Source of the DNA: Trichosphaerium sp. ATCC 40318
Lineage: Eukaryota; Protista; Tubulinea
Length of the DNA: 64,000 bases
Direction: 5' to 3'
Assembly: GCA_038496445.1 (NCBI GenBank)
Contig: JALMLS010000488.1
Location: 248,001-312,000 of the forward strand
Shown here: one piece after another, positions 1 to 64,000 of the stretch
Layout: every line of letters begins with the position of its first letter
Numbering within the stretch: the stretch's first letter is position 1
Made by a program: the position numbers and the translations under genes
The notes under the pieces: model-generated
Database searches by the model: none
What the model was told of the DNA's origin: nothing
What the model saw: only the letters and a program-made list of their open reading frames with translations

Positions 1-3000
1 ATTGAAAACTTTTTTTTTTCATATTGTTTCTGACTTCCTGTTTTAGCCCCTACAAGTATCAATAAAGGCGCTGGATTATGTGGAACTTATTCTTCTGAGA
101 TAAAGTTTGAACAAAAGAAGGCTATTGCTAGCTATCGCGCTACAGTATCCGTACGTAACATAGATTTTTTTAATTTCTTATTAAACATTGATCCTAATAA
201 AAGTCTTACATAGGTGTTTGCTTCTCAAGATGAGCACTTGAATCATAAAATTAGCAACGCAAAGGGAGTATATAGTGGTATGACACTTCGGAATGATAAG
301 GTACAATAGTATGATAGGGTGTCGTAAAGTCTTATTCTGTTTACTAGAAAGAAACAGGAAAGTTTGAAGCTGAAGTCACAAACGTTTCACCTAAAGTCCA
401 TGGATTCACGGTTGCCATTTTTTCAAAAGCTATGGTTGTAGCGTCTAAATTTAAGAAAGACAGATTATGGCACTTTGGTATTGCTGATATAATTCCTGTT
501 GTCTCACAGTACGCGTATATTTTCTCAGAACTTGTTTTACTTTTTTTTTTTGTGGTCAAAGTTTATTTCTTACACACGTGCTAGAAAAAATTCTTTGCCT
601 GCAAGATGTAACATTGGTTTACTGTGGGATGCATCTTTTAGCCAAGATAATTCTACGAACATTACGAAATATACAAATGTAATCAGAACTATTTTTTCAA
701 ATAGTTCTTTTCGTAGTTGCACAGTAGATGTTTATCTATTCCGAAATGAAATGGATACAACTGTTAGAACTTTCCAAGTATCTTCAGGATCATCTTCAAT
801 CATAACATACCTAAGAGACGTGTTCTATGATGGAGGTATGTTAAAACTCGATCATCAATTGTCAAGCTAACATTTTATGGATTTTTTAATTTTTTTTATT
901 GTTTTAACTGAACTGTTTTGTAGGTACCGATTTTGGCGCATTATCTGCTTTGCGTAGTAGAAAGGAAATGGGATCTCAGGGAACTGGTGATTATTCTTTT
1001 TACCTAATGTTTACGAACGGCATAAATTCTTTATCTAAAGAACCCTTAAAACGTGTTCAATGTCCTCTTCACATTATAAGTTGTGAGCCAAAAGCTGACT
1101 TTGATAATCTCAAAAAATGGGCAAAGCAAAGTGGCGGTTCATACACAAACTTACAAGTATGTCATTCTGTTCAAATAACAAGGTCATCTTTGTTTATTTC
1201 TTTTTAGAAGGAGAATCAATCTGCAATACCTGGAAAGCTTACAGCAGTGCCTCAGACTTCTTTTATGTATGCAGAGTACAATGAAAAGCATATTGATCCT
1301 AAAGAACTATGCCCAAAGTACGCAAACTATATTTTTTTTTTGAGTTTCGCAAGTGTGCTTCTTAACGGTTTTGTTAGTGTTGTAACTAAACTTGATAATT
1401 CTGGTGTGTTTATACTTGCAGGTAGAACTAAAACAACAACAGCTAAGAGCATAGATATTACACTAGGTACGGAAAAACGTGTTCCAAAACATAGTTACTA
1501 ACTCTGATTTTTTTGTAGTTTTTGGTACTGGTACAACAGTTACGTGCACTAGAAAGCATAAAGTAAATCTGACAGCGGAGCCAAATGCTACTTGTGATAA
1601 ACTTGTGGGAACGCTTTGGGCAAAGAAGAAGATAGATGCTCTTCAAGAGCTTGATGAAGCTGAACAAAAGGAGCACATTGAAACGTTTGCTTCTCTTGGT
1701 AGAGCATATGGAGTTATCTCAAAACATACATCGCTTATCGTGCTCGAAAACTTCGATCAGTATGTTAAGTATGACATTGAACCTCCAGAGGCGATGACAG
1801 GTACAACCATTCTCAAAAAACAAAACATCTTTTGCTTGTTGTTTTTTCTACAAATGTTTTTTTCTTTTATTAACTCTTGACTGTAGAGTGGCATGCAAGG
1901 TATATGGAAATTGCTAAGGAGAAAAAGAAGAAACAAAAAGGCATAGAGGAGCGTAAGATACAATATGTCCTTCAAATGTGGAACAGAAGGATAGGTACAC
2001 CAAAGAATTCCTCAATTCATTTTTTTCTTGTTTTTTTTTTGTATTTTTTTTCGACCTCTCTGACAATACATAGCTTGGTGGAACTCGGCGTATAGAGGTT
2101 CATATGGAACTACTCAATTCCTGGACTTTATTGATTACTACAAAGAATCTCTTGGTGACCCTGCAGCACAAAGTAGTGTTACTCTTAATGACTATGACTT
2201 TTCGAATACACAACAGATTTTCTCAATAAGCAAAACATCAACAACCGCAGAAACTAAAGCGCCAGGATTCGTTGATTTTGATTCATACCTTACTCTTGGT
2301 ACTTCTTGCTATTCTATAGAGGAAAAACCAGTCGTAGAGATTGTTGATTGGGCAAAGAATTTAAAATCAGATACCAACGGTATGTAATTATCTTATGTTC
2401 ATTTTAAGCTAACACTAAGTTATAGAAAGCCTCCGCGGGTACTTTTTTCAAGGAAACATGCGTACATATGCACCGCCTACTTCATTTGAGGAACAGAATG
2501 TGTATCAACAGCTAACGCTTACAAACGACCAGTATGGAACTTTACCAGGGCTTGATAGTTTAAAGTCTTATGATCAATCAATTAAAGAAATGGACGAAGA
2601 ATTGGTTGCATACATGCCGCCAAGACCTCCGCAGCAAGCACAAATGCAATCTTACTCCCAAAGGCCAATGGCGTACGCCCCACCGTCTCCAAGAATTAAT
2701 ACAAAAGATGGACTACTTTCTTACGGACAAATTCCAAATACAGGACTGAATAACTACAACAATTTGCCTCCAAAATTGCCTCCAGCAATGGGACCAGGAT
2801 ACATGCCACCACCTACAGGAGTGAGAGGATTGCCTGCACCACCTCCAGTATACATAGGAGGTGCACCTCCACCGCCTCCAGGAATGAGAGCACCAGGATA
2901 CGCAATGGGAGGTCCACCGCCACCGCCTCCAGGTTATGGATCACTGGGCAGAACGGCAGCACAGCATTCAGCATTTGGAGGACCTCCACCTCCACCTCCT

Positions 3001-6000
3001 CCAGCAGTGGGGGGACGACCTCCACCTCCTCCGGGCATGAGAGCACCACCGCCACCAGGGATGGGAGGACCTCCACCCCCACCACCTCCAGGAATGGCTG
3101 GACCACCTGCACCACCAACACCACAAAGAGCTACCGCATATGCTAGAAAACATCGAAAAAGAAGACAATCAAAACCCCAAGCTCTGCGCCGTACTGAAGT
3201 AGCAAAGCCTGTTAGTAGGTCCAGTCTACTCGGTTCGATTTCTTCGGGGAAGACACTTAAGAAAGTAGCGGTAGCTGAGAAAGCCAAACCTCAGGTAAGC
3301 ATCAGCACAATTTTGTACTTTTTTTTTTGGTGTTTTTCAAAGCTAGTTAAATTCTTTGTAGGCTTCAGAAGCATCAACATTGATGTTATCATTACTGAGT
3401 AGAAGAATGTCTGTTCTTGATGACTGTGACAACAGCAGTGATGATGATGACGATTGGGGCGAGTCGGAAAAGTCTGGAAAATTTGATTCAGCTGATTGGA
3501 GTATGCCTCTTGGCAAGATTACTCAAAGTACGTTAGGGCAATATTTCTTTTTTACATTATGTGGTATTAACTAATTAAATTAGGTATCACTCATAGTATT
3601 TCTTCGAAAAGGAGTGAGTAGTTTTAAGATGTTTACGAACTATAAATATTAACTGTGTTTTTTTAAAGGTCGAAAAATGCCATCAGCAAAAAAGGCTTCG
3701 CCTAGTATTCGCACTGGAAGTATAGGCGGACGTGCAGGTGGAGGTCGAGGTAGAGGTCGAGGTCGAGGAGGTCAAAGAGGACCAGGCCGAGGCGGAGGCG
3801 GTCGAAATGGAGGAGTTGGTAGTATAAACAGAAGGGTAAGTGTGCTTGAAAAATGTCTTTTTGATTTTTTGTTCACATTTGAGTAAGATATCGTCAACAA
3901 GAAAGGTGTCTGATAGACTAGGAAATTTAAGAGAGGGAAGAGAAAGAGTAAGTAGAGAAAGAGACAGAGACAGAGATAGACGAGACAGTAGCGATGGATT
4001 AAGACTTTTCCACAAGGAACGAGAACGTGAAATGGAAAAGATGCATGCTATGGAAGCAATGAAACGAGAACAGGAAATGCTAGAGAAAGAGCGATATGTT
4101 AAACAAGCAGAAGAGGAACGGCGGGTAAGAATGAAAGTGGAAGCAATGAAAGCCAAGGAAGAGGCAGAACACAAGAAACGTCATGCAGAAGAGATCATGA
4201 GAAAAAAAATGGAAATAGAGAGACGTATGCAAGAAGGAATGAAAATGAAGGTAGAACAAAAGGAAAGTCTCCGCTCGCGCTCTAGTTTATTTAAAAAGAA
4301 GAAGAAGGGTAAAGGAGGATATATCCCTATGACGCTTTCAAGGGCTAAACAAGAGAAAGCGAGAATAGCACCAACGAAAACAACGAAAAGACAAAGAAAA
4401 TTTTCTTTAGAGGAAGACAAAAAAGAAGAAAGAATACAGATCTACAAGGCTAGTATCTCTCAAAAAATACATGAAACAGAGAAAATTCGACATAGTAGGA
4501 ATATTGGCTACTTTGATGATAGTGATGATGATGAAGACGAATGCGAATCGTCTAGTTCGTCTAGTTCGTCTAGTTCGTCTAGTTTTTCAAGTACAGAATC
4601 ATCTATGTCGTCTTCTTCAGAATCTCGCAGTGGATCAAGCTGCTCTTCTATAAGTATAGAACAGGCAATTGCTGGTAACTATTTGGACATGTGCGTGTTG
4701 TGTCTTTTTTTTTTAATTTGTTTGGATTTGATTGTCTCTAACTGTTGGACTTTAGTGATGATATGCTTGTTGAAACAAACGAAAAGTTGAATTTACTTGT
4801 TAAGGAAGAGTAAGTTTCTTTTTTGGGTTTTTTCTTTCCCAGCTTTATTCTTATTGTTCTTTTAAGGGATACAAAGACTCACTGGAATGTCAAGTTTAAT
4901 AAAACACGTAATTCAAGCTCATGGGAAGAGATTAGTCGTACTGATCAGTCAATTGCTACAAAGAAAAGGGTACTCCAAATGCAATTGATCTCTAAGTACT
5001 TAACTGCATTAATGTAGGTGTATAAGTCTCTTAGATCCAAGTACCAGAAAGAGGCTGGTTTCTATATTGACGTTGCAACATCTGTTATGTCTAATGAATC
5101 ACATTATCAGTTTGCTGCTCAAGCTCTTTCTACTATTGCAGAGAAAGGCCTGGAAGATGCTCATGAGTTACGTATTATAGCAAGAATTCTTCTTGGGTTA
5201 AAGGCACGTTATTTTTTTGTTTTAAATGGGACTCTGTCTTATGTTTGGTAGGGTTATCTTGAGTATGCTATACGTGTGTACACAAAGATTTTATCTTTGA
5301 GACCTGAAGAACCCCAAAGTTACAGAGACCTTGCATTGGCGATAATGAAGCGAGTACGTATTTTTTTATAAAAAGACAGTTTTTGTTTCGTTTTTCTGAT
5401 GATTTGTAGCCTTCGAAGACAATTGATGACTATGAACAAGCTATGTCATTATTGAGTAAGATTTTGACAGGAGATTGGGATAAGAGATTTGCTCAAATCG
5501 AGTTGGTAGCATTAATGTACGAAGATATAATAATTTCTTTTTTTTTTCCTTATGTTTTTTATTCAGGGACGCGAATGCTATTATACAAGAAATACACTAC
5601 GAAAATCTTGTTGATAAAGTTCGTTTTGAGTGTGTTGATGCCCGTTTGATTAAACCTATGGATGTTGATATTCGTATTGTTTTACAATGGGTACGTTATT
5701 TATGTGGGAGCGTAAACTGTTCTGCTATTTTTTTCACTCATTTTTTTCTTAAAGCATCAAGATGATACTGATGTTGAACTTCACGTGACCGAACCTGATG
5801 GAACTGTTTGTAATGCTTTTAATAATAAGACTCAGAACGGAGGATTGCACTCAAGAGACTTTACAGGTACTTTACACAAGTGTAAAAAATACCTCAAACT
5901 CACTTCCGTTTTTTTTTTATTAGCTGGGTTTGGACCTGTTGAGTACCTTATTCATACCGCACAACCTGGTGACTATAAGATAAAAGCACGTGTGTTCCAT

Positions 6001-6153
6001 ACACAACACTCAAAATCTGCTACTGGAACACTTGTAACAATGACAGTTTACACAAACTTTGGTAGACCTAATGTTCAGATTTCAGAGCACTTTTCTAGAA
6101 TTTCTACTGTGAAAGATTTTATTGACATGGGTGTTGTTACATATAAACCTTAG
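1..6153 (+). CDS. Large multi-exon vWA/TPR/DUF2135 (YfaP-like) protein with an internal proline-rich WH2/VCA module and RGG, coiled-coil and Ser-rich segments; 5'-partial
   Basis: Exons join in frame. Motifs: IGLLWDASFS (MIDAS-like), VFYDGGTDF, HTSLIVLENFDQYVKYDIEPP, TPR-like ILSLRPEEPQSYRDLAL, and C-terminal DVDIRIVLQW-HQDDTDVELHVTEPDG...SRDFT-GFGPVEY typical of DUF2135. Stop TAG at 6151-6153. The start lies upstream of the window. Confidence 0.8.
4548..4583 (+). repeat. Coding 9-nt tandem repeat (TCGTCTAGT)x4 encoding poly-Ser
   Basis: Directly visible in the sequence. Confidence 0.8.
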
Positions 6154-6536
6154 TAATATAAACTACTTTTGTTTGTCGTATAATAATAAAGCAGAAAGTT
6201 TGGATAAAGAAGTATTCTTTTTTTTCTTCGCTAAAATGTTCTCACGTCGTTGTAAAATACCAGGTGGTATTTGTTGCTGTAGCTTTTAAGATTTATCAAT
6301 CAAACCGCCGATCGATAATGGTTCACTTAACTGTTTGAGAAAAAGAGCTATTACGCCGTCAGTTGTACTTTCAAGGCTATATTAACATTATGACGGCGTT
6401 CTAGTTTAAAGTGTCAACAATCACTAAACGCCAGGAACGCAGTTTTCAGAATTCAGAAACTTAACTTCTTTTTTGTATTACTTAGGTTCATATCTCAGTT
6501 ACAACCCCAAACAAACCCACAACTCTCACTAAAATA

Positions 6537-7107
6537 ATGACTTCTATCTGTGTTGAAGACGGCTGTGTTAAAGTTGAGTATGATGTACCAGCAAACCTCG
6601 ATGACAAGACAACATACTGTTGTAAAGTAAAGTTCACCAACAAGCTTCCAATTCCAATCACCGACTGCTTGGCTTATGTCGATGTTGATGAAGACTCTCC
6701 ATTCCACTCTGAGGTCATGACATGCGGTGGTTCTGGAGATCTCGATAAAGTTACCCTTGACTTTGGTCATATCCCTGCTGGAAAGTACGTTCTCAAAGCC
6801 TCACAAACAACCTTCAACATTGTTTCTTTTTTAATCAGTGAATAAATCTGGTCATTCAAGTCTGTTCTCAAATCAGCTCTTCTGATCCCACTCTACTCTA
6901 ATCTTTTTTGGGTATCTGCACTTTAATGTCAACTCACCGTTTTTTTTTAGAACCAAGAGCAGAGGATTCAAGTTCGCATTCCCAAAACTCGACAAGGACA
7001 TGCCAAAACAAAACTTCCATGGTATCTTCCAATTGGCTCCAAAGTTTGAAGTCGACTACTCCAAATGGGGTGGTGTTTCAAAGGAATCTGATGTCACTGC
7101 AAAGTAA
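6537..7107 (+). CDS. Two-exon ~134 aa hypothetical protein (beta-rich, possibly Ig-like); copy A
   Basis: Exon 1 6537-6785 (MTSICVEDG...HIPAG), GT-AG intron 6786-6950, exon 2 6951-7107 (TKSRGFKFAFPK...ESDVTAK*). Near-identical paralog at 28489-29060. Confidence 0.85.
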
Positions 7108-7733
7108 CAACTTAGAGTCGTATGTTATGATGTATCATCACAATAAAACCACAACTTCATCCATAAAAAAAGCCGTCAATTGACGTTGCATTCACCATTT
7201 GTTTATGTATCTTCTCGACTTTAGACATTCGTCTACATTTGATATAAACAGACTCTTGATAGTCAGTCCTATCTTTAGAAAATGTGCTGTAAAATAATAA
7301 TGAAGCCTGCTTTTTATGTTTTGTTTAAAAAATACATTTGTATTTAGTGTGCTAATGGCGGTACGTACCCTAATTCAAAGTGACTTTGACAAATTGTAAA
7401 GTTTGTGTAAAAACTGTGCCCCTGCTGCAAAAAAAGCAGTTTAGTAACATTCAAATTGTCGTCATTCATACAAGGAGTAGCTTTAATGCTGGAAGCAGCT
7501 TCCAAGTTTCGGCAATAGGGTATTGAAACCGGACTTGGCTACGCTTCGTTTGCCAATAAAGGCACGCGTGCACTAATCTCGCGTAAAACCACTTGTACAA
7601 TAAATAGCCATTCAAAAGTCGAAACTATTAAAGCCGTTTCTGCACAACTAGCAAAACTACTATTCTTGTATACAACAGACACTATATCTAACGCATGCAA
7701 ATTTTATTGTATGTAAGCAAATATGGCATAAGC

Positions 7734-9085
7734 TAGGGACGATTTTTGTAAGCAGTTCACACTTTCAAAAAAAGTTTAGCACACCTCAAAAACGTTATTT
7801 ATGTCCAATTTTTTGCTATACTTCAGAACACACATGTGTCTATAATTGATATAAACCAGAACTTGCTGGTAATTAATAGTGTGCTTCAATCAACTATTTA
7901 TTGAAACTAAAACTGAGTTTTTTCTGCTTGGGATCATATTCTTCTCCTCTATCACCACCATGTTTCGCAGGTAATTCTTTTACAGCATAGTGAGTAAGGA
8001 ATACATTCTTTCGTTTAAGACATTTTTTATCACTTTCAGTGTACCACATAAAGCTATCGTCACCTGTCCCTATACCTGATTGATGTAAATTGGTCATTCT
8101 TTTGAACAATCATTCTAACCCACAGACACCTTTTTCACATCTTTCCTTTTGCTTGCAGTTGCTCAATAAATCATTGTGTACCTATGTGAAGTTATAGCGT
8201 ATTTGATAATTTAGGTATCAAAACACAGAGGTTTCTTTTTCAAAGAAGTTGATGAACATAATATTTAAATGAAAATGTCAAAAAACTCACTCTTGCTCGG
8301 GTACTTTATTGCATCAGATAGCCATAAAGCTTGCTGTATATGTATTTTACCACTATAGGAGTTTTAGATACAGATCTTAGTTTTTACATGGAGATACTGC
8401 AAGATTTTCCAAAACCACGTTCAAAGAAACTGTGTCACTACACTCCATCAACTATTGCTATAAATTACACTGTGCAATACCACATATGTTGACTATCACT
8501 ATGAAAAGTGTGGGATGGTCAATTAGCTCTTGAGGTATTTAAATCCAAAAATCGCTAATGGTCCACTAGTACAGAATATTGGAATTTATCAATTACACAA
8601 GGCTCGACAAGCTTAAAACTAATGTAAATACATTAAAAATAGTGTTAGACAACACTTCAGTAATTTAAACGCTTGTCAAAGCTTGTGTAATTGCTAATTT
8701 TGGGAACTCGCTTTTTCTTTATTCTTTACACCACAAACTAACGTTTTCAGCGTTTCTAGCGCAATAAACGTCGTTTAAAGGTACTTTGTATACACTTGTT
8801 CATATTTTGGTACCATAATCCTTGTTTTAGACTATAACGCTTCTATTGCTGTTCAAGCACCGTTTATAACTGATACTGGCTTGATTAATGTGTTTGTGAG
8901 CAGTGAAGCTCAGTTGACGCTTTTTTAGTTAAGTCTTAAAAAAAAACGCCAAAAAACAAGTAAAAAAGTAAATAATTTATTCCACATTTAGAACGTAACA
9001 ATAGAGCCATTCATTCCAAAGGTACATTCACACAGGATAAAGCATTGATATGAGAGGTGTGAACCGCTTACAAAAATCGTCCCTA
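7734..9085. mobile_element. Putative non-autonomous DNA transposon with ~29-bp terminal inverted repeats
   Basis: Left TAGGGACGATTTTTGTAAGCAGTTCACAC (7734-7762); right GTGTGAACCGCTTACAAAAATCGTCCCTA (9057-9085), one mismatch. It lies in sequence absent from the other duplication arm. Confidence 0.75.
7894..8181 (-). pseudogene. Terminal-exon-like gene fragment inside the TIR element, with an in-frame TGA
   Basis: After an AG acceptor the frame reads VHNDLLSNCKQKERCEKGVCGLE*LFKRMTNLHQSGIG...FSFNK*. TGA at 8110-8112. Confidence 0.35.
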
Positions 9086-9335
9086 TAACACCAATTCCGT
9101 ATTTGCTCCAAAACACTCGTCCTAATTTGGACAAACAAAAAACCTTAAAATCTTACCTTCAAACGCGAGTCACAACTCCTCTCTTTTGATACTTTTAATA
9201 AGGTACAAACACTTTTACATTGCACTTAGTTCCTGTGCGCTAAGGCAATTAGTAAACCCATTTTTTATCCTTGACTTCTTTTTTAGGCTTAACTGGTACA
9301 CTCAAGTCGTTTTTAACTTTTTCCTCACATCAAAC

Positions 9336-10748
9336 ATGCAATACTCTGGCGCAGAGTATTATTTATCGGGGCTCACTGCACTACCAATAGAAACAATAGT
9401 TCATATCTTGAAATGCGGGACCTTTACTTTACGTTCAGCACAAACATGCCATCTTATGCATGATATCGTACATAACCACGTTGGATACAAAGAAATATGT
9501 GTCTCAAACGAAAATCAATTGCCGATACTTTCTGGGAGCCCGTTACTTCAGAACACACGCATATCACTCGCTGGTATTTGTAGTACTGCCAACGATAGCC
9601 ATTTGGACTTACTTGCAGGAGTACACACTATAGACTTGAGCGGCTGTTTAGGAGTAACGCACAAAGGCATCAGTGCATTGATAGGTGTCCACGAGATTGA
9701 TTTATCTCGAACAAATGTGAGAGACTCAAGTTTAAAGGCATTATCTGGCGTACATACTATCAACTTGAGTCGTTGTAATCAAATAACGAGTGAAGGTATC
9801 AAATCATTGGCAGGTGTGCACACTCTTTACTTGACAAGTTGCGAATGCCCTTTAATAGACGAAGGCATCAAAGCACTGTCAGGTGTACACACTATCGACT
9901 TGTGGTGTACTAAAATAACAGATGAAGGCTTAAAACCTTTGGCTGGTGTGCAAGCAATATACTTGTCCAGATGTTACTCGATTACAGATGAGGGTGTACA
10001 AGCATTGGCTGGCGTACAAGAAATTGATCTGTCACACACAAAAGTGACAGACGCAGGGCTAAAGGCGCTGGCAGGAGTTCAAAATGCTGGTTTGGTGGAT
10101 TGCAAAAACATTTCTGATGAAGGTATCAAAGCCTTAGCTGGCGTACACCAAATCAACCTCAGCGGATGTGTAAACGTACATGACGAAGGTATCAAAGCTT
10201 TATCTGGTGTACACACAATCAGTTTGGAGCATTGTAGACAAATAACAGACGAGGGTATCATGGCGTTAGCCGGTGTACATGAAATTAATTTATCTTACAC
10301 CAACATACGCAATGAAGGCCTCAAAGCATTGTCAGGTGTACACACAATCTACTTGAGCAAGTGTGGAGACATATCAGACCTCGGTATAATGGCATTGGGT
10401 GGTGTACATACGATCAATTTATCGTTCACATCTGTGAGCGATTATGGCATTAAAGCGTTGTCTGGTGTACACAATATCACCTTGACATGTTGCAGTAGAA
10501 TAACAGATGAAGGCATCAAGGCGTTGGCTGGCGTACATGACATCAGAGTCGCGTTCACAAAGGTGAGCGATTCAGGTATTAAAGCGTTGTCAAGTGTACA
10601 CACGATCGATGTACAAGGTTGTTCTGGAGTAACAGATGAAGGTATTAAAGCTTTGGTGTGTTTACGTCATATTCATCACAATATGAATACTGGTCTCAGT
10701 GAAGAATACATAAAGATCCTACGCAAGCGCGGTGTACGTGTATCTTAA
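9336..10748 (+). CDS. Intronless F-box-like/leucine-rich repeat protein (470 aa); copy A
   Basis: N-terminal LTALPIETIVHIL (F-box-like), then ~17 repeats of 21-22 aa (LAGVHTINLSxC/T..ITDEGIKA). ATG at 9336 gives the same length as the paralog at 26670-28082. Confidence 0.9.
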   Translation: MQYSGAEYYLSGLTALPIETIVHILKCGTFTLRSAQTCHLMHDIVHNHVGYKEICVSNENQLPILSGSPLLQNTRISLAGICSTANDSHLDLLAGVHTIDLSGCLGVTHKGISALIGVHEIDLSRTNVRDSSLKALSGVHTINLSRCNQITSEGIKSLAGVHTLYLTSCECPLIDEGIKALSGVHTIDLWCTKITDEGLKPLAGVQAIYLSRCYSITDEGVQALAGVQEIDLSHTKVTDAGLKALAGVQNAGLVDCKNISDEGIKALAGVHQINLSGCVNVHDEGIKALSGVHTISLEHCRQITDEGIMALAGVHEINLSYTNIRNEGLKALSGVHTIYLSKCGDISDLGIMALGGVHTINLSFTSVSDYGIKALSGVHNITLTCCSRITDEGIKALAGVHDIRVAFTKVSDSGIKALSSVHTIDVQGCSGVTDEGIKALVCLRHIHHNMNTGLSEEYIKILRKRGVRVS

Positions 10749-10965
10749 ATAAAAATCGAATTATTTACAACATCAAATTACCTTTTTGTGGAGGAGTTTA
10801 AGCTCTTTTGTCTGTACACATGATATCCTAAAAAATTGTTGAGTTATTGAAACAGTACAGTAAGTCTAGAGAGAAGCCAAACTATGACTGAAAAACCTTG
10901 TTAAGTCTCCCTACAGGTATTAATAATAACTTGGCTTAAATGGTTTCAAATAATTGTTAAATTCA

Positions 10966-11787
10966 ATGGAAGAAAACAACACTATGCTAAAGATTATAAC
11001 ACTAAATGTTCTCATCGACAATGCTGATTGGATGCCAGGTATTGGGCGCATAACGCAATCACCTAAACGATTCAAGTATCAACTTGACCACGTAATATGC
11101 CCAAATGGCAATGCCTACGCTGATATAATCTGTTTAAATGAAGTAACTCAAAAATACTACAATACAATCATCTCAGACGCAAATCTTCTTTCAAACTACA
11201 ACGTACACTCTGTTAAACTCAAACCTTTCGGTAATGTGATACTAACAAAACGAAACCTGAAAGTAATAGACAAACATTCGTTCACTGTGGGTACACTATG
11301 GAGGACAGTTGTGTCTGTGACAGTACAGATTGACAATAATACAATGGTCAGCATTGTATGCGCTCACTTGTCTTCAAAAGCGAAGGGATGTGTTAAAAGA
11401 AAAGTAGAGATTGAAGAGATCTATAAAGAGTGCCTAAATCGTTATCAGGACCAAGGAACATCTCATGAAATACTCCTACTTGGTGACTTGAATTTTCAAA
11501 AGGAATTTGAAGAGATGTACTTCAAAGACATGTTCCATGATATGTGGAAAGTATTGAGACCTAATGATATTGGATACACTTATAATCCGACTTCAAACAA
11601 CTTTATAACGACTCTAAGGCCTTGGGAGCTTAGGCACTTTAGATTGGATAGAGTTCTTCTTATGGAAAGAAATATTGAGCATGTTCTTGCACCACGTGAT
11701 ATTAAGATAATTTGCAATCAACCTATTGCTCCTAAACTATTCCCATCAGATCATTTCGGCCTTTTTGTTGAGTTCCAGAGATTGTAG
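10966..11787 (+). CDS. Intronless EEP (endonuclease/exonuclease/phosphatase) family protein, TDP2-like
   Basis: Motifs ITLNV, DIICLNEV, CAHLSS, LLGDLN, GYTYNP, RLDRV, PSDHFGL. Confidence 0.9.
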   Translation: MEENNTMLKIITLNVLIDNADWMPGIGRITQSPKRFKYQLDHVICPNGNAYADIICLNEVTQKYYNTIISDANLLSNYNVHSVKLKPFGNVILTKRNLKVIDKHSFTVGTLWRTVVSVTVQIDNNTMVSIVCAHLSSKAKGCVKRKVEIEEIYKECLNRYQDQGTSHEILLLGDLNFQKEFEEMYFKDMFHDMWKVLRPNDIGYTYNPTSNNFITTLRPWELRHFRLDRVLLMERNIEHVLAPRDIKIICNQPIAPKLFPSDHFGLFVEFQRL

Positions 11788-12083
11788 AGCATCTGGGAAG
11801 CTCCGTGCTTATGTAAAATAAATTCTATGAATGCACTTCAAAAATACCAAATAAAGATGCTCCAGGTGGTGTTATTTTGCACTTGCTTGTGTTTACAAGA
11901 TATCTTTATGACTTGTTCTTTCCTTCTTACGTTACTTTCCCTTCATCGATTTTGGTAGGTCCAGAGAGGTTGAAATGAAGCAGCAAAGACAATGACACAA
12001 ATAGGACCTGTACATGAACTTTCGTTTTCTCAAATATTTCTGGTTTTATTTTTTTTTATTTTACTTCTAGACAAACAAATAAT

Positions 12084-15000
12084 TTATAGCTTTTCATCCT
12101 TCATGTGTTTTAGTTTTCCAACAATATCACTTGCAGAAGGCCTCTTTAGAGGATCCCAAGACCAACATCTAAGAAAAGAGTAAGAACGAAAATGATTAAA
12201 TCAACAATTGTTGTTTTTTTTTGCTTTTGATTTAATGTTCAACATCACACTTTCGTGCCTTCGTATAACGCGTCGTAAGTTTTGCGGGCAGTCTTCGCCA
12301 AGCTGGTTATACTTTTCTATTTTATTTTTCCACGTATACGTTGATACAGACACTAAAAAGTAATTGTTTAGTTCAGGTTTGAGGTAGTAAAATAAAAAAG
12401 GTTCATACGTTGGTCCAAGTTTCCCCAAGGTTTTTTGGATCTCCAAATTTCCCATAGTATAACACCTAAGCTCCAAACATCACATTTTTCAGTATAGCTC
12501 TTTGGTCCATCTGGATTCAAGCGCTCAGGAGCGGTCCATAAATTCCTTTAATTGAAGTTAGTTTAGCTACAACTCTAGGCTCGCTGAAACTAACCTTGGT
12601 AGAAATCCTTCGTCTTCACCTCTTACTTCCAGTGTATGTAAAGTAGGTACTCGTGTAAAATTAATACCAACATCGCTTAACTTCGCCGCATAGTCTTCTC
12701 CAACCTCTTTAAGTGTCAGAACATTTTTTCTAATCCATACAAGACATGATAAAAAACAGCAAAAAAAATCAACAATGTGTTGATGGAGTATATTGATTTG
12801 TGCTTACCAATACGTTTGGGCTTTTAACATTGCGATGGAAAATGCCATTTTGGTGTAAATATGAAAGACCTGTAGCAACTTGAAACGCTACACTATAGCC
12901 TTTTTTATCCCATTTAATAAATCCAGCGCCTATCACGTGCGTCAATAACAAAGTAAACACAAATTTATCGAACGAAAGTTTTAAGTATCGATACAAATTT
13001 TCTCGGCTTACGCTTCTTTATTAGCCAATCAAGACTACCCCATCGCATCATTTCTGTTATGACAAACCATTTAGGTCCTCTTTGAGCGTATCCCCAAACT
13101 GTCAAGATATTTGGATGACGAAGAAGTGAAAAAACAGCAACATGGAAACCAAACTTAGCAGCTATGGCCGAGTATGCTTTTGTATCATTTGCAGGTACTG
13201 TAATTTCCTTTATCGCAACTTCTAAGTCCTTCCATCTACCCATATATACTGTTGAGATATCTGTACGACCAAGTAGAATCCTAAAGTTAACGTGTGAGTG
13301 TGAGAACTTATTTTAGTTCATTTTTTTTGCATGCCTTCGTGATTTCTCTCCTTCTTTCTGTCGTTTTACAAAAGTAATATCCTTCATACTTATATTCAAT
13401 ATTTGAGATTGCGTTCTGAGTAAAACACGATCTAAAGAATCATCAGGAACAAAGACATTGCTAAAAAACGGGTTTTTTTTGTCCTTCAAACCTTCGTTTC
13501 CTCTGTCAATGGAGCGTCCTTTATCATTAGTCAGTAATATATATGTATTAGATTCAGGCTCTCCCGATCTATAAAATCTCCCAGGGTGATGCAGTAAATC
13601 AATAATCTAAGGAAAAGAAATGTTATATGAACACCATTTCTTGGTATTACTGTATCGCTTACCATTACCGATGTATCAAATGTAAGTGTATTCCATACGT
13701 AAGGTATCGTTCTAGTGTCTCCTTTTGGAAAACCCTGAAGAGAAGATCATTAGGCTTGCCAAATTAAGGAACAGAAACGTCGTACTTGGTAAAGTTTACA
13801 AGGAACGTCAGGTACAATTCTAGTAACCAAGTATTGAAATAATAAAGCTCTATGTCTGCAAAGTCCAAAGTCAAGCTCTCCAACAAAAACAGGAGCATCT
13901 CTAACATCTCTTTCTTGTAACTGAGATATATTCTGAGCACATAGCCTTTAACCCACGCAAAGAGACGTAAGCAAAAAAGATCTATTCATGAAAAAGAGGC
14001 AAAAGTTTAATCATTCTCTTCTTACCTTCCAAGCCCACTAGGGTTACCCCCAAGGCGACCAGCTACTAATTGGGCTAGTTTTCTTACTCTACGCCTACCA
14101 TTTTCTCTTTGCATTGGTCTTAACACTGTGCTTGCCAAGTTATAAAAGTCGCCCAATCTCTTGTCAATCGTTTTATCAACAATTATCGATTCTCGATCAG
14201 AAAATCCAGCGTATCTGAATCCATCTTCTATTGTATTACCTGTAACATTTGCACCTTGAACCTAAATAACAATAACATGTTATTCTTACAAACAATAAAA
14301 AAAATATGAAAATCACGTGCTGCGTTAACTGTATAATGTCGATGTTTCTGAACTGACGCATTAATTCTTCTTCTCAATGATTTAGAACCCTTTGAACTTG
14401 ATCTTCTTGTCAAACCTGCTCGTTTCATAGTACTCTGAGGAGCTAGTATAGGGTTTCAGTTACGGCTTATCTTTCTTTTAATGTTAATGTGATATACCTC
14501 GTGATCGTTTGAATTCAAGAATTGCAACATCATTCAGACTAGAACGAAATTGTGTACCTCCGAATATTACAATTTTTGAACCAATTACGCTAGCGGAGTG
14601 AAATAGTCTATGGTTTGGATATTCTCCATCAATTTTACATTTAATCCATCCTTCGCTTCCTTGTATTTCTTTTAAAATTGGTCCATTTCAAACAAAGAAA
14701 TTGATTGGTTTTCTGCACGTACCAGCTTGAAAAAGATAAACATCGTTAAAAACCAAGTCAGTCGTTCCGCCACCAAAGGCTATGAGTACTTCATCGTCTA
14801 CTGATGATACTGTAATTCCATATCTATTATTATGCGGATAATTTAGCACGTGTTTTTTCTACAATGAGGGGATAATGCTATGTACCTTGGTTCTAGTTCA
14901 TTTGGGATAAGTTGTATTTTATCCAAGTTAAAGTCTTCGCTTGCTTCAATATCAAAAGGAGCACAATAATCTACAAAAGCATCCATTCCTGCTGCTGTAC

Positions 15001-15933
15001 TATATTGCCAAAATGATACCAGATGACGCTTGAAAAATAAAGCAGAATTATAGCATACTTGCTTCGGTACGTTCAAATCTTTGACCTCCTGCCAAAGCCA
15101 TTTTTTTCCTTTTTTTTGTATCCAAATTAGAAAGAAATTACTTTTTCTAGTTTATATGTTACCTCGTTTTGTGAGCATCCACACGTCTTGATATCTCTTT
15201 TTATCGCCTCTACCACCAACAGTAATGATAGAGTTTTGAAGGGAAATACAACCACATAGCTTACGTGGAGCAGGGGAGTTCTTGACTTGAATTTTTGTAG
15301 CTGTTTTCTTACCTGTTTACAAAAAATGGAATTAGTCTTTAGGGATTTTTCTCTTATAACCTCACCAATGTCAAGCTTCCAAACATCATCGAAGTATCCT
15401 TCGCTATTAAAGCCACCATAAATAAATACACTTCCTTCTAAAAGAGCAGCAGAATGATATGCACGACTCTCGGGCATTTTATTGCTGAAGTTTGCCTTTG
15501 TCCATCTTTTAGCTCTAATATCGAGAATGTACGCGTCGTTGAAATAGCGCTTCAATTTTTCATCCGATTGATTGAGGAAGTACCCTTCACCACCTATATA
15601 AACACCTTTAATACCATGTGACAAATTACAAGGTATCACGTGCGCAAAACTGCTAAAAAAAAAGGCGAAAAACAAAAGTAATTAAAAAAAAACCTACTCG
15701 CGACAATACGCGCCACGTACCAAATATAAAGATGCGATGATCATCAAGAACTGTAGCAGAGTGACCTTGTCTTTCTAGCGGTGGTTTACCGGTTAAACTT
15801 ATTGGACTCCATTGAGGGTACCCAGCAGAAGTTCTAATGGAGAATGAATCGATTTTATATTTCTTTTGTTATTGGCGTACTCTTGAAGCGGTTGCTTTAC
15901 TTTGCGCTTATCGCTAATAATTTGGGCGGCCAT
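12084..15933 (-). CDS. Multi-exon Kelch-repeat / EDR1-like domain / TKL-type pseudokinase
   Basis: Kelch repeats (PLERQGHSATVLDDHRIFIFG; PESRAYHSAALLEGSVFIYGG; HRLFHSASVIGSKIVIFGG). EDR1-like GELDFGLCRHRALLFQYL. Kinase motifs VAIK, LRHPNIL, HRNVKSPN, KLSDVG, WTAPE, DVWSLG, CWSWDPLKRP. Confidence 0.85.
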
Positions 15934-16271
15934 CAAGGCGATTTCATTTATTTACAGCTATTGTACGATAATACAGCAGGCAATGAGATACGAAAAGTCG
16001 AACAATTTCAAAAAAAACTTTTTTAGGTAGCAACAAATGACGTTATAAATCACGTGGCTTCGACGGAGCCTTGCGAACCGATAACTTTGTGCTTTGTTCA
16101 CATCAAAAATTTACTGATCGTTCGTAGAAGCGCCTCAGTCGGATTGAAAGAGCACAGGAAGGGTTTAGGTAGCTTACTAAAAACAATAACGCGATCGATC
16201 GCCATCATTAATCAAGAAAGCAGTCATTGCTTGTTGAATTATTTTTTCAATACATTATATTATTACGACAT

Positions 16272-17944
16272 CTACTTCCTTTCTTTTTCGTCGTATCCAC
16301 ATTTCCTAAATCTCAAATGTTGGCCAGAAGTTTATTATTATTAATGCCATTTTTCAACTTACCAGTCAAAAGCAAAATCATGATGCTTATTATGCCATTT
16401 AACTCGCCATGCGCATAGAGAAATATCAGAGTATTCTTTAGTTGGTGTAATTTGATTAACAGTATCTTCAAACTCTTTAATAAATTCTGCTTTAAACGCA
16501 TACTTCTTGGTGAGCATTGCATACCTTGTAGACAAAATAAATGAGCTTACTACGAAAAAAAGAAAAGACGAAAGAAATGAGAAAAAGACAACGTACTTTA
16601 TTGCTCCCCAAAAAAATGGTATTCTAGGGATTCTGTAGATGTCCAGGTTCTTTCTATTTAGTGTATCCCATATCAGAGATGGAGGAAAGTCTTTAAGAGG
16701 GTCTACGATATCAGCTATATTATTTAAATTGGTCGCACTTGTTGTGTGATTAAGGAGTCCAAAAACGATATCTTTTTTGATTTTCAAAGCTACTTCTTTT
16801 CTTTCCTCACATATCTCTAATAGACACCTCAAGTGATTAAATATTCTTAGATTCTTTGCAATAACACAACCGATTGGAGTGTAATTTGGTGTTGGATCTG
16901 CTTGATCAGCAAGTTCAAGAAGTTCAGAGCACGTCATTTGAGTCCAAAAAGGTGACATCACTTCAGCTCCAGATAGAGAAATAATATCAATTACATTGCC
17001 TTGCCTTGGTGCCATGTACTTTCTTAAGTACTCTTTTGCTACTTCGAAAGCAGATAAAGGGTTTATATCAGCTAGTTTTTGAAATTCCTCTTCGTCTAAT
17101 CTAAATGTCCAAGGTTTTATTTTACGAAACTTATGACCTTCAGACTTTCTCTGTATTTCACCTGACACAATAATAATACCATTTGATGATACAATAGCCC
17201 TTTTTCTACTATTTGAACATAGTCTTCTTGAGATACGTCCAAAATAATCTGCGAAAAAAAAGGTAAACGTCAAAAATAGATAGAACAAAAAGAAAACACG
17301 TGATTTTTTGAAAATACTGGGTTGTCACAGACGATTGTTTCAATGTTGTGCCTTATGGCGTAACCATTTATTGGAGTGGCGAGAGATTTGCTCGGTAACT
17401 TTACACCGCTTATGATCACGTGGTTTTCAAAATGAAAATTGAAAAAAAAAACACTTACTGCCATTGTACGCATGACCTATCGCTGTAGATTCGAAAGGTA
17501 AATCGAAACCATGCTTTAGAACCAAAGGATCAACACAAGAAGGTTTTTCTAGTTGCAGTATTCGGACAGCCTTTGAAATCAAGCTAGCATCCATATCTAA
17601 GTAATCACAACATTGAATCACTTCTTTCAGCTACAATCTACGTCAGTACTTTACAGTTCACTATAAATACGATTACAACTCACTATTCCGATGTACTGTT
17701 GTCTTTCATGGGTACGTGAGATACTACAGAACGCGTCATAGATGTCTCCAACGTCTAGCTTGTAATTTTGAAGTAACCAAGCAAAACCATCCACAAAAGG
17801 CTTTAAAACAATCAAAAACTCGTCTTTTGTATTGTTATCCTCGATTTGAGTAAGTTGGGCGGTTAAAACTGTACTAAGAGCCACAAAATCCTTTGGAACT
17901 TCAAAAATAGTTGTATCCGTTCTTCCAACACGTGCTTGCAACAT
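16272..17944 (-). CDS. Multi-exon protein with an N-terminal SKP1/BTB-POZ-like region; start uncertain
   Basis: IFEVPKDFVALSTVL...LKEVIQCCDYLDM resembles the SKP1/BTB fold. A long exon at ~16595-17247 is in frame. Confidence 0.55.
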
Positions 17945-18165
17945 TTTTAAAATCAAAAAACGAAGTTTGAAATAAGTTGTGATCTACCGGCGTCTTAAGC
18001 TATGGTAATGATACTGGTATGTTTTTTAACCACATGGGATAATGGACAATACCGATAAAAATAAAAATAGTCACGTGATGTGTAAGACAAAGTCCATGAA
18101 ACGCTAGCTATATATTTCGTTTTTTTTTAATCTACACTTGTTCTACATACGTTGTTCTTTCTTTG

Positions 18166-19605
18166 CTAGTGCATGTCTATCTTGAACAATGTTTTTCTTT
18201 TGTTTTCTCCAATATATAGCACACCTCCATGGAAGTGCATACCGCATATTGCCTTGAGTACTGGATCGGTTTTAATCTCTACAACTTCGGGTACATTATG
18301 TGTAAGATAAATCTTTGACAGTCCACGTCCTGCTCCTCCAACATATAGGTCTCCTTTTGAATCAAACGCAATACCATAACAATCGTGATGATGGCGATGG
18401 ATTGTTGTTACTTTTCCTTTTGATATAAGACGAACATCTCTGTAATTACTGATAACGCATAAATCATTATTATGTGGATGTACAACAATACGCCATGGAT
18501 ATCTCCATCTTCCGAGAAACAATATATTAGTATACAAACGGGCTACCGTACTTACTTTGCTTGTTCTACCGGGCCATCCAATGTACCTCGCACTGAACAG
18601 GAACCTGATATTGTCTCTACAATACCAGAAGATGTAATGAGTTTTCGTATACAATGATTATCTTGGTCACAGAACAGAATGTTTTTATCATGATCAAGTG
18701 TAAGTCCACTTGGCCAACTAAACAGAGGCTTGTCGCCATCTTTATAACCTTGTCTTAGTTCAGAACCTGCCACAGTTCTTATAAACGAATGAGTTCATAA
18801 AACGACTAACAAATTCTTCAAGAAATGGCGTACCTTACAGTTCTATCCTCAATGTTAAAAGAACGAATAATGTGATTGCTCTTGTCTGTAAAGTACGCTA
18901 TATTACCGGCAAGTGCGATGCCTGTTGGGCACCACATACCTACGATAACTGGTGGCCAAACTTCCAAATAACGGTTTGACATACCTGTATCCTCTGCTCG
19001 TCCCTCAAGAGGCTTTCCCTTCGTATTTATTAAATGAGTCACCTTGTTGTCATCCTTGACATTACACACAGATAACTTATTGGCATTGTGATCAACTAAG
19101 AACACCTAACTTACATCTTTAACAAAAAAAACGAACCGAAACATTGAAATTCGTAGTCACGTGCCTCCCCACTATTGGTAGCTACTATCCCCGTTATTCT
19201 ATCAAATTCCTTTGCTTCAGGCAGTATACTAATAGCATTGTACACTGTTATATGATCCTACGAGTTAATAAAGTTAACGAACCGACGTTTTAAACACGTG
19301 TTTTTTAAAATATGTACCTTCACCATTGTAAGGCTTCCTAACGTTCGTGAAAGATATCTAGATACAGTGCGCAAGCATAGTATGGACGAAAGCGGTATTG
19401 ATTCTGAAATGACATGTACGAGTTCTGGTGGCAAATTACATAACGTTAAATGCTCTGTCAGGCATGAAAGTAAGTATTTACAGGTGCAGCGCATTGTTAA
19501 AACATCTTTCTTCGAGGTTGTGGTAGATATCATATAAACGATATCCTGGGGAAGTGTGCATAGTAAATTAATTCGTAACTTTGGTAAAGTTATTGGTGCT
19601 AACAT
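18166..19605 (-). CDS. Tandem F-box / NHL-repeat beta-propeller protein
   Basis: Two F-box-like motifs (LCTLPQDIVYMI...MRCTCKYL; LCNLPPELVHVI...LRTVSRYL). NHL repeats PTGIALAGNIAYFTDKSNHIIR and FSWPSGLTLDHDKNILFCDQDNHCIRK. Confidence 0.85.
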
Positions 19606-20354
19606 CTTAAAAACAAGTTGTACTAATTGAAAGCGAGAAAACTCAAAAAATTCAAAGTTTCTTTCACATCATTGTGACCTAAACCAACGGGCTCAAGCGA
19701 ACTCACCTCATACATAGAAATATGCCAATACCTTGAGATTGACTCTAAAATCGTTTGGACTAAAACTGGTCATACCAATCAGAAGCCAGAAATATCAATC
19801 GGCGCTATCATAAAGATGGTACTTTGTAAAATCCGAAAAAAAAGAGAAAATGATGTACACTGATTATTAGACTCAACCTTTCTCGCAGCAATGTTTGCCG
19901 TTTTGTTTAAGTTTCACTTGGCACCAATCAAGTACGGGAACTGATGTAATTGTGTTTTGATTGAATTTGGCTGGAGGATATGTTAATTATATACAACCAG
20001 GAAAAACAGTCTTACTTGGGGAGTATGGTAAATAATATACAATACATAAGGGCAGAGCAAAGAGAAAATAGATATCTCAGGACTGAGGTATCGGACACTC
20101 TAAAAAACCCGAAAAGTATGACAAAAATAAAGTGTTCTTCTGAAGTTTTGTTGTTGGTACAATCCAAGAGGATAAGATAGTAAACCAAAAGCGAAGGCTT
20201 GTTTACGCGTAAGGAACTATCAAGTGAGGATAAATTTTGTCGACAGTTTATTACAAGGCAATAAATAGCGTTGGACAAAAAACTCCACACATTTTTGTTT
20301 GCTAAAGGGTTGGTTTGTAGTGCTAGTAATGACGTTTAAATTTATTCTCAGCCT

Positions 20355-20756
20355 CTACTTCTCCAATTTCAACCGTTTTACTTCCTTTCTCAACGCCTCG
20401 CACTCGTCTTCTAGGTCTTCAATATGGTTTGCACACTCTAGGCAACATTGGTGAGTAATTGTTTTCATGCTAATAGTCTACCTTCTAAAGTATGTCCTAT
20501 TTTTTGCTTGCGACTCTTGGTCCATCCTGGACCTCTGGTATCACCAGTGTGATATTTCATTCCTTGTACCATTGCTTGGGTCTCTTTGACCATTTTTTTC
20601 TTCTCAGCGCTTCCGGGAGTGCGTGGGATTGGCTTTGTAGCTTTTTTGGGTGTTTGATAATCTCCCGCCTACAAAGAAACATGAGTGGCGTAAGCATTGG
20701 TAGCGTAAGCCAAAAACCATTCGCACGTTCGAAGCGTTCTTGTTAGGTTCAGCCAT
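20355..20756 (-). CDS. Small three-exon bHLH-ZIP-like / coiled-coil protein (absent from the ORF track)
   Basis: Spliced product MAEPNKNASNVRM|AGDYQTPKK...SAEKKKMVKETQAMVQGMKYHTG...KQKIGHTLE|ECANHIEDLEDECEALRKEVKRLKLEK*. Both introns are GT-AG. Confidence 0.6.
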
Positions 20757-22652
20757 GCGAGGTTGAGGCAGAGACTAACTCGAAAATTTGGGTTGGCTTT
20801 TCCACTCAACTCTCGCAGGTTGTGATTTAGTGCACATAGTAGACCAACTTTTTCGTAGTCACTAAGTCGCCAAAAACAACTTTTATGTGCCCTCTTTCAT
20901 ATGAGCATGTTTTTTGGCGCATATCACGTGATTTATGTTTGATACAACAACATAATTGTCAGAATAACTTTAATTTTTGTTTTAAAGTACATGTAAGCCG
21001 TCTGTGTTAATAAGTTTGGTGTTACTGATTTGAATGGTTATGTAAGAACCTATTCAAAATCGCATCATCTAATACTTCATGCTTGTCCCTTACAGTGAAG
21101 ATGAGTGTAACCATACAATGTATTTTACTTTGAGAAATGTTCGTTCATGGGAAGGACCGAGAATGGACTCACCTTAGCTCTATGGGCGATTTCCGTCTTT
21201 AAACTCATATAAATCGCTTATCCAGTGTAAAAACGCCCTGATGCCGCATCCTGAGATTACTTGAGTAAAGTCAACTTTTTTCACTTAATCGTGGTGTAGC
21301 ACTTTTTAGGCACTCATCGACACAATCCAGCTAGGTGTAGAAAAAACTACAAAAATATTTTGATTCTTTAACACTGCTGAACCCGAACAGCATAAGGAGC
21401 TCTACGTTGGGTTTTTATTGTGACAATCTAGGTTTCGCTTTCAATGTTACATGTGGTGAATAAAAAAACACTTTGGGCATGTGAAAACCAGTAATGCTGG
21501 TACGTATTTATTAATTTTAAAACAGTCCCAGTGCACGTAACTAAAGGATTCATTACACAATGTCTGGTTGCTAGCGATAATAACAGCTACTCATAAATTT
21601 GTTAACAACATTACAAACCTCTTGAGGAGCTATGCTTCAATGAGTGAAGTGATTCACTTCAGACATGAACTTTGTATCGAACAAAAGCGTGCCACAAAAC
21701 GGTACTCGCATGGTAGAACCAGGATAAACCAAAGCATAGTGAATAAGCATATTTGTAAGTTGGTATGGTAACAGCAATCTTCTGGGTGTTAGAAGTGAGT
21801 ACCTAGATGTCGACAAACATAATCCTAATTTTTAGTTCGTCATTACTCATAACCTACACCTTTTTCACCCCTCATAGTTGGGTGATGGGTTCCAGTAGGT
21901 AACTAAAACGTTTTAATGTTAGCCATGAACTACACTCTCACAGTGATGAACAAAACCGAGCTCAAAAAATGGATTATTGTTAATCTTTTTTATTGATAAA
22001 CCAGGTTAATTACAACTTTGAAGTCAAACCCAAATATTGTATTTGCCTTTCTCTGTATGGGAGCTATCTATCTATATCAAAAACCTGATATTGTAATATT
22101 TTCAAAAGCTCCATTGGAGTAGCTTCCGTAAGCATAGAATAAATTACAATATTTTGAAACATAGAAGTGCTGGTTCTTTTAAAAAAGTGTTAGTAGAAAT
22201 GGTTTGTGGTTATTGTGTAGCTACCTGCCATACTATCTTATCTTTAAGGGTCAATTTTGCTTGTTGATCATTAGGGTAGGAAACTAAACAAACCTGTAAG
22301 TTGTAGTGAACTAAAGCAAAAAAAAACGTGCATTGGCTTTTTTTCCAGTCGGTTTCACCTTTGTAAGCTTCTGGACCATACGCAGTACTTTGCCCTTGCT
22401 TTCAAATATATTAGAAGTACACATAAAACATAGTTCTTTGTGTTGAGCTTACGTATGTTATAGTAAATGTCACTGGCGGTGAATTAGTGATAAGATTAAA
22501 AAACCTATTATTGTAGTCCTTGGAATACTAATTAGAATCATTCTCAAGTACTATCACGTGACGTACACAGTCCCAGAAAAAGACAGACTTATGGACGTTT
22601 GTAATAAACTCGATATCTGAACTGCTTCCTACTAACCCAAAGTCTGTCTGCG

Positions 22653-25600
22653 TTAAATTTGCAAGAGGCTTCCTAATGGTACGTTCAACAAAAGCTTCAA
22701 AATAGCTAAAGTGTACTTCACTGATGCCTAAAAAAAATAAAACAAGTAAGCACGTGCTCGGAAAATCAGGTCTAGGTACACCGTACCAGTTCTTTCCCCG
22801 TTATCGAATCTCTCATGGAAATATCAACTGGTTTTTCGTTACAACCTATATCGTAGTATCTACCATCATATGCGTTTGCTTTACCGTACGCCAAGTTAGA
22901 AAAAATCTAACAGCTACCATAAGAAAAATTTTCATTACATTTATTCCACTACCTTTTCATTCGCGATGTAGATGTCTACTGAGCTTCCAGGTACTAAGTT
23001 CACGAAAACCGCACCGTTATAACACTTGGCGCGCGAGAATATTACCATTGAGGCCAAGAACACGAACAATACCTTTGTGTTTATCATGTTTAACATGGGT
23101 GGTTACAATGTCTGTGGTTAAGTCAAAGGAACTGGAATCCGGATTAAAGATATTTGCAGAGTTCCCATTATGTTCTCAGTTGTCAAGGTTGTGGCGTGCT
23201 GTAGGAAAAGAAGACGCACGTGTTACCTCTTATTGTTGGCAAGTGCTGCAGATAATTGGGAAAGTATTTGAAGACTTGTTCTAAATCTTAATGCTACAAG
23301 TTTTTATTTTACTCTATTTTACATTTTATCTTTATCCTTATCAGTGAAAAAACTGGTTGGCCGCATTAACCACGAACCACGTTTTTCTTTTGGTGTTAAA
23401 CCTTCCTTACTAGTACGAAGCATTGCGCGTACTCGTGGTCTAGTAAGAAGTGGTGTAACATTAGAAGTGTTCATTGGTCTTTGTGTTGAAGACCTTTTTG
23501 CTGTTCTCCTCCTTTTAGATACCCTGTTTATTCTCCCCGTTGTTCCACCGAAACGACCCTTGTCTTCCGGCCTGAGCTTCCTTTGAGACCACCGCTACTC
23601 GCCTGTTAACTTTATTATTACGGCCGTATGAAAAAAACAATTGAATAAAAGTTGTTTTTCATGACCGTGTTTTTTTTTTCTAAGTGCTTTAAACTATTAT
23701 GTCGTACCTTATTAACATTTGATGTCACACTAACGTGTTTCTTAGTTCGCGCTGGTACTTTTAAGCGCCATGTGATCACTTGGGAAAAAGTGTTAGTCAA
23801 TCATACTTATCAAAGTAGTCAAGATGAAAAATCACGTGATTCTTTTTTTTTTTTGAGGAAGTTCTCACGTGGCATCAAACGTTATGATATGTCCCATTAA
23901 ATTATCAAGAACATACCTTCATCGTTATTTTTAAGTATATACACTGTGTTTCCTTTCAAATGACAAGCCCTTTTGTGATAAATTAGAACACGTGATCTTG
24001 AGACGAGAAAAAACTTCTGAGTAAATTAAATGACTTTTATCGTACTTGATACGCTTTCCAATATGAAAAGTAGACGTAGGAGTACAATCAGGGCGTTCCA
24101 AGTCCCACCAGGATACATCTAAACAGTAGCGTAAGAATAATTAAAAAAATCAAGTGTTCAACTTTTACCTTCTTTAGTTGCGGCTACTACAACTTCAGAC
24201 GAATAGAATGCTACCCATATAACAGGTAATCCAATACTAGAATATCATAATTTAGCGAAAACTACATCGTATGCTGCCTCCAAAAACCGTCATGACGTAC
24301 CCTCTTTGTGCAGCAATCTTTATGTTTTTCTTGTTGTTAACTTTGCTAAATTTTCCAACACTTCCTCTTCTTTGGCTTTTACGGTGTTTCTTATCCGTGA
24401 ATGTCTCCGAGTTTAATAGAACGTTCTTGCTCTTTCCAAAATACAACGTTCTGTAATGTGGCTTTGTAGGTTTTTTTATCAACGTTATTGTTCCAAGAGC
24501 GCCTAAAAAAACAAACAAGGCGAAATCAATACCCGAAACGATCAAACAGTTTTTACAGAAAAAGTTATTGCCTTTATTCGAAAATAAAAAAAAACGTACC
24601 AATGGCGATAGTCGACTTCCTGAAAGCGAAACAACGTATACCAGCCTCCCACTCAGGTAATTCTATTTTAGTAGGTCCTACATTACCACCATGAGCAAAA
24701 AAGACGAAGGTTTTGTTTGTTTTTACTTTTTTTTTTGAACTTACTTGAACGTTTTGACTTTATCCTCCAAACATAAAGTTCTTGGCTTGTATAACCTACC
24801 CACGCGTTAACAAAAAAAAAATCTGTATTTCGTAAAGGCGAACCTGCTACATATTTTTCCAATAGTGTTGTTGCTCTGAACGGCGTTTCTAGCTCAAATG
24901 CGCTTGTCTTCAGCCTACGAGGATCTTTATTAACAAACGTGACAACATACAGCAAAAGCCACTATAAAATTAAAGTGTGAATTCTAACGTACTTTTCAGT
25001 ACTCCCTTGCTGCACACAGGTCCCAAGCGAGATATCCCAAACTTGAAAAGCGTCGAATGAGGCCAAAAGGAGCATATTACCCTAACCACGTAAGTCACGT
25101 GATTAAAAAAAGGAAATGAATCCTAATTTAAAAATAGACAAATGCATGTAAGGCATACTCTTAGACGTGACAATGACTCTTTCGGGCTTGGAGGGTATTG
25201 AACGCTTCCTTGTTTCCAAACCATTGGAGATAAACATCCAGAGACACTTGATTTGGCGTCGTTTACAATCTTGGAGGTACTAGAGTAGAGTGAGTTTGAA
25301 ATGTATAAAGTTATAAATAAAAGCGAAAATAAAAATTGCCCAAAAAGATGTTACTCGCCATAAAAGACTCTACATAAAATAAAAGTGCCTCCAATGGTGT
25401 ATTTAAGAGAATAGTTTTAACGTACTCCACTATTATAAATCCCTGTTCCAATACGAGGCAAACTTTAGATTTCTCAACAACGACGGTAAGAACATGTGCG
25501 TTTGCGAAACCAAGGTCTGATTGATCAATCTCTACTTTTTTCCGTGTTTCCATGTTATATACCACCAGTACGAATTGAGACAGCTCGTTTTTATGAAAAG

Positions 25601-25829
25601 ATATCATTTGTTTACCGTACAGATGCCATAGTAGAACCGGGGTTGTTTTAAAGTCTACGAAATGCAAATTTTTTTCGTGTACGCTGTAAATAACATATGT
25701 CCCAGTTTCTTTATATGTAGCTACCACGTGACCTTGTTCTACTATACTAACTGATTGCAATCTGTAGTTCTTTGTGTTGTGGATATACTTTGGAAGCTTC
25801 TTTGATATAGAATGAGTTTTGCGACTCAT
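22653..25829 (-). CDS. Multi-exon divergent WD40-like protein; 3' end uncertain
   Basis: First exon MSRKTHSISKKLP...; internal exons LLLASFDAFQVWDISLGTC and DVSWWDLERP; successive GT-AG exons down to ~22.65 kb. Confidence 0.5.
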
Positions 25830-26669
25830 TTCTTGTTTTAGTTCTCCGGTGAAGGTGTTTTCAGCTCATCGGAAGGGTTTTTTTTTTTTTTTTTTAAGGT
25901 ATGGCGACATTAAGCCTTGCAGTTGTGGCCGTCACACTCCGATGCTATTTAGAGTGACATGGCTATTTAAAGACGCTAGGAAACAGAGACGTTAAGGACT
26001 ACACACTTTGCGCGAATACTGCACTTTGTGCACGTGATATCCACAAAAGAATTTTCGAAAAAAAAAAAAGTAGACGTCGTGTATTATCGCTTTATCGCTG
26101 TTGTTACGTTAAGATATAACATCATTTTACAATAGGGACTTTAAATAAACGTTTTGCTTTTAATACACGAATCATTTGTGATATAAGTTCCAAAAACCGC
26201 TAACGAACTACAGTATACTCACAAGCAACAAATTTTTTTCGTTTGTCGTAATGCCGTGTAGACACAAAAGTCCGAGTTTGGCGTTCATGCTCCGTGTGCT
26301 ACAGCTGGGTGATACTACAGTAGAATAATCGCTGAATAGGAAATACCAACTTCAGTTTTCACCTGCACGCCTACATGGATTTTTCTTTTTTTTTCATAGA
26401 AAGGTTTTGGGTCGTTGCTTCCGTCGTAACAAAGCCAACCCGGAAAAGTACCACTTACTTTTCTAAGGACCTTAAACTTTCGTGAAAAATACTGCGGCTC
26501 AAAGTGTGGACATATATGTGCGGCTCCATGATATTCACAACTTTTCTACACAAGAGTTTGTATTGGAAAGTAACTTACGCGATTGTACAGCATGAAATAT
26601 GAGGGTCTTTGTTTGGCAACAATTTCAAAAATCATGTGTTATGGAGAACTAAGGTTAAATGACTTTTAT

Positions 26670-28082
26670 TTAAGATACATATACACCGCGCTTGCGTAGG
26701 ATCTCTATGTATTCTTTACTGACATTGGTACCAGTATTCAAATGAATATGACGTAAACATACCAAAGCTTTAATACCTTCATCTGTTACTCCAGAACAAC
26801 CTTGTACATCGATCGTGTGTACACTTGACAACGCTTTAATACCTGAATCGCTCACCTTTGTGAACGCGACTCTGATGTCGTGTACGCCAGCCAACGCCTT
26901 GATACCTTCATCTGTTATTCTAGTGCAATATGTCAAGGTGATATTGTGTACACCAGACAACGCTTTGATGCCATAATCGCTCACAGATGTGAACGATAAA
27001 TTGATCGTATGCACACCGCCCAATGCCATTACACCGAGGTCTGATATGTCACCACAATTCCTCAAGTAGATTGTGTGTACACCTGACAATGCTTTGAGGC
27101 CTTCATTGCGTATGTTGGTGTAAGATAAATTAATTTCATGTACACCGGCTAGCGCCATGATACCTTTGTCTGTTATTTGTTTACAACGCTGCAAATAGAT
27201 TGTGTGTACACCAGCCAAAGCTTTGATGCCTTCATCATGTACGTTTACACACCCATTGAGGTTGATTTGGTGTACGCCAGCTAACGCTTTGATACCTTCA
27301 TCAGAAATGTTTTTGCAATCCACCAAAACAGCATTTTGAACTCCTGCCAGCGCCTTTAGCCCTGTGTCTGTCACTTTTGTGTGTGACATATCAATTTCTT
27401 GTACGCCAGCCAATGCTTGTACGCCCTCATCTGTAATCGAGTAACATCTGGACAAGTATATTACTTGTACACCAGCCAATGGTTTTAAGCCTTCATCTGT
27501 TATTTTAGTACAACACAAGTCGATAGTGTGTACACCTGACAGTTCTTTGATGCCTTCATCTATTAAAGGGCATTCGCAACTTGTCAAGTAAAGAGTGTGC
27601 ACGCCTGCCAATGATTTGATACCTTCACTCGTTATTTGATTACAACGACTCAAGTTGATAGTATGTACGCCAGATAATGCCTTTAAACCTGAGTCTCTCA
27701 CGTCTGTGTGAGATAAATCAATCTCGTGGACACCTATCAATGCACTGATGCCTTTGTGCGTTACTCCTAAACAGCCGCTCAAGTCTATAGTGTGTACGCC
27801 CGCAAGTAAGTCCAATTGGCTATCGTTGGCAGTACTACAAATACCAAAGAGCGAGATGTGTGTGTTCTGAAGTAAAGGGCTCCCAGAAAGCATCAGCAAT
27901 TGATTTTCGTTTGAGACACATATTTCTTTGTATCCAACGTGGTTATGTACGATATCATGCATAAGGTGGCAAGTTTGTGCTGAACGTAAAGTAAAGGTCC
28001 CACATTTCAAGATATGAACTATTGTTTCTACTGGTAGTGCGAGGAGCCCAAATATTTCAGTATCTGCTTCGTCATGCTGCAT
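26670..28082 (-). CDS. Intronless F-box-like/LRR protein (470 aa); copy B
   Basis: Colinear, highly similar paralog of 9336-10748. Confidence 0.9.
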   Translation of the reverse strand: MQHDEADTEIFGLLALPVETIVHILKCGTFTLRSAQTCHLMHDIVHNHVGYKEICVSNENQLLMLSGSPLLQNTHISLFGICSTANDSQLDLLAGVHTIDLSGCLGVTHKGISALIGVHEIDLSHTDVRDSGLKALSGVHTINLSRCNQITSEGIKSLAGVHTLYLTSCECPLIDEGIKELSGVHTIDLCCTKITDEGLKPLAGVQVIYLSRCYSITDEGVQALAGVQEIDMSHTKVTDTGLKALAGVQNAVLVDCKNISDEGIKALAGVHQINLNGCVNVHDEGIKALAGVHTIYLQRCKQITDKGIMALAGVHEINLSYTNIRNEGLKALSGVHTIYLRNCGDISDLGVMALGGVHTINLSFTSVSDYGIKALSGVHNITLTYCTRITDEGIKALAGVHDIRVAFTKVSDSGIKALSSVHTIDVQGCSGVTDEGIKALVCLRHIHLNTGTNVSKEYIEILRKRGVYVS

Positions 28083-28488
28083 TTTGCAAAAACGTGTGGA
28101 AAAAAGTAAAAACGACTTAAGTGTACAAGTTAAGCCTTAAAAAAAATATCGACAATGATAGAGATCTTACTTTTCTGGCTACAAACCGGTTACCGTTTAG
28201 GTTATGAAAACCAGTTAACATCAACTTCTTATTTGGGCAGCATGCTTTTGAGCCAGTTTCTAATTTTTGAAACAGGCTCAAGGGTCGGAAGTAGTGCAAT
28301 TACACTAGTTTTTGGAAGAGTTCCTTTGGATATGTCAAGTACTTTAGCGCCAAGGGCCTTTAAATTTTGGAAGATAGGAATTACTTGAGCGCTTTTTTAG
28401 ACAATTTCAATGGCTGGTACGTTTTTTTTTATGGATGAAGGTGTGGTTTTTATTTTGATGATACATCATAACATACGACTCTAAGTTG

Positions 28489-29060
28489 TTACTTTGCAGT
28501 GACATCAGATTCCTTTGAAACACCACCCCATTTGGAGTAGTCAACTTCAAACTTAGGAGCCAATTGGAAGATACCATGGAAGTTTTGTTTTGGCATGTCC
28601 TTGTCGAGTTTTGGGAATGCGAACTTGAATCCTCTGCTCTTCGTTCTAAAAAACAATGGTGAGTTGACACTGGTGAGGTGAAAAAATATAAAAAGGTTTA
28701 GAGTTGGATCAGAAGAGCTGATTTTGATAAAGACAAAATACATGAACGACCAGTTTTATTCATTGATCAAAAAAATAAGATGTAGAAAGTTGTTTGTGCT
28801 TTGAGAACGTACTTTCCAGCAGGGATATGACCGAAATCGAGTGTAACTTTATCGAGATCACCGTGACCACCGCATGTCATAACCTCAGAGTGGAATGGAG
28901 AGTCTTCATCAACATCGACATAAGCCAAGCAGTCGGTGATTGGAATTGGAAGCTTGTTGGTGAACTTTACTTTACAACAGTATGTTGTCTTGTCATCGAG
29001 GTTTGCTGGTACGTCGTACTCAACCTTAACGCAGCCGTCTTCAACGCAGATAGAAGTCAT
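28489..29060 (-). CDS. Two-exon ~134 aa hypothetical protein; copy B
   Basis: Paralog of 6537-7107. By eye the protein differs only at GGSGD versus GGHGD. Confidence 0.85.
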
Positions 29061-30068
29061 TATTTTAGTGAGTGAGTTGTGGGTTTGTTTGGGGTTGTAA
29101 CTGAGATATGAACCTAAGTAATACAAAGAAGTTAAGTTTCTGAATTCTGAAAACTGCGTTCCTGGCGTTTAGTGATCGTTGACACTTTAAACTAGAACGC
29201 CGTCATATTGCTACTATACCCTTGTAAGCAACCGACGGCAGAAAAGTACCTTTTCTCAAACAGTTAAGTGAAACATTGTAGATCGGCGGTTTTTTGATAA
29301 ATATTCTGTAGCTTGTGCCAAAAAAACTACTGGCGTTTTGTGATTACTGACATCTACTCAAAACAAAACGCCTCAGCGCTTAGAATAGACCTTTAGGACT
29401 CTAGGTGTATCACGTTATGTAGGTCGGTCGTGTCAATGCAGTACACTTTTAGAAATGAAGTCAAACATGCTTGTAAGTTGTTACATGATAGCAGTTAGTT
29501 TGTAGTTCAGTGTTATTGTAGTTTTTGAGTACTTCAAAACCAATGTTATAACAACAACTGACGCAACTAAGGTTTTTTTTACTTGTCATCTATCGACGTA
29601 GACGTTGTTTCTTGCGCCTACAAGAAAGGTATTTTTGAAACATGCTTTGGCTTCAACTTTAACAAATTAGTTTACCACTATAGCATCCTAATTCTTCAAT
29701 TTGGGACCATGGACTGCTATGGACGCACTTAAATTTTGTTACGAACTCACGGAATAGCTCAATAGATCATAGCAGCAATTTCTTTGCGTAAGGAAGTGGT
29801 CTCGACCGTATTTTGCTGTAGATGTACAAGCTATACTTCCTTATATCTCATTCTATCCATAACAATGCCAAGAGTATCAAAAGTATTCCGTAAAAGGAGG
29901 ACAGCAATCTCCAAGATCACGATTTTATGCCTTAACTTCGATGTCACGTGAATAAAAACCAAAGTTAACACGCTCTGTGGTGAACGGAAAACGCTTGTGT
30001 ACCTGACAAGGTCTTTCTTCGCTCATTTTTTCACAAAAAACAAAGAAAACATACCAAACACATCAAGC

Positions 30069-31305
30069 ATGCGTCTGCTGACGCTTTTATTTATAATTTC
30101 AATATTATTGGGTCTTATAAACACACAATTGGCGCTTTCACGCGCTACCCAAATTGTAAGGATAGATTATCAACCTCCATTCGCCGAAAGAGGTACCTGA
30201 CTTGTTTTGTCGTTCTAGACAACTTTTTTTGGTTATGACTTACTGTTTCGTCCAAAGGATGCCCTGTTTTTAATGGAGCAGCGAGCAGTATACAACTGTA
30301 TGTATTATTTTACGTTTTATCACGTGATTTTTTTTTTGTATTCCGTGAGGGTGAACTAAATAATATCTCCGAGCAGAAAGAACTTCGATTCAGCTTACTA
30401 TGTTACAACTGGAATGGACTCAACTGTTTTTCGCATCGAGTTTGACCTTTGTACTAACACTGTACGGAGTTCAAGTGATATTTTTTAATTTTGACTTTTA
30501 ATTTCTTAGCAACAATGTACAGCGGATGCTGCTATAGGAGGATTTGATATTTTTGGCGGGTACAGAAAGTCTATCAATACGTTTTTTTATTCAAGTTTTT
30601 TCATAGAAATTTGCTTTGGTCAAGACAACCTTCTGATGGTGTTGATGTTGCTGCAATCGTTCAAATAGGCTTAGATGATGTAGCTTCATGTGCTACATCT
30701 ATAAAGTGCTTGGTGGATTTAGCAGAGATTGGCCCAAGTAAGTTTGGTATTAGTTGCTTACTAGGTTGTTAAACGTGCTAGTTGCCACAATGAATGAGCG
30801 TGAAGTATTTGCACTTTCAAAAACTTCAAGTGTTACAGGTTTCTCAGGTGTATTGCATCTTTGGGATTATCCTGATATACCAGGAGGTAACTGCATAAAT
30901 AGGCGCAGTTATTCTATTCCTGAAGCAAATTGCCTAGACCCTCAAGGTAAGATAAGGTTTGAAACAATAAATAGCTAAAAAGCAAATCACGTGTTTTCTT
31001 AACATTTTTTTGCCTATCATGGTACATCTCTGACTTGGTTGTTAGATATTTCAAGACTTAATGGTGATATCGTGGGTATACTATGTAGAGACAATATTGT
31101 GATTGGATTTAATTTCAGAACACTTCGTTTTGCTGATGAAACATTTCCTGGATTTAGTATTAATCCTCTGGCTCCAGCTTTTTCATTTGATGTTATATTT
31201 CCAAGGACAGAAGAAGAAAGAAGTTCTATTCGATTAATCCGTAGAGAATCAATTGTGTTGGAACCACCACCAGAGAAATTGCACTCCATTGAAGAAGAGC
31301 TTTAG
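30069..31305 (+). CDS. Multi-exon secreted hypothetical protein
   Basis: Signal-peptide-like MRLLTLLFIISILLGLINTQ; a series of GT-AG exons ending at ...KLHSIEEEL*. Confidence 0.65.
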
Positions 31306-31546
31306 AAATGTCAAAATAAGTAGCTCAACCTTTTTTTTTCTGGACCTCTTTTGACACTCTTGTTAGAAATACATAACTTATACACCTTCTATTAAAACCA
31401 TAATTTAAGAATAACGTCCAGCGCATACTGAGTAATATATCACTTACGCATCATTCTTGCTGAAGCTCGAGCGCTAGGTTTCACGTCACAGTCAAACATA
31501 TTCTATGTTATTTTTCAATAGAACTCAAAGCTCACGTGATATTTCG

Positions 31547-32496
31547 ATGTACTTTTCAACCCTGAGTTTCGTTCTAACGTGCATCGTCGTAGTATCAATA
31601 AATGCAGCGCCAATGCGTGGCATTGGTATTGCTGACCACTACAAGTGTGAAGACGTGGATACTCTCCAAACAAGTTGGTTTTACAACTGGTTTGGGACTC
31701 ACCCATGCCCAGGTAACCTTATTTTTCTGTTGAGTACTGTATGTACTGCTTTACTTATTTGACCAAATGTAACGAATTTAGGACAAACCAAAATACCTTG
31801 GATACCAATGATATTCGGCGCAAAGGACATACATCTGACAGAAAAATTGAAAGGTCAGCTGACTTTTAAACTGCTTGTTTCTAATGAACACGTGCTTAGG
31901 TTCTAACTACGATGCTCTACTTGGATTCAACGAGCCAAACGCTCACAACCAAGCTAACATGACTGTACAAGAGGCTTTAGATTTATGGCCACAACTCATG
32001 GCGACAGGACTTCGTCTTGGTAGTCCAGCTGCTGCCGCTTTTGACAGAGGTGCTTTCACGTGGACTAAGCAATTCATGGACGGTGCAAAACAACGTGGGT
32101 ATAGAGTTGACTTTATCGCTCTTCATTGGTACATCAACAAGGGTCTCACGCTACAAACAATGAGAGAGTTCTTTCAAGAAGTAAGAACGACTTATCCTGG
32201 ATACAAAGTATGGTTGACTGAATTCGCAAACACAACTGGTACAATGCAAGAGAATATAGACTACTTCAATGGCGTCTATGATATGATTTCAGGAGAATTC
32301 TCGGATATTGTAGAACGGTACGAAAGAAAAGTAGTGACCTTCCTTGGTTTTTTTTACCGAAGTTAACACTTCAACAAGGTATGCTTGGTTTACGAGCAGA
32401 TGGAGTAATCATCCTGGAGATTACTATTTGATAGATGATAAAACTAATGGACTTACTGAAATAGGTCACGTATATGTTAGCAAGCCAAAGCAATAA
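31547..32496 (+). CDS. Secreted glycoside hydrolase family 128 (Glyco_hydro_cc; beta-1,3-glucanase-like)
   Basis: Signal peptide; SWFYNW, WIPMIFG, LLGFNEP (acid/base Glu), LRLGSPA, VDFIALHWY, VWLTEF (nucleophile Glu), ERYAWF. Confidence 0.9.
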
Positions 32497-32585
32497 AGAG
32501 AAAAACTAATCCAGTTTTTTTTTCCCTAATTTTAGTTGTTTTTTTTGTTCTTTACAAGTTTGACGTCTGTTTGGGTTTTTGTTTC

Positions 32586-33492
32586 CTAGGATGAATCCAC
32601 AGATAACTCTCCTACATCCATATCATCACCTTGATATGTTCCGGGGTTTCTATCAACAATAAGGCAAAGAAGTATTCAAAGAAGTGAAACAGTAAAAAAA
32701 AAGCAATAAAAAAAAATTAAATATTAATTCACATACCTGTCACCGCCAGCCCCGATTTGTTCTAGTATTGCTACTACCTCTGCTCTATTTTCTTTTTCTG
32801 CTAGTGCCAATGGTGTTTGTCCCTTCAAAAAATAAGCGAAAGACATGGATATAACAAAGACAAAAGCAATAGACTTACAAGTTTGTTTTCAATATTATAA
32901 TCTGCATTTGCTTCCAAAAGCAAAGAGCATACTTCACTTGAACTAAAAACGCTCATGTGTAGTGCTGTGTTACCATCATTATCCCTGATTATTATAATAA
33001 GTTGAAAACAGATATACTAGCTGAGAGACGCACTTGATGTCCGGATTGGCGTTTTGAGTGAGCAAGAATTTAACAGTGTCTAAATAATATATTACATATT
33101 GCTTGTTTTTGTTGTGTTTTTTATAAACACCTCACCTGCATGGTCTAGACCTGCAGCTATCATAAGAGCTGTTTGACCATTTCCTTCTGCTTTTAGTACA
33201 TTAGCAAAGTGGCAAATAATACAACCAGGAGCAATGAGCAAGAGTAAATTCAAAAACAATTTGTGGAGAATTATGAAAGAGTTTTTTGAAGTTTACGAAA
33301 GAACAAGAATTTGTGGAGTAGCGTACGAACACGTATATTTAAATCAGGCACAACACCTTCGCTTACCAACCTCTCCATGTCAATAAGGTTGCCTAAAAAC
33401 TGGAATTTAAAACAAATGTCTTCTAAGCAAACCATTGTACCTGTCTGTGCGTATGCTAAGAATCTCCATATGTCTGGGTGCCGGTGTGTCAT
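32586..33492 (-). CDS. Multi-exon ankyrin-repeat protein
   Basis: GQTALMIAA...TVKFLLTQNANPDIK, DGNTALHMS...LLEANADYNIENK, GQTPLALA. Confidence 0.85.
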
Positions 33493-33841
33493 CTAAGCAG
33501 TGTTTTTTTAAAAAAAAGGCGCGTAAAATCGCATTCACGTTATAAGGATAGCATTGGAGCGCGTAGAAAGTTTATTACAACGTAAAGCAAAATACCGTTG
33601 ATTTTGATGTAGCAATCTTTTAACAAAAATATGGCGTACGATCTACAGGGTGCTGTCCGCGCGCTTTTGCGTACACTTGTTGATGCCGGTATTACTTAAC
33701 AACCTTAAGCGCATTTGGCAGTAGAATAGCCACTGCGTTGCGAAGGGTAACTTTACGACGCGATAATAAGGAATATACAAGGTTATTTATGCATTTTTAT
33801 ACAAGAAAAGCAATCAAAGCTTTAGAAATGGTGCTATTCGT

Positions 33842-34593
33842 CTAAACAAGATATATTTCTTCTTTTGACTCGATATCTTGCCTACAAATAGGACACCTAC
33901 AACGAAAATACGTCAAAATCAACTCTAAAGCGTTCTTGTTTCGTTAAATCGTACCTGGTTATTTGTGAACTACAATCGACGCATAAACAAAGATGATTGC
34001 AAGGTTTCACAAGTATTTTAATTTTGTTGTCCATACAAACGCGGCACTCAATGGCTTGGTTGCGTTCGCTTTCTATTATCTTACGTGTCTACGCTTGAAT
34101 TAGAAACAATAGTTATTTTTGCCTTTCTAGTGGTTTTTGCAGAGTCTGTTTTGCTACCTTTTCTGATTTTACCGCTTTAAGGGCTACTCGCAGCGATTCC
34201 TCTAACCCGTCTAGTTCTTCAACGTGAAGAAATTTCAGAACATCTTTATCTCCACGCAATGCTGCTATTTCTGCCTTCAGGTACCTATTCTGCGCCTTGA
34301 TCTGTTGTATAGTGGCCGTAGCGTATCTTGACCTGTTTTTAACGTAAGTGGAATTTGTGTTAGCGTGAAACGTGCTTTGCGTTTGATAGGTCAATTTGTT
34401 CGCCTAGATTGGCTACTAAATTGTTGTATTCTTCAAGTAATTCTGTATTTGCGCTAATGCGTCCACTGAGCTTGTCAACCGTTCTGTATAGAGTCTATAT
34501 ACAAGTTACATGCTGTAGGCTTGTTTTCAGGCATACCGAGTTTTGGAGCTTCAGTTGCGCGTTTTCATAGCACATGTAGTGTTGATCTGCCAT
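33842..34593 (-). CDS. Coiled-coil + C-terminal C3HC4 RING finger protein (putative E3 ligase)
   Basis: CRVCMDNKIKILVKPCNHLCLCVDCSSQIT-RCPICRQDI, preceded by heptad repeats. Confidence 0.85.
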
Positions 34594-34960
34594 TAGTATG
34601 TACAACGAAGCGTTTTGTTTCTTAATGAAAACAGTTCACACTTTTACCGCGTTTTTCGACGGTAATTTAACCCCCTAAAGCCGCCACCAGCTGTTTGCTT
34701 TCCCTTTGCGTTAAGCAAACAGAAAAGCGTTCAAAACGGCCTAAGTTGTCTCACCCAGTTTTCAACAAACCATCAAAAACTCAGAAAGTGGCCACGGCTT
34801 AACAAGTTTTCTTTTCGTGCAATGTGGTTGAATAGCGCGTTTCTTTATTGTTTGCGTTGATTAAACAAAATTTCGCTTAAACTACGATCAAAATTTATTC
34901 ATAACATTCGCAACGCACTGTACTATCTAATTTGAGCGCCTTTTGGCCATTTGAAATGTA

Positions 34961-37900
34961 ATGTACGTATTTACGCAAATTACAGTAAGAAACTATTTGT
35001 TAGGCAATCAGACGACGATTTTGATCTTCTTTTATCCCAAAGCAGGCGTCCAGCCCGACGTTTACCGAAGAATAAGCAAAGTCGCGCGTCACAGGTTAAA
35101 TAGACATAATAATGTACTAAACGGCATCTAATATACGTGTAGAGGCGTGGAAATACACAAACATCGACTCGCCGTAAAGCAAACTTGAAACAACCAATAA
35201 CCACACGGAAACGCGTCTCGCAAGCGCCTAAGACAAAAGCTATCAACCAACCAAGTCAACGGAAAAAACAACAGCGTAAAAAACCTCCAAAACGTCGCGC
35301 AGCAGTACTATATAGCGATGAAGAAAAAGAACAGGTACAGAAAGACGTTGTTTTGTAATTTGGAAAAAATTTTCTTGGAGTTACCGCCAATAACGGTATT
35401 GTGTAACTCCATCCTAGAGTTCAACTGGTAGACCTGCATCACAACGTCAAAAGACAGAGAAGTCCACACCACATCCTAAAAATTCGGATAATACCCAAAA
35501 TGAAATTATTGAAAACAAGTCACCTATCTCTCAGGTAGTTGAGGAACCATCAAATATTTCAGCATGTACGTTTTATTTTTACATATATTAATTTCATATT
35601 AATAATGTCAAATTCATAGATGGAGGACATAATGACTCTGAGCGTAAGTCTAGTTTAGTAATGCAAGAAAAATACTTGCTTACTTTCTTGCTTTTTTTTG
35701 TTAATCATTTTGACACCTTCTACTTAGTTGACTCTAGTTCTAAGATGGAGTATTTTGATGAAAGTGAGGTTGTCGTAGTTGAAGACTCATCAGATGAGGA
35801 TGATGTACCAGTTGGTAAGTACTACATTATCTTATTCAAAAATCTTGTCTAATTCTGTTCCTCTAGATGCAACATTTTCTGAACCTAGAGGTATGTAAAT
35901 ACTATAGTTTGATTTTCCTTATAAAAAAACGCTTTTAGATGATCCACTACCTGTGGTAGATGGCGACACTAGGATGCATGTTTCGTAAGTACATATTTTT
36001 GTAGTTAATTTTGGTATGATATGTTAACTTTTTGCAGTGATCTTGGTAATGTAAGCGAGGAAGAAGATGAAGTTCCTCAGGATGCTTATGGTTATTTTTG
36101 GTATTCTCAATCAGTGCCACAAGGTAAGTAATGTTAGATAATCCAAAGGCTCAAAGAGATGTAACGATTTGTTTGTTTTTACAGAACGAGAAATTGTGTA
36201 TGGACATAAACACATTAAACATGAAATGAGGAGTTCTCAAGAAAATCTGGAAGCAGTTATTGATAAGGTTGTAAAGTACGTTATTTATATAATATTCACG
36301 TGGCATTTGATTGACATTGTATAGCAACTTCTCCATAGGAGAAGACAAAGACGACAAAACGTTTGGAACACCAAATACACAAAACACTCCTTCTACTGCA
36401 GGAGGATTACCTTCAACCCCTAGAAGAGCACGAGAAGAACAATGGACACGAGAACACCTCGAACAACGTTCTTCACGCTTTGAACCTCCATCTCAAATGC
36501 ACGTTTCAATTTTTCCCTTTCAGCTTTTGTTGATTTTTTTTTAACTTCAGGGTCGATCCTATTGCTCCTTATGATACGCCTAAGGACGATCATGTTGCTA
36601 TTCAAGGTGGTAGAAAAGCTTTGGAAAGCTTAATGACTATTGTATTGGGATCTCAGTCATCATTGAGCACTGGATCTCCAGAGCAAGTGCCTTTAGTTCT
36701 TAACCAGTTTAAGTCTCCAAGTACTCAACATATTGAAGCTATTCCATTAGACTTTAGTCAACCAATTCATACTCCACTCGCTTTATCAAAGAAACCAAAT
36801 AGTATCAATGTGAAGAAACCAGCCACAACAACAAATACCCAACAACAGACGTTTAGTAGTAGTGCACCAATCATCCCAAAAGCAAAAGTCAGTTCACCTT
36901 CTTCTGTTAAAAAGGATTACATACGAGCACCAGCAGCTTCTGCACCTCTACCAAAACCGCATAAGGCTTCGCCAATACAACAAAAGCCGCCAATACAACA
37001 AAAGCCTCCTGTGTTGGTATCAAAGAAGCCATCACCTGTTAAAGTTAGTAACCCTCTCAGCTTTTCTCTTGAGATTGATGAGCTTCCTGAAGATGATCTT
37101 TTACAGCTTATTCAAGAAGTAGAAAACAAACGTAACTCTCAAGGCTCATCAAAAAACACACGTGGTACACCAACAACAGTACCACAGAGATCTTCAGGAC
37201 CACCTATCACCACTGCAAGTCGATCGTCTGTGCCATCAAGCAGCCAACAACCTTTTCCACAAGCAACAGAAAAGCAAGCATTGCCTAAACCTGTCATGCA
37301 CAAAGCCCCACCAAAACGATCTACAGCGCCACCAAGACCACAAACTACATACAATAACTCAAAAGCAGGTTCGATAAACCCGCCACATGGAGCACCTGCT
37401 GTTATGGCTAGAATACCTTATACAAACAAAAACAATAAGCCACTGAAGACTCCTCAACCTTCTGTTGTTATACACAGAAATACGTCGTTTCACGCTAATA
37501 ATAAGAGCGTTCCATCTTCTGTAGGAGGTTTTCAGCGGTTCCCTTATAAAGTGAATAGAGTAAATAATGTACAGCAACCAAGTAATCAGAATCAGATGAC
37601 TCAGCACGCTAGAACAAACAATCGAAACAAGGGCGCTCAATTACCTCCTCAAGGATTCAACAGATTCAAGAAAACTCCTGTTTTTCCAAGTTCTTTAAGT
37701 AGGGATAATTCAAATAGAAGCACAGGAAGCACAGAGAGAATAACAGACACAAGCCAAACTGTAAATAATGTGACTGCTAAAAGTGTACTTACTTCGGTGT
37801 TTTTTGAATACTTTGCTCATCCTTTGTTAGTCTCAAGAGAAGCTTACCTATGTTACAAGATTTCTAATCCTTCAAGTCACACGTAACAATAACCATGTGG

Positions 37901-40900
37901 TACGTAGTTGATAAAGGTGTAGCACCATAGTTGTTAACAAAGATTTTGTAGAAACTAAGAGGATTCAATGAACAGTATAACTTGGAAGAAGATATCTATC
38001 TTACAGGTAGCTGGGTATCATCGCAAGTGAGTGTTGTTGCTTCAAATAAATCACGTGTGAATTTATATACCTGTTTAGGTTCAAGAAGGCATGTTTGTGA
38101 ACGTGCTTGGTAAAAAATCAGATGGACCAAACTTTGCTGGTCATTATCACATTGGTGATGAAGCTGGTATTCTTATCATACATCCCGATATATTAATATC
38201 GGGATCTTCTCTATCAAGTTCTGTAGATTGCCCAAGACGCTCTGTACTCAAATACCGTACAGCTGTACGTTTTACAACATGCTGACTTTAGTCAAAAAAA
38301 CATCCTCATAGCTTTTTGTTTACCCTTTTCGCTAAGCAACTTAACTGGAGTACTGCTCCAATATATGGAAAGATTCTGCATGCCGTGATGCAAGATGGTG
38401 AGGCGTTATTGAACATATTTAAAGTCTAACTTGATTTTATTTAAGCGCTTGTTCGGAATGACTTTGACTTTAAGAAGCTTAGAGAGTTTGCAACACGTCA
38501 GGTTGATAAACATGTTGCTGAGATTTTTGCTACTAATAATAGCGATGTTCATGTTATATCTCAAGTGGAAAAAGCTCTGCCATGCCTCATGCAACATTTT
38601 GCTGAGAGGTTCTTGAAAGGCAATAATAAGGTATTTACAAAGTAGTTTTCTTTCTCTCTGTCACGAATGAAAGTGACACGTGCGTTTTTTTCTAGGCTAT
38701 AGTTAGATTGCATGGAAAAGATTATCATATTGTGATCAAAGAGACTATTAGTATTGAAGAAACAATTTGGTCTCCAATGTTTGGGATGAAAGGTAATATC
38801 AGGTTTTAGAGTTTGTTTTTTGTAGCCTTGAGGCATTGTCTTACTCTTTGTTTTTCTTTATTTAGGTGATATTGATGTAGTTGTAAAGTGTACAGCATCT
38901 GAGATTATAAAAGGCAGGCATCAGAATCCTCGAGAAGTTATTCTACCTCTTGAAATCAAAACAGGATCACTTAATAATGGATTTCCTGATGCACAGGTTT
39001 TACTTTATGTAATGCTTATGAGAGACAGATATAGTACGTCTTTGTTTATTTAGAATATCTATGTTCGTATTGAGCTTATTTGTTCTTGCTAAGATACTGA
39101 GATTCCTGCTGGGTTATTATATTCCGTAAAAGATACTCAAATGAAAGGTAGGCGTCCTTTTTTGTTCAAGAACATAGTTTATTTCAATCGTTTATTTCTA
39201 TCCACAAGTTGGCACTATTCTAGCCTCTATCATGAACATTAGTTTACATTAATTTCTTACATACTTTATAATGTTTTCTCAATGACTAGGAGGCTATCAA
39301 ATGCATTATTTTTTCGTTGTATTGTTTTTTATGGTTTGCTAATTGTATTTCAACCAAAAGGTGTTACAGTGAAACATGCAAAATTATCTGCACTCATACA
39401 ACGACGAAACGAGCTCGCAATCCGGTTATCATCTTTTGCTCTTCCTGAAGTAGTAACGGATGACCCCAAGATGTGTTCTCGTTGTTATGTAAAAGAGCAA
39501 TGCTTAGTCAATCACAAAATGACAAATAATACTGACTTTGATGACCCAGATATCCAAGAACTACTTCTTGTACGTATACGTGACACTTGTAACCATTTCG
39601 CCCTTTTACGAGAGTCCCAGATGTCCACGCATCTAAGTTTTCTTCTAGAATGAAGCCCAACATTTGATTCATCGTGAAGATGCACCTTTCTTTACAAGGT
39701 GGATGAAGGCGATTGACGCAGAAGAAGCAGAAGCCAGAAATACAGAACGACTCATGTGGATGCTCACACCAGCGCTGTTTGAATCGCAAGGACTGTAAGT
39801 ATATATTGAGTGTAGCACGTTTCTGATTATTCTACAAGATGTTTTGATCGCCTACGGATAGTCAACTCAGCTCGTGTACCTTCAGTTGTTGCTGATGACT
39901 TTGGTGGCATAAAGTACACGTTTTCTTCAGGTTCTACGACTGGACGTAGTTTGTTGGATTCTGTTATCCATGAAAATGATTACATAGCATTATCAACACG
40001 TGTTGGAAACAGATGGCATCATGGTATTGGTTCTGGTAAAGTTGTTAAAATAGGCCGTAAAGAAATCTGTATTCAATGTGATGAGCCACTTCTTGGTCCG
40101 CCAAGTGCGGATATTGAAGATTTGATATGCGAAAGGTTAGTACAGTTCTGGTTTTTCTGTCACGTTTTTTTAATGTTTTGTTCATAAAGGCTTGATGGTA
40201 TGCAACAAAAGTTCAGAGCGCCAATATTCAATCATTCGAGCAAACGAGTTGCTATTGAATCTTTGGTTTGGCGTGTTAGTAAAAGGCATATATTTAGTAC
40301 TTTTAAGAGCTCGAGAGTACGATTTTTGTTAACTTTTGCTGCTTTGTGTTTTGTTATTGCTTTGTGTAATTGGTTTATTTTTAGGCAAATATATATAGGT
40401 TGTTTGTGAGTCAGGGAGATCACAGGCGAAGACAACTTATTGTTCATGGAGCACCGCCAGTTTTTACAAAAACTACATTGAAGTTTGGTAAAGATTGTGA
40501 ACTTAATGGTATGTCCAGCTTAATGGTGTACTGGTTATGTTCTTTTGTTAATACTCATATCTCGTTTAAGTCGATCAGAGGAAAGCTTGTTTGCAGGTGA
40601 TACAAGGTACTACATTTTGAGAAAAAAGAAACAAAGTCTCAAGTTTGTTAACTTTTTTTCTTCGTTACAGCTCAAGATTACGCTCTTATTCTTGGTATGC
40701 CTGGTACTGGTAAAACTACAACTATTGCATATATTATACAATTACTTGTGCGCCATGGCAAGTCAGTGTTGATATCTGCATATACACACTCAGCTTTGGA
40801 TAATCTGCTGTTGAAGTTGAGGGAACTTGGTGTTGAGTTTTTCCGGTTTCATAGAGGAAGCATAAACTCGGTAAGTTAACCTTGTTGGTTGTTAACTTTG

Positions 40901-42466
40901 TATCTAATATGTATTTGCTTAGGTTGCAAAAGAGCTACGAAATGTGACATTGACAGGTGTTAATAGTAATATAAAGTTAAAACAACTTGAAGATTTAAAG
41001 GGTAAGAGGTTTTTGGTTACCTGTTGTCATATTTCTTCTCGTTCTCATATTTTTCTAAAGCTCAAGGGAAGTTCAAAGTTATTGGGTGTACTTGCGCTGG
41101 AACTAATAATCCGTTATTACAAGCTTTGGATACTTTTGATTATTGTATTATTGATGAAGCTACTCAATTGACATTACCTATTGCGCTTGGTCCGCTTCGT
41201 TTTGCTAAAGTTTTTGTACTCGTTGGTGATCATTACCAGGTTTGTCAACCATTGTGTTCTCCTTACTTATTAATGTACATAGTTGCCTCCTCTAGTTCGT
41301 GCTGCTAATAATCCACTTTATGGACAAAGTCTGTTTAAACAGCTGTCGGTGAAACACCCTGAAGCTGTTGTAGAATTACACTATCAGTACCGAATGAACA
41401 CGTGAGATATTTTTAGTAGCATTTCACTTTTTGTTTAATCTATTGCGTAGCGATATCATGTCCATCTCAAACCAGCTTGTATATCAAAACAGACTTATAG
41501 GTGGTACAGAGAATATATTAAATGTACGCCAGCATACAAGAACTTGTAAAAGCACTAATCTTTTTTGTTTGTAGTGTAAATTAAATAAGATTGAACTCGC
41601 GTACCTACCTAAGCTCAAGCACGGATTTATTTCTTCTCAAAACTGGTTGATGCAAGTATTGGATCCATCGTACGTAATAAGATAACTGATATAAAAGCTC
41701 ACGTGCTTTTTTTTAATAAAGGAAGAGCGTAGTGTTTCTGGATACTGATAATATGCCCGCTTTGGATTCATGTACAGATAACGGTCACACTGGGGGTACA
41801 GAGGTTGTTATAAATAGAAAAGAAGCAAAAATAGCTTCATGGGTACGTTGTTGGCTAGGAGTTTGCTTCTATGATTATTTTGCTAAATCGTTTACTAGTT
41901 GGCTCATGCGTTAGTCAGTTGTGGTGTACTTATGGAAGAGATTGGCATTCTTACACCTTATCGATCACAAGTATCTACAATACGACAAGAACTACGGAGA
42001 TTGCATGTCAAAGAAACTGATACAAAGACTATAGACAAGTACCAAGGCAAAGATAAGCCATGCGTAATTGTTTCATTCGCACGTTCCAACCCAAAAAAGA
42101 AGGTAAGAATACTTTTTTTGTGTTTTTCTTGTATTAAGTTCTTGTATTAGATTGGAAGTATTTTGCGCGACTGGCGCCGTCTTAACGTCGCTTTTACAAG
42201 AGCTAAGCAAAAGCTTCTTCTCATTGGATCAAAGAGCACATTAGAAGGGCACTCTCTGTTTTCGAAGTTCTTCGAACTTGTTGTTTCTAAAGGATGGCAT
42301 TTTATGCTTCCAAGAGATGCATGTGATTTTTATGATATGTCACCACGTGTTGGGTACGTTGTTTTTATTATTTATTTCTAATAGACTACTCTTGATATCA
42401 AAAACAGATTACTTATTGTTTTTACACAGACCTGAAGCGGAAACGTCAAGCCCTATGGTTCTTTGA
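34961..42466 (+). CDS. DNA2: DNA replication ATP-dependent helicase/nuclease DNA2 with a long disordered N-terminus
   Basis: HPDILISGS...DCPRRSVL, GKILH, EETIWSPMFGMKGDID, PLEIKTG, AQVLLY, Fe-S CSRCYVKEQC. SF1 helicase motifs GMPGTGKT, DEATQ, GDHYQLPPLV, QYRMN, TIDKYQG, DWRRLNVAFTRAK. Linkage of the N-terminal exons (35.0-37.9 kb) is less certain. Confidence 0.92.
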
Positions 42467-42733
42467 TTCTTGGTGAAATGTAATTTTGAGTGCGATACCA
42501 ATAAAGGAAATGTTGCGCTGTGTAAACAAAGTATTTAGTCTATCCTTTGCAAGGGCGATTAGTTGGTTGCTGAAAAATATATGTTGTAATAGTATTGACA
42601 TTGTCACGTTTTTTTTACAAGTCAAGTGCAGTCACACTGGTAATTAAAACAAATACTGTGCTTCTACATCTAAATTGTTGTATATCTCTATCATTACCCT
42701 TATTAAAGCAGTCTTCAACAAATATAATCAAGA

Positions 42734-43948
42734 ATGAACTCAAACAGCTCATTCTTTGACGAGATTCCGGTTGAAGTCATTATTTATATTCTACGGTTTG
42801 TTTCTGTGTTATCTATGCATACAGTAGTACGTACATCAAAATTATTAGCCAATATTGCTGTACAACACTTGAAGTACAACAATGGCAGTAGAACTATAGT
42901 TTTAAAAAGAAAACAGCTTAAAAAGCTATACAAGACAGCTCCATATCTCATAAAGAAACATACAATTTCCCCACTCTTTAAAATCAAACAAAAAGACTTA
43001 AAGTACCTGAACGGTGCTTATGCACTTAAACTCAGGGAATTGAAACTAACAGTTGATTTTACAGAATTTACTGTAGTTGATTGTATTGACTTCACACCAT
43101 GTTATCACGTGAGAGATAATCATCTCAAACAACTTGCAGGAATACATAAAATTCTATTACGTGGGTCTAGTATAACAGATGCAGGTGTGAAAGCATTGGC
43201 TGGTGTTCATACTATTAAATTGAGCGAATGTTCAGATATTACAGATGATGGTATTACAGCTTTAGCTGGCGTTCATACAATTAATCTTTACAAAACACGT
43301 GTCACAGACGATGGTATTAAAGCATTAGCATTTGCTGGTAGTATTCATTCTATTGATATTAGTTGTTGTAAAAATATAACAGATGATGGTGTTATGGCGC
43401 TAGCACAAACAGGTGTTCATACCATTTCTTTAAATTGTTGTGATATTACAGATGAAAGTATCAAAGCATTAGCTGCATCTGGAGTTCATACTATTAGTCT
43501 ATGGTACACAAAAGTCACAGATGAGGGTGTTAAAGCATTAGGAGCATCTGGTGTGTACAGTATTGAGTTAGGGCATTGTGTCCTAGTTACAGATGAAGGT
43601 GTTAAAGCATTAGCTGGTGTTCATACCATTAACTTAGAGGGATGTAAAGTTACAGATGACGGTATTAAAGCGTTAGCTGGTGTTCATTCGATTATCTTAG
43701 ATGGAAATACTGAAATAACAGATAATGGTGTTAAACATTTAGCTGGTGTTTATGACATATCACTAAGAGGATGCCATCAACTAACAGACAATGGAATAAA
43801 AGCATTGATTGGTGTACATGTAATCAATTTAAAGTCATGTCACAATGTTACAAAAAGTGCCGTAGAAGCTTTAGGTGATGCTAAAATTGACTTAAATATA
43901 GTAGAAGTTAGAACATACAGTGAAAAATTGACTGGAATTTTTAAATAA
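42734..43948 (+). CDS. Intronless F-box/LRR protein; third, more diverged family member
   Basis: FDEIPVEVIIYILRF F-box motif; LAGVHTIxL..ITDDGIKA repeats. Confidence 0.9.
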   Translation: MNSNSSFFDEIPVEVIIYILRFVSVLSMHTVVRTSKLLANIAVQHLKYNNGSRTIVLKRKQLKKLYKTAPYLIKKHTISPLFKIKQKDLKYLNGAYALKLRELKLTVDFTEFTVVDCIDFTPCYHVRDNHLKQLAGIHKILLRGSSITDAGVKALAGVHTIKLSECSDITDDGITALAGVHTINLYKTRVTDDGIKALAFAGSIHSIDISCCKNITDDGVMALAQTGVHTISLNCCDITDESIKALAASGVHTISLWYTKVTDEGVKALGASGVYSIELGHCVLVTDEGVKALAGVHTINLEGCKVTDDGIKALAGVHSIILDGNTEITDNGVKHLAGVYDISLRGCHQLTDNGIKALIGVHVINLKSCHNVTKSAVEALGDAKIDLNIVEVRTYSEKLTGIFK

Positions 43949-44402
43949 ATCATAACTTGAAATTTGACATTTGCATGTACACAACCATTCGCTGTACAAT
44001 ACACATTTAAGAAGTACACATATTATATGTCATGGATGGAGTAAAAAAGAATTATTTTGATAGTGATACATCACAAGCATTAAGTAAGTACTTTCTTGAA
44101 TTACTACGTTATTCTGTTGATTTTGCAAAAGCATACATTTTATTGCTACTGAAAGCTAGGTAATAATTCAGACAAATACAACAGTCCACTACTTTATACC
44201 CATTCTTCATCCACGCCATTATCCATAACCAACAGCGTGCTTATTAACAACTATGGCACAGGCACTATGCAGTGTTGATATCTTTGAATATGTTTGGAAG
44301 GTGTCTAAGATTGGACTAAACTCTTCTAACGTAGCTGACGTAGTACTTTTTATCAACGAACACAAAACCTGCAGCTAGACATCGAGTGAGATAAATTGCA
44401 GT

Positions 44403-44502
44403 TTGGGTTTGCACTACTTTTCGAAATTGATTGCCTCCAAAAGAACAGATTTCGAAGAAATACAACATGGCTGCCACATTTCGAAACGTAGTGCAAACCC
44501 AA
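44403..44502. repeat. 100-bp element with 25-bp near-perfect inverted termini (MITE-like)
   Basis: TTGGGTTTGCACTACTTTTCGAAAT ... ATTTCGAAACGTAGTGCAAACCCAA, one mismatch. Confidence 0.65.
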
Positions 44503-44733
44503 TGTGTAAACGCTTTTGAGGCATCTTGTAATTATACGAAGTGTGGCACTCTGCTAATTTCAGATGCTTTTGGCCAGCTGGGCTACGCCTGTTTGAATCT
44601 ATAGCTTGTCAACAGCCGAAAGTAAAGGTGATTAAATCTTGTGTAGCACAGAAGAAAAGTGCAAGGCTTTTTTTTGTGTCACAAACTAACCGAGGATTGG
44701 CGACTTAAAGCCATAAGAAGTTTGTTAATCCAC

Positions 44734-45865
44734 ATGCGCAATACCTCTTCATATGTCGTTTTCGTTTTTATCCTAGTATCATGCTCATACGCTACTCATT
44801 TGCTGTATGGCACGATATCAGGACCAGACTCAAAAAAATACCAATCATCGATCGCTGATGTCTCTGATACTGGCGTAATCACTCCTACTTCGCTAGGCGC
44901 ATTATCTGCTTGTAGAGCTACGTCATGTAGCGGTAATCAAGCGCTTAACGCTCTAGACATAAAAAATAATATTCTCTATACACTACAGGCAACCGCCGTA
45001 CTCAGAACAGTTTCTATATCACGTGTCAATATTAAAACAGGCGTATACATGCCTCCAATCGTATTTTCGCCTTTTGGATACAACACGGACTGTAAGCAAG
45101 CGATGAAGATACAAACAATGAAGTATGACAGTAAACGTAAAGCATTAGTACTTCTACAACAAGGTATGACAGCGGCTGACTCTGTAAATGTGTTAAACGT
45201 ATACTTGGAAAAAAATACTACATTTTACACTCCTTTTTTCGAAATTGTTGAAACGAAGCTTGGTCCTGGTCTTCTTGAAGGACAAAATGGCGTTTACTAC
45301 TTAGATGATAAATCAAGTATTCTTTACCGTACAGATGGAGACACTATAGACTCTGTTTATGTTACCACTGGCGCTACAGCTATGAAGCAAATATCACCAA
45401 ACTGTAATGGTACTTTGGAGTATTTGGTTCAGATTGAAGGAGCCAAACCGGGTGACCTCTACGGTCTTTCAAGCTATTATATTGCCACAAATAACAATAG
45501 AAGTAACTACTTTAAACTATCCGTAAATACAAGCACATGCAATCCTGCGAGCATAAAACCAGGTAATTGAGAAAAAAAAAAAGAAAGAAAAAAATAAGAA
45601 TACTGAATACCGTTTTAGGTTTTAACTTACTGATCGACAACCCAGTTCCTTTGCAACGCAATCCAGGTCAAGTAGCTTTTCTAAACTTCCCGTCAAGTCC
45701 CATTTATGTATACGACTTTGTTAAACAGAGCCTAGAACTTGTAACATCTGGGAGTGTAAGCTCTTTGTTAGGTTAAATAAATAAAAACAACCAACCCTTC
45801 GCTAATATGTTTTCTAACCAACTTGTTGTTACAAAGACCCACTGTCATGTAGTTCTTTTGTGATC
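44734..45865 (+). CDS. Secreted Cys-containing hypothetical protein, possibly a beta-propeller; 3' end uncertain
   Basis: Signal peptide MRNTSSYVVFVFILVSCSYA; long first exon to ~45562; second exon ~45619-45755. Confidence 0.65.
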
Positions 45866-46637
45866 AATGCGCCTAAATCCATTCAATGTTGCTCACTTTC
45901 ATGTGCAAACAGCAAACCACAATTCCTCTCCACTATATGGATATGGCAGATATTGTTCACTGCGTCTTTTGCTGAGACTTACTACAAGTAAAACGAGCAT
46001 AAATCATACCACTATTGATTCAACAAACCAAGTGTTTTGAATACAATACAATAAGGTTGTCCAGTAAATAGATTGCGTGATGAAAGCAAACCAACTAGCT
46101 ACATGGTTTAGTAGTTATGTTGTAAAAAATTATAAGGGATAGTCGTGATTTAAATGAAGTCGCTCAGATTAGTTACGTACACCGCTTTAACGTTATCTTG
46201 ATGTTGTTGACTGTACCTAACGGTTCTGTGGTGCTACAGCAGCGACAAAATCATAGCGGCACTTGAAAAATACGAAGTTTCCAGAATGCGGAATCATATG
46301 AGAAAGTAATAGAGGTAGCTATTAGGCATAGCACATTGATAAAAGGAGCACCAGATAAATGATTAAAGAAACCACTTTTTTTTTTTTTTGATGAAGAGCG
46401 TAGTCAAATGCTATTTGTTCGACCCATCTTCCAGATCCATCAGTAATTTCCTATTAAATTTGTTTTATTAATCCGGGGCTTCGGTTCCATGGATCTTTTT
46501 GTTCTATGAGCTTACAGCAATACCAATGATTATTTGTTTTCCGCTGTAAGAAAAACTCTTGAACCGTTAACAGAATAGAAAAGCAACAAATTAAGCCAGA
46601 GCGGTGCTCAGATCTTAATTGACACTACTTCGATAAG

Positions 46638-47600
46638 ATGAAACTCACGTATTATGACTGTCGGGCACGTGCAGAACCTATCAGGCTTTTACTCGCCGAC
46701 CAAAAGGCAGACTATGAGTATAGATGCGTCTCACTAGAAGAGTGGAAGACGTTAAAACCAACAGTAAGGCTTCCTCGGATTTTGAGAATAGTTTCACCGG
46801 TTTAACACAAGCCTTAGATAAAACCTTTTGAAGTGCTCCCAATATTCTCAGACGGTGAGATTAACATGAGTCAGTCTCAAGCCATTTTGCGTTACCTAGC
46901 AAAAAAGTATGATCTGTATGGAAAGGATGAGTTGGAGCGTATCAAATGCGACATTGCTCAAGAAGCTTTAGTTGATGCTCAGAAAGCAATAGGAGATTTC
47001 ACTTGGAATAAGAATTGGGTACGTAGTTCTGATACATACAGATCTTTTTTGGCAACTTTTCAAATAACTTTTCATGATCACAGTTGGCTTATGCTTCCTG
47101 TAGAAGGAAGAAAAAGCAGCGTATCTCAAGAAAGATTTGGAGCCTTGGCTCAATAAACTCAGTTATGTAATGGAGATGAATAAATCTCCTAACGGATGGT
47201 TTGTTGGAGAGAACATAACATTTGCAGGTACTAAATTTTTTGAAGAAAAAATAAAGCAGCTACATAAACGGTATTGTCACATTCCGCGGGATTGACATTG
47301 TTGTTCATGAATATCCTTTTCTTTTTCCTCAATACTAACAGGTTTGCCATAGATTACATCTTGTTCAATACTCTGGATTTTGCGAGAGCAATAGATAAAC
47401 CAACCTTGGAAAAGTTCAAATCTCTTTGCGTTTGGAAAAAGAAGTTTGAAAGTAGACCAAACATTGCTTCATACCTTGCTTCAGACTCACGTCCTAAAAC
47501 CCTAACAGTTTCAATGGCACCGTAAGTTACATACTGATTAACAAACACTTTCTTGTCTTACTTTAAACGCAGATACGGTGGAACACCTGAAACGTCATGA
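46638..47600 (+). CDS. Glutathione S-transferase (Tyr-type, mu/pi/sigma-like), multi-exon
   Basis: MKLTYYDCRARAEPIRLLL, PFEVLPIF, MSQSQAILRYLAKKYDLYG, GWFVGENITFA, RPNIASYL. Confidence 0.92.
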
Positions 47601-47801
47601 ACTTCTTCACTACTAACAAGCATCCTACACCATCGCATTAATAATCATTGCAAGACCTATGCTAATATAGTCATATGTAACTTGAATAAATAATATTCCT
47701 TGAATAGTTGTTTATTGTTATTTTACATGAGATATTTTGTTGAATTTTGTAGCAAAGCTTTGACGATTGTATGTAGTTTTTTGGAAGGTTGTAAACAACA
47801 A

Positions 47802-47873
47802 GCCTTCTTAGCTCAGCGGTAGAGCGAACGGTTCTTGTCCGTTTGGTCATTGGTTCAATCCCCATAGGAGGCT
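47802..47873 (+). tRNA. tRNA with CTT (Lys) anticodon and an atypical anticodon loop; possibly a pseudo-tRNA
   Basis: Acceptor stem GCCTTCT/AGGAGGC, D-arm GCTC/GAGC, anticodon stem AACGG/CCGTT with loop TTCTTGT, T-loop TTCAATC (one T-stem mismatch). TTTT terminator at 47882-47885. Confidence 0.8.
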
Positions 47874-48587
47874 GTAAATACTTTTAGTATGCACACTACA
47901 GAGTGCACAAACTAAAATTTATACGATGAATTTGCACACTTTATCACAACTTGCAACCATCTCAAAAATACAATCTATTGTACTATACGTTTAAAATTTT
48001 ACCAATAAATGTATTACCTAACCAGAAGCTGGGTAGCGAAGGAAAGTCCATGGTAAACGGAGTCAAAACATGATAGAAATTTCAGTGAATGTTGCGTTTT
48101 CATTTCTTTGGCACTTTGATCACAATCCCACAATTTTTTTAATTCTACACAATGCTGATGATAAAAGGTTGTCAACGTTTCCTTCTCATGTGTTTCTCGG
48201 CCTAATGGCTTTGATCATGTGTAGTAAAAGTTCAGCTTGGGTTAAACCCCATGCAAGTGACCACGTGTCACTTTGTCTTTAACCCCATTATTTGGAAAAC
48301 TAATGGTGATTTGATATTGCTTGCAATGTCATTTGCCATACAGTGATTATCCTAGCACAGCACTACCCGCTAGAGTCTTAGTCACTTTTTTATCAAATAG
48401 CTGCTTGTCCATGTTCCAGTGACTGCTTCATGCGTAAGTCAACTATTTGGAAGTACGCTACTAAGCTACAGACAAAACAGAAGCAGTACTTTTCGCTCAA
48501 TGTCACTTTTCTGTAAAAGTCAGTTCAACTTTTTTTCTTATTTCTCAGTCAGCTCAACATCAAGAGTTTGCGAAACACTTTAAACAT

Positions 48588-49253
48588 ATGGCAGCAACCT
48601 CAGGTTATACTCTTATGCATGGCTCAGGTGAAAAAGTGTACCCTGTACCAAACGAGGAGAATACGTTTATTTTAGACGCAACAACAAAAGAAACCGGTAT
48701 ATGGTTACAAGATCTAATGCTAGCGCCTGGTTCCGTTGTTACAGCTAGCATGGAATTTATATCTTACCCAAATAACGACGTTGGCCGCCACGGCGGTGTG
48801 GTACTTGGAGAACACGACGTAAGTGCTTCTTAAATTTAACTTCGCCACGTGGCTATGCATAAAAAACTAAAAAAGGGAGGATAGCTAAATCGCGTAAACT
48901 AATTAAAAGAACAGGTTGGTAGCAAAAACAGATGGCCAAACTCGGGAAACAGTGGAGTCAACATAGATTGGATTGATAGGCCTCATGATCACGGTTATAG
49001 AATGCCCGGAGGCGAAAGGTGCTACCTTTTAATGCAGAATATCAACTGATTTATTTTTTCATCAAGCTTGTTTTCAGATGCAAAACATCCAGGAAAATTA
49101 TGGACATTTGTAGTGCCAAAAGTAGGATGTATGAGGTTTTACTCCGACTGGGAAGAAGTTGGACAAGTGACAATGAAAAGTAAATGGGGTGAGATAGGCG
49201 TATGGGCATGTACCGGATGTGTATTGAAAGCAACTGTAAAAATATTAAAATAA
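48588..49253 (+). CDS. Three-exon hypothetical protein, beta-rich (ConA/lectin-like?)
   Basis: Exons join in frame: ...RHGGVVLGEHD|VGSKNRWP...IDWIDRPHDHGYR...|...GEIGVWACTGCVLKATVKILK*. Confidence 0.65.
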
Positions 49254-49379
49254 TTACAGCAGCGTCTATTGTACCATTTATTGTACTATTTACATTACTT
49301 TTTTGAGAGTCCATACTCCTCAACCACAGTCTGTATACTCTAGCCATAAAAGCTTGTTGAAGCTTTTTTAAGACGTGTT

Positions 49380-51581
49380 TTATGAAGATATTGCAGTTAT
49401 GTGTTGAGGTAGAGTTAACATCACTTTTTGTGTTACAGTTGGCGAGTCAATCAGTGGTCTTGCATTCCCTTGTAAATTCGTATCTATGTTCACATGTGGT
49501 GCGAAATGTTTGATTGTAGCTACCAACTGTTCAACTGTTGTATCCCACCAGTAAGGTATTTGGACCAACGAAATACCTAACAACTTTGATAAGTTCCAAT
49601 CGATAAAAAAATTATACATACCTACTGCTTCGCATTGAGCACTTTTTTCTGCATCACGTGTTTGTTGTACTTCAGTTGGATTCCATTTGAAAATATCCTT
49701 ATAATGCTGTTCTCCTAAACAATAAGTTAAGAAGCACAGACTCGGTAAACAAAAAACTGGGATTCAAAAAGCAAACCTTGATATTCAAACGCCAAGTTCT
49801 GAGCTGGAATGTAAAGATCGACTGATAAGACAGTATATGAACCGCTCCTTAGAGATATAGAAGCCTCTTCAATAATCTCACAGGAAGGGAATATACTTGC
49901 AATAGCTCTACCAAGCTCTCTATTTTGAAGTCAATAACAAGTAAAACAACATTCGTAGAAGTAAACATACTTTTGTTTGCTATACTTCTTTAACCCACGG
50001 AACTGTCGCCACACCCACGGGAAATTTGGCTCTATCGATTTAAGAACGTAGGGCCAGTATCTTATTAACCCACGACCTCCAAGATCAGCTAGTTGCTGAT
50101 GAGATACATTGTACCTAGTGGTCATGAGTTTAACCGTATTAGTGACTAGACGAACCACATTGATGGTGTTTTGACACCTGTTGCTCTTTTGACACGTTCA
50201 AGAAACGCTTGCTGATGCAAAGATGTCTGCCAGTAAGAAGTTTTCCAACTTCTCTTTTCCCATGCGAAATGCGGATACAGAGATTGCATACATTCAAACA
50301 AAGATTGATTGTGTTGATCTCTAACTAGCTTGTTAATTGCGGTGATTACTTTGTTGAAGAAATGAAGCGTACAGTATACCCTTACCACCTTGAACGATTA
50401 TTTCAGCTTTATCTACATTGTACCATCCTTCTAGTTCTTTTACACCTAATCTCTTTCCAATAAACTCAAGAGAAGTCCTTTGGTTTGATTCGTCAAAAAT
50501 AGGTTTATGTCTATAACAAGATTAAGAAGTTGTCGCAGAACCACACATGCGTACGTAAACCTTTCATGGTCCCATTTATGGTGAGGGTAAACAGCCTTCA
50601 AACAAGACTCCATTGAACCATACCTTAAGGAAGTTAATCAAGGCAGTTCTGTTAAGTATGTCTTCTTACAATTTTGACTGTAGTGTTCCAGTAAACTCTA
50701 GAGCATCACTTCGACGGATATTATACCAGTCATCTAGATGTTTGATACCAAATAACTCACCAACATCATCTAGAGTCTTTTCTTGGTTACTCTTTTTACT
50801 CCAAAACATTCTCGGAGCCTTGTTGAAGTTTCTTTCGTTCCAATCATAGTAAGGATACAAAACAGATAAAGCCTTAAACATCGAACCATTGTAACTACAA
50901 TAAAAAAGTGAGCACGTGATTAATTGGTCTAAAAATAGTGCAATGTACAAAGATCGAATTAATTGTTCAACATCAAAATGGTATACATCCTCTAGGCAAA
51001 CTGAGCACCAACTTTCAAGTTCTTTGATATCAAGGTGTTCAGCAAGATGATTAAATATTTTCTTTTGTTCCTTCTTTGAGCTTCTGTATCCCCAGCACGT
51101 TCTGTTGACTTAGTATTCAAGTGCATAGTATTAACTACCGTACTTGAACAGCCATAGTTTCCATTCATGGCCAGGATACAAGCTATTGAAACAATCTCGG
51201 AGAGAACCATTGTAAAACTCACTTGCAAAAAAAGTTGTCAATAAGAAAACCTTCAGTACTTCACTTAAAACTTACAAAATGCCTTTTGCGCCATACTTGT
51301 CAAGTACGTCTACTTTAGAGATATTATACCATTGATCAAGTTGCATTATGTTTAACCGGATGGCTATGTCTTCAAATCGCTTGCGTTGCTTTTTTATATT
51401 ACTCCAAGGATGTTTACGTATATTTGGTGGTTTGTTAGCCAATTTTGCTGTGACATCATGAAATTCTAGAATTAATTACTCGTAACGCCGTTATAGTAAT
51501 GTATGTACCGTTTCCGCTTGCGTATGCGCGTTTTTGGGTTAGTGCGGAAGTTACACATCTACATAACCCCCGATTGTACAT
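49380..51581 (-). CDS. Putatively mitochondrion-targeted helical-repeat protein with a C-terminal RAP/PD-(D/E)XK-like domain
   Basis: N-terminus MYNRGLCRCVTSALTQKRAYAS. About 5 repeats of DxWYxV/I...YxGS...LxxxYPxxxW. C-terminal VDLYIPAQNLAFEYQGEQHY...RDAEKSAQC...GISLVQIPYWWD. 3' end uncertain. Confidence 0.75.
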
Positions 51582-51951
51582 AAAACGGAGGCCACTACCA
51601 ACCACAAGTGATAGGATCTAATTTAGCCGTGTAGTGCCTACACAACAACTCTATAGCCACCTTTCCTCGCTAGGAAGCGAAATACAGCTCACCAAGCGTT
51701 ACTCAACCATTCTCGCCTTCGCTTACGGTTTTTCTCGTTAAGGCACTTCAGCTCGGTTTAAAAAAGGGTAGTGACATCAATAACAACCACAACGTTCACA
51801 TTGCTTATTGCTTGGTTTCCGGAATAAGTTTATTCGGTACATTTTATTTGCTCAGCTAAAACAAGTTGGTAACCCTTTTGTGTACCATAGAGTACAATAC
51901 AAGATATTGCAAGACAGTTAAAGTAAATAGCAGCCGAAAAACGTATTGGGT

Positions 51952-52551
51952 ATGTCTACTGAAGATAGAAGTGTAGAGACAAGTGGATCAGAGGAATCGT
52001 GCACCGAAAGCGAAAGCGAAGGACACGTAGCAGTTCTAAAGAGTGAGAGCGAAGAAGCTCTAGAATCTACAGAAAACAGTGCCTCAGAGTCTCAAAGCGC
52101 AACAAGAGCAGTTGAGAAGCCTCAAAAACCAGAACAAGATGATAGTGAACCTTCAATGCCAGAAGAAGAAGAAGTAGAACCAGCAGAAATGCCTAAAAAA
52201 GTAGGCCTAAAAAGTAAAACAATCAAGCTACCAAAAGACGAAGATGAAGAAAAATACGACAATGACAAGGTGTTACAACATGGTGATAAGGAGTTTATCA
52301 TTGGTTTCTTGCTTGGTTTATTATTAAACTTTATCGGGCTATGCATAGGATTACTTGTGTACCGCAAGAAAAGCAAGACTGGGTGAGTATATTGTTTGAT
52401 ATTTGTTTTTTGCAAAACAATTAATGTTGTTCGTAGGCGCTATGGTTCTGTCGCAGGGTTTGTATTGAGTACATGCTTCATAATAACAATTGGGTTGATT
52501 GCTATCATCATTTTCGCAACGAGTTTAGGTGAAAATGTAAGGATATTTTAA
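51952..52551 (+). CDS. Two-exon membrane protein with an acidic N-terminus and C-terminal hydrophobic helices
   Basis: Glu/Ser-rich N-terminus; hydrophobic segments FIIGFLLGLLLNFIGLCIGLLVY and GSVAGFVLSTCFIITIGLIAIIIF. Confidence 0.8.
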
Positions 52552-52717
52552 GATGATAGAAACCCACATACCAGAGAAAGACTAGACTGTATACTAACGA
52601 CAAACATAAAAAATAACATTAAAATTTTTATTATCTTATTGTACACGTGTTTGTCTAAAGAAGAAAAAAAACTAGCCTCTGAGGCTAGTATACTTAAAGT
52701 ACGTCATAAGAAACCAC

Positions 52718-55386
52718 TCAGTTATCGCCAAGCTTATCTTGTAGCATACCAACGAGTAAGGCATCCTAAAAGGTATTTAGAGACGAGGTAACGAGAACTA
52801 TATTTTTAGTCTTACCTTTTCAGATCCTCCGTTAGTGCCTGAAGCAGCTCCACTGGTGAAAAGTCCTTTGGATGGTTTTCCATTTGCTGATAACCAAACC
52901 CTTGTAGTACCCATTTCTGGTTGTGGGAAGAATACTGGGTTCTTTGTGGACTTGTAGATATCCTTTTGTTCCTTCAGAACAGCCAAAGAACGTGCAATAT
53001 CTAAGGCAAAGTTAACATGAAGTTGTCTTTTCTTATTTAATTCTGTGTTGACGCACCTGTATCCAAAGCTCTTGCGCCCTCTCCTTCTGCTCTGTATCGT
53101 TCTAGATTAGCTTCTGCGATAATCTTCGTAGCCATAGCTTCACCTTCAGCTTTAAGAATAGCTGATTGTTTTTCTGCCTCTGCACGCATAATTGTAGCCT
53201 TTTCTTTTTGTTAGAACGCTTCTGTACTTGAGTTTTCACACGTACTTGTTTAACAGCTTCAGCCTCTATGATACTCGTTTTTTGTCTTGCTTGAGCAACA
53301 ATAACTTGCGATTCTTGTTGTCCTTCAGCTTCAAGAACCATTGTCTTTTTGCGTGCTATTTATAAGTCAGTACTGCTTTTGAAGTTTTACTTTGATAATA
53401 AAAAAAGTTACCTCTAGCTTTTGTTTGTACAACTTGAGCTTCTAGTTCGGCCGTTCTCCTTTCTGCGTCTTTCTTTGCCATGTTCTTAGCAAGACTTTTA
53501 ATGGCATCATTGATATCACGATCTATATGAAACGTTACAAAGCTTTCAAACAATACAAAAAAACTTCTTTGAAGCCAACCTTGGATAGCAATATCACGTA
53601 ATTTCAAATCATCAATCTTTACTCCAAAGTTATCCATCATGGATGTCAAATCTTGCAAAAACTCATCATGAATACGCTCATGTATAGTTTTAGGTACTTC
53701 AACATTTGGTTTTTCAAGCTACAACAAATTAATAAAACTACTTTAAAAAAAAAACTTTGTTCTCCACTTACAACTCCTGATGTGCTATCTGGTGGAGGAG
53801 AAATATCTCTGTACGAAAATCTTCTTAATATTTGAGAAAGAGTAACAGTTGACATGTCAACAATAAACTAAAGAGCCAGAGGTTAATAAACCAAAAATCG
53901 AAAGTACTCAAAACGTACTTTTTGGAGTTGATCTATTTTCAACACAGCTACCGCAGGATCGGCTATATGATAACTGAGGACTGCACGAACATTGATAATA
54001 ATATTATCTGTCGTTTTTACTTGCAGAAATTCGCCTTCAACAGTAACCCTATTTGACACATTATTTTCAATGAATGACAAGTGTCACAATTTGTTGCTTG
54101 GGTTTTTTGATAAATTTTGTAATGTAGCTTTGCTTAAAAAAAAAAGTACATTGCATCATGACCAAAGTCACCTTGAGGGCTATTTTGGCGCTAGAGCAGA
54201 CGTAAGACGAATATTATTTCTATCATTGCGAAAGATTTCGAGAGTGTTGCGTACATTTCTCACTACAGAAGGAATAGGAAGTGTTTGTTGTGCAATAGAT
54301 AGTAGTGGTGTATCATCATCGAGAGTCTGCATAGGAGGTCTGAGATGGTATCTGTTTTGGAAGAAAACTGTTAATAGCTTGTTTTTTTTAATGTAAAAGA
54401 ATGAAATTAGGAGATATCGACGCGTACCTGCCAGGCGGTAGTATCTTTAGCTGACCAACATTATTTGCATCATATTCATAACATACACCAACGAAACCAG
54501 GTCTAACCTATTATTACATATGAGAAAGGCGAAGAGATGAAAATATGTGACGTACATTGACGATATGTAAACCCTTCATTTTTATAACTTCCTTGTTAAT
54601 ATCATGGTGTGCTACGTATGTATGTGTTGCTGATGTAAGCAAGTGACGTCCTGGACGCAACATTACCAGTTTACCATCTCTGTAAGACTCTAAAATAATT
54701 TAAGAATGAAAAGCCTCTTTTTTTTTAAATGAAACCAAACTATTTGTACCAGCGACTTCACCGTCGTTTACAGTGATGATTTGCCTTGGCCCCATAGTCA
54801 CCACCTTCTGTGATACACGTACAGGTTCGCCACCCCACCTCTAATACGAAAATAAGGCTGAAATCTTACGTTTTTTGCAGTGCTTTTTCTAAACGTACTT
54901 CAAATGGGTATCTAGCGTAACGGCCTGGAGGAAGAATAACTGCGTCACCAGCGAATGTGTATCGTAGCCCCATATAACCTTCTTCTACTTGCATTTGGCT
55001 AGAATAAACAGTCAAAAACGAAGTTGTTTCAAACCAAGAAAGTGTTGTCGGGTATTTGAGAATAAGGCTTTTTTTAGCGCTACTACGTTTAACTTACTTG
55101 CAGAAAGGCACACAGAAGCAGCCAAGGCAACCCAACAATTTTGGTAGGAAACCACGATTGGAACGTCTAAATAACGCGTTAATAAGCGTAAAAAGAGCAA
55201 ATTATACCTGTAGTTGTCTCTTATAATCTGATCCATCTCTACATCTCCTAATGGTTTATCTTCTAGTACCCTTGTGCTCTCAGGGAAGTTTAACACCGCT
55301 GAGAGTGGCCTCTCCTCTACTTGACCAAGTAACGGCTCAGTTGCTTCACCATTGTTATTTCGCTTTTTACGTCTAGTGCTGGTCAT
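52718..55386 (-). CDS. Multi-exon SPFH/band-7 protein, vacuolin-like (N-terminal beta repeats + SPFH + coiled coil)
   Basis: Repeats of VxxGxxG...ILPPGRY / LRPGRH; SPFH segments LQVKTTDNIIINVRAVLSYHIADP and NFGVKIDDLKLRDI; AEG/AEA coiled-coil repeats. Confidence 0.8.
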
Positions 55387-55655
55387 AATGCGACGACTAT
55401 CGTTGTTTTCTTGTTGAATATTCATCAGAAATCAATAGACTGTAGGTCAATGAATCCTGTTTTTTTGAGATTTTGTGAACTCTTCTTTTGGACGATACGA
55501 AAGCATTTTCATAAAATTCGAAATATTCATGTAATCCTGTCCAAAAAGCGAAACAAAAATGGTGTACCCGATAATATTGCTGGCACTTGTAACTAAGAAT
55601 CCAGTGACTGAAAATTTCGTCTGATTTATCAAAATAATTTTATTTTCAACATTAA

Positions 55656-56775
55656 TCAGTAGAGTAGAACAGGTTTTCTGTGCTGGGGCGGAATTAGAGC
55701 TCTATGAATAAGAGGTACTACGCCAGCACTTGGAAGTACTGCACTACGAAGTAACTTATCTAACTCTTCATCATTGTGAATAGCCAATTGTAGGTAACGT
55801 GGCACAATACGCGTTCTTTTATTGTCTTTAGTTTGGTTACCGGCTAATTCTATAATCTCAGCTAAAGGCAAATAATGATAAGTTTTTTTGGAACAACAAA
55901 TGCAAGAATCAAACAAAAAAAAGATAAAAACTCTTACCCACAAGGTACTCAAGTACTGCTGCTAAAAAAACTGGCGCAGTTGCAGAAACACGTGTGGCTA
56001 TTTGAGTTTTCTCTTTTATATGCCTATGAAGACGTCCAACCTATAACCCAAAGTTAGATACACAAAGTGATTAATCCACAAAAATCTGCACTCACAGGAA
56101 ATTGAAGACCTGATCTAGAGCTTCTTGTGCCAGCGTGTAGTTGTGGTTTAGGTGCCGGATCTGTATCACCGCGCATTGAAGCAGTATATTTTGTGACTGC
56201 CTAGGTTGTACTATAAGTTTCACGTCAAGATTTGACGAAAAGTAGCTCGACATTTGCAATGACAACTTTTTTTGAAAGTTTTTCAGCATGTCATTTTGTT
56301 CTGTACCTTTTCTCCTTCAGATACGCTATGCTTAGAAAGCTCACCAGGAAGTTCAATACGCACAGCTAAAACTTGTTTAGAGCTGCATTGGCTAATTAAG
56401 ATTTTTGGCAACATTCGGGTAAAAAAGCTGTACAGTTGTGATGAGGGGTTTTGTACCTGTAATGAGATCTCTGGAGTCAAACGTTTTTTTCTTAGCCTTG
56501 GAAAGCAATTCGTCTACTCTCACTATGAATCTGTTTTACAACGCGCAGTGAGTAAACTGTAGCAATTTAAACAACGTTGTATACCTCTTTTCCATGTCAT
56601 TGACTACAAGCTTGTTATTAACAAACGGTGGTTAACGCACAGCGTATTACATACCGAAACTGTTCATTATAGCCATAGCTTTCCTTGAAATACCTGTATC
56701 AGGATGAACTTGTTTCAGGACCTTGTAAATGTATGTAGAAAATGTCTCAATTCTTCTTAACCGGTTGCCTCTCAT
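55656..56775 (-). CDS. Single-chain histone H2B-H2A doublet (228 aa, 7 exons)
   Basis: Exons 56775-56655, 56603-56585, 56530-56457, 56365-56307, 56200-56096, 56040-55938 and 55861-55656 join in frame with GT-AG introns. H2B ([17 protein letters not shown]...[20 protein letters not shown]) runs without a stop into H2A ([13 protein letters not shown]...AAVLEYL...LAIHNDEEL). Confidence 0.9.
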
Positions 56776-57153
56776 GTCGTTACAGGAAACTGCAGTCGAA
56801 TACCAAAAAGGTCAATTGTTTTCTGAACGACATGCGTTATTTGGATGGATGTTGTTCGGTGTTTTACAAGCCGAGTTAGGTCCAAGTCAAGCTTGATCCA
56901 ATTTTCTTGATGCAGGGATACAGTGACAGTCGCCAAAAAGTCTTCGGAGCGGTACAATGCCATCATTTCTGGTGAGTCAACTTGTTCTTTCTACTTACGC
57001 TACGATGCAGTGACAGTTTAATAATAACAAAGATTGTATTTATTTATCGACAGACTACTCTAAATACTATTTTTATACAAATGTCCCTTTATAATAAACA
57101 ATGGTTGGGAATGATGATAAATCATCTTTTCTTCTTTTTCTTTCCTTTTTTCT

Positions 57154-60100
57154 TTACAATATTTCTCTTGGTACTTTACCAATAACAACACGATTACGTT
57201 TTGTTAGTTGTCGTGCTGGAATACGGTAAACATCACCTCCAGTAGCTTGAACACGTGGTTCACTAGACCATGGTTTATGACCTGATGTCAAGTCCTCCTA
57301 AAGCGGGATTCAACATGAGCAACAAAAAAACAAATAGGATGAGACGAACCTCGCTTGAATTTGAGTTATCACTACCAACCATATCTTGTATATTTGATGT
57401 CATACGCTGTGTCAAACCGTGCTCTATAAGAGCACTTATCCATGATAATTTATCTGCTCTACAAGCAGCTCCAAATGTAATTCTCTTGTTTGAAGGTGTG
57501 GCAACTGCAAATACAGCATCACCAGGAATATTATGATTGCCTCTATAATTTCGAGCTGAATCAACTTGAGAGTTTGATACATCATAATGGGAATATGGGT
57601 GTTTATCCTAAACAAAGCAATTCAATAAATATCTTGTCTAAGCCTCAAAAAAAGAAAGCGAAAAGCAAACCATAATTGCAAAAAAAAAAAAAAAAAGCTG
57701 TTATCGATCTTACCTTTGGGTGATGATATTTATATACAATGTTGTTGTGTAAACAAACCCTAATTATTGTAAGATATATATTCCTTAAGTAAACCAAAAA
57801 AAATCATCCATGTAAGCAATTACACCTGAAAATTTTATCTTTTTCTGCGAAAAACATACCATATTCTTTTTTGTTTGCCTTTTGTCATTTGGTATAACCA
57901 ACCAAGATGATCTGTTTGGCTTGGCTTCTCACCGACTTTAATCTCCTCTCTTCCACCTTGCAAGAATGTTTGCATTAAGATATCATCAAGAAGCTCATCA
58001 CGTTTGAAGCAGGCAGCAAACCTAGTGAAACGATCAATGATTTTATACAGAAAACGTGCAGTCATTACGCACCACTTATTAATAAGAGCTTCACATTTTT
58101 CCATTTTATGTGGAGAAAAACTCCTTGGTGATAGTATTCTAGAAGGGAATCCTCCAGGGACATCTTTATGATGTACACGAAGCTAGAAAAAAGAAGCGTA
58201 AGAAATTGTTTAATTGATTAAATCGATAAATTCGTACTGCATCAATGAGCGTGTAAAATTCTTTAAACCTTCTCTTAACATACCATTGTGTAGTAGATAA
58301 ATCTACTAATATCTTATGCAACTAGACAAATCAGTTAGAAGCTGTACAATAAAGAAGGAAACAAAACATCAAAATTACAATTGTTGTGGCAAAACGTACA
58401 ATATATGGCTTCTTTCCCTTCTGTTTTATTGCATTGGAGTTAACTACAATGGCTCTGAACGATACTTTATCAACAATAAATTGAGAACGAGGTGATTGTT
58501 TAACTGGGTCATTAACATGGAACACAAATGAAGACGCATGTCTTCTGTGTTGTTGCACTGGTTGAGGTAGTGAAGGTCTAGCACGGGCCAGTGCACTCTA
58601 TTAAACATTGTTAGTATATTATACAAGTACTATAAGGTACCTCAACGTCTGCCATAGAGTCTATGATGGCTGTTTTTTCCATCAAAGTGGATTCCAGCTC
58701 ACTTCCAAATGTATCTCCTAATATATTTTTCTTCCCAAATTTGACGCTGTACATTTGAGTCACGTTTAGTATACTATCTTTCAAGTTTGCAAACATTAAC
58801 TGTGTGCTTCTTTTCATAATCTTAGAGTCCTCACTAGTGAGTTTCAAGATTTCTAAGCAAAAATTCTTCAAAAGAAGAGAAAGTCAGCATTTAGATTCTT
58901 TTTTCTTGTGTAATGCATTTTGCCTTATGACGTACTTGTAGAGAAACATAGAGTGGTTTTGTTTCTACTAATTTACCATATATAGCGGCTTGCTCCTCTT
59001 TACTTTTTGCATTCGCCTTCAAAACAGCATTCTGAAGCCTTTTTTTGAAAATCAGCCTTAAATTCCTTTTGATTCGTTTTGATTCGTTTTGATTTTTTCT
59101 TTACGTACTCTGTTAATAAAGAACTCAAAGTGTCTGCAACCTTATCAAATTCAGCTTTCAAGTCACCATTATCTAGTAAGCAAATATTTAGTACTAACGC
59201 GTCAAATGGTGAAACAACATTTACAACTTACGTAACGTTGTGTGACCAGTTGTTGGACGACGAGGTACGACAACATGCCCTCCATTTGGTCTAGGAGGTA
59301 TCGAAGGATTATCACCTTTTGTAAAAGTAGGTAACGAATCAGTAACACATCGTTTTCTAGTAGGCTTGTTCTGACCAAAATGTTAAATCAATACAATGAA
59401 AAACTATTGTCAAATATTTTTCTACGTACACGCCTTGCCCACTCAAGGTACACGTCAATGAGCTTTGTCTTATTTGTGCGCGCACTATATGGTATAGGTA
59501 TCTTCTTAGTTCTACATTCAGCAGATATATTAGCAACTGACATGCATAGCAGTTGATCTCGGCAGAAAACTCCGTCAACTTGTACTGCTGGAGAGCTATT
59601 CTGAGGCTTTTTCTTGATAACTCGAGGCAGTGGTTTGACTTTCTTTGGTGCTGAACGAGGTGGCTGGCCGTTAGGTGATCGTTTAAAATGATGAAATAAA
59701 TGTGTGAGGTAGATAACCATTGTTGGTTCATCAGGAGAGCCGAGCTAAAATGGATAGAAAAATAAGTATCAGAAAAAAAAAGAAAAGGTTTTTTGACAAC
59801 TCGGCTTTGGAGTGCTTGTACATACGTTATAATCACCCATCTATAATTTTTATAAGTACGTAATTAATGTAGATATAAAATAATTGATACATACAGTTAC
59901 TGGTAGAGATAATACCGACTCTATTTTTCTGAAAAATACTCTCATATTAAGCGACCTCTGAAGATTCTACAAATATTTGTGAGTTTGTGACATCATCTAG
60001 TACGCTTATTTATATACTTACGCCTAATGGAAATGCCTTTGGTACTTGTACATGCATAATAGCGCGTACTGGAAGCCTGAACATTGTCAATTGCCAAAAT

Positions 60101-60737
60101 GAACAAAAAAGCAAAAAAACTGTTTTAGGAATGTTTGTTTTGCTTACCCTTGTGTAAAACACGTCGTAAAATCTACAACTGACTTTGATTTTACCTTCCT
60201 AACCACCTTTTAGGCGACAATCTTAGTATTATACCATTAAAACTCACTTTGAGCAGCTGTCACACCATTCTAATAGCCCTGGTTGTCCTGATTTACCATT
60301 ACAAATAACCTTCTTTAGGTCTGTGCATTGAAAGAGCGCCCACAAGATTTCTGTCGTAGCAGAAATGTTACAGTTGAAAATGGCTTAAAAGTAGCTTGTT
60401 AGAATTGTACAGCGTAGTATGTAGCGTACACGCTGGTGAAAATTTAAATTGTCTCCCACTAGCTGAAGAAATGGCTGACATGGCTGATTTGATGTTCTGC
60501 ATGATTTGAACGTTGTAGGTTGGTTTATTATGGTGTGGGATATCAATTTTGAGCGTCTTTTGACAAAGTTGTATTAACTTTGTTCCGTCCCGAAATACCT
60601 CGCCAAATGCGCCTCTTACATGTTTACTTCCAAGCTTGTAATTAGCCCATTCACCCAAAAGCTAATACGTCCAAATTAGAGAATACACGGTTGTACCTAA
60701 AAGTATTTCCGCCACGTACTTTAGCGCGTATTTCCAT
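57154..60737 (-). CDS. Multi-exon tandem calponin-homology + PX + PH domain protein
   Basis: CH1 EWANYKL...FRDGTKLIQL...QIMQNIKSAM; CH2 end PDEPTMVIYLTHLF; PX WYVKRRFKEFYTL; PH HLGWLYQM...KRIW and ADKLSWISAL. That all exons form one gene is inferred. Confidence 0.7.
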
Positions 60738-61349
60738 GTTTGGGTAGTTTCAAAGGGTTAGTAGCTTGTAAGGCTAGAATTATTTTTCTGTTCGAGTTAA
60801 CAAGTACAGTATGCGTAAACGTTCAAGCAGATACTCTTATCACAACTGGCGATTCGATTGAAGACTGTTTTTTGCACTTTGCGAATTATTTTGACTTTTA
60901 TGCATAAGCGATCAAGCATTTTATTGTTACTACATGCCGGAAACGCTCTCGCGATAAACTTTACAGTCTTTCCCTATTTCGTAACGTAAAACTGTTCCAT
61001 TTGCGTCGAGGAGAAATAGAATCCTTGAAAACAATAGTAAGACACCATTTGAATAGTTGTGAGTCGCTTTTGTACACTCCGCTATTTTCCGAAAGAATGA
61101 GCGACTGACTAAGCTTCAAGTTTGTTCACAACCCACGAAAGGTACTTCCCCGACGCAAACCCGACATTGTAGTGTGATAATCAAAAGAAATTTTTTCGTT
61201 CTGACTTGACAACCAAAAACGGACGCAAAACACGTAGATAATATGTACAGTTTCATTTAGGGATTAATATACAAGGTTAGTTTTTGGGCGTTTTTTTTGC
61301 GATGGTCCAGCGTTGTTTGGGTAAAAAATTGATTTGCCGTTTGGTGTTT

Positions 61350-62704
61350 TCAGCCATCTCTTGGCGGAGAATGCTCTGGTTTATCATCAAAAGGTTCTGT
61401 GTGAACAGTTTCTTTGTGGCTTTCAGAAAACGGAGCTAGAACCATAGCATGGAGTGTATCAAAGTTTTCAAGAGTCTGTGATCTTTCTATGGCTCTTACG
61501 GGTGTTTGCATTGGTACCCAGTCATCTCCTTGAGCAAGAGCACGCTTTTCTTCATCCACAAACTCCACAAAAAGATCATAACGCAGCATTTTAACAATAG
61601 AGTCTTTTGCTTCTTTAAAAAGATCTGGCCGACCTTTCTCTAAGTTGTCCATAATGGCCTATAAACATCAACGTCAGTTCTCATAATTTGTGCTGTAATG
61701 ACTGAAAAAAAAAAAACCAAAACCTTCCACCCAAAAGTATCACGTGGTAAAAAGGGGTAGGCAAGCGAAATGGATTAAAATTTGTGGCTTGCGTAAAAAT
61801 AAAAAAATCTTTCGTTTTGTTGTAGTTTTCCGATATTAACTATCGATTGATTTTACATTCCCACGTGATCAAAGCGTAAGGGGTAAAAAGTTTGTTAAAA
61901 AATTTACGTACCAGCCTTTCTTCACGTGATATATTTATAGGTTCTTCGGCAACATTTACGTCAATCCATTCACCGATAATATACCGCGCAAGAGATACCC
62001 TTGCTGCAGAGTCTCTTGTTCGTGCATATAATTCTAGAAAATCATAAGGACGTAATAATTTCAAAGTCGAGGTTTTTTTTCATTTTGTGGACAAAACAAC
62101 GCTTCAAATAAGTTGGTACTTTCCCAAAAGTAAAAAGAGACTACTAGTTTGGAAACCGCCGATTTTAGAAAAAAATTTCTGTTTTAGACGATGACCCAAG
62201 CTTGTGTCTTTTTTTGTTATTGTTGCTTACCTGTAGCAATAAAAAAGGCGAGATTTTCGTTTGCCAATTTTTGGTAAACGAATACGCGAAACCTCACAAA
62301 AGTGTCTCTATCATGTAATATCCTCTCCCATGATATGTTGTATTCCCTCTCTATATCATCAAGTTTCCTATACACCGAGTTAAACAAGCAGGAAATAAAT
62401 TTATCCAAAAAACAAAAGTTGAAAAAAAGCGTTTTGTTTTCGGTTTCAGACACGCCTGTAACAACCCCGATGTGCTTTTCGGTGTTTTTTATTTATAATT
62501 TCTTTCGAAATTTAAACTTGAAGACAAGTCCAAGGCGACGTACTTTGCTGTTGGTCTAACATTACAGTTTTTCTTTTTTGATCTAAATGACTTCTTGTAT
62601 TTCTTTATGCGTTCTATTATGAGTTTGTTAATAAACGTGGCGTTATGGAATGTTAATATAACAGTCTTTGTTTACATACTTTTGAGTCGAGAAATACAGT
62701 CCAT
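61350..62704 (-). CDS. Regulator of G-protein signalling (RGS) domain protein, multi-exon
   Basis: FRVFVYQKLANENLAFF, PINIS, DLFKEAKDSIVKMLRYDLFVEF; basic N-terminus MDCISRLKKRIKKYKK. Confidence 0.88.
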
Positions 62705-63635
62705 CTCGTATGAGCACAGAAGCGTTGCTATAAGAGAACTGTGTCGTTTTGTATCACATGGTCCTAAATGCCTTAAGGCACGAAGTTTTTTGTTCTAAGT
62801 CTCCGGGAACATTATTTATAACGCTAGTTGTAGTATCTATGATCGGTACTAACTAGAAAAACCGGTTTGCACCAAAAAAAGGCGAACTACTTGAGTTGAC
62901 GAAGCAAACTATCACAACTCATTAACTTTTGTAAAATGACTATACCATAGCGTTAGAAAGAAGATCCTCTCATCGTGTTCTTCCGAGGTGAACATATTTA
63001 TAATCAACACGTGTTTCAAAAAAAGAAAAAAGGTCACTACCAAGCATTTTATGGGTATACAGTTGAGTTTGAGAACCTTGCAGCGTTACATGAACTGGAT
63101 ATATAATGTTACGATAAAAACTGAAGTAGTTTGGTACTGTTTAGCATAACGTTTAGAGGGTTACCTTAACCTTAGCACAACACCTGTGACCAATGTACTA
63201 TTATTAGCTATTCTTCTACAGAATGCAGTTCCTAGCAGACACAAGGAATTATCTGTTATGGTAAAAATATTGTTACAGATTTATCCTAAATCCACGTTGC
63301 CGTGTGATCAACATCCGCGTGATAAGCATAAACTCAGAGCGAGCTAATATATATATTAGAAAACCTTTCAACGATACCAAAGACTGCAAAAGGCTATTCT
63401 TGACGCTATTGTTAAGTGAAATGATAGTTTGTTCTAGCAACTTGTGTTGGCAAAACAATTGTACAGCACTACGTTGTGATAATCTCATTTTTTTTTTAAG
63501 TTACAATTACATTCATCGAGCTTTACACGTGAACAAAGGTCACGAACGCGCAAATACTACAATACTAATAACGTTATAAAATAAGCGCATTCGTCATTGT
63601 TAAATAAAAACTCACATGTTAGTGAACAGTGCGGT

Positions 63636-63921
63636 TTAAAATTTAAGCTGTTGCTCCTGTGTATTTACTTTTTGCCCACCGGAGGTAACCCCATGACCTC
63701 TACCGCGGCTTCCACCACGACCTCTACTGCGAGCTCTACCACGGCCTCTACCACGTGGATTTCCTCTACTACGACGTAATTGACCTCTGCCTCTTCCACG
63801 TCTAGCTCCTCGGAGTCCTCCTCTTGTTATATTGCCTCTGCCACGACCTCTATACCTTGGTCTTCGTCTTTGAGGATTACCGCGGACTTGCTGTCCACCC
63901 CGATGATTTATTTCTTTGAAC
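63636..63921 (-). CDS. Terminal exon of an RG/RGG-rich protein; the gene continues beyond the window
   Basis: After an AG acceptor: FKEINHRGGQQVRGNPQRRRPRYRGRGRG...RGRGGSRGRGHG...QEQQLKF*. Confidence 0.7.
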
Positions 63922-64000
63922 CTACGAACAAGATTTTAGTTAAGAAAGACTTGACAATGAAGATTCAACGGGAAAAAGCTTCAAAAAAAGGCATTGTTTC

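Follow-up and report, generated by a model that had tools for sequence, protein, structure and literature searches.

A proline-rich region followed by a VCA segment (PRD-VCA) constitutes the Arp2/3-activating module of the WASP, WAVE and WASH proteins, in which it is usually located at the C-terminus. VCA-like modules are also found on non-WASP scaffolds in pathogens, as in ActA of Listeria, RickA of Rickettsia and p78/83 of baculovirus, cases which illustrate that V-C-A works outside the WASP family and that the extreme C-terminus is not needed. In Amoebozoa, WAWH and WAML have been described as lineage-specific VCA proteins in addition to WASP, WAVE and WASH; these still have the VCA at the C-terminus and an N-terminus of GBD or WAID type, and a von Willebrand or VIT protein is not mentioned in that work (Kollmar et al., 2012; PMC3298513). 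Equally, Dictyostelium Vwa1 and human VWA5A have been characterized as cytoplasmic VIT-vWFA proteins in a study without any mention of WH2 or actin (Boland et al., 2023; PMC10539598). Literature searches on DUF2135, on the VIT domain together with WH2 and on NPF together with von Willebrand retrieved no publication on a protein of the kind described below.

The window, that is, the whole analysed stretch of 64,000 nucleotides from Trichosphaerium sp. ATCC 40318, contains, apart from its first exons, an expressed gene of eukaryotic, amoebozoan type that comprises at least 23 exons, and the gene model is a single open frame through 23 exons (1593 aa without stop). The large linker exon (2426-3294, + strand) translates into a Q/Y/P-rich start, polyproline tracts with several GPPPPPP(P)G at about 2766-3125, which form the proline-rich region upstream of the VCA, a basic patch at about 3139-3200 and a WH2 motif, SRSSLLGSISSGKTLKKV, within 3208-3276. 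The latter is recognized in the window translation by the Pfam model PF02205 (23.7 bits versus a cut-off of 23.1). Between WH2 and the C region lies a phase-0 GT..AG intron (3295-3361), a first-pass assignment with which both the reading frame and the profile register across the junction agree. The subsequent C-A exon (3362-3527, + strand) encodes the RR-containing central amphipathic helix STLMLSLLSRRMSVL (3374-3418), as read from the translation and the homolog alignment, the acidic stretch DDCDNSSDDDDDWGE (3419-3469) with its Trp at 3455-3457, and a second Asp-Trp (SADW) further downstream. The segment LMLSLLSRRMSV is the C helix with the conserved Arg and aligns to the C regions of a homolog profile, which in turn aligns with N-WASP and WAVE1 over their C regions. 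All four elements that the first-pass annotation had placed at 2780-3470, polyproline, WH2, C helix and acidic Trp, are confirmed on the + strand at 2766-3469.

The order and spacing of PRD, WH2 (LLxxI...LKKV), C helix and acidic run with Trp are those of WASP/WAVE tails (N-WASP, WAVE1/Scar), in which the central helix equally ends with RR-x-x-hydrophobic. In contrast to WASP/WAVE proteins, the putatively active amoeba module is internal, positioned in the middle of a linker with about 690 residues following the VCA, and is flanked by an ITIH-like VIT-vWA head and a TPR-DUF2135 tail in place of a WH1, GBD, SHD or WAHD domain. No WASP-family N-terminal regulatory domain (WH1, SHD, WAHD1, WMD) was detected by Pfam in the exons of the window or in the full-length homologs, whose N-terminus is VIT-vWA; the first exons of the gene itself are located upstream of the window.

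A phmmer search of the 38-aa WH2 piece against 177,635 PDB sequences matched WH2 chains of Spire, N-WASP and WIP only, while the C-A piece by itself retrieved no significant match in the PDB beyond a chance lipase. This latter result, the WH2 Pfam score barely above its cut-off and the richness of the linker in low-complexity sequence speak for a relic or look-alike, in which low-complexity proline/acidic sequence has combined with a chance WH2-like peptide and the assembly no longer works. Against this stands a profile built from the modules of six homologs with the window sequence left out. On the spliced window protein, this homolog-only profile scores 38.1 bits over aa 836-905, across the predicted splice junction. 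When all 2,077 open segments from the six frames of the window are scored, matches are confined to the two adjacent exons (21.0 and 16.4 bits, the latter from the C-A exon 3362-3527 by itself at profile positions 43-83), with the next-best segment at 5.5 bits, such that the match is unique in the six frames. Searched against the PDB, the profile retrieved exclusively WASP-family, WIP and Spire chains, including N-WASP 6uhc_H (E 2.9e-9, V, C and A covered), WAVE1 3p8c/4n78 (about E 2e-6, reaching the final Trp) and the WASL CA peptides 9dlz/9dlx. These full-length V-C-A matches, together with the WH2 matches above, show that the PRD-WH2-C-A module is real and, by comparison of sequences, WASP-family-like over its full length.

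The module is not confined to Trichosphaerium; a search for the architecture elsewhere, advised in the first-pass annotation, shows it at the corresponding position in the middle of the linker, and with its elements in unchanged order, in Rhizamoeba saxonica (P0155) and in five metagenomic relatives (P0019, P0151-P0154); in P0003, WH2 and the C part are present. A region search with P0154 retrieved at least 11 proteins, a count that gives a lower bound for the eukaryotic family, and the protein encoded in the window is itself absent from the protein collections searched, in which identity reaches 48% at best. The alignment of the six homologs, which span different lineages, shows no variation at L, RR and W. 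Linker identity in the P0019 group is 10-20% with peaks in the polyproline (0.35-0.49) and WH2 (0.57), and by this alignment the module is the best-conserved island within a fast-evolving linker. Invariant residues and a conservation peak inside a diverging linker further argue against a relic, which we consider improbable. In distinction to ActA, RickA and p78/83, which are pathogen mimics, the gene described here belongs to a host and is conserved among amoebae. In a tree of the C-terminal 400 residues, weakly resolved and with long branches, the VCA-bearing members do not form one clade, and the tree does not separate a single from multiple gains of the VCA. An RGG box after the VCA was considered as a family feature and rejected, as it is restricted to P0019, P0273 and the window protein.

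The proposal that the frame continues past the VCA through RGG, coiled-coil, TPR-like and DUF2135 regions is borne out by RNA contigs and by homologs with one ORF. Ten exons on the + strand (47-150, 214-300, 348-508, 585-835, 924-1156, 1208-1317, 1378-1466, 1519-1800, 1887-1994 and 2074-2379) encode in open frame an N-terminal folded body with vWA, a hybrid-type beta region and a long helix; this part is post-VIT, and the VIT exons of the gene are upstream of the window. Introns 1318-1377, 1467-1518, 1801-1886 and 1995-2073 are spliced out in RNA contigs, and two further contigs lie on the large linker exon (2425-2571 and 2534-2707). Downstream, the RNA contig X3 record 11 covers 3447-3527 of the C-A exon, joins 3527 to 3584, continues for 30 letters and resumes at 3669 to extend to 3706. 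It thereby links the C-A exon, a 30-nt in-frame micro-exon (3584-3613, + strand, phase 1 kept on both sides) and the RGG-box exon (3669-3835, + strand; RGG run at aa 951 of the translation), which speaks against a separate transcript for the VCA exons. The micro-exon had been missed in the first-pass annotation. The adjacent exon (3888-4690, + strand) contains RD/RE repeats, a charged coiled-coil-like helical stretch, a Lys run and acidic/poly-Ser sequence. The spliced contig X1 record 1 (1,659 nt) covers 4096-6198, with 4096-4690 spliced to 4756. Six exons on the + strand (4756-4809, 4867-4969, 5018-5203, 5252-5353, 5410-5516 and 5567-5690) encode a pre-TPR segment and TPR-like helical repeats with the EEPQSYRDLALA motif; their introns, among them a GC..AG intron at 5204-5251, are all removed in X1 record 1 and partly in X2. 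Two last + strand exons (5755-5866 and 5924-6153) encode the terminal DUF2135 beta-sandwich, and the stop codon occupies 6151-6153.

Two junctions are not bridged by the RNA contigs shown, 3294|3362, which is based on the frame and the register with intronless homologs, and 3835|3888, which is inferred from the frame only. In addition, the lone RNA contig over 4418 (X1) has an A-run that is longer by one A, a difference that, if genuine, would cut the frame short, and a stop at 3572-3574 is encountered when the intron after 3527 is read through. Such observations would fit a gene-model artefact, with the VCA exons residing in a shorter transcript, terminated for example through retention of the intron that follows 3527 or at the A-run close to 4418, and never joined to the TPR-DUF2135 part. 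Of all the readings weighed here this is the least probable, against the linkage of 3447-3527, micro-exon and 3669-3706 in X3 record 11, one frame open over 23 exons, homologs that are colinear in single ORFs, among them P0019 with the entire architecture in a single intronless ORF in the order of the window gene, and the position of the extra A in a homopolymer of a small data set from 2015.

The folded body was read from structure predictions of the homologs in place of Pfam, which detects neither vWA nor TPR on single exons of the window, since introns interrupt the domains and their sequences have diverged; the vWA models yield weak scores. The head region of the window protein is 33% identical to P0155 250-606 and P0019 192-539, and since aa 117 of the model aligns to aa 250 of P0155, the window begins after the VIT domain, a domain found by Pfam in the homologs P0154-P0156, P0158, P0273 and P0385 (66-77 bits). 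The predicted structure of P0155 1-620 shares its head fold with ITIH1 (6fpy; about 600 columns, E 3.5e-28), and the homolog models align to ITIH1 with Z 23.2 and to vWA domains with Z 14-16 and an rmsd of 2.5-3. The DxSxS motif of the vWA metal site is present in the window protein as WDASFS. By eye, the later conserved vWA stretch LLFSDG reads LMFTNG in the window. At the other end, the C-terminal 280 residues are 35% identical to residues 724-1012 of the bacterial protein P0160, whose model (706-879) aligns to the TPR protein Ctr9 with Z 14.3, moderate evidence for a helical repeat. DUF2135, for which a Pfam scan had been advised together with WH2, is found at 5926-6150 (PF09906; 22.3 bits versus a cut-off of 22).

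The nearest large protein clusters of the scaffold are all bacterial, such that the earlier suggestion of a bacterial-type scaffold holds. Bacterial VIT/VIT_2/DUF2135 proteins of about 1,000 aa have the same head and tail (26-35% identity) and a short disordered linker at the corresponding position; they differ, however, in being exported, with signal peptides present, and in a linker of about 70-90 residues without VCA. Full-length eukaryotic members start at VIT and have no signal peptide or hydrophobic segment, a result obtained on homologs, as the N-terminus of the window gene lies upstream of the window. Vwa1 is likewise intracellular and has a long disordered loop ahead of its C-terminal domain, but this domain, as that of VWA5A, is of another kind than TPR-DUF2135 (Boland et al., 2023; PMC10539598).

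Between head and tail of the window protein, about 800 residues of linker look disordered, and in other family members this site carries unrelated cargo: ubiquitin in P0273 from Arcella (82 bits), IBB, V-SNARE_C and ubiquitin in P0158 from Cavostelium, an N-terminal actin fragment (residues 5-63, 44 bits) in P0385 and a SNARE-like heptad stretch in P0156. In this small sample, variable, host-derived cargo occupies one site on a conserved chassis. It is therefore conceivable that the VCA is one handle or bait among many, which weakens the other part of the earlier suggestion, that of an NPF in the simple sense; display or bait as a general role reads no less naturally than an NPF. A common chassis would present in its expanded linker pieces or mimics of core cytosolic machinery, here a WASP tail. 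The WASP-type segment would be there to be recognised, the partner being either Arp2/3, monitored as a client, or a pathogen factor directed against tails of the WASP type, and the folded head and tail would report or trap the recognition event, the building of an actin network not being the purpose. Consistent with this, the linker in the model of a bacterial homolog (pTM 0.86) is disordered between two confidently modelled halves, with other disorder only in part of the N-terminal signal-peptide region (13-28). On the other hand, the VCA is, unlike a broken fold, a self-sufficient binding motif that would bind Arp2/3 and actin anyway, nothing points to cleavage, trapping or signalling by the scaffold, and no pathogen factor is known to target VCA tails as such. 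A role of the linker in display or bait is regarded as possible, with less than an even chance.

We lean, with moderate confidence, towards the internal VCA on a cytosolic VIT-vWA/TPR-DUF2135 body being a selected, working motif that recruits and probably activates Arp2/3. The proline tracts would recruit profilin-actin or SH3 partners, WH2 would hold an actin monomer and the C-A part would dock on the Arp2/3 complex; through these binding steps the protein could recruit, and probably activate, Arp2/3 wherever the folded body is engaged. The vWA metal site together with TPR/DUF2135 might provide a targeting or regulatory input, and the body perhaps keeps the linker shut until a ligand binds. 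We infer binding of actin and Arp2/3, activation and regulation by the body from the likeness of the module and the architecture, and the protein is accordingly presented as a candidate new actin regulator, alongside the rival readings above.

If the module is active, the protein would represent a new class of Arp2/3 regulator with a metal-dependent vWA/ITIH-like body as input, in contrast to the GTPase- or lipid-sensing domain of WASP, and a natural example of an internal VCA. More speculatively, and with still greater reserve than for display by the single protein, the amoebozoan long-linker VIT-vWA-TPR-DUF2135 proteins would constitute an undescribed cytosolic display system, in which one ITIH-like chassis of bacterial type carries, in an expanded loop, handles or baits that can be exchanged and are copies from core machinery, i.e. 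WASP tail, actin D-loop region, ubiquitin, IBB and SNARE motif, in which the VCA member would watch or tap Arp2/3, for example as a guard or decoy versus intracellular pathogens. The wider question is why, on a bacterial-type chassis turned cytosolic, such varied pieces of core machinery have been placed into one expanded loop. The gene adds to the evidence for the use of VCA modules on many scaffolds in amoebae.

The module under study, composed of polyproline tracts, a WH2 motif (V), a central helix (C) and an acidic part (A), lies in a gene on the + strand of the window whose single open frame extends from before position 47 to 6153, with 23 exons encoding 1,593 residues and introns of 46-88 nt with GT..AG borders plus one GC..AG intron. 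Alignment to a homolog places the N-terminus, at least about 130 residues including the VIT domain, upstream of the window. Public spliced RNA contig sets (X1, X2 and X3) cover much of this model. A 1,659-nt contig of X1 spans 4096-6198 with 8 of 8 predicted introns spliced out, including the GC..AG intron (5204-5251, + strand), the removal of which is seen in two independent contigs. Among the contigs of X2 and X3, which are 90-99% identical to the window and may stem from a close relative, X2 shows splicing of introns 1318-1377, 1467-1518, 1801-1886 and 1995-2073, and a 151-nt X3 contig joins 3447-3527 (the C-A exon) to 3584-3613 and to 3669-3706 (the RGG exon); therefore, the VCA exon is spliced in frame to downstream exons. 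The middle segment, 3584-3613 on the + strand, is an in-frame micro-exon of 30 nt seen in one RNA contig, and the frame would be preserved even if it were skipped. The continuation of the frame beyond the module, as proposed in the first-pass annotation, is borne out by both the open frame and this splice pattern.

Junctions 3294|3362 and 3835|3888 are spanned by none of the RNA contigs shown, and the run of six A's at 4419-4424 reads as seven in X1, the sole RNA contig there. If real, an extra A would truncate the frame near 4451, and the product would lack the TPR-DUF2135 tail. More likely, it reflects a homopolymer error in a small data set of 2015, given an open frame in the genomic sequence that runs on into conserved downstream exons. 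That the whole arrangement is an artefact of the gene model is considered very unlikely.

The encoded protein belongs to the VIT-vWA-TPR-DUF2135 family, with a DxSxS motif (WDASFS) and a Pfam DUF2135 match above cut-off. The suggestion that its scaffold is of bacterial type held, as the nearest large Atlas clusters all consist of bacterial VIT-DUF2135 proteins and identity to the bacterial homolog P0160 is 26-35% in head and tail alike. The full-length model of P0160 (pLDDT 87, pTM 0.86) is disordered solely in the linker (623-692) between the VIT-vWA head and the TPR-DUF2135 tail and in part of the N-terminal signal-peptide region (13-28); its head matches ITIH1 (Z 23.2), while numerous vWA domains superpose on residues 271-430 (Z 14-16, rmsd 2.5-3) and the TPR protein Ctr9 on residues 706-879 (Z 14.3). 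Equally, residues 1-620 of the Rhizamoeba saxonica homolog P0155, modelled by AlphaFold2 with a pLDDT of 88.8, match ITIH1 (6fpy) over ~600 columns (E 3.5e-28), followed by vWA-containing proteins. Signal peptides are present in bacterial members, while full-length eukaryotic members begin at the VIT domain with no hydrophobic segment; from this, the eukaryotic proteins should be cytosolic, where a VCA would be able to meet actin.

All elements that had been read from the sequence of the window were recovered on its + strand, namely polyproline tracts (2766-3125), a WH2 motif within 3208-3276 that exceeds the Pfam gathering score (23.7 versus 23.1 bits), a phase-0 intron (3295-3361) between V and C, the C helix STLMLSLLSRRMSVL (3374-3418) and an acidic stretch (3419-3469) with its Trp at 3455-3457. 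Directly 5' of WH2 lies a basic patch, ARKHRKRRQSKPQALRR (3139-3200, + strand), which could be lipid-binding or nuclear-targeting; the Rhizamoeba homolog is basic at the matching position. Among 177,635 PDB sequences, the WH2 piece matches WH2 chains of Spire, N-WASP and WIP only.

The same architecture occurs elsewhere. A phmmer search with exon 1521-1799 identified P0019, a 1,784-aa protein with the scaffold of the window protein, encoded by one ORF without introns on metagenome contigs with a GC content of about 54%, and region searches added P0151-P0154, P0155, P0156 (Echinamoeba exundans), P0158 (Cavostelium apophysatum), P0273 (Arcella intermedia) and P0385, so that the eukaryotic family comprises at least these members. 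P0019 and P0151-P0155 all carry, mid-linker, polyproline, WH2, L..L..RR..I/V and a Trp-ended acidic run. The metagenomic P0003, already among the phmmer matches of the first search, shows on its contig (L004 4380-4618) an EF-hand-like stretch followed by a WH2 that closely resembles that of WASP, GLLNQIRAGHSLHKV, and by a C helix; after a stop comes an acidic run where the contig ends. Coverage there is low, and the stop may reflect a frameshift or an intron.

A profile of six homolog modules, invariant at S-S-L-S-I-G-L in WH2 and at L-RR and W in C-A, matches in the PDB chains of the WASP family, WIP and Spire only, among them N-WASP 6uhc_H across V, C and A (E 2.9e-9), WAVE1 3p8c_D and 4n78_D up to the last Trp (E about 2e-6), N-WASP CA chimeras and the WASL CA peptides 9dlz and 9dlx. 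On the spliced window protein it scores 38.1 bits (aa 836-905), running through the 3294|3362 junction, and in the six frames of the window it finds two adjacent exons only (21.0 and 16.4 bits; runner-up 5.5 bits). Within the P0019 group, linker identity is 10-20% overall, with peaks at polyproline (0.35-0.49) and WH2 (0.57) and lesser rises at C and A. Judged by these matches and conservation peaks, the module is real, homologous in form to a full WASP-family VCA and under selection; a relic or look-alike of a VCA is an unlikely explanation.

Although the module matches the WASP-family VCA in form, it is not C-terminal as it is there, and the N-terminal domain of the family is absent; because these two defining features failed, membership of the window protein in the WASP family was rejected. 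The family census of Kollmar et al. (2012; PMC3298513) reports WAWH and WAML in Amoebozoa but neither a VIT nor a von Willebrand protein, and no paper was found on DUF2135, on a VIT domain with WH2 or on an actin nucleation-promoting factor with von Willebrand.

In a tree built from 400 C-terminal residues, eukaryotic proteins with the long linker, that of the window among them, form one clade (100/99) separate from the bacterial ones. Inside it, VCA-bearers do not group together, though with weak support and long branches. Bdelloid rotifer (Rotaria) proteins combining a ZZ finger with VIT and DUF2135 (P0274-P0276, P0278, P0345) nest in this tree apart from the amoebozoan clade, among bacteria, which suggests a separate transfer.

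The gene's stop is followed after ~140 nt by an inverted segmental duplication (6291-7171 and 9279-10757 versus 29302-28424 and 28144-26661; 90-93% identity) that takes in an LRR_6 (RNI-type) gene as well as a small ORF rich in cysteine; the window has a third LRR_6 gene at 42728-43945.

In the linker, at the place taken by the VCA in the window protein, members from other amoebae hold different cargo: a complete ubiquitin domain in P0273 (aa 1515-1585, 82 bits), an IBB, a V-SNARE_C-like motif and ubiquitin in P0158 (aa 719-771, 918-958 and 1382-1424), a SNARE-like heptad stretch in P0156 (about aa 1065-1100), and actin residues 5-63, D-loop region included, in P0385 (aa 773-836, 44 bits). This cargo changes how the VCA of the window is read. 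The family may be a display chassis, with the VCA as handle or bait and not as output, the main rival and a tentative one, favoured by a linker that bears ubiquitin, IBB and SNARE-like, or actin pieces from member to member. We lean modestly towards a module that works as VCAs do. Proline tracts would recruit profilin-actin or SH3 proteins, WH2 would hold G-actin and C-A would bind Arp2/3, with the folded body possibly masking or exposing the linker; Boland et al. (2023; PMC10539598) suggested that a related protein, Dictyostelium Vwa1, is autoinhibited across its long disordered loop. In this reading, the protein would bring in Arp2/3, and probably activate it, wherever its folded body is engaged.
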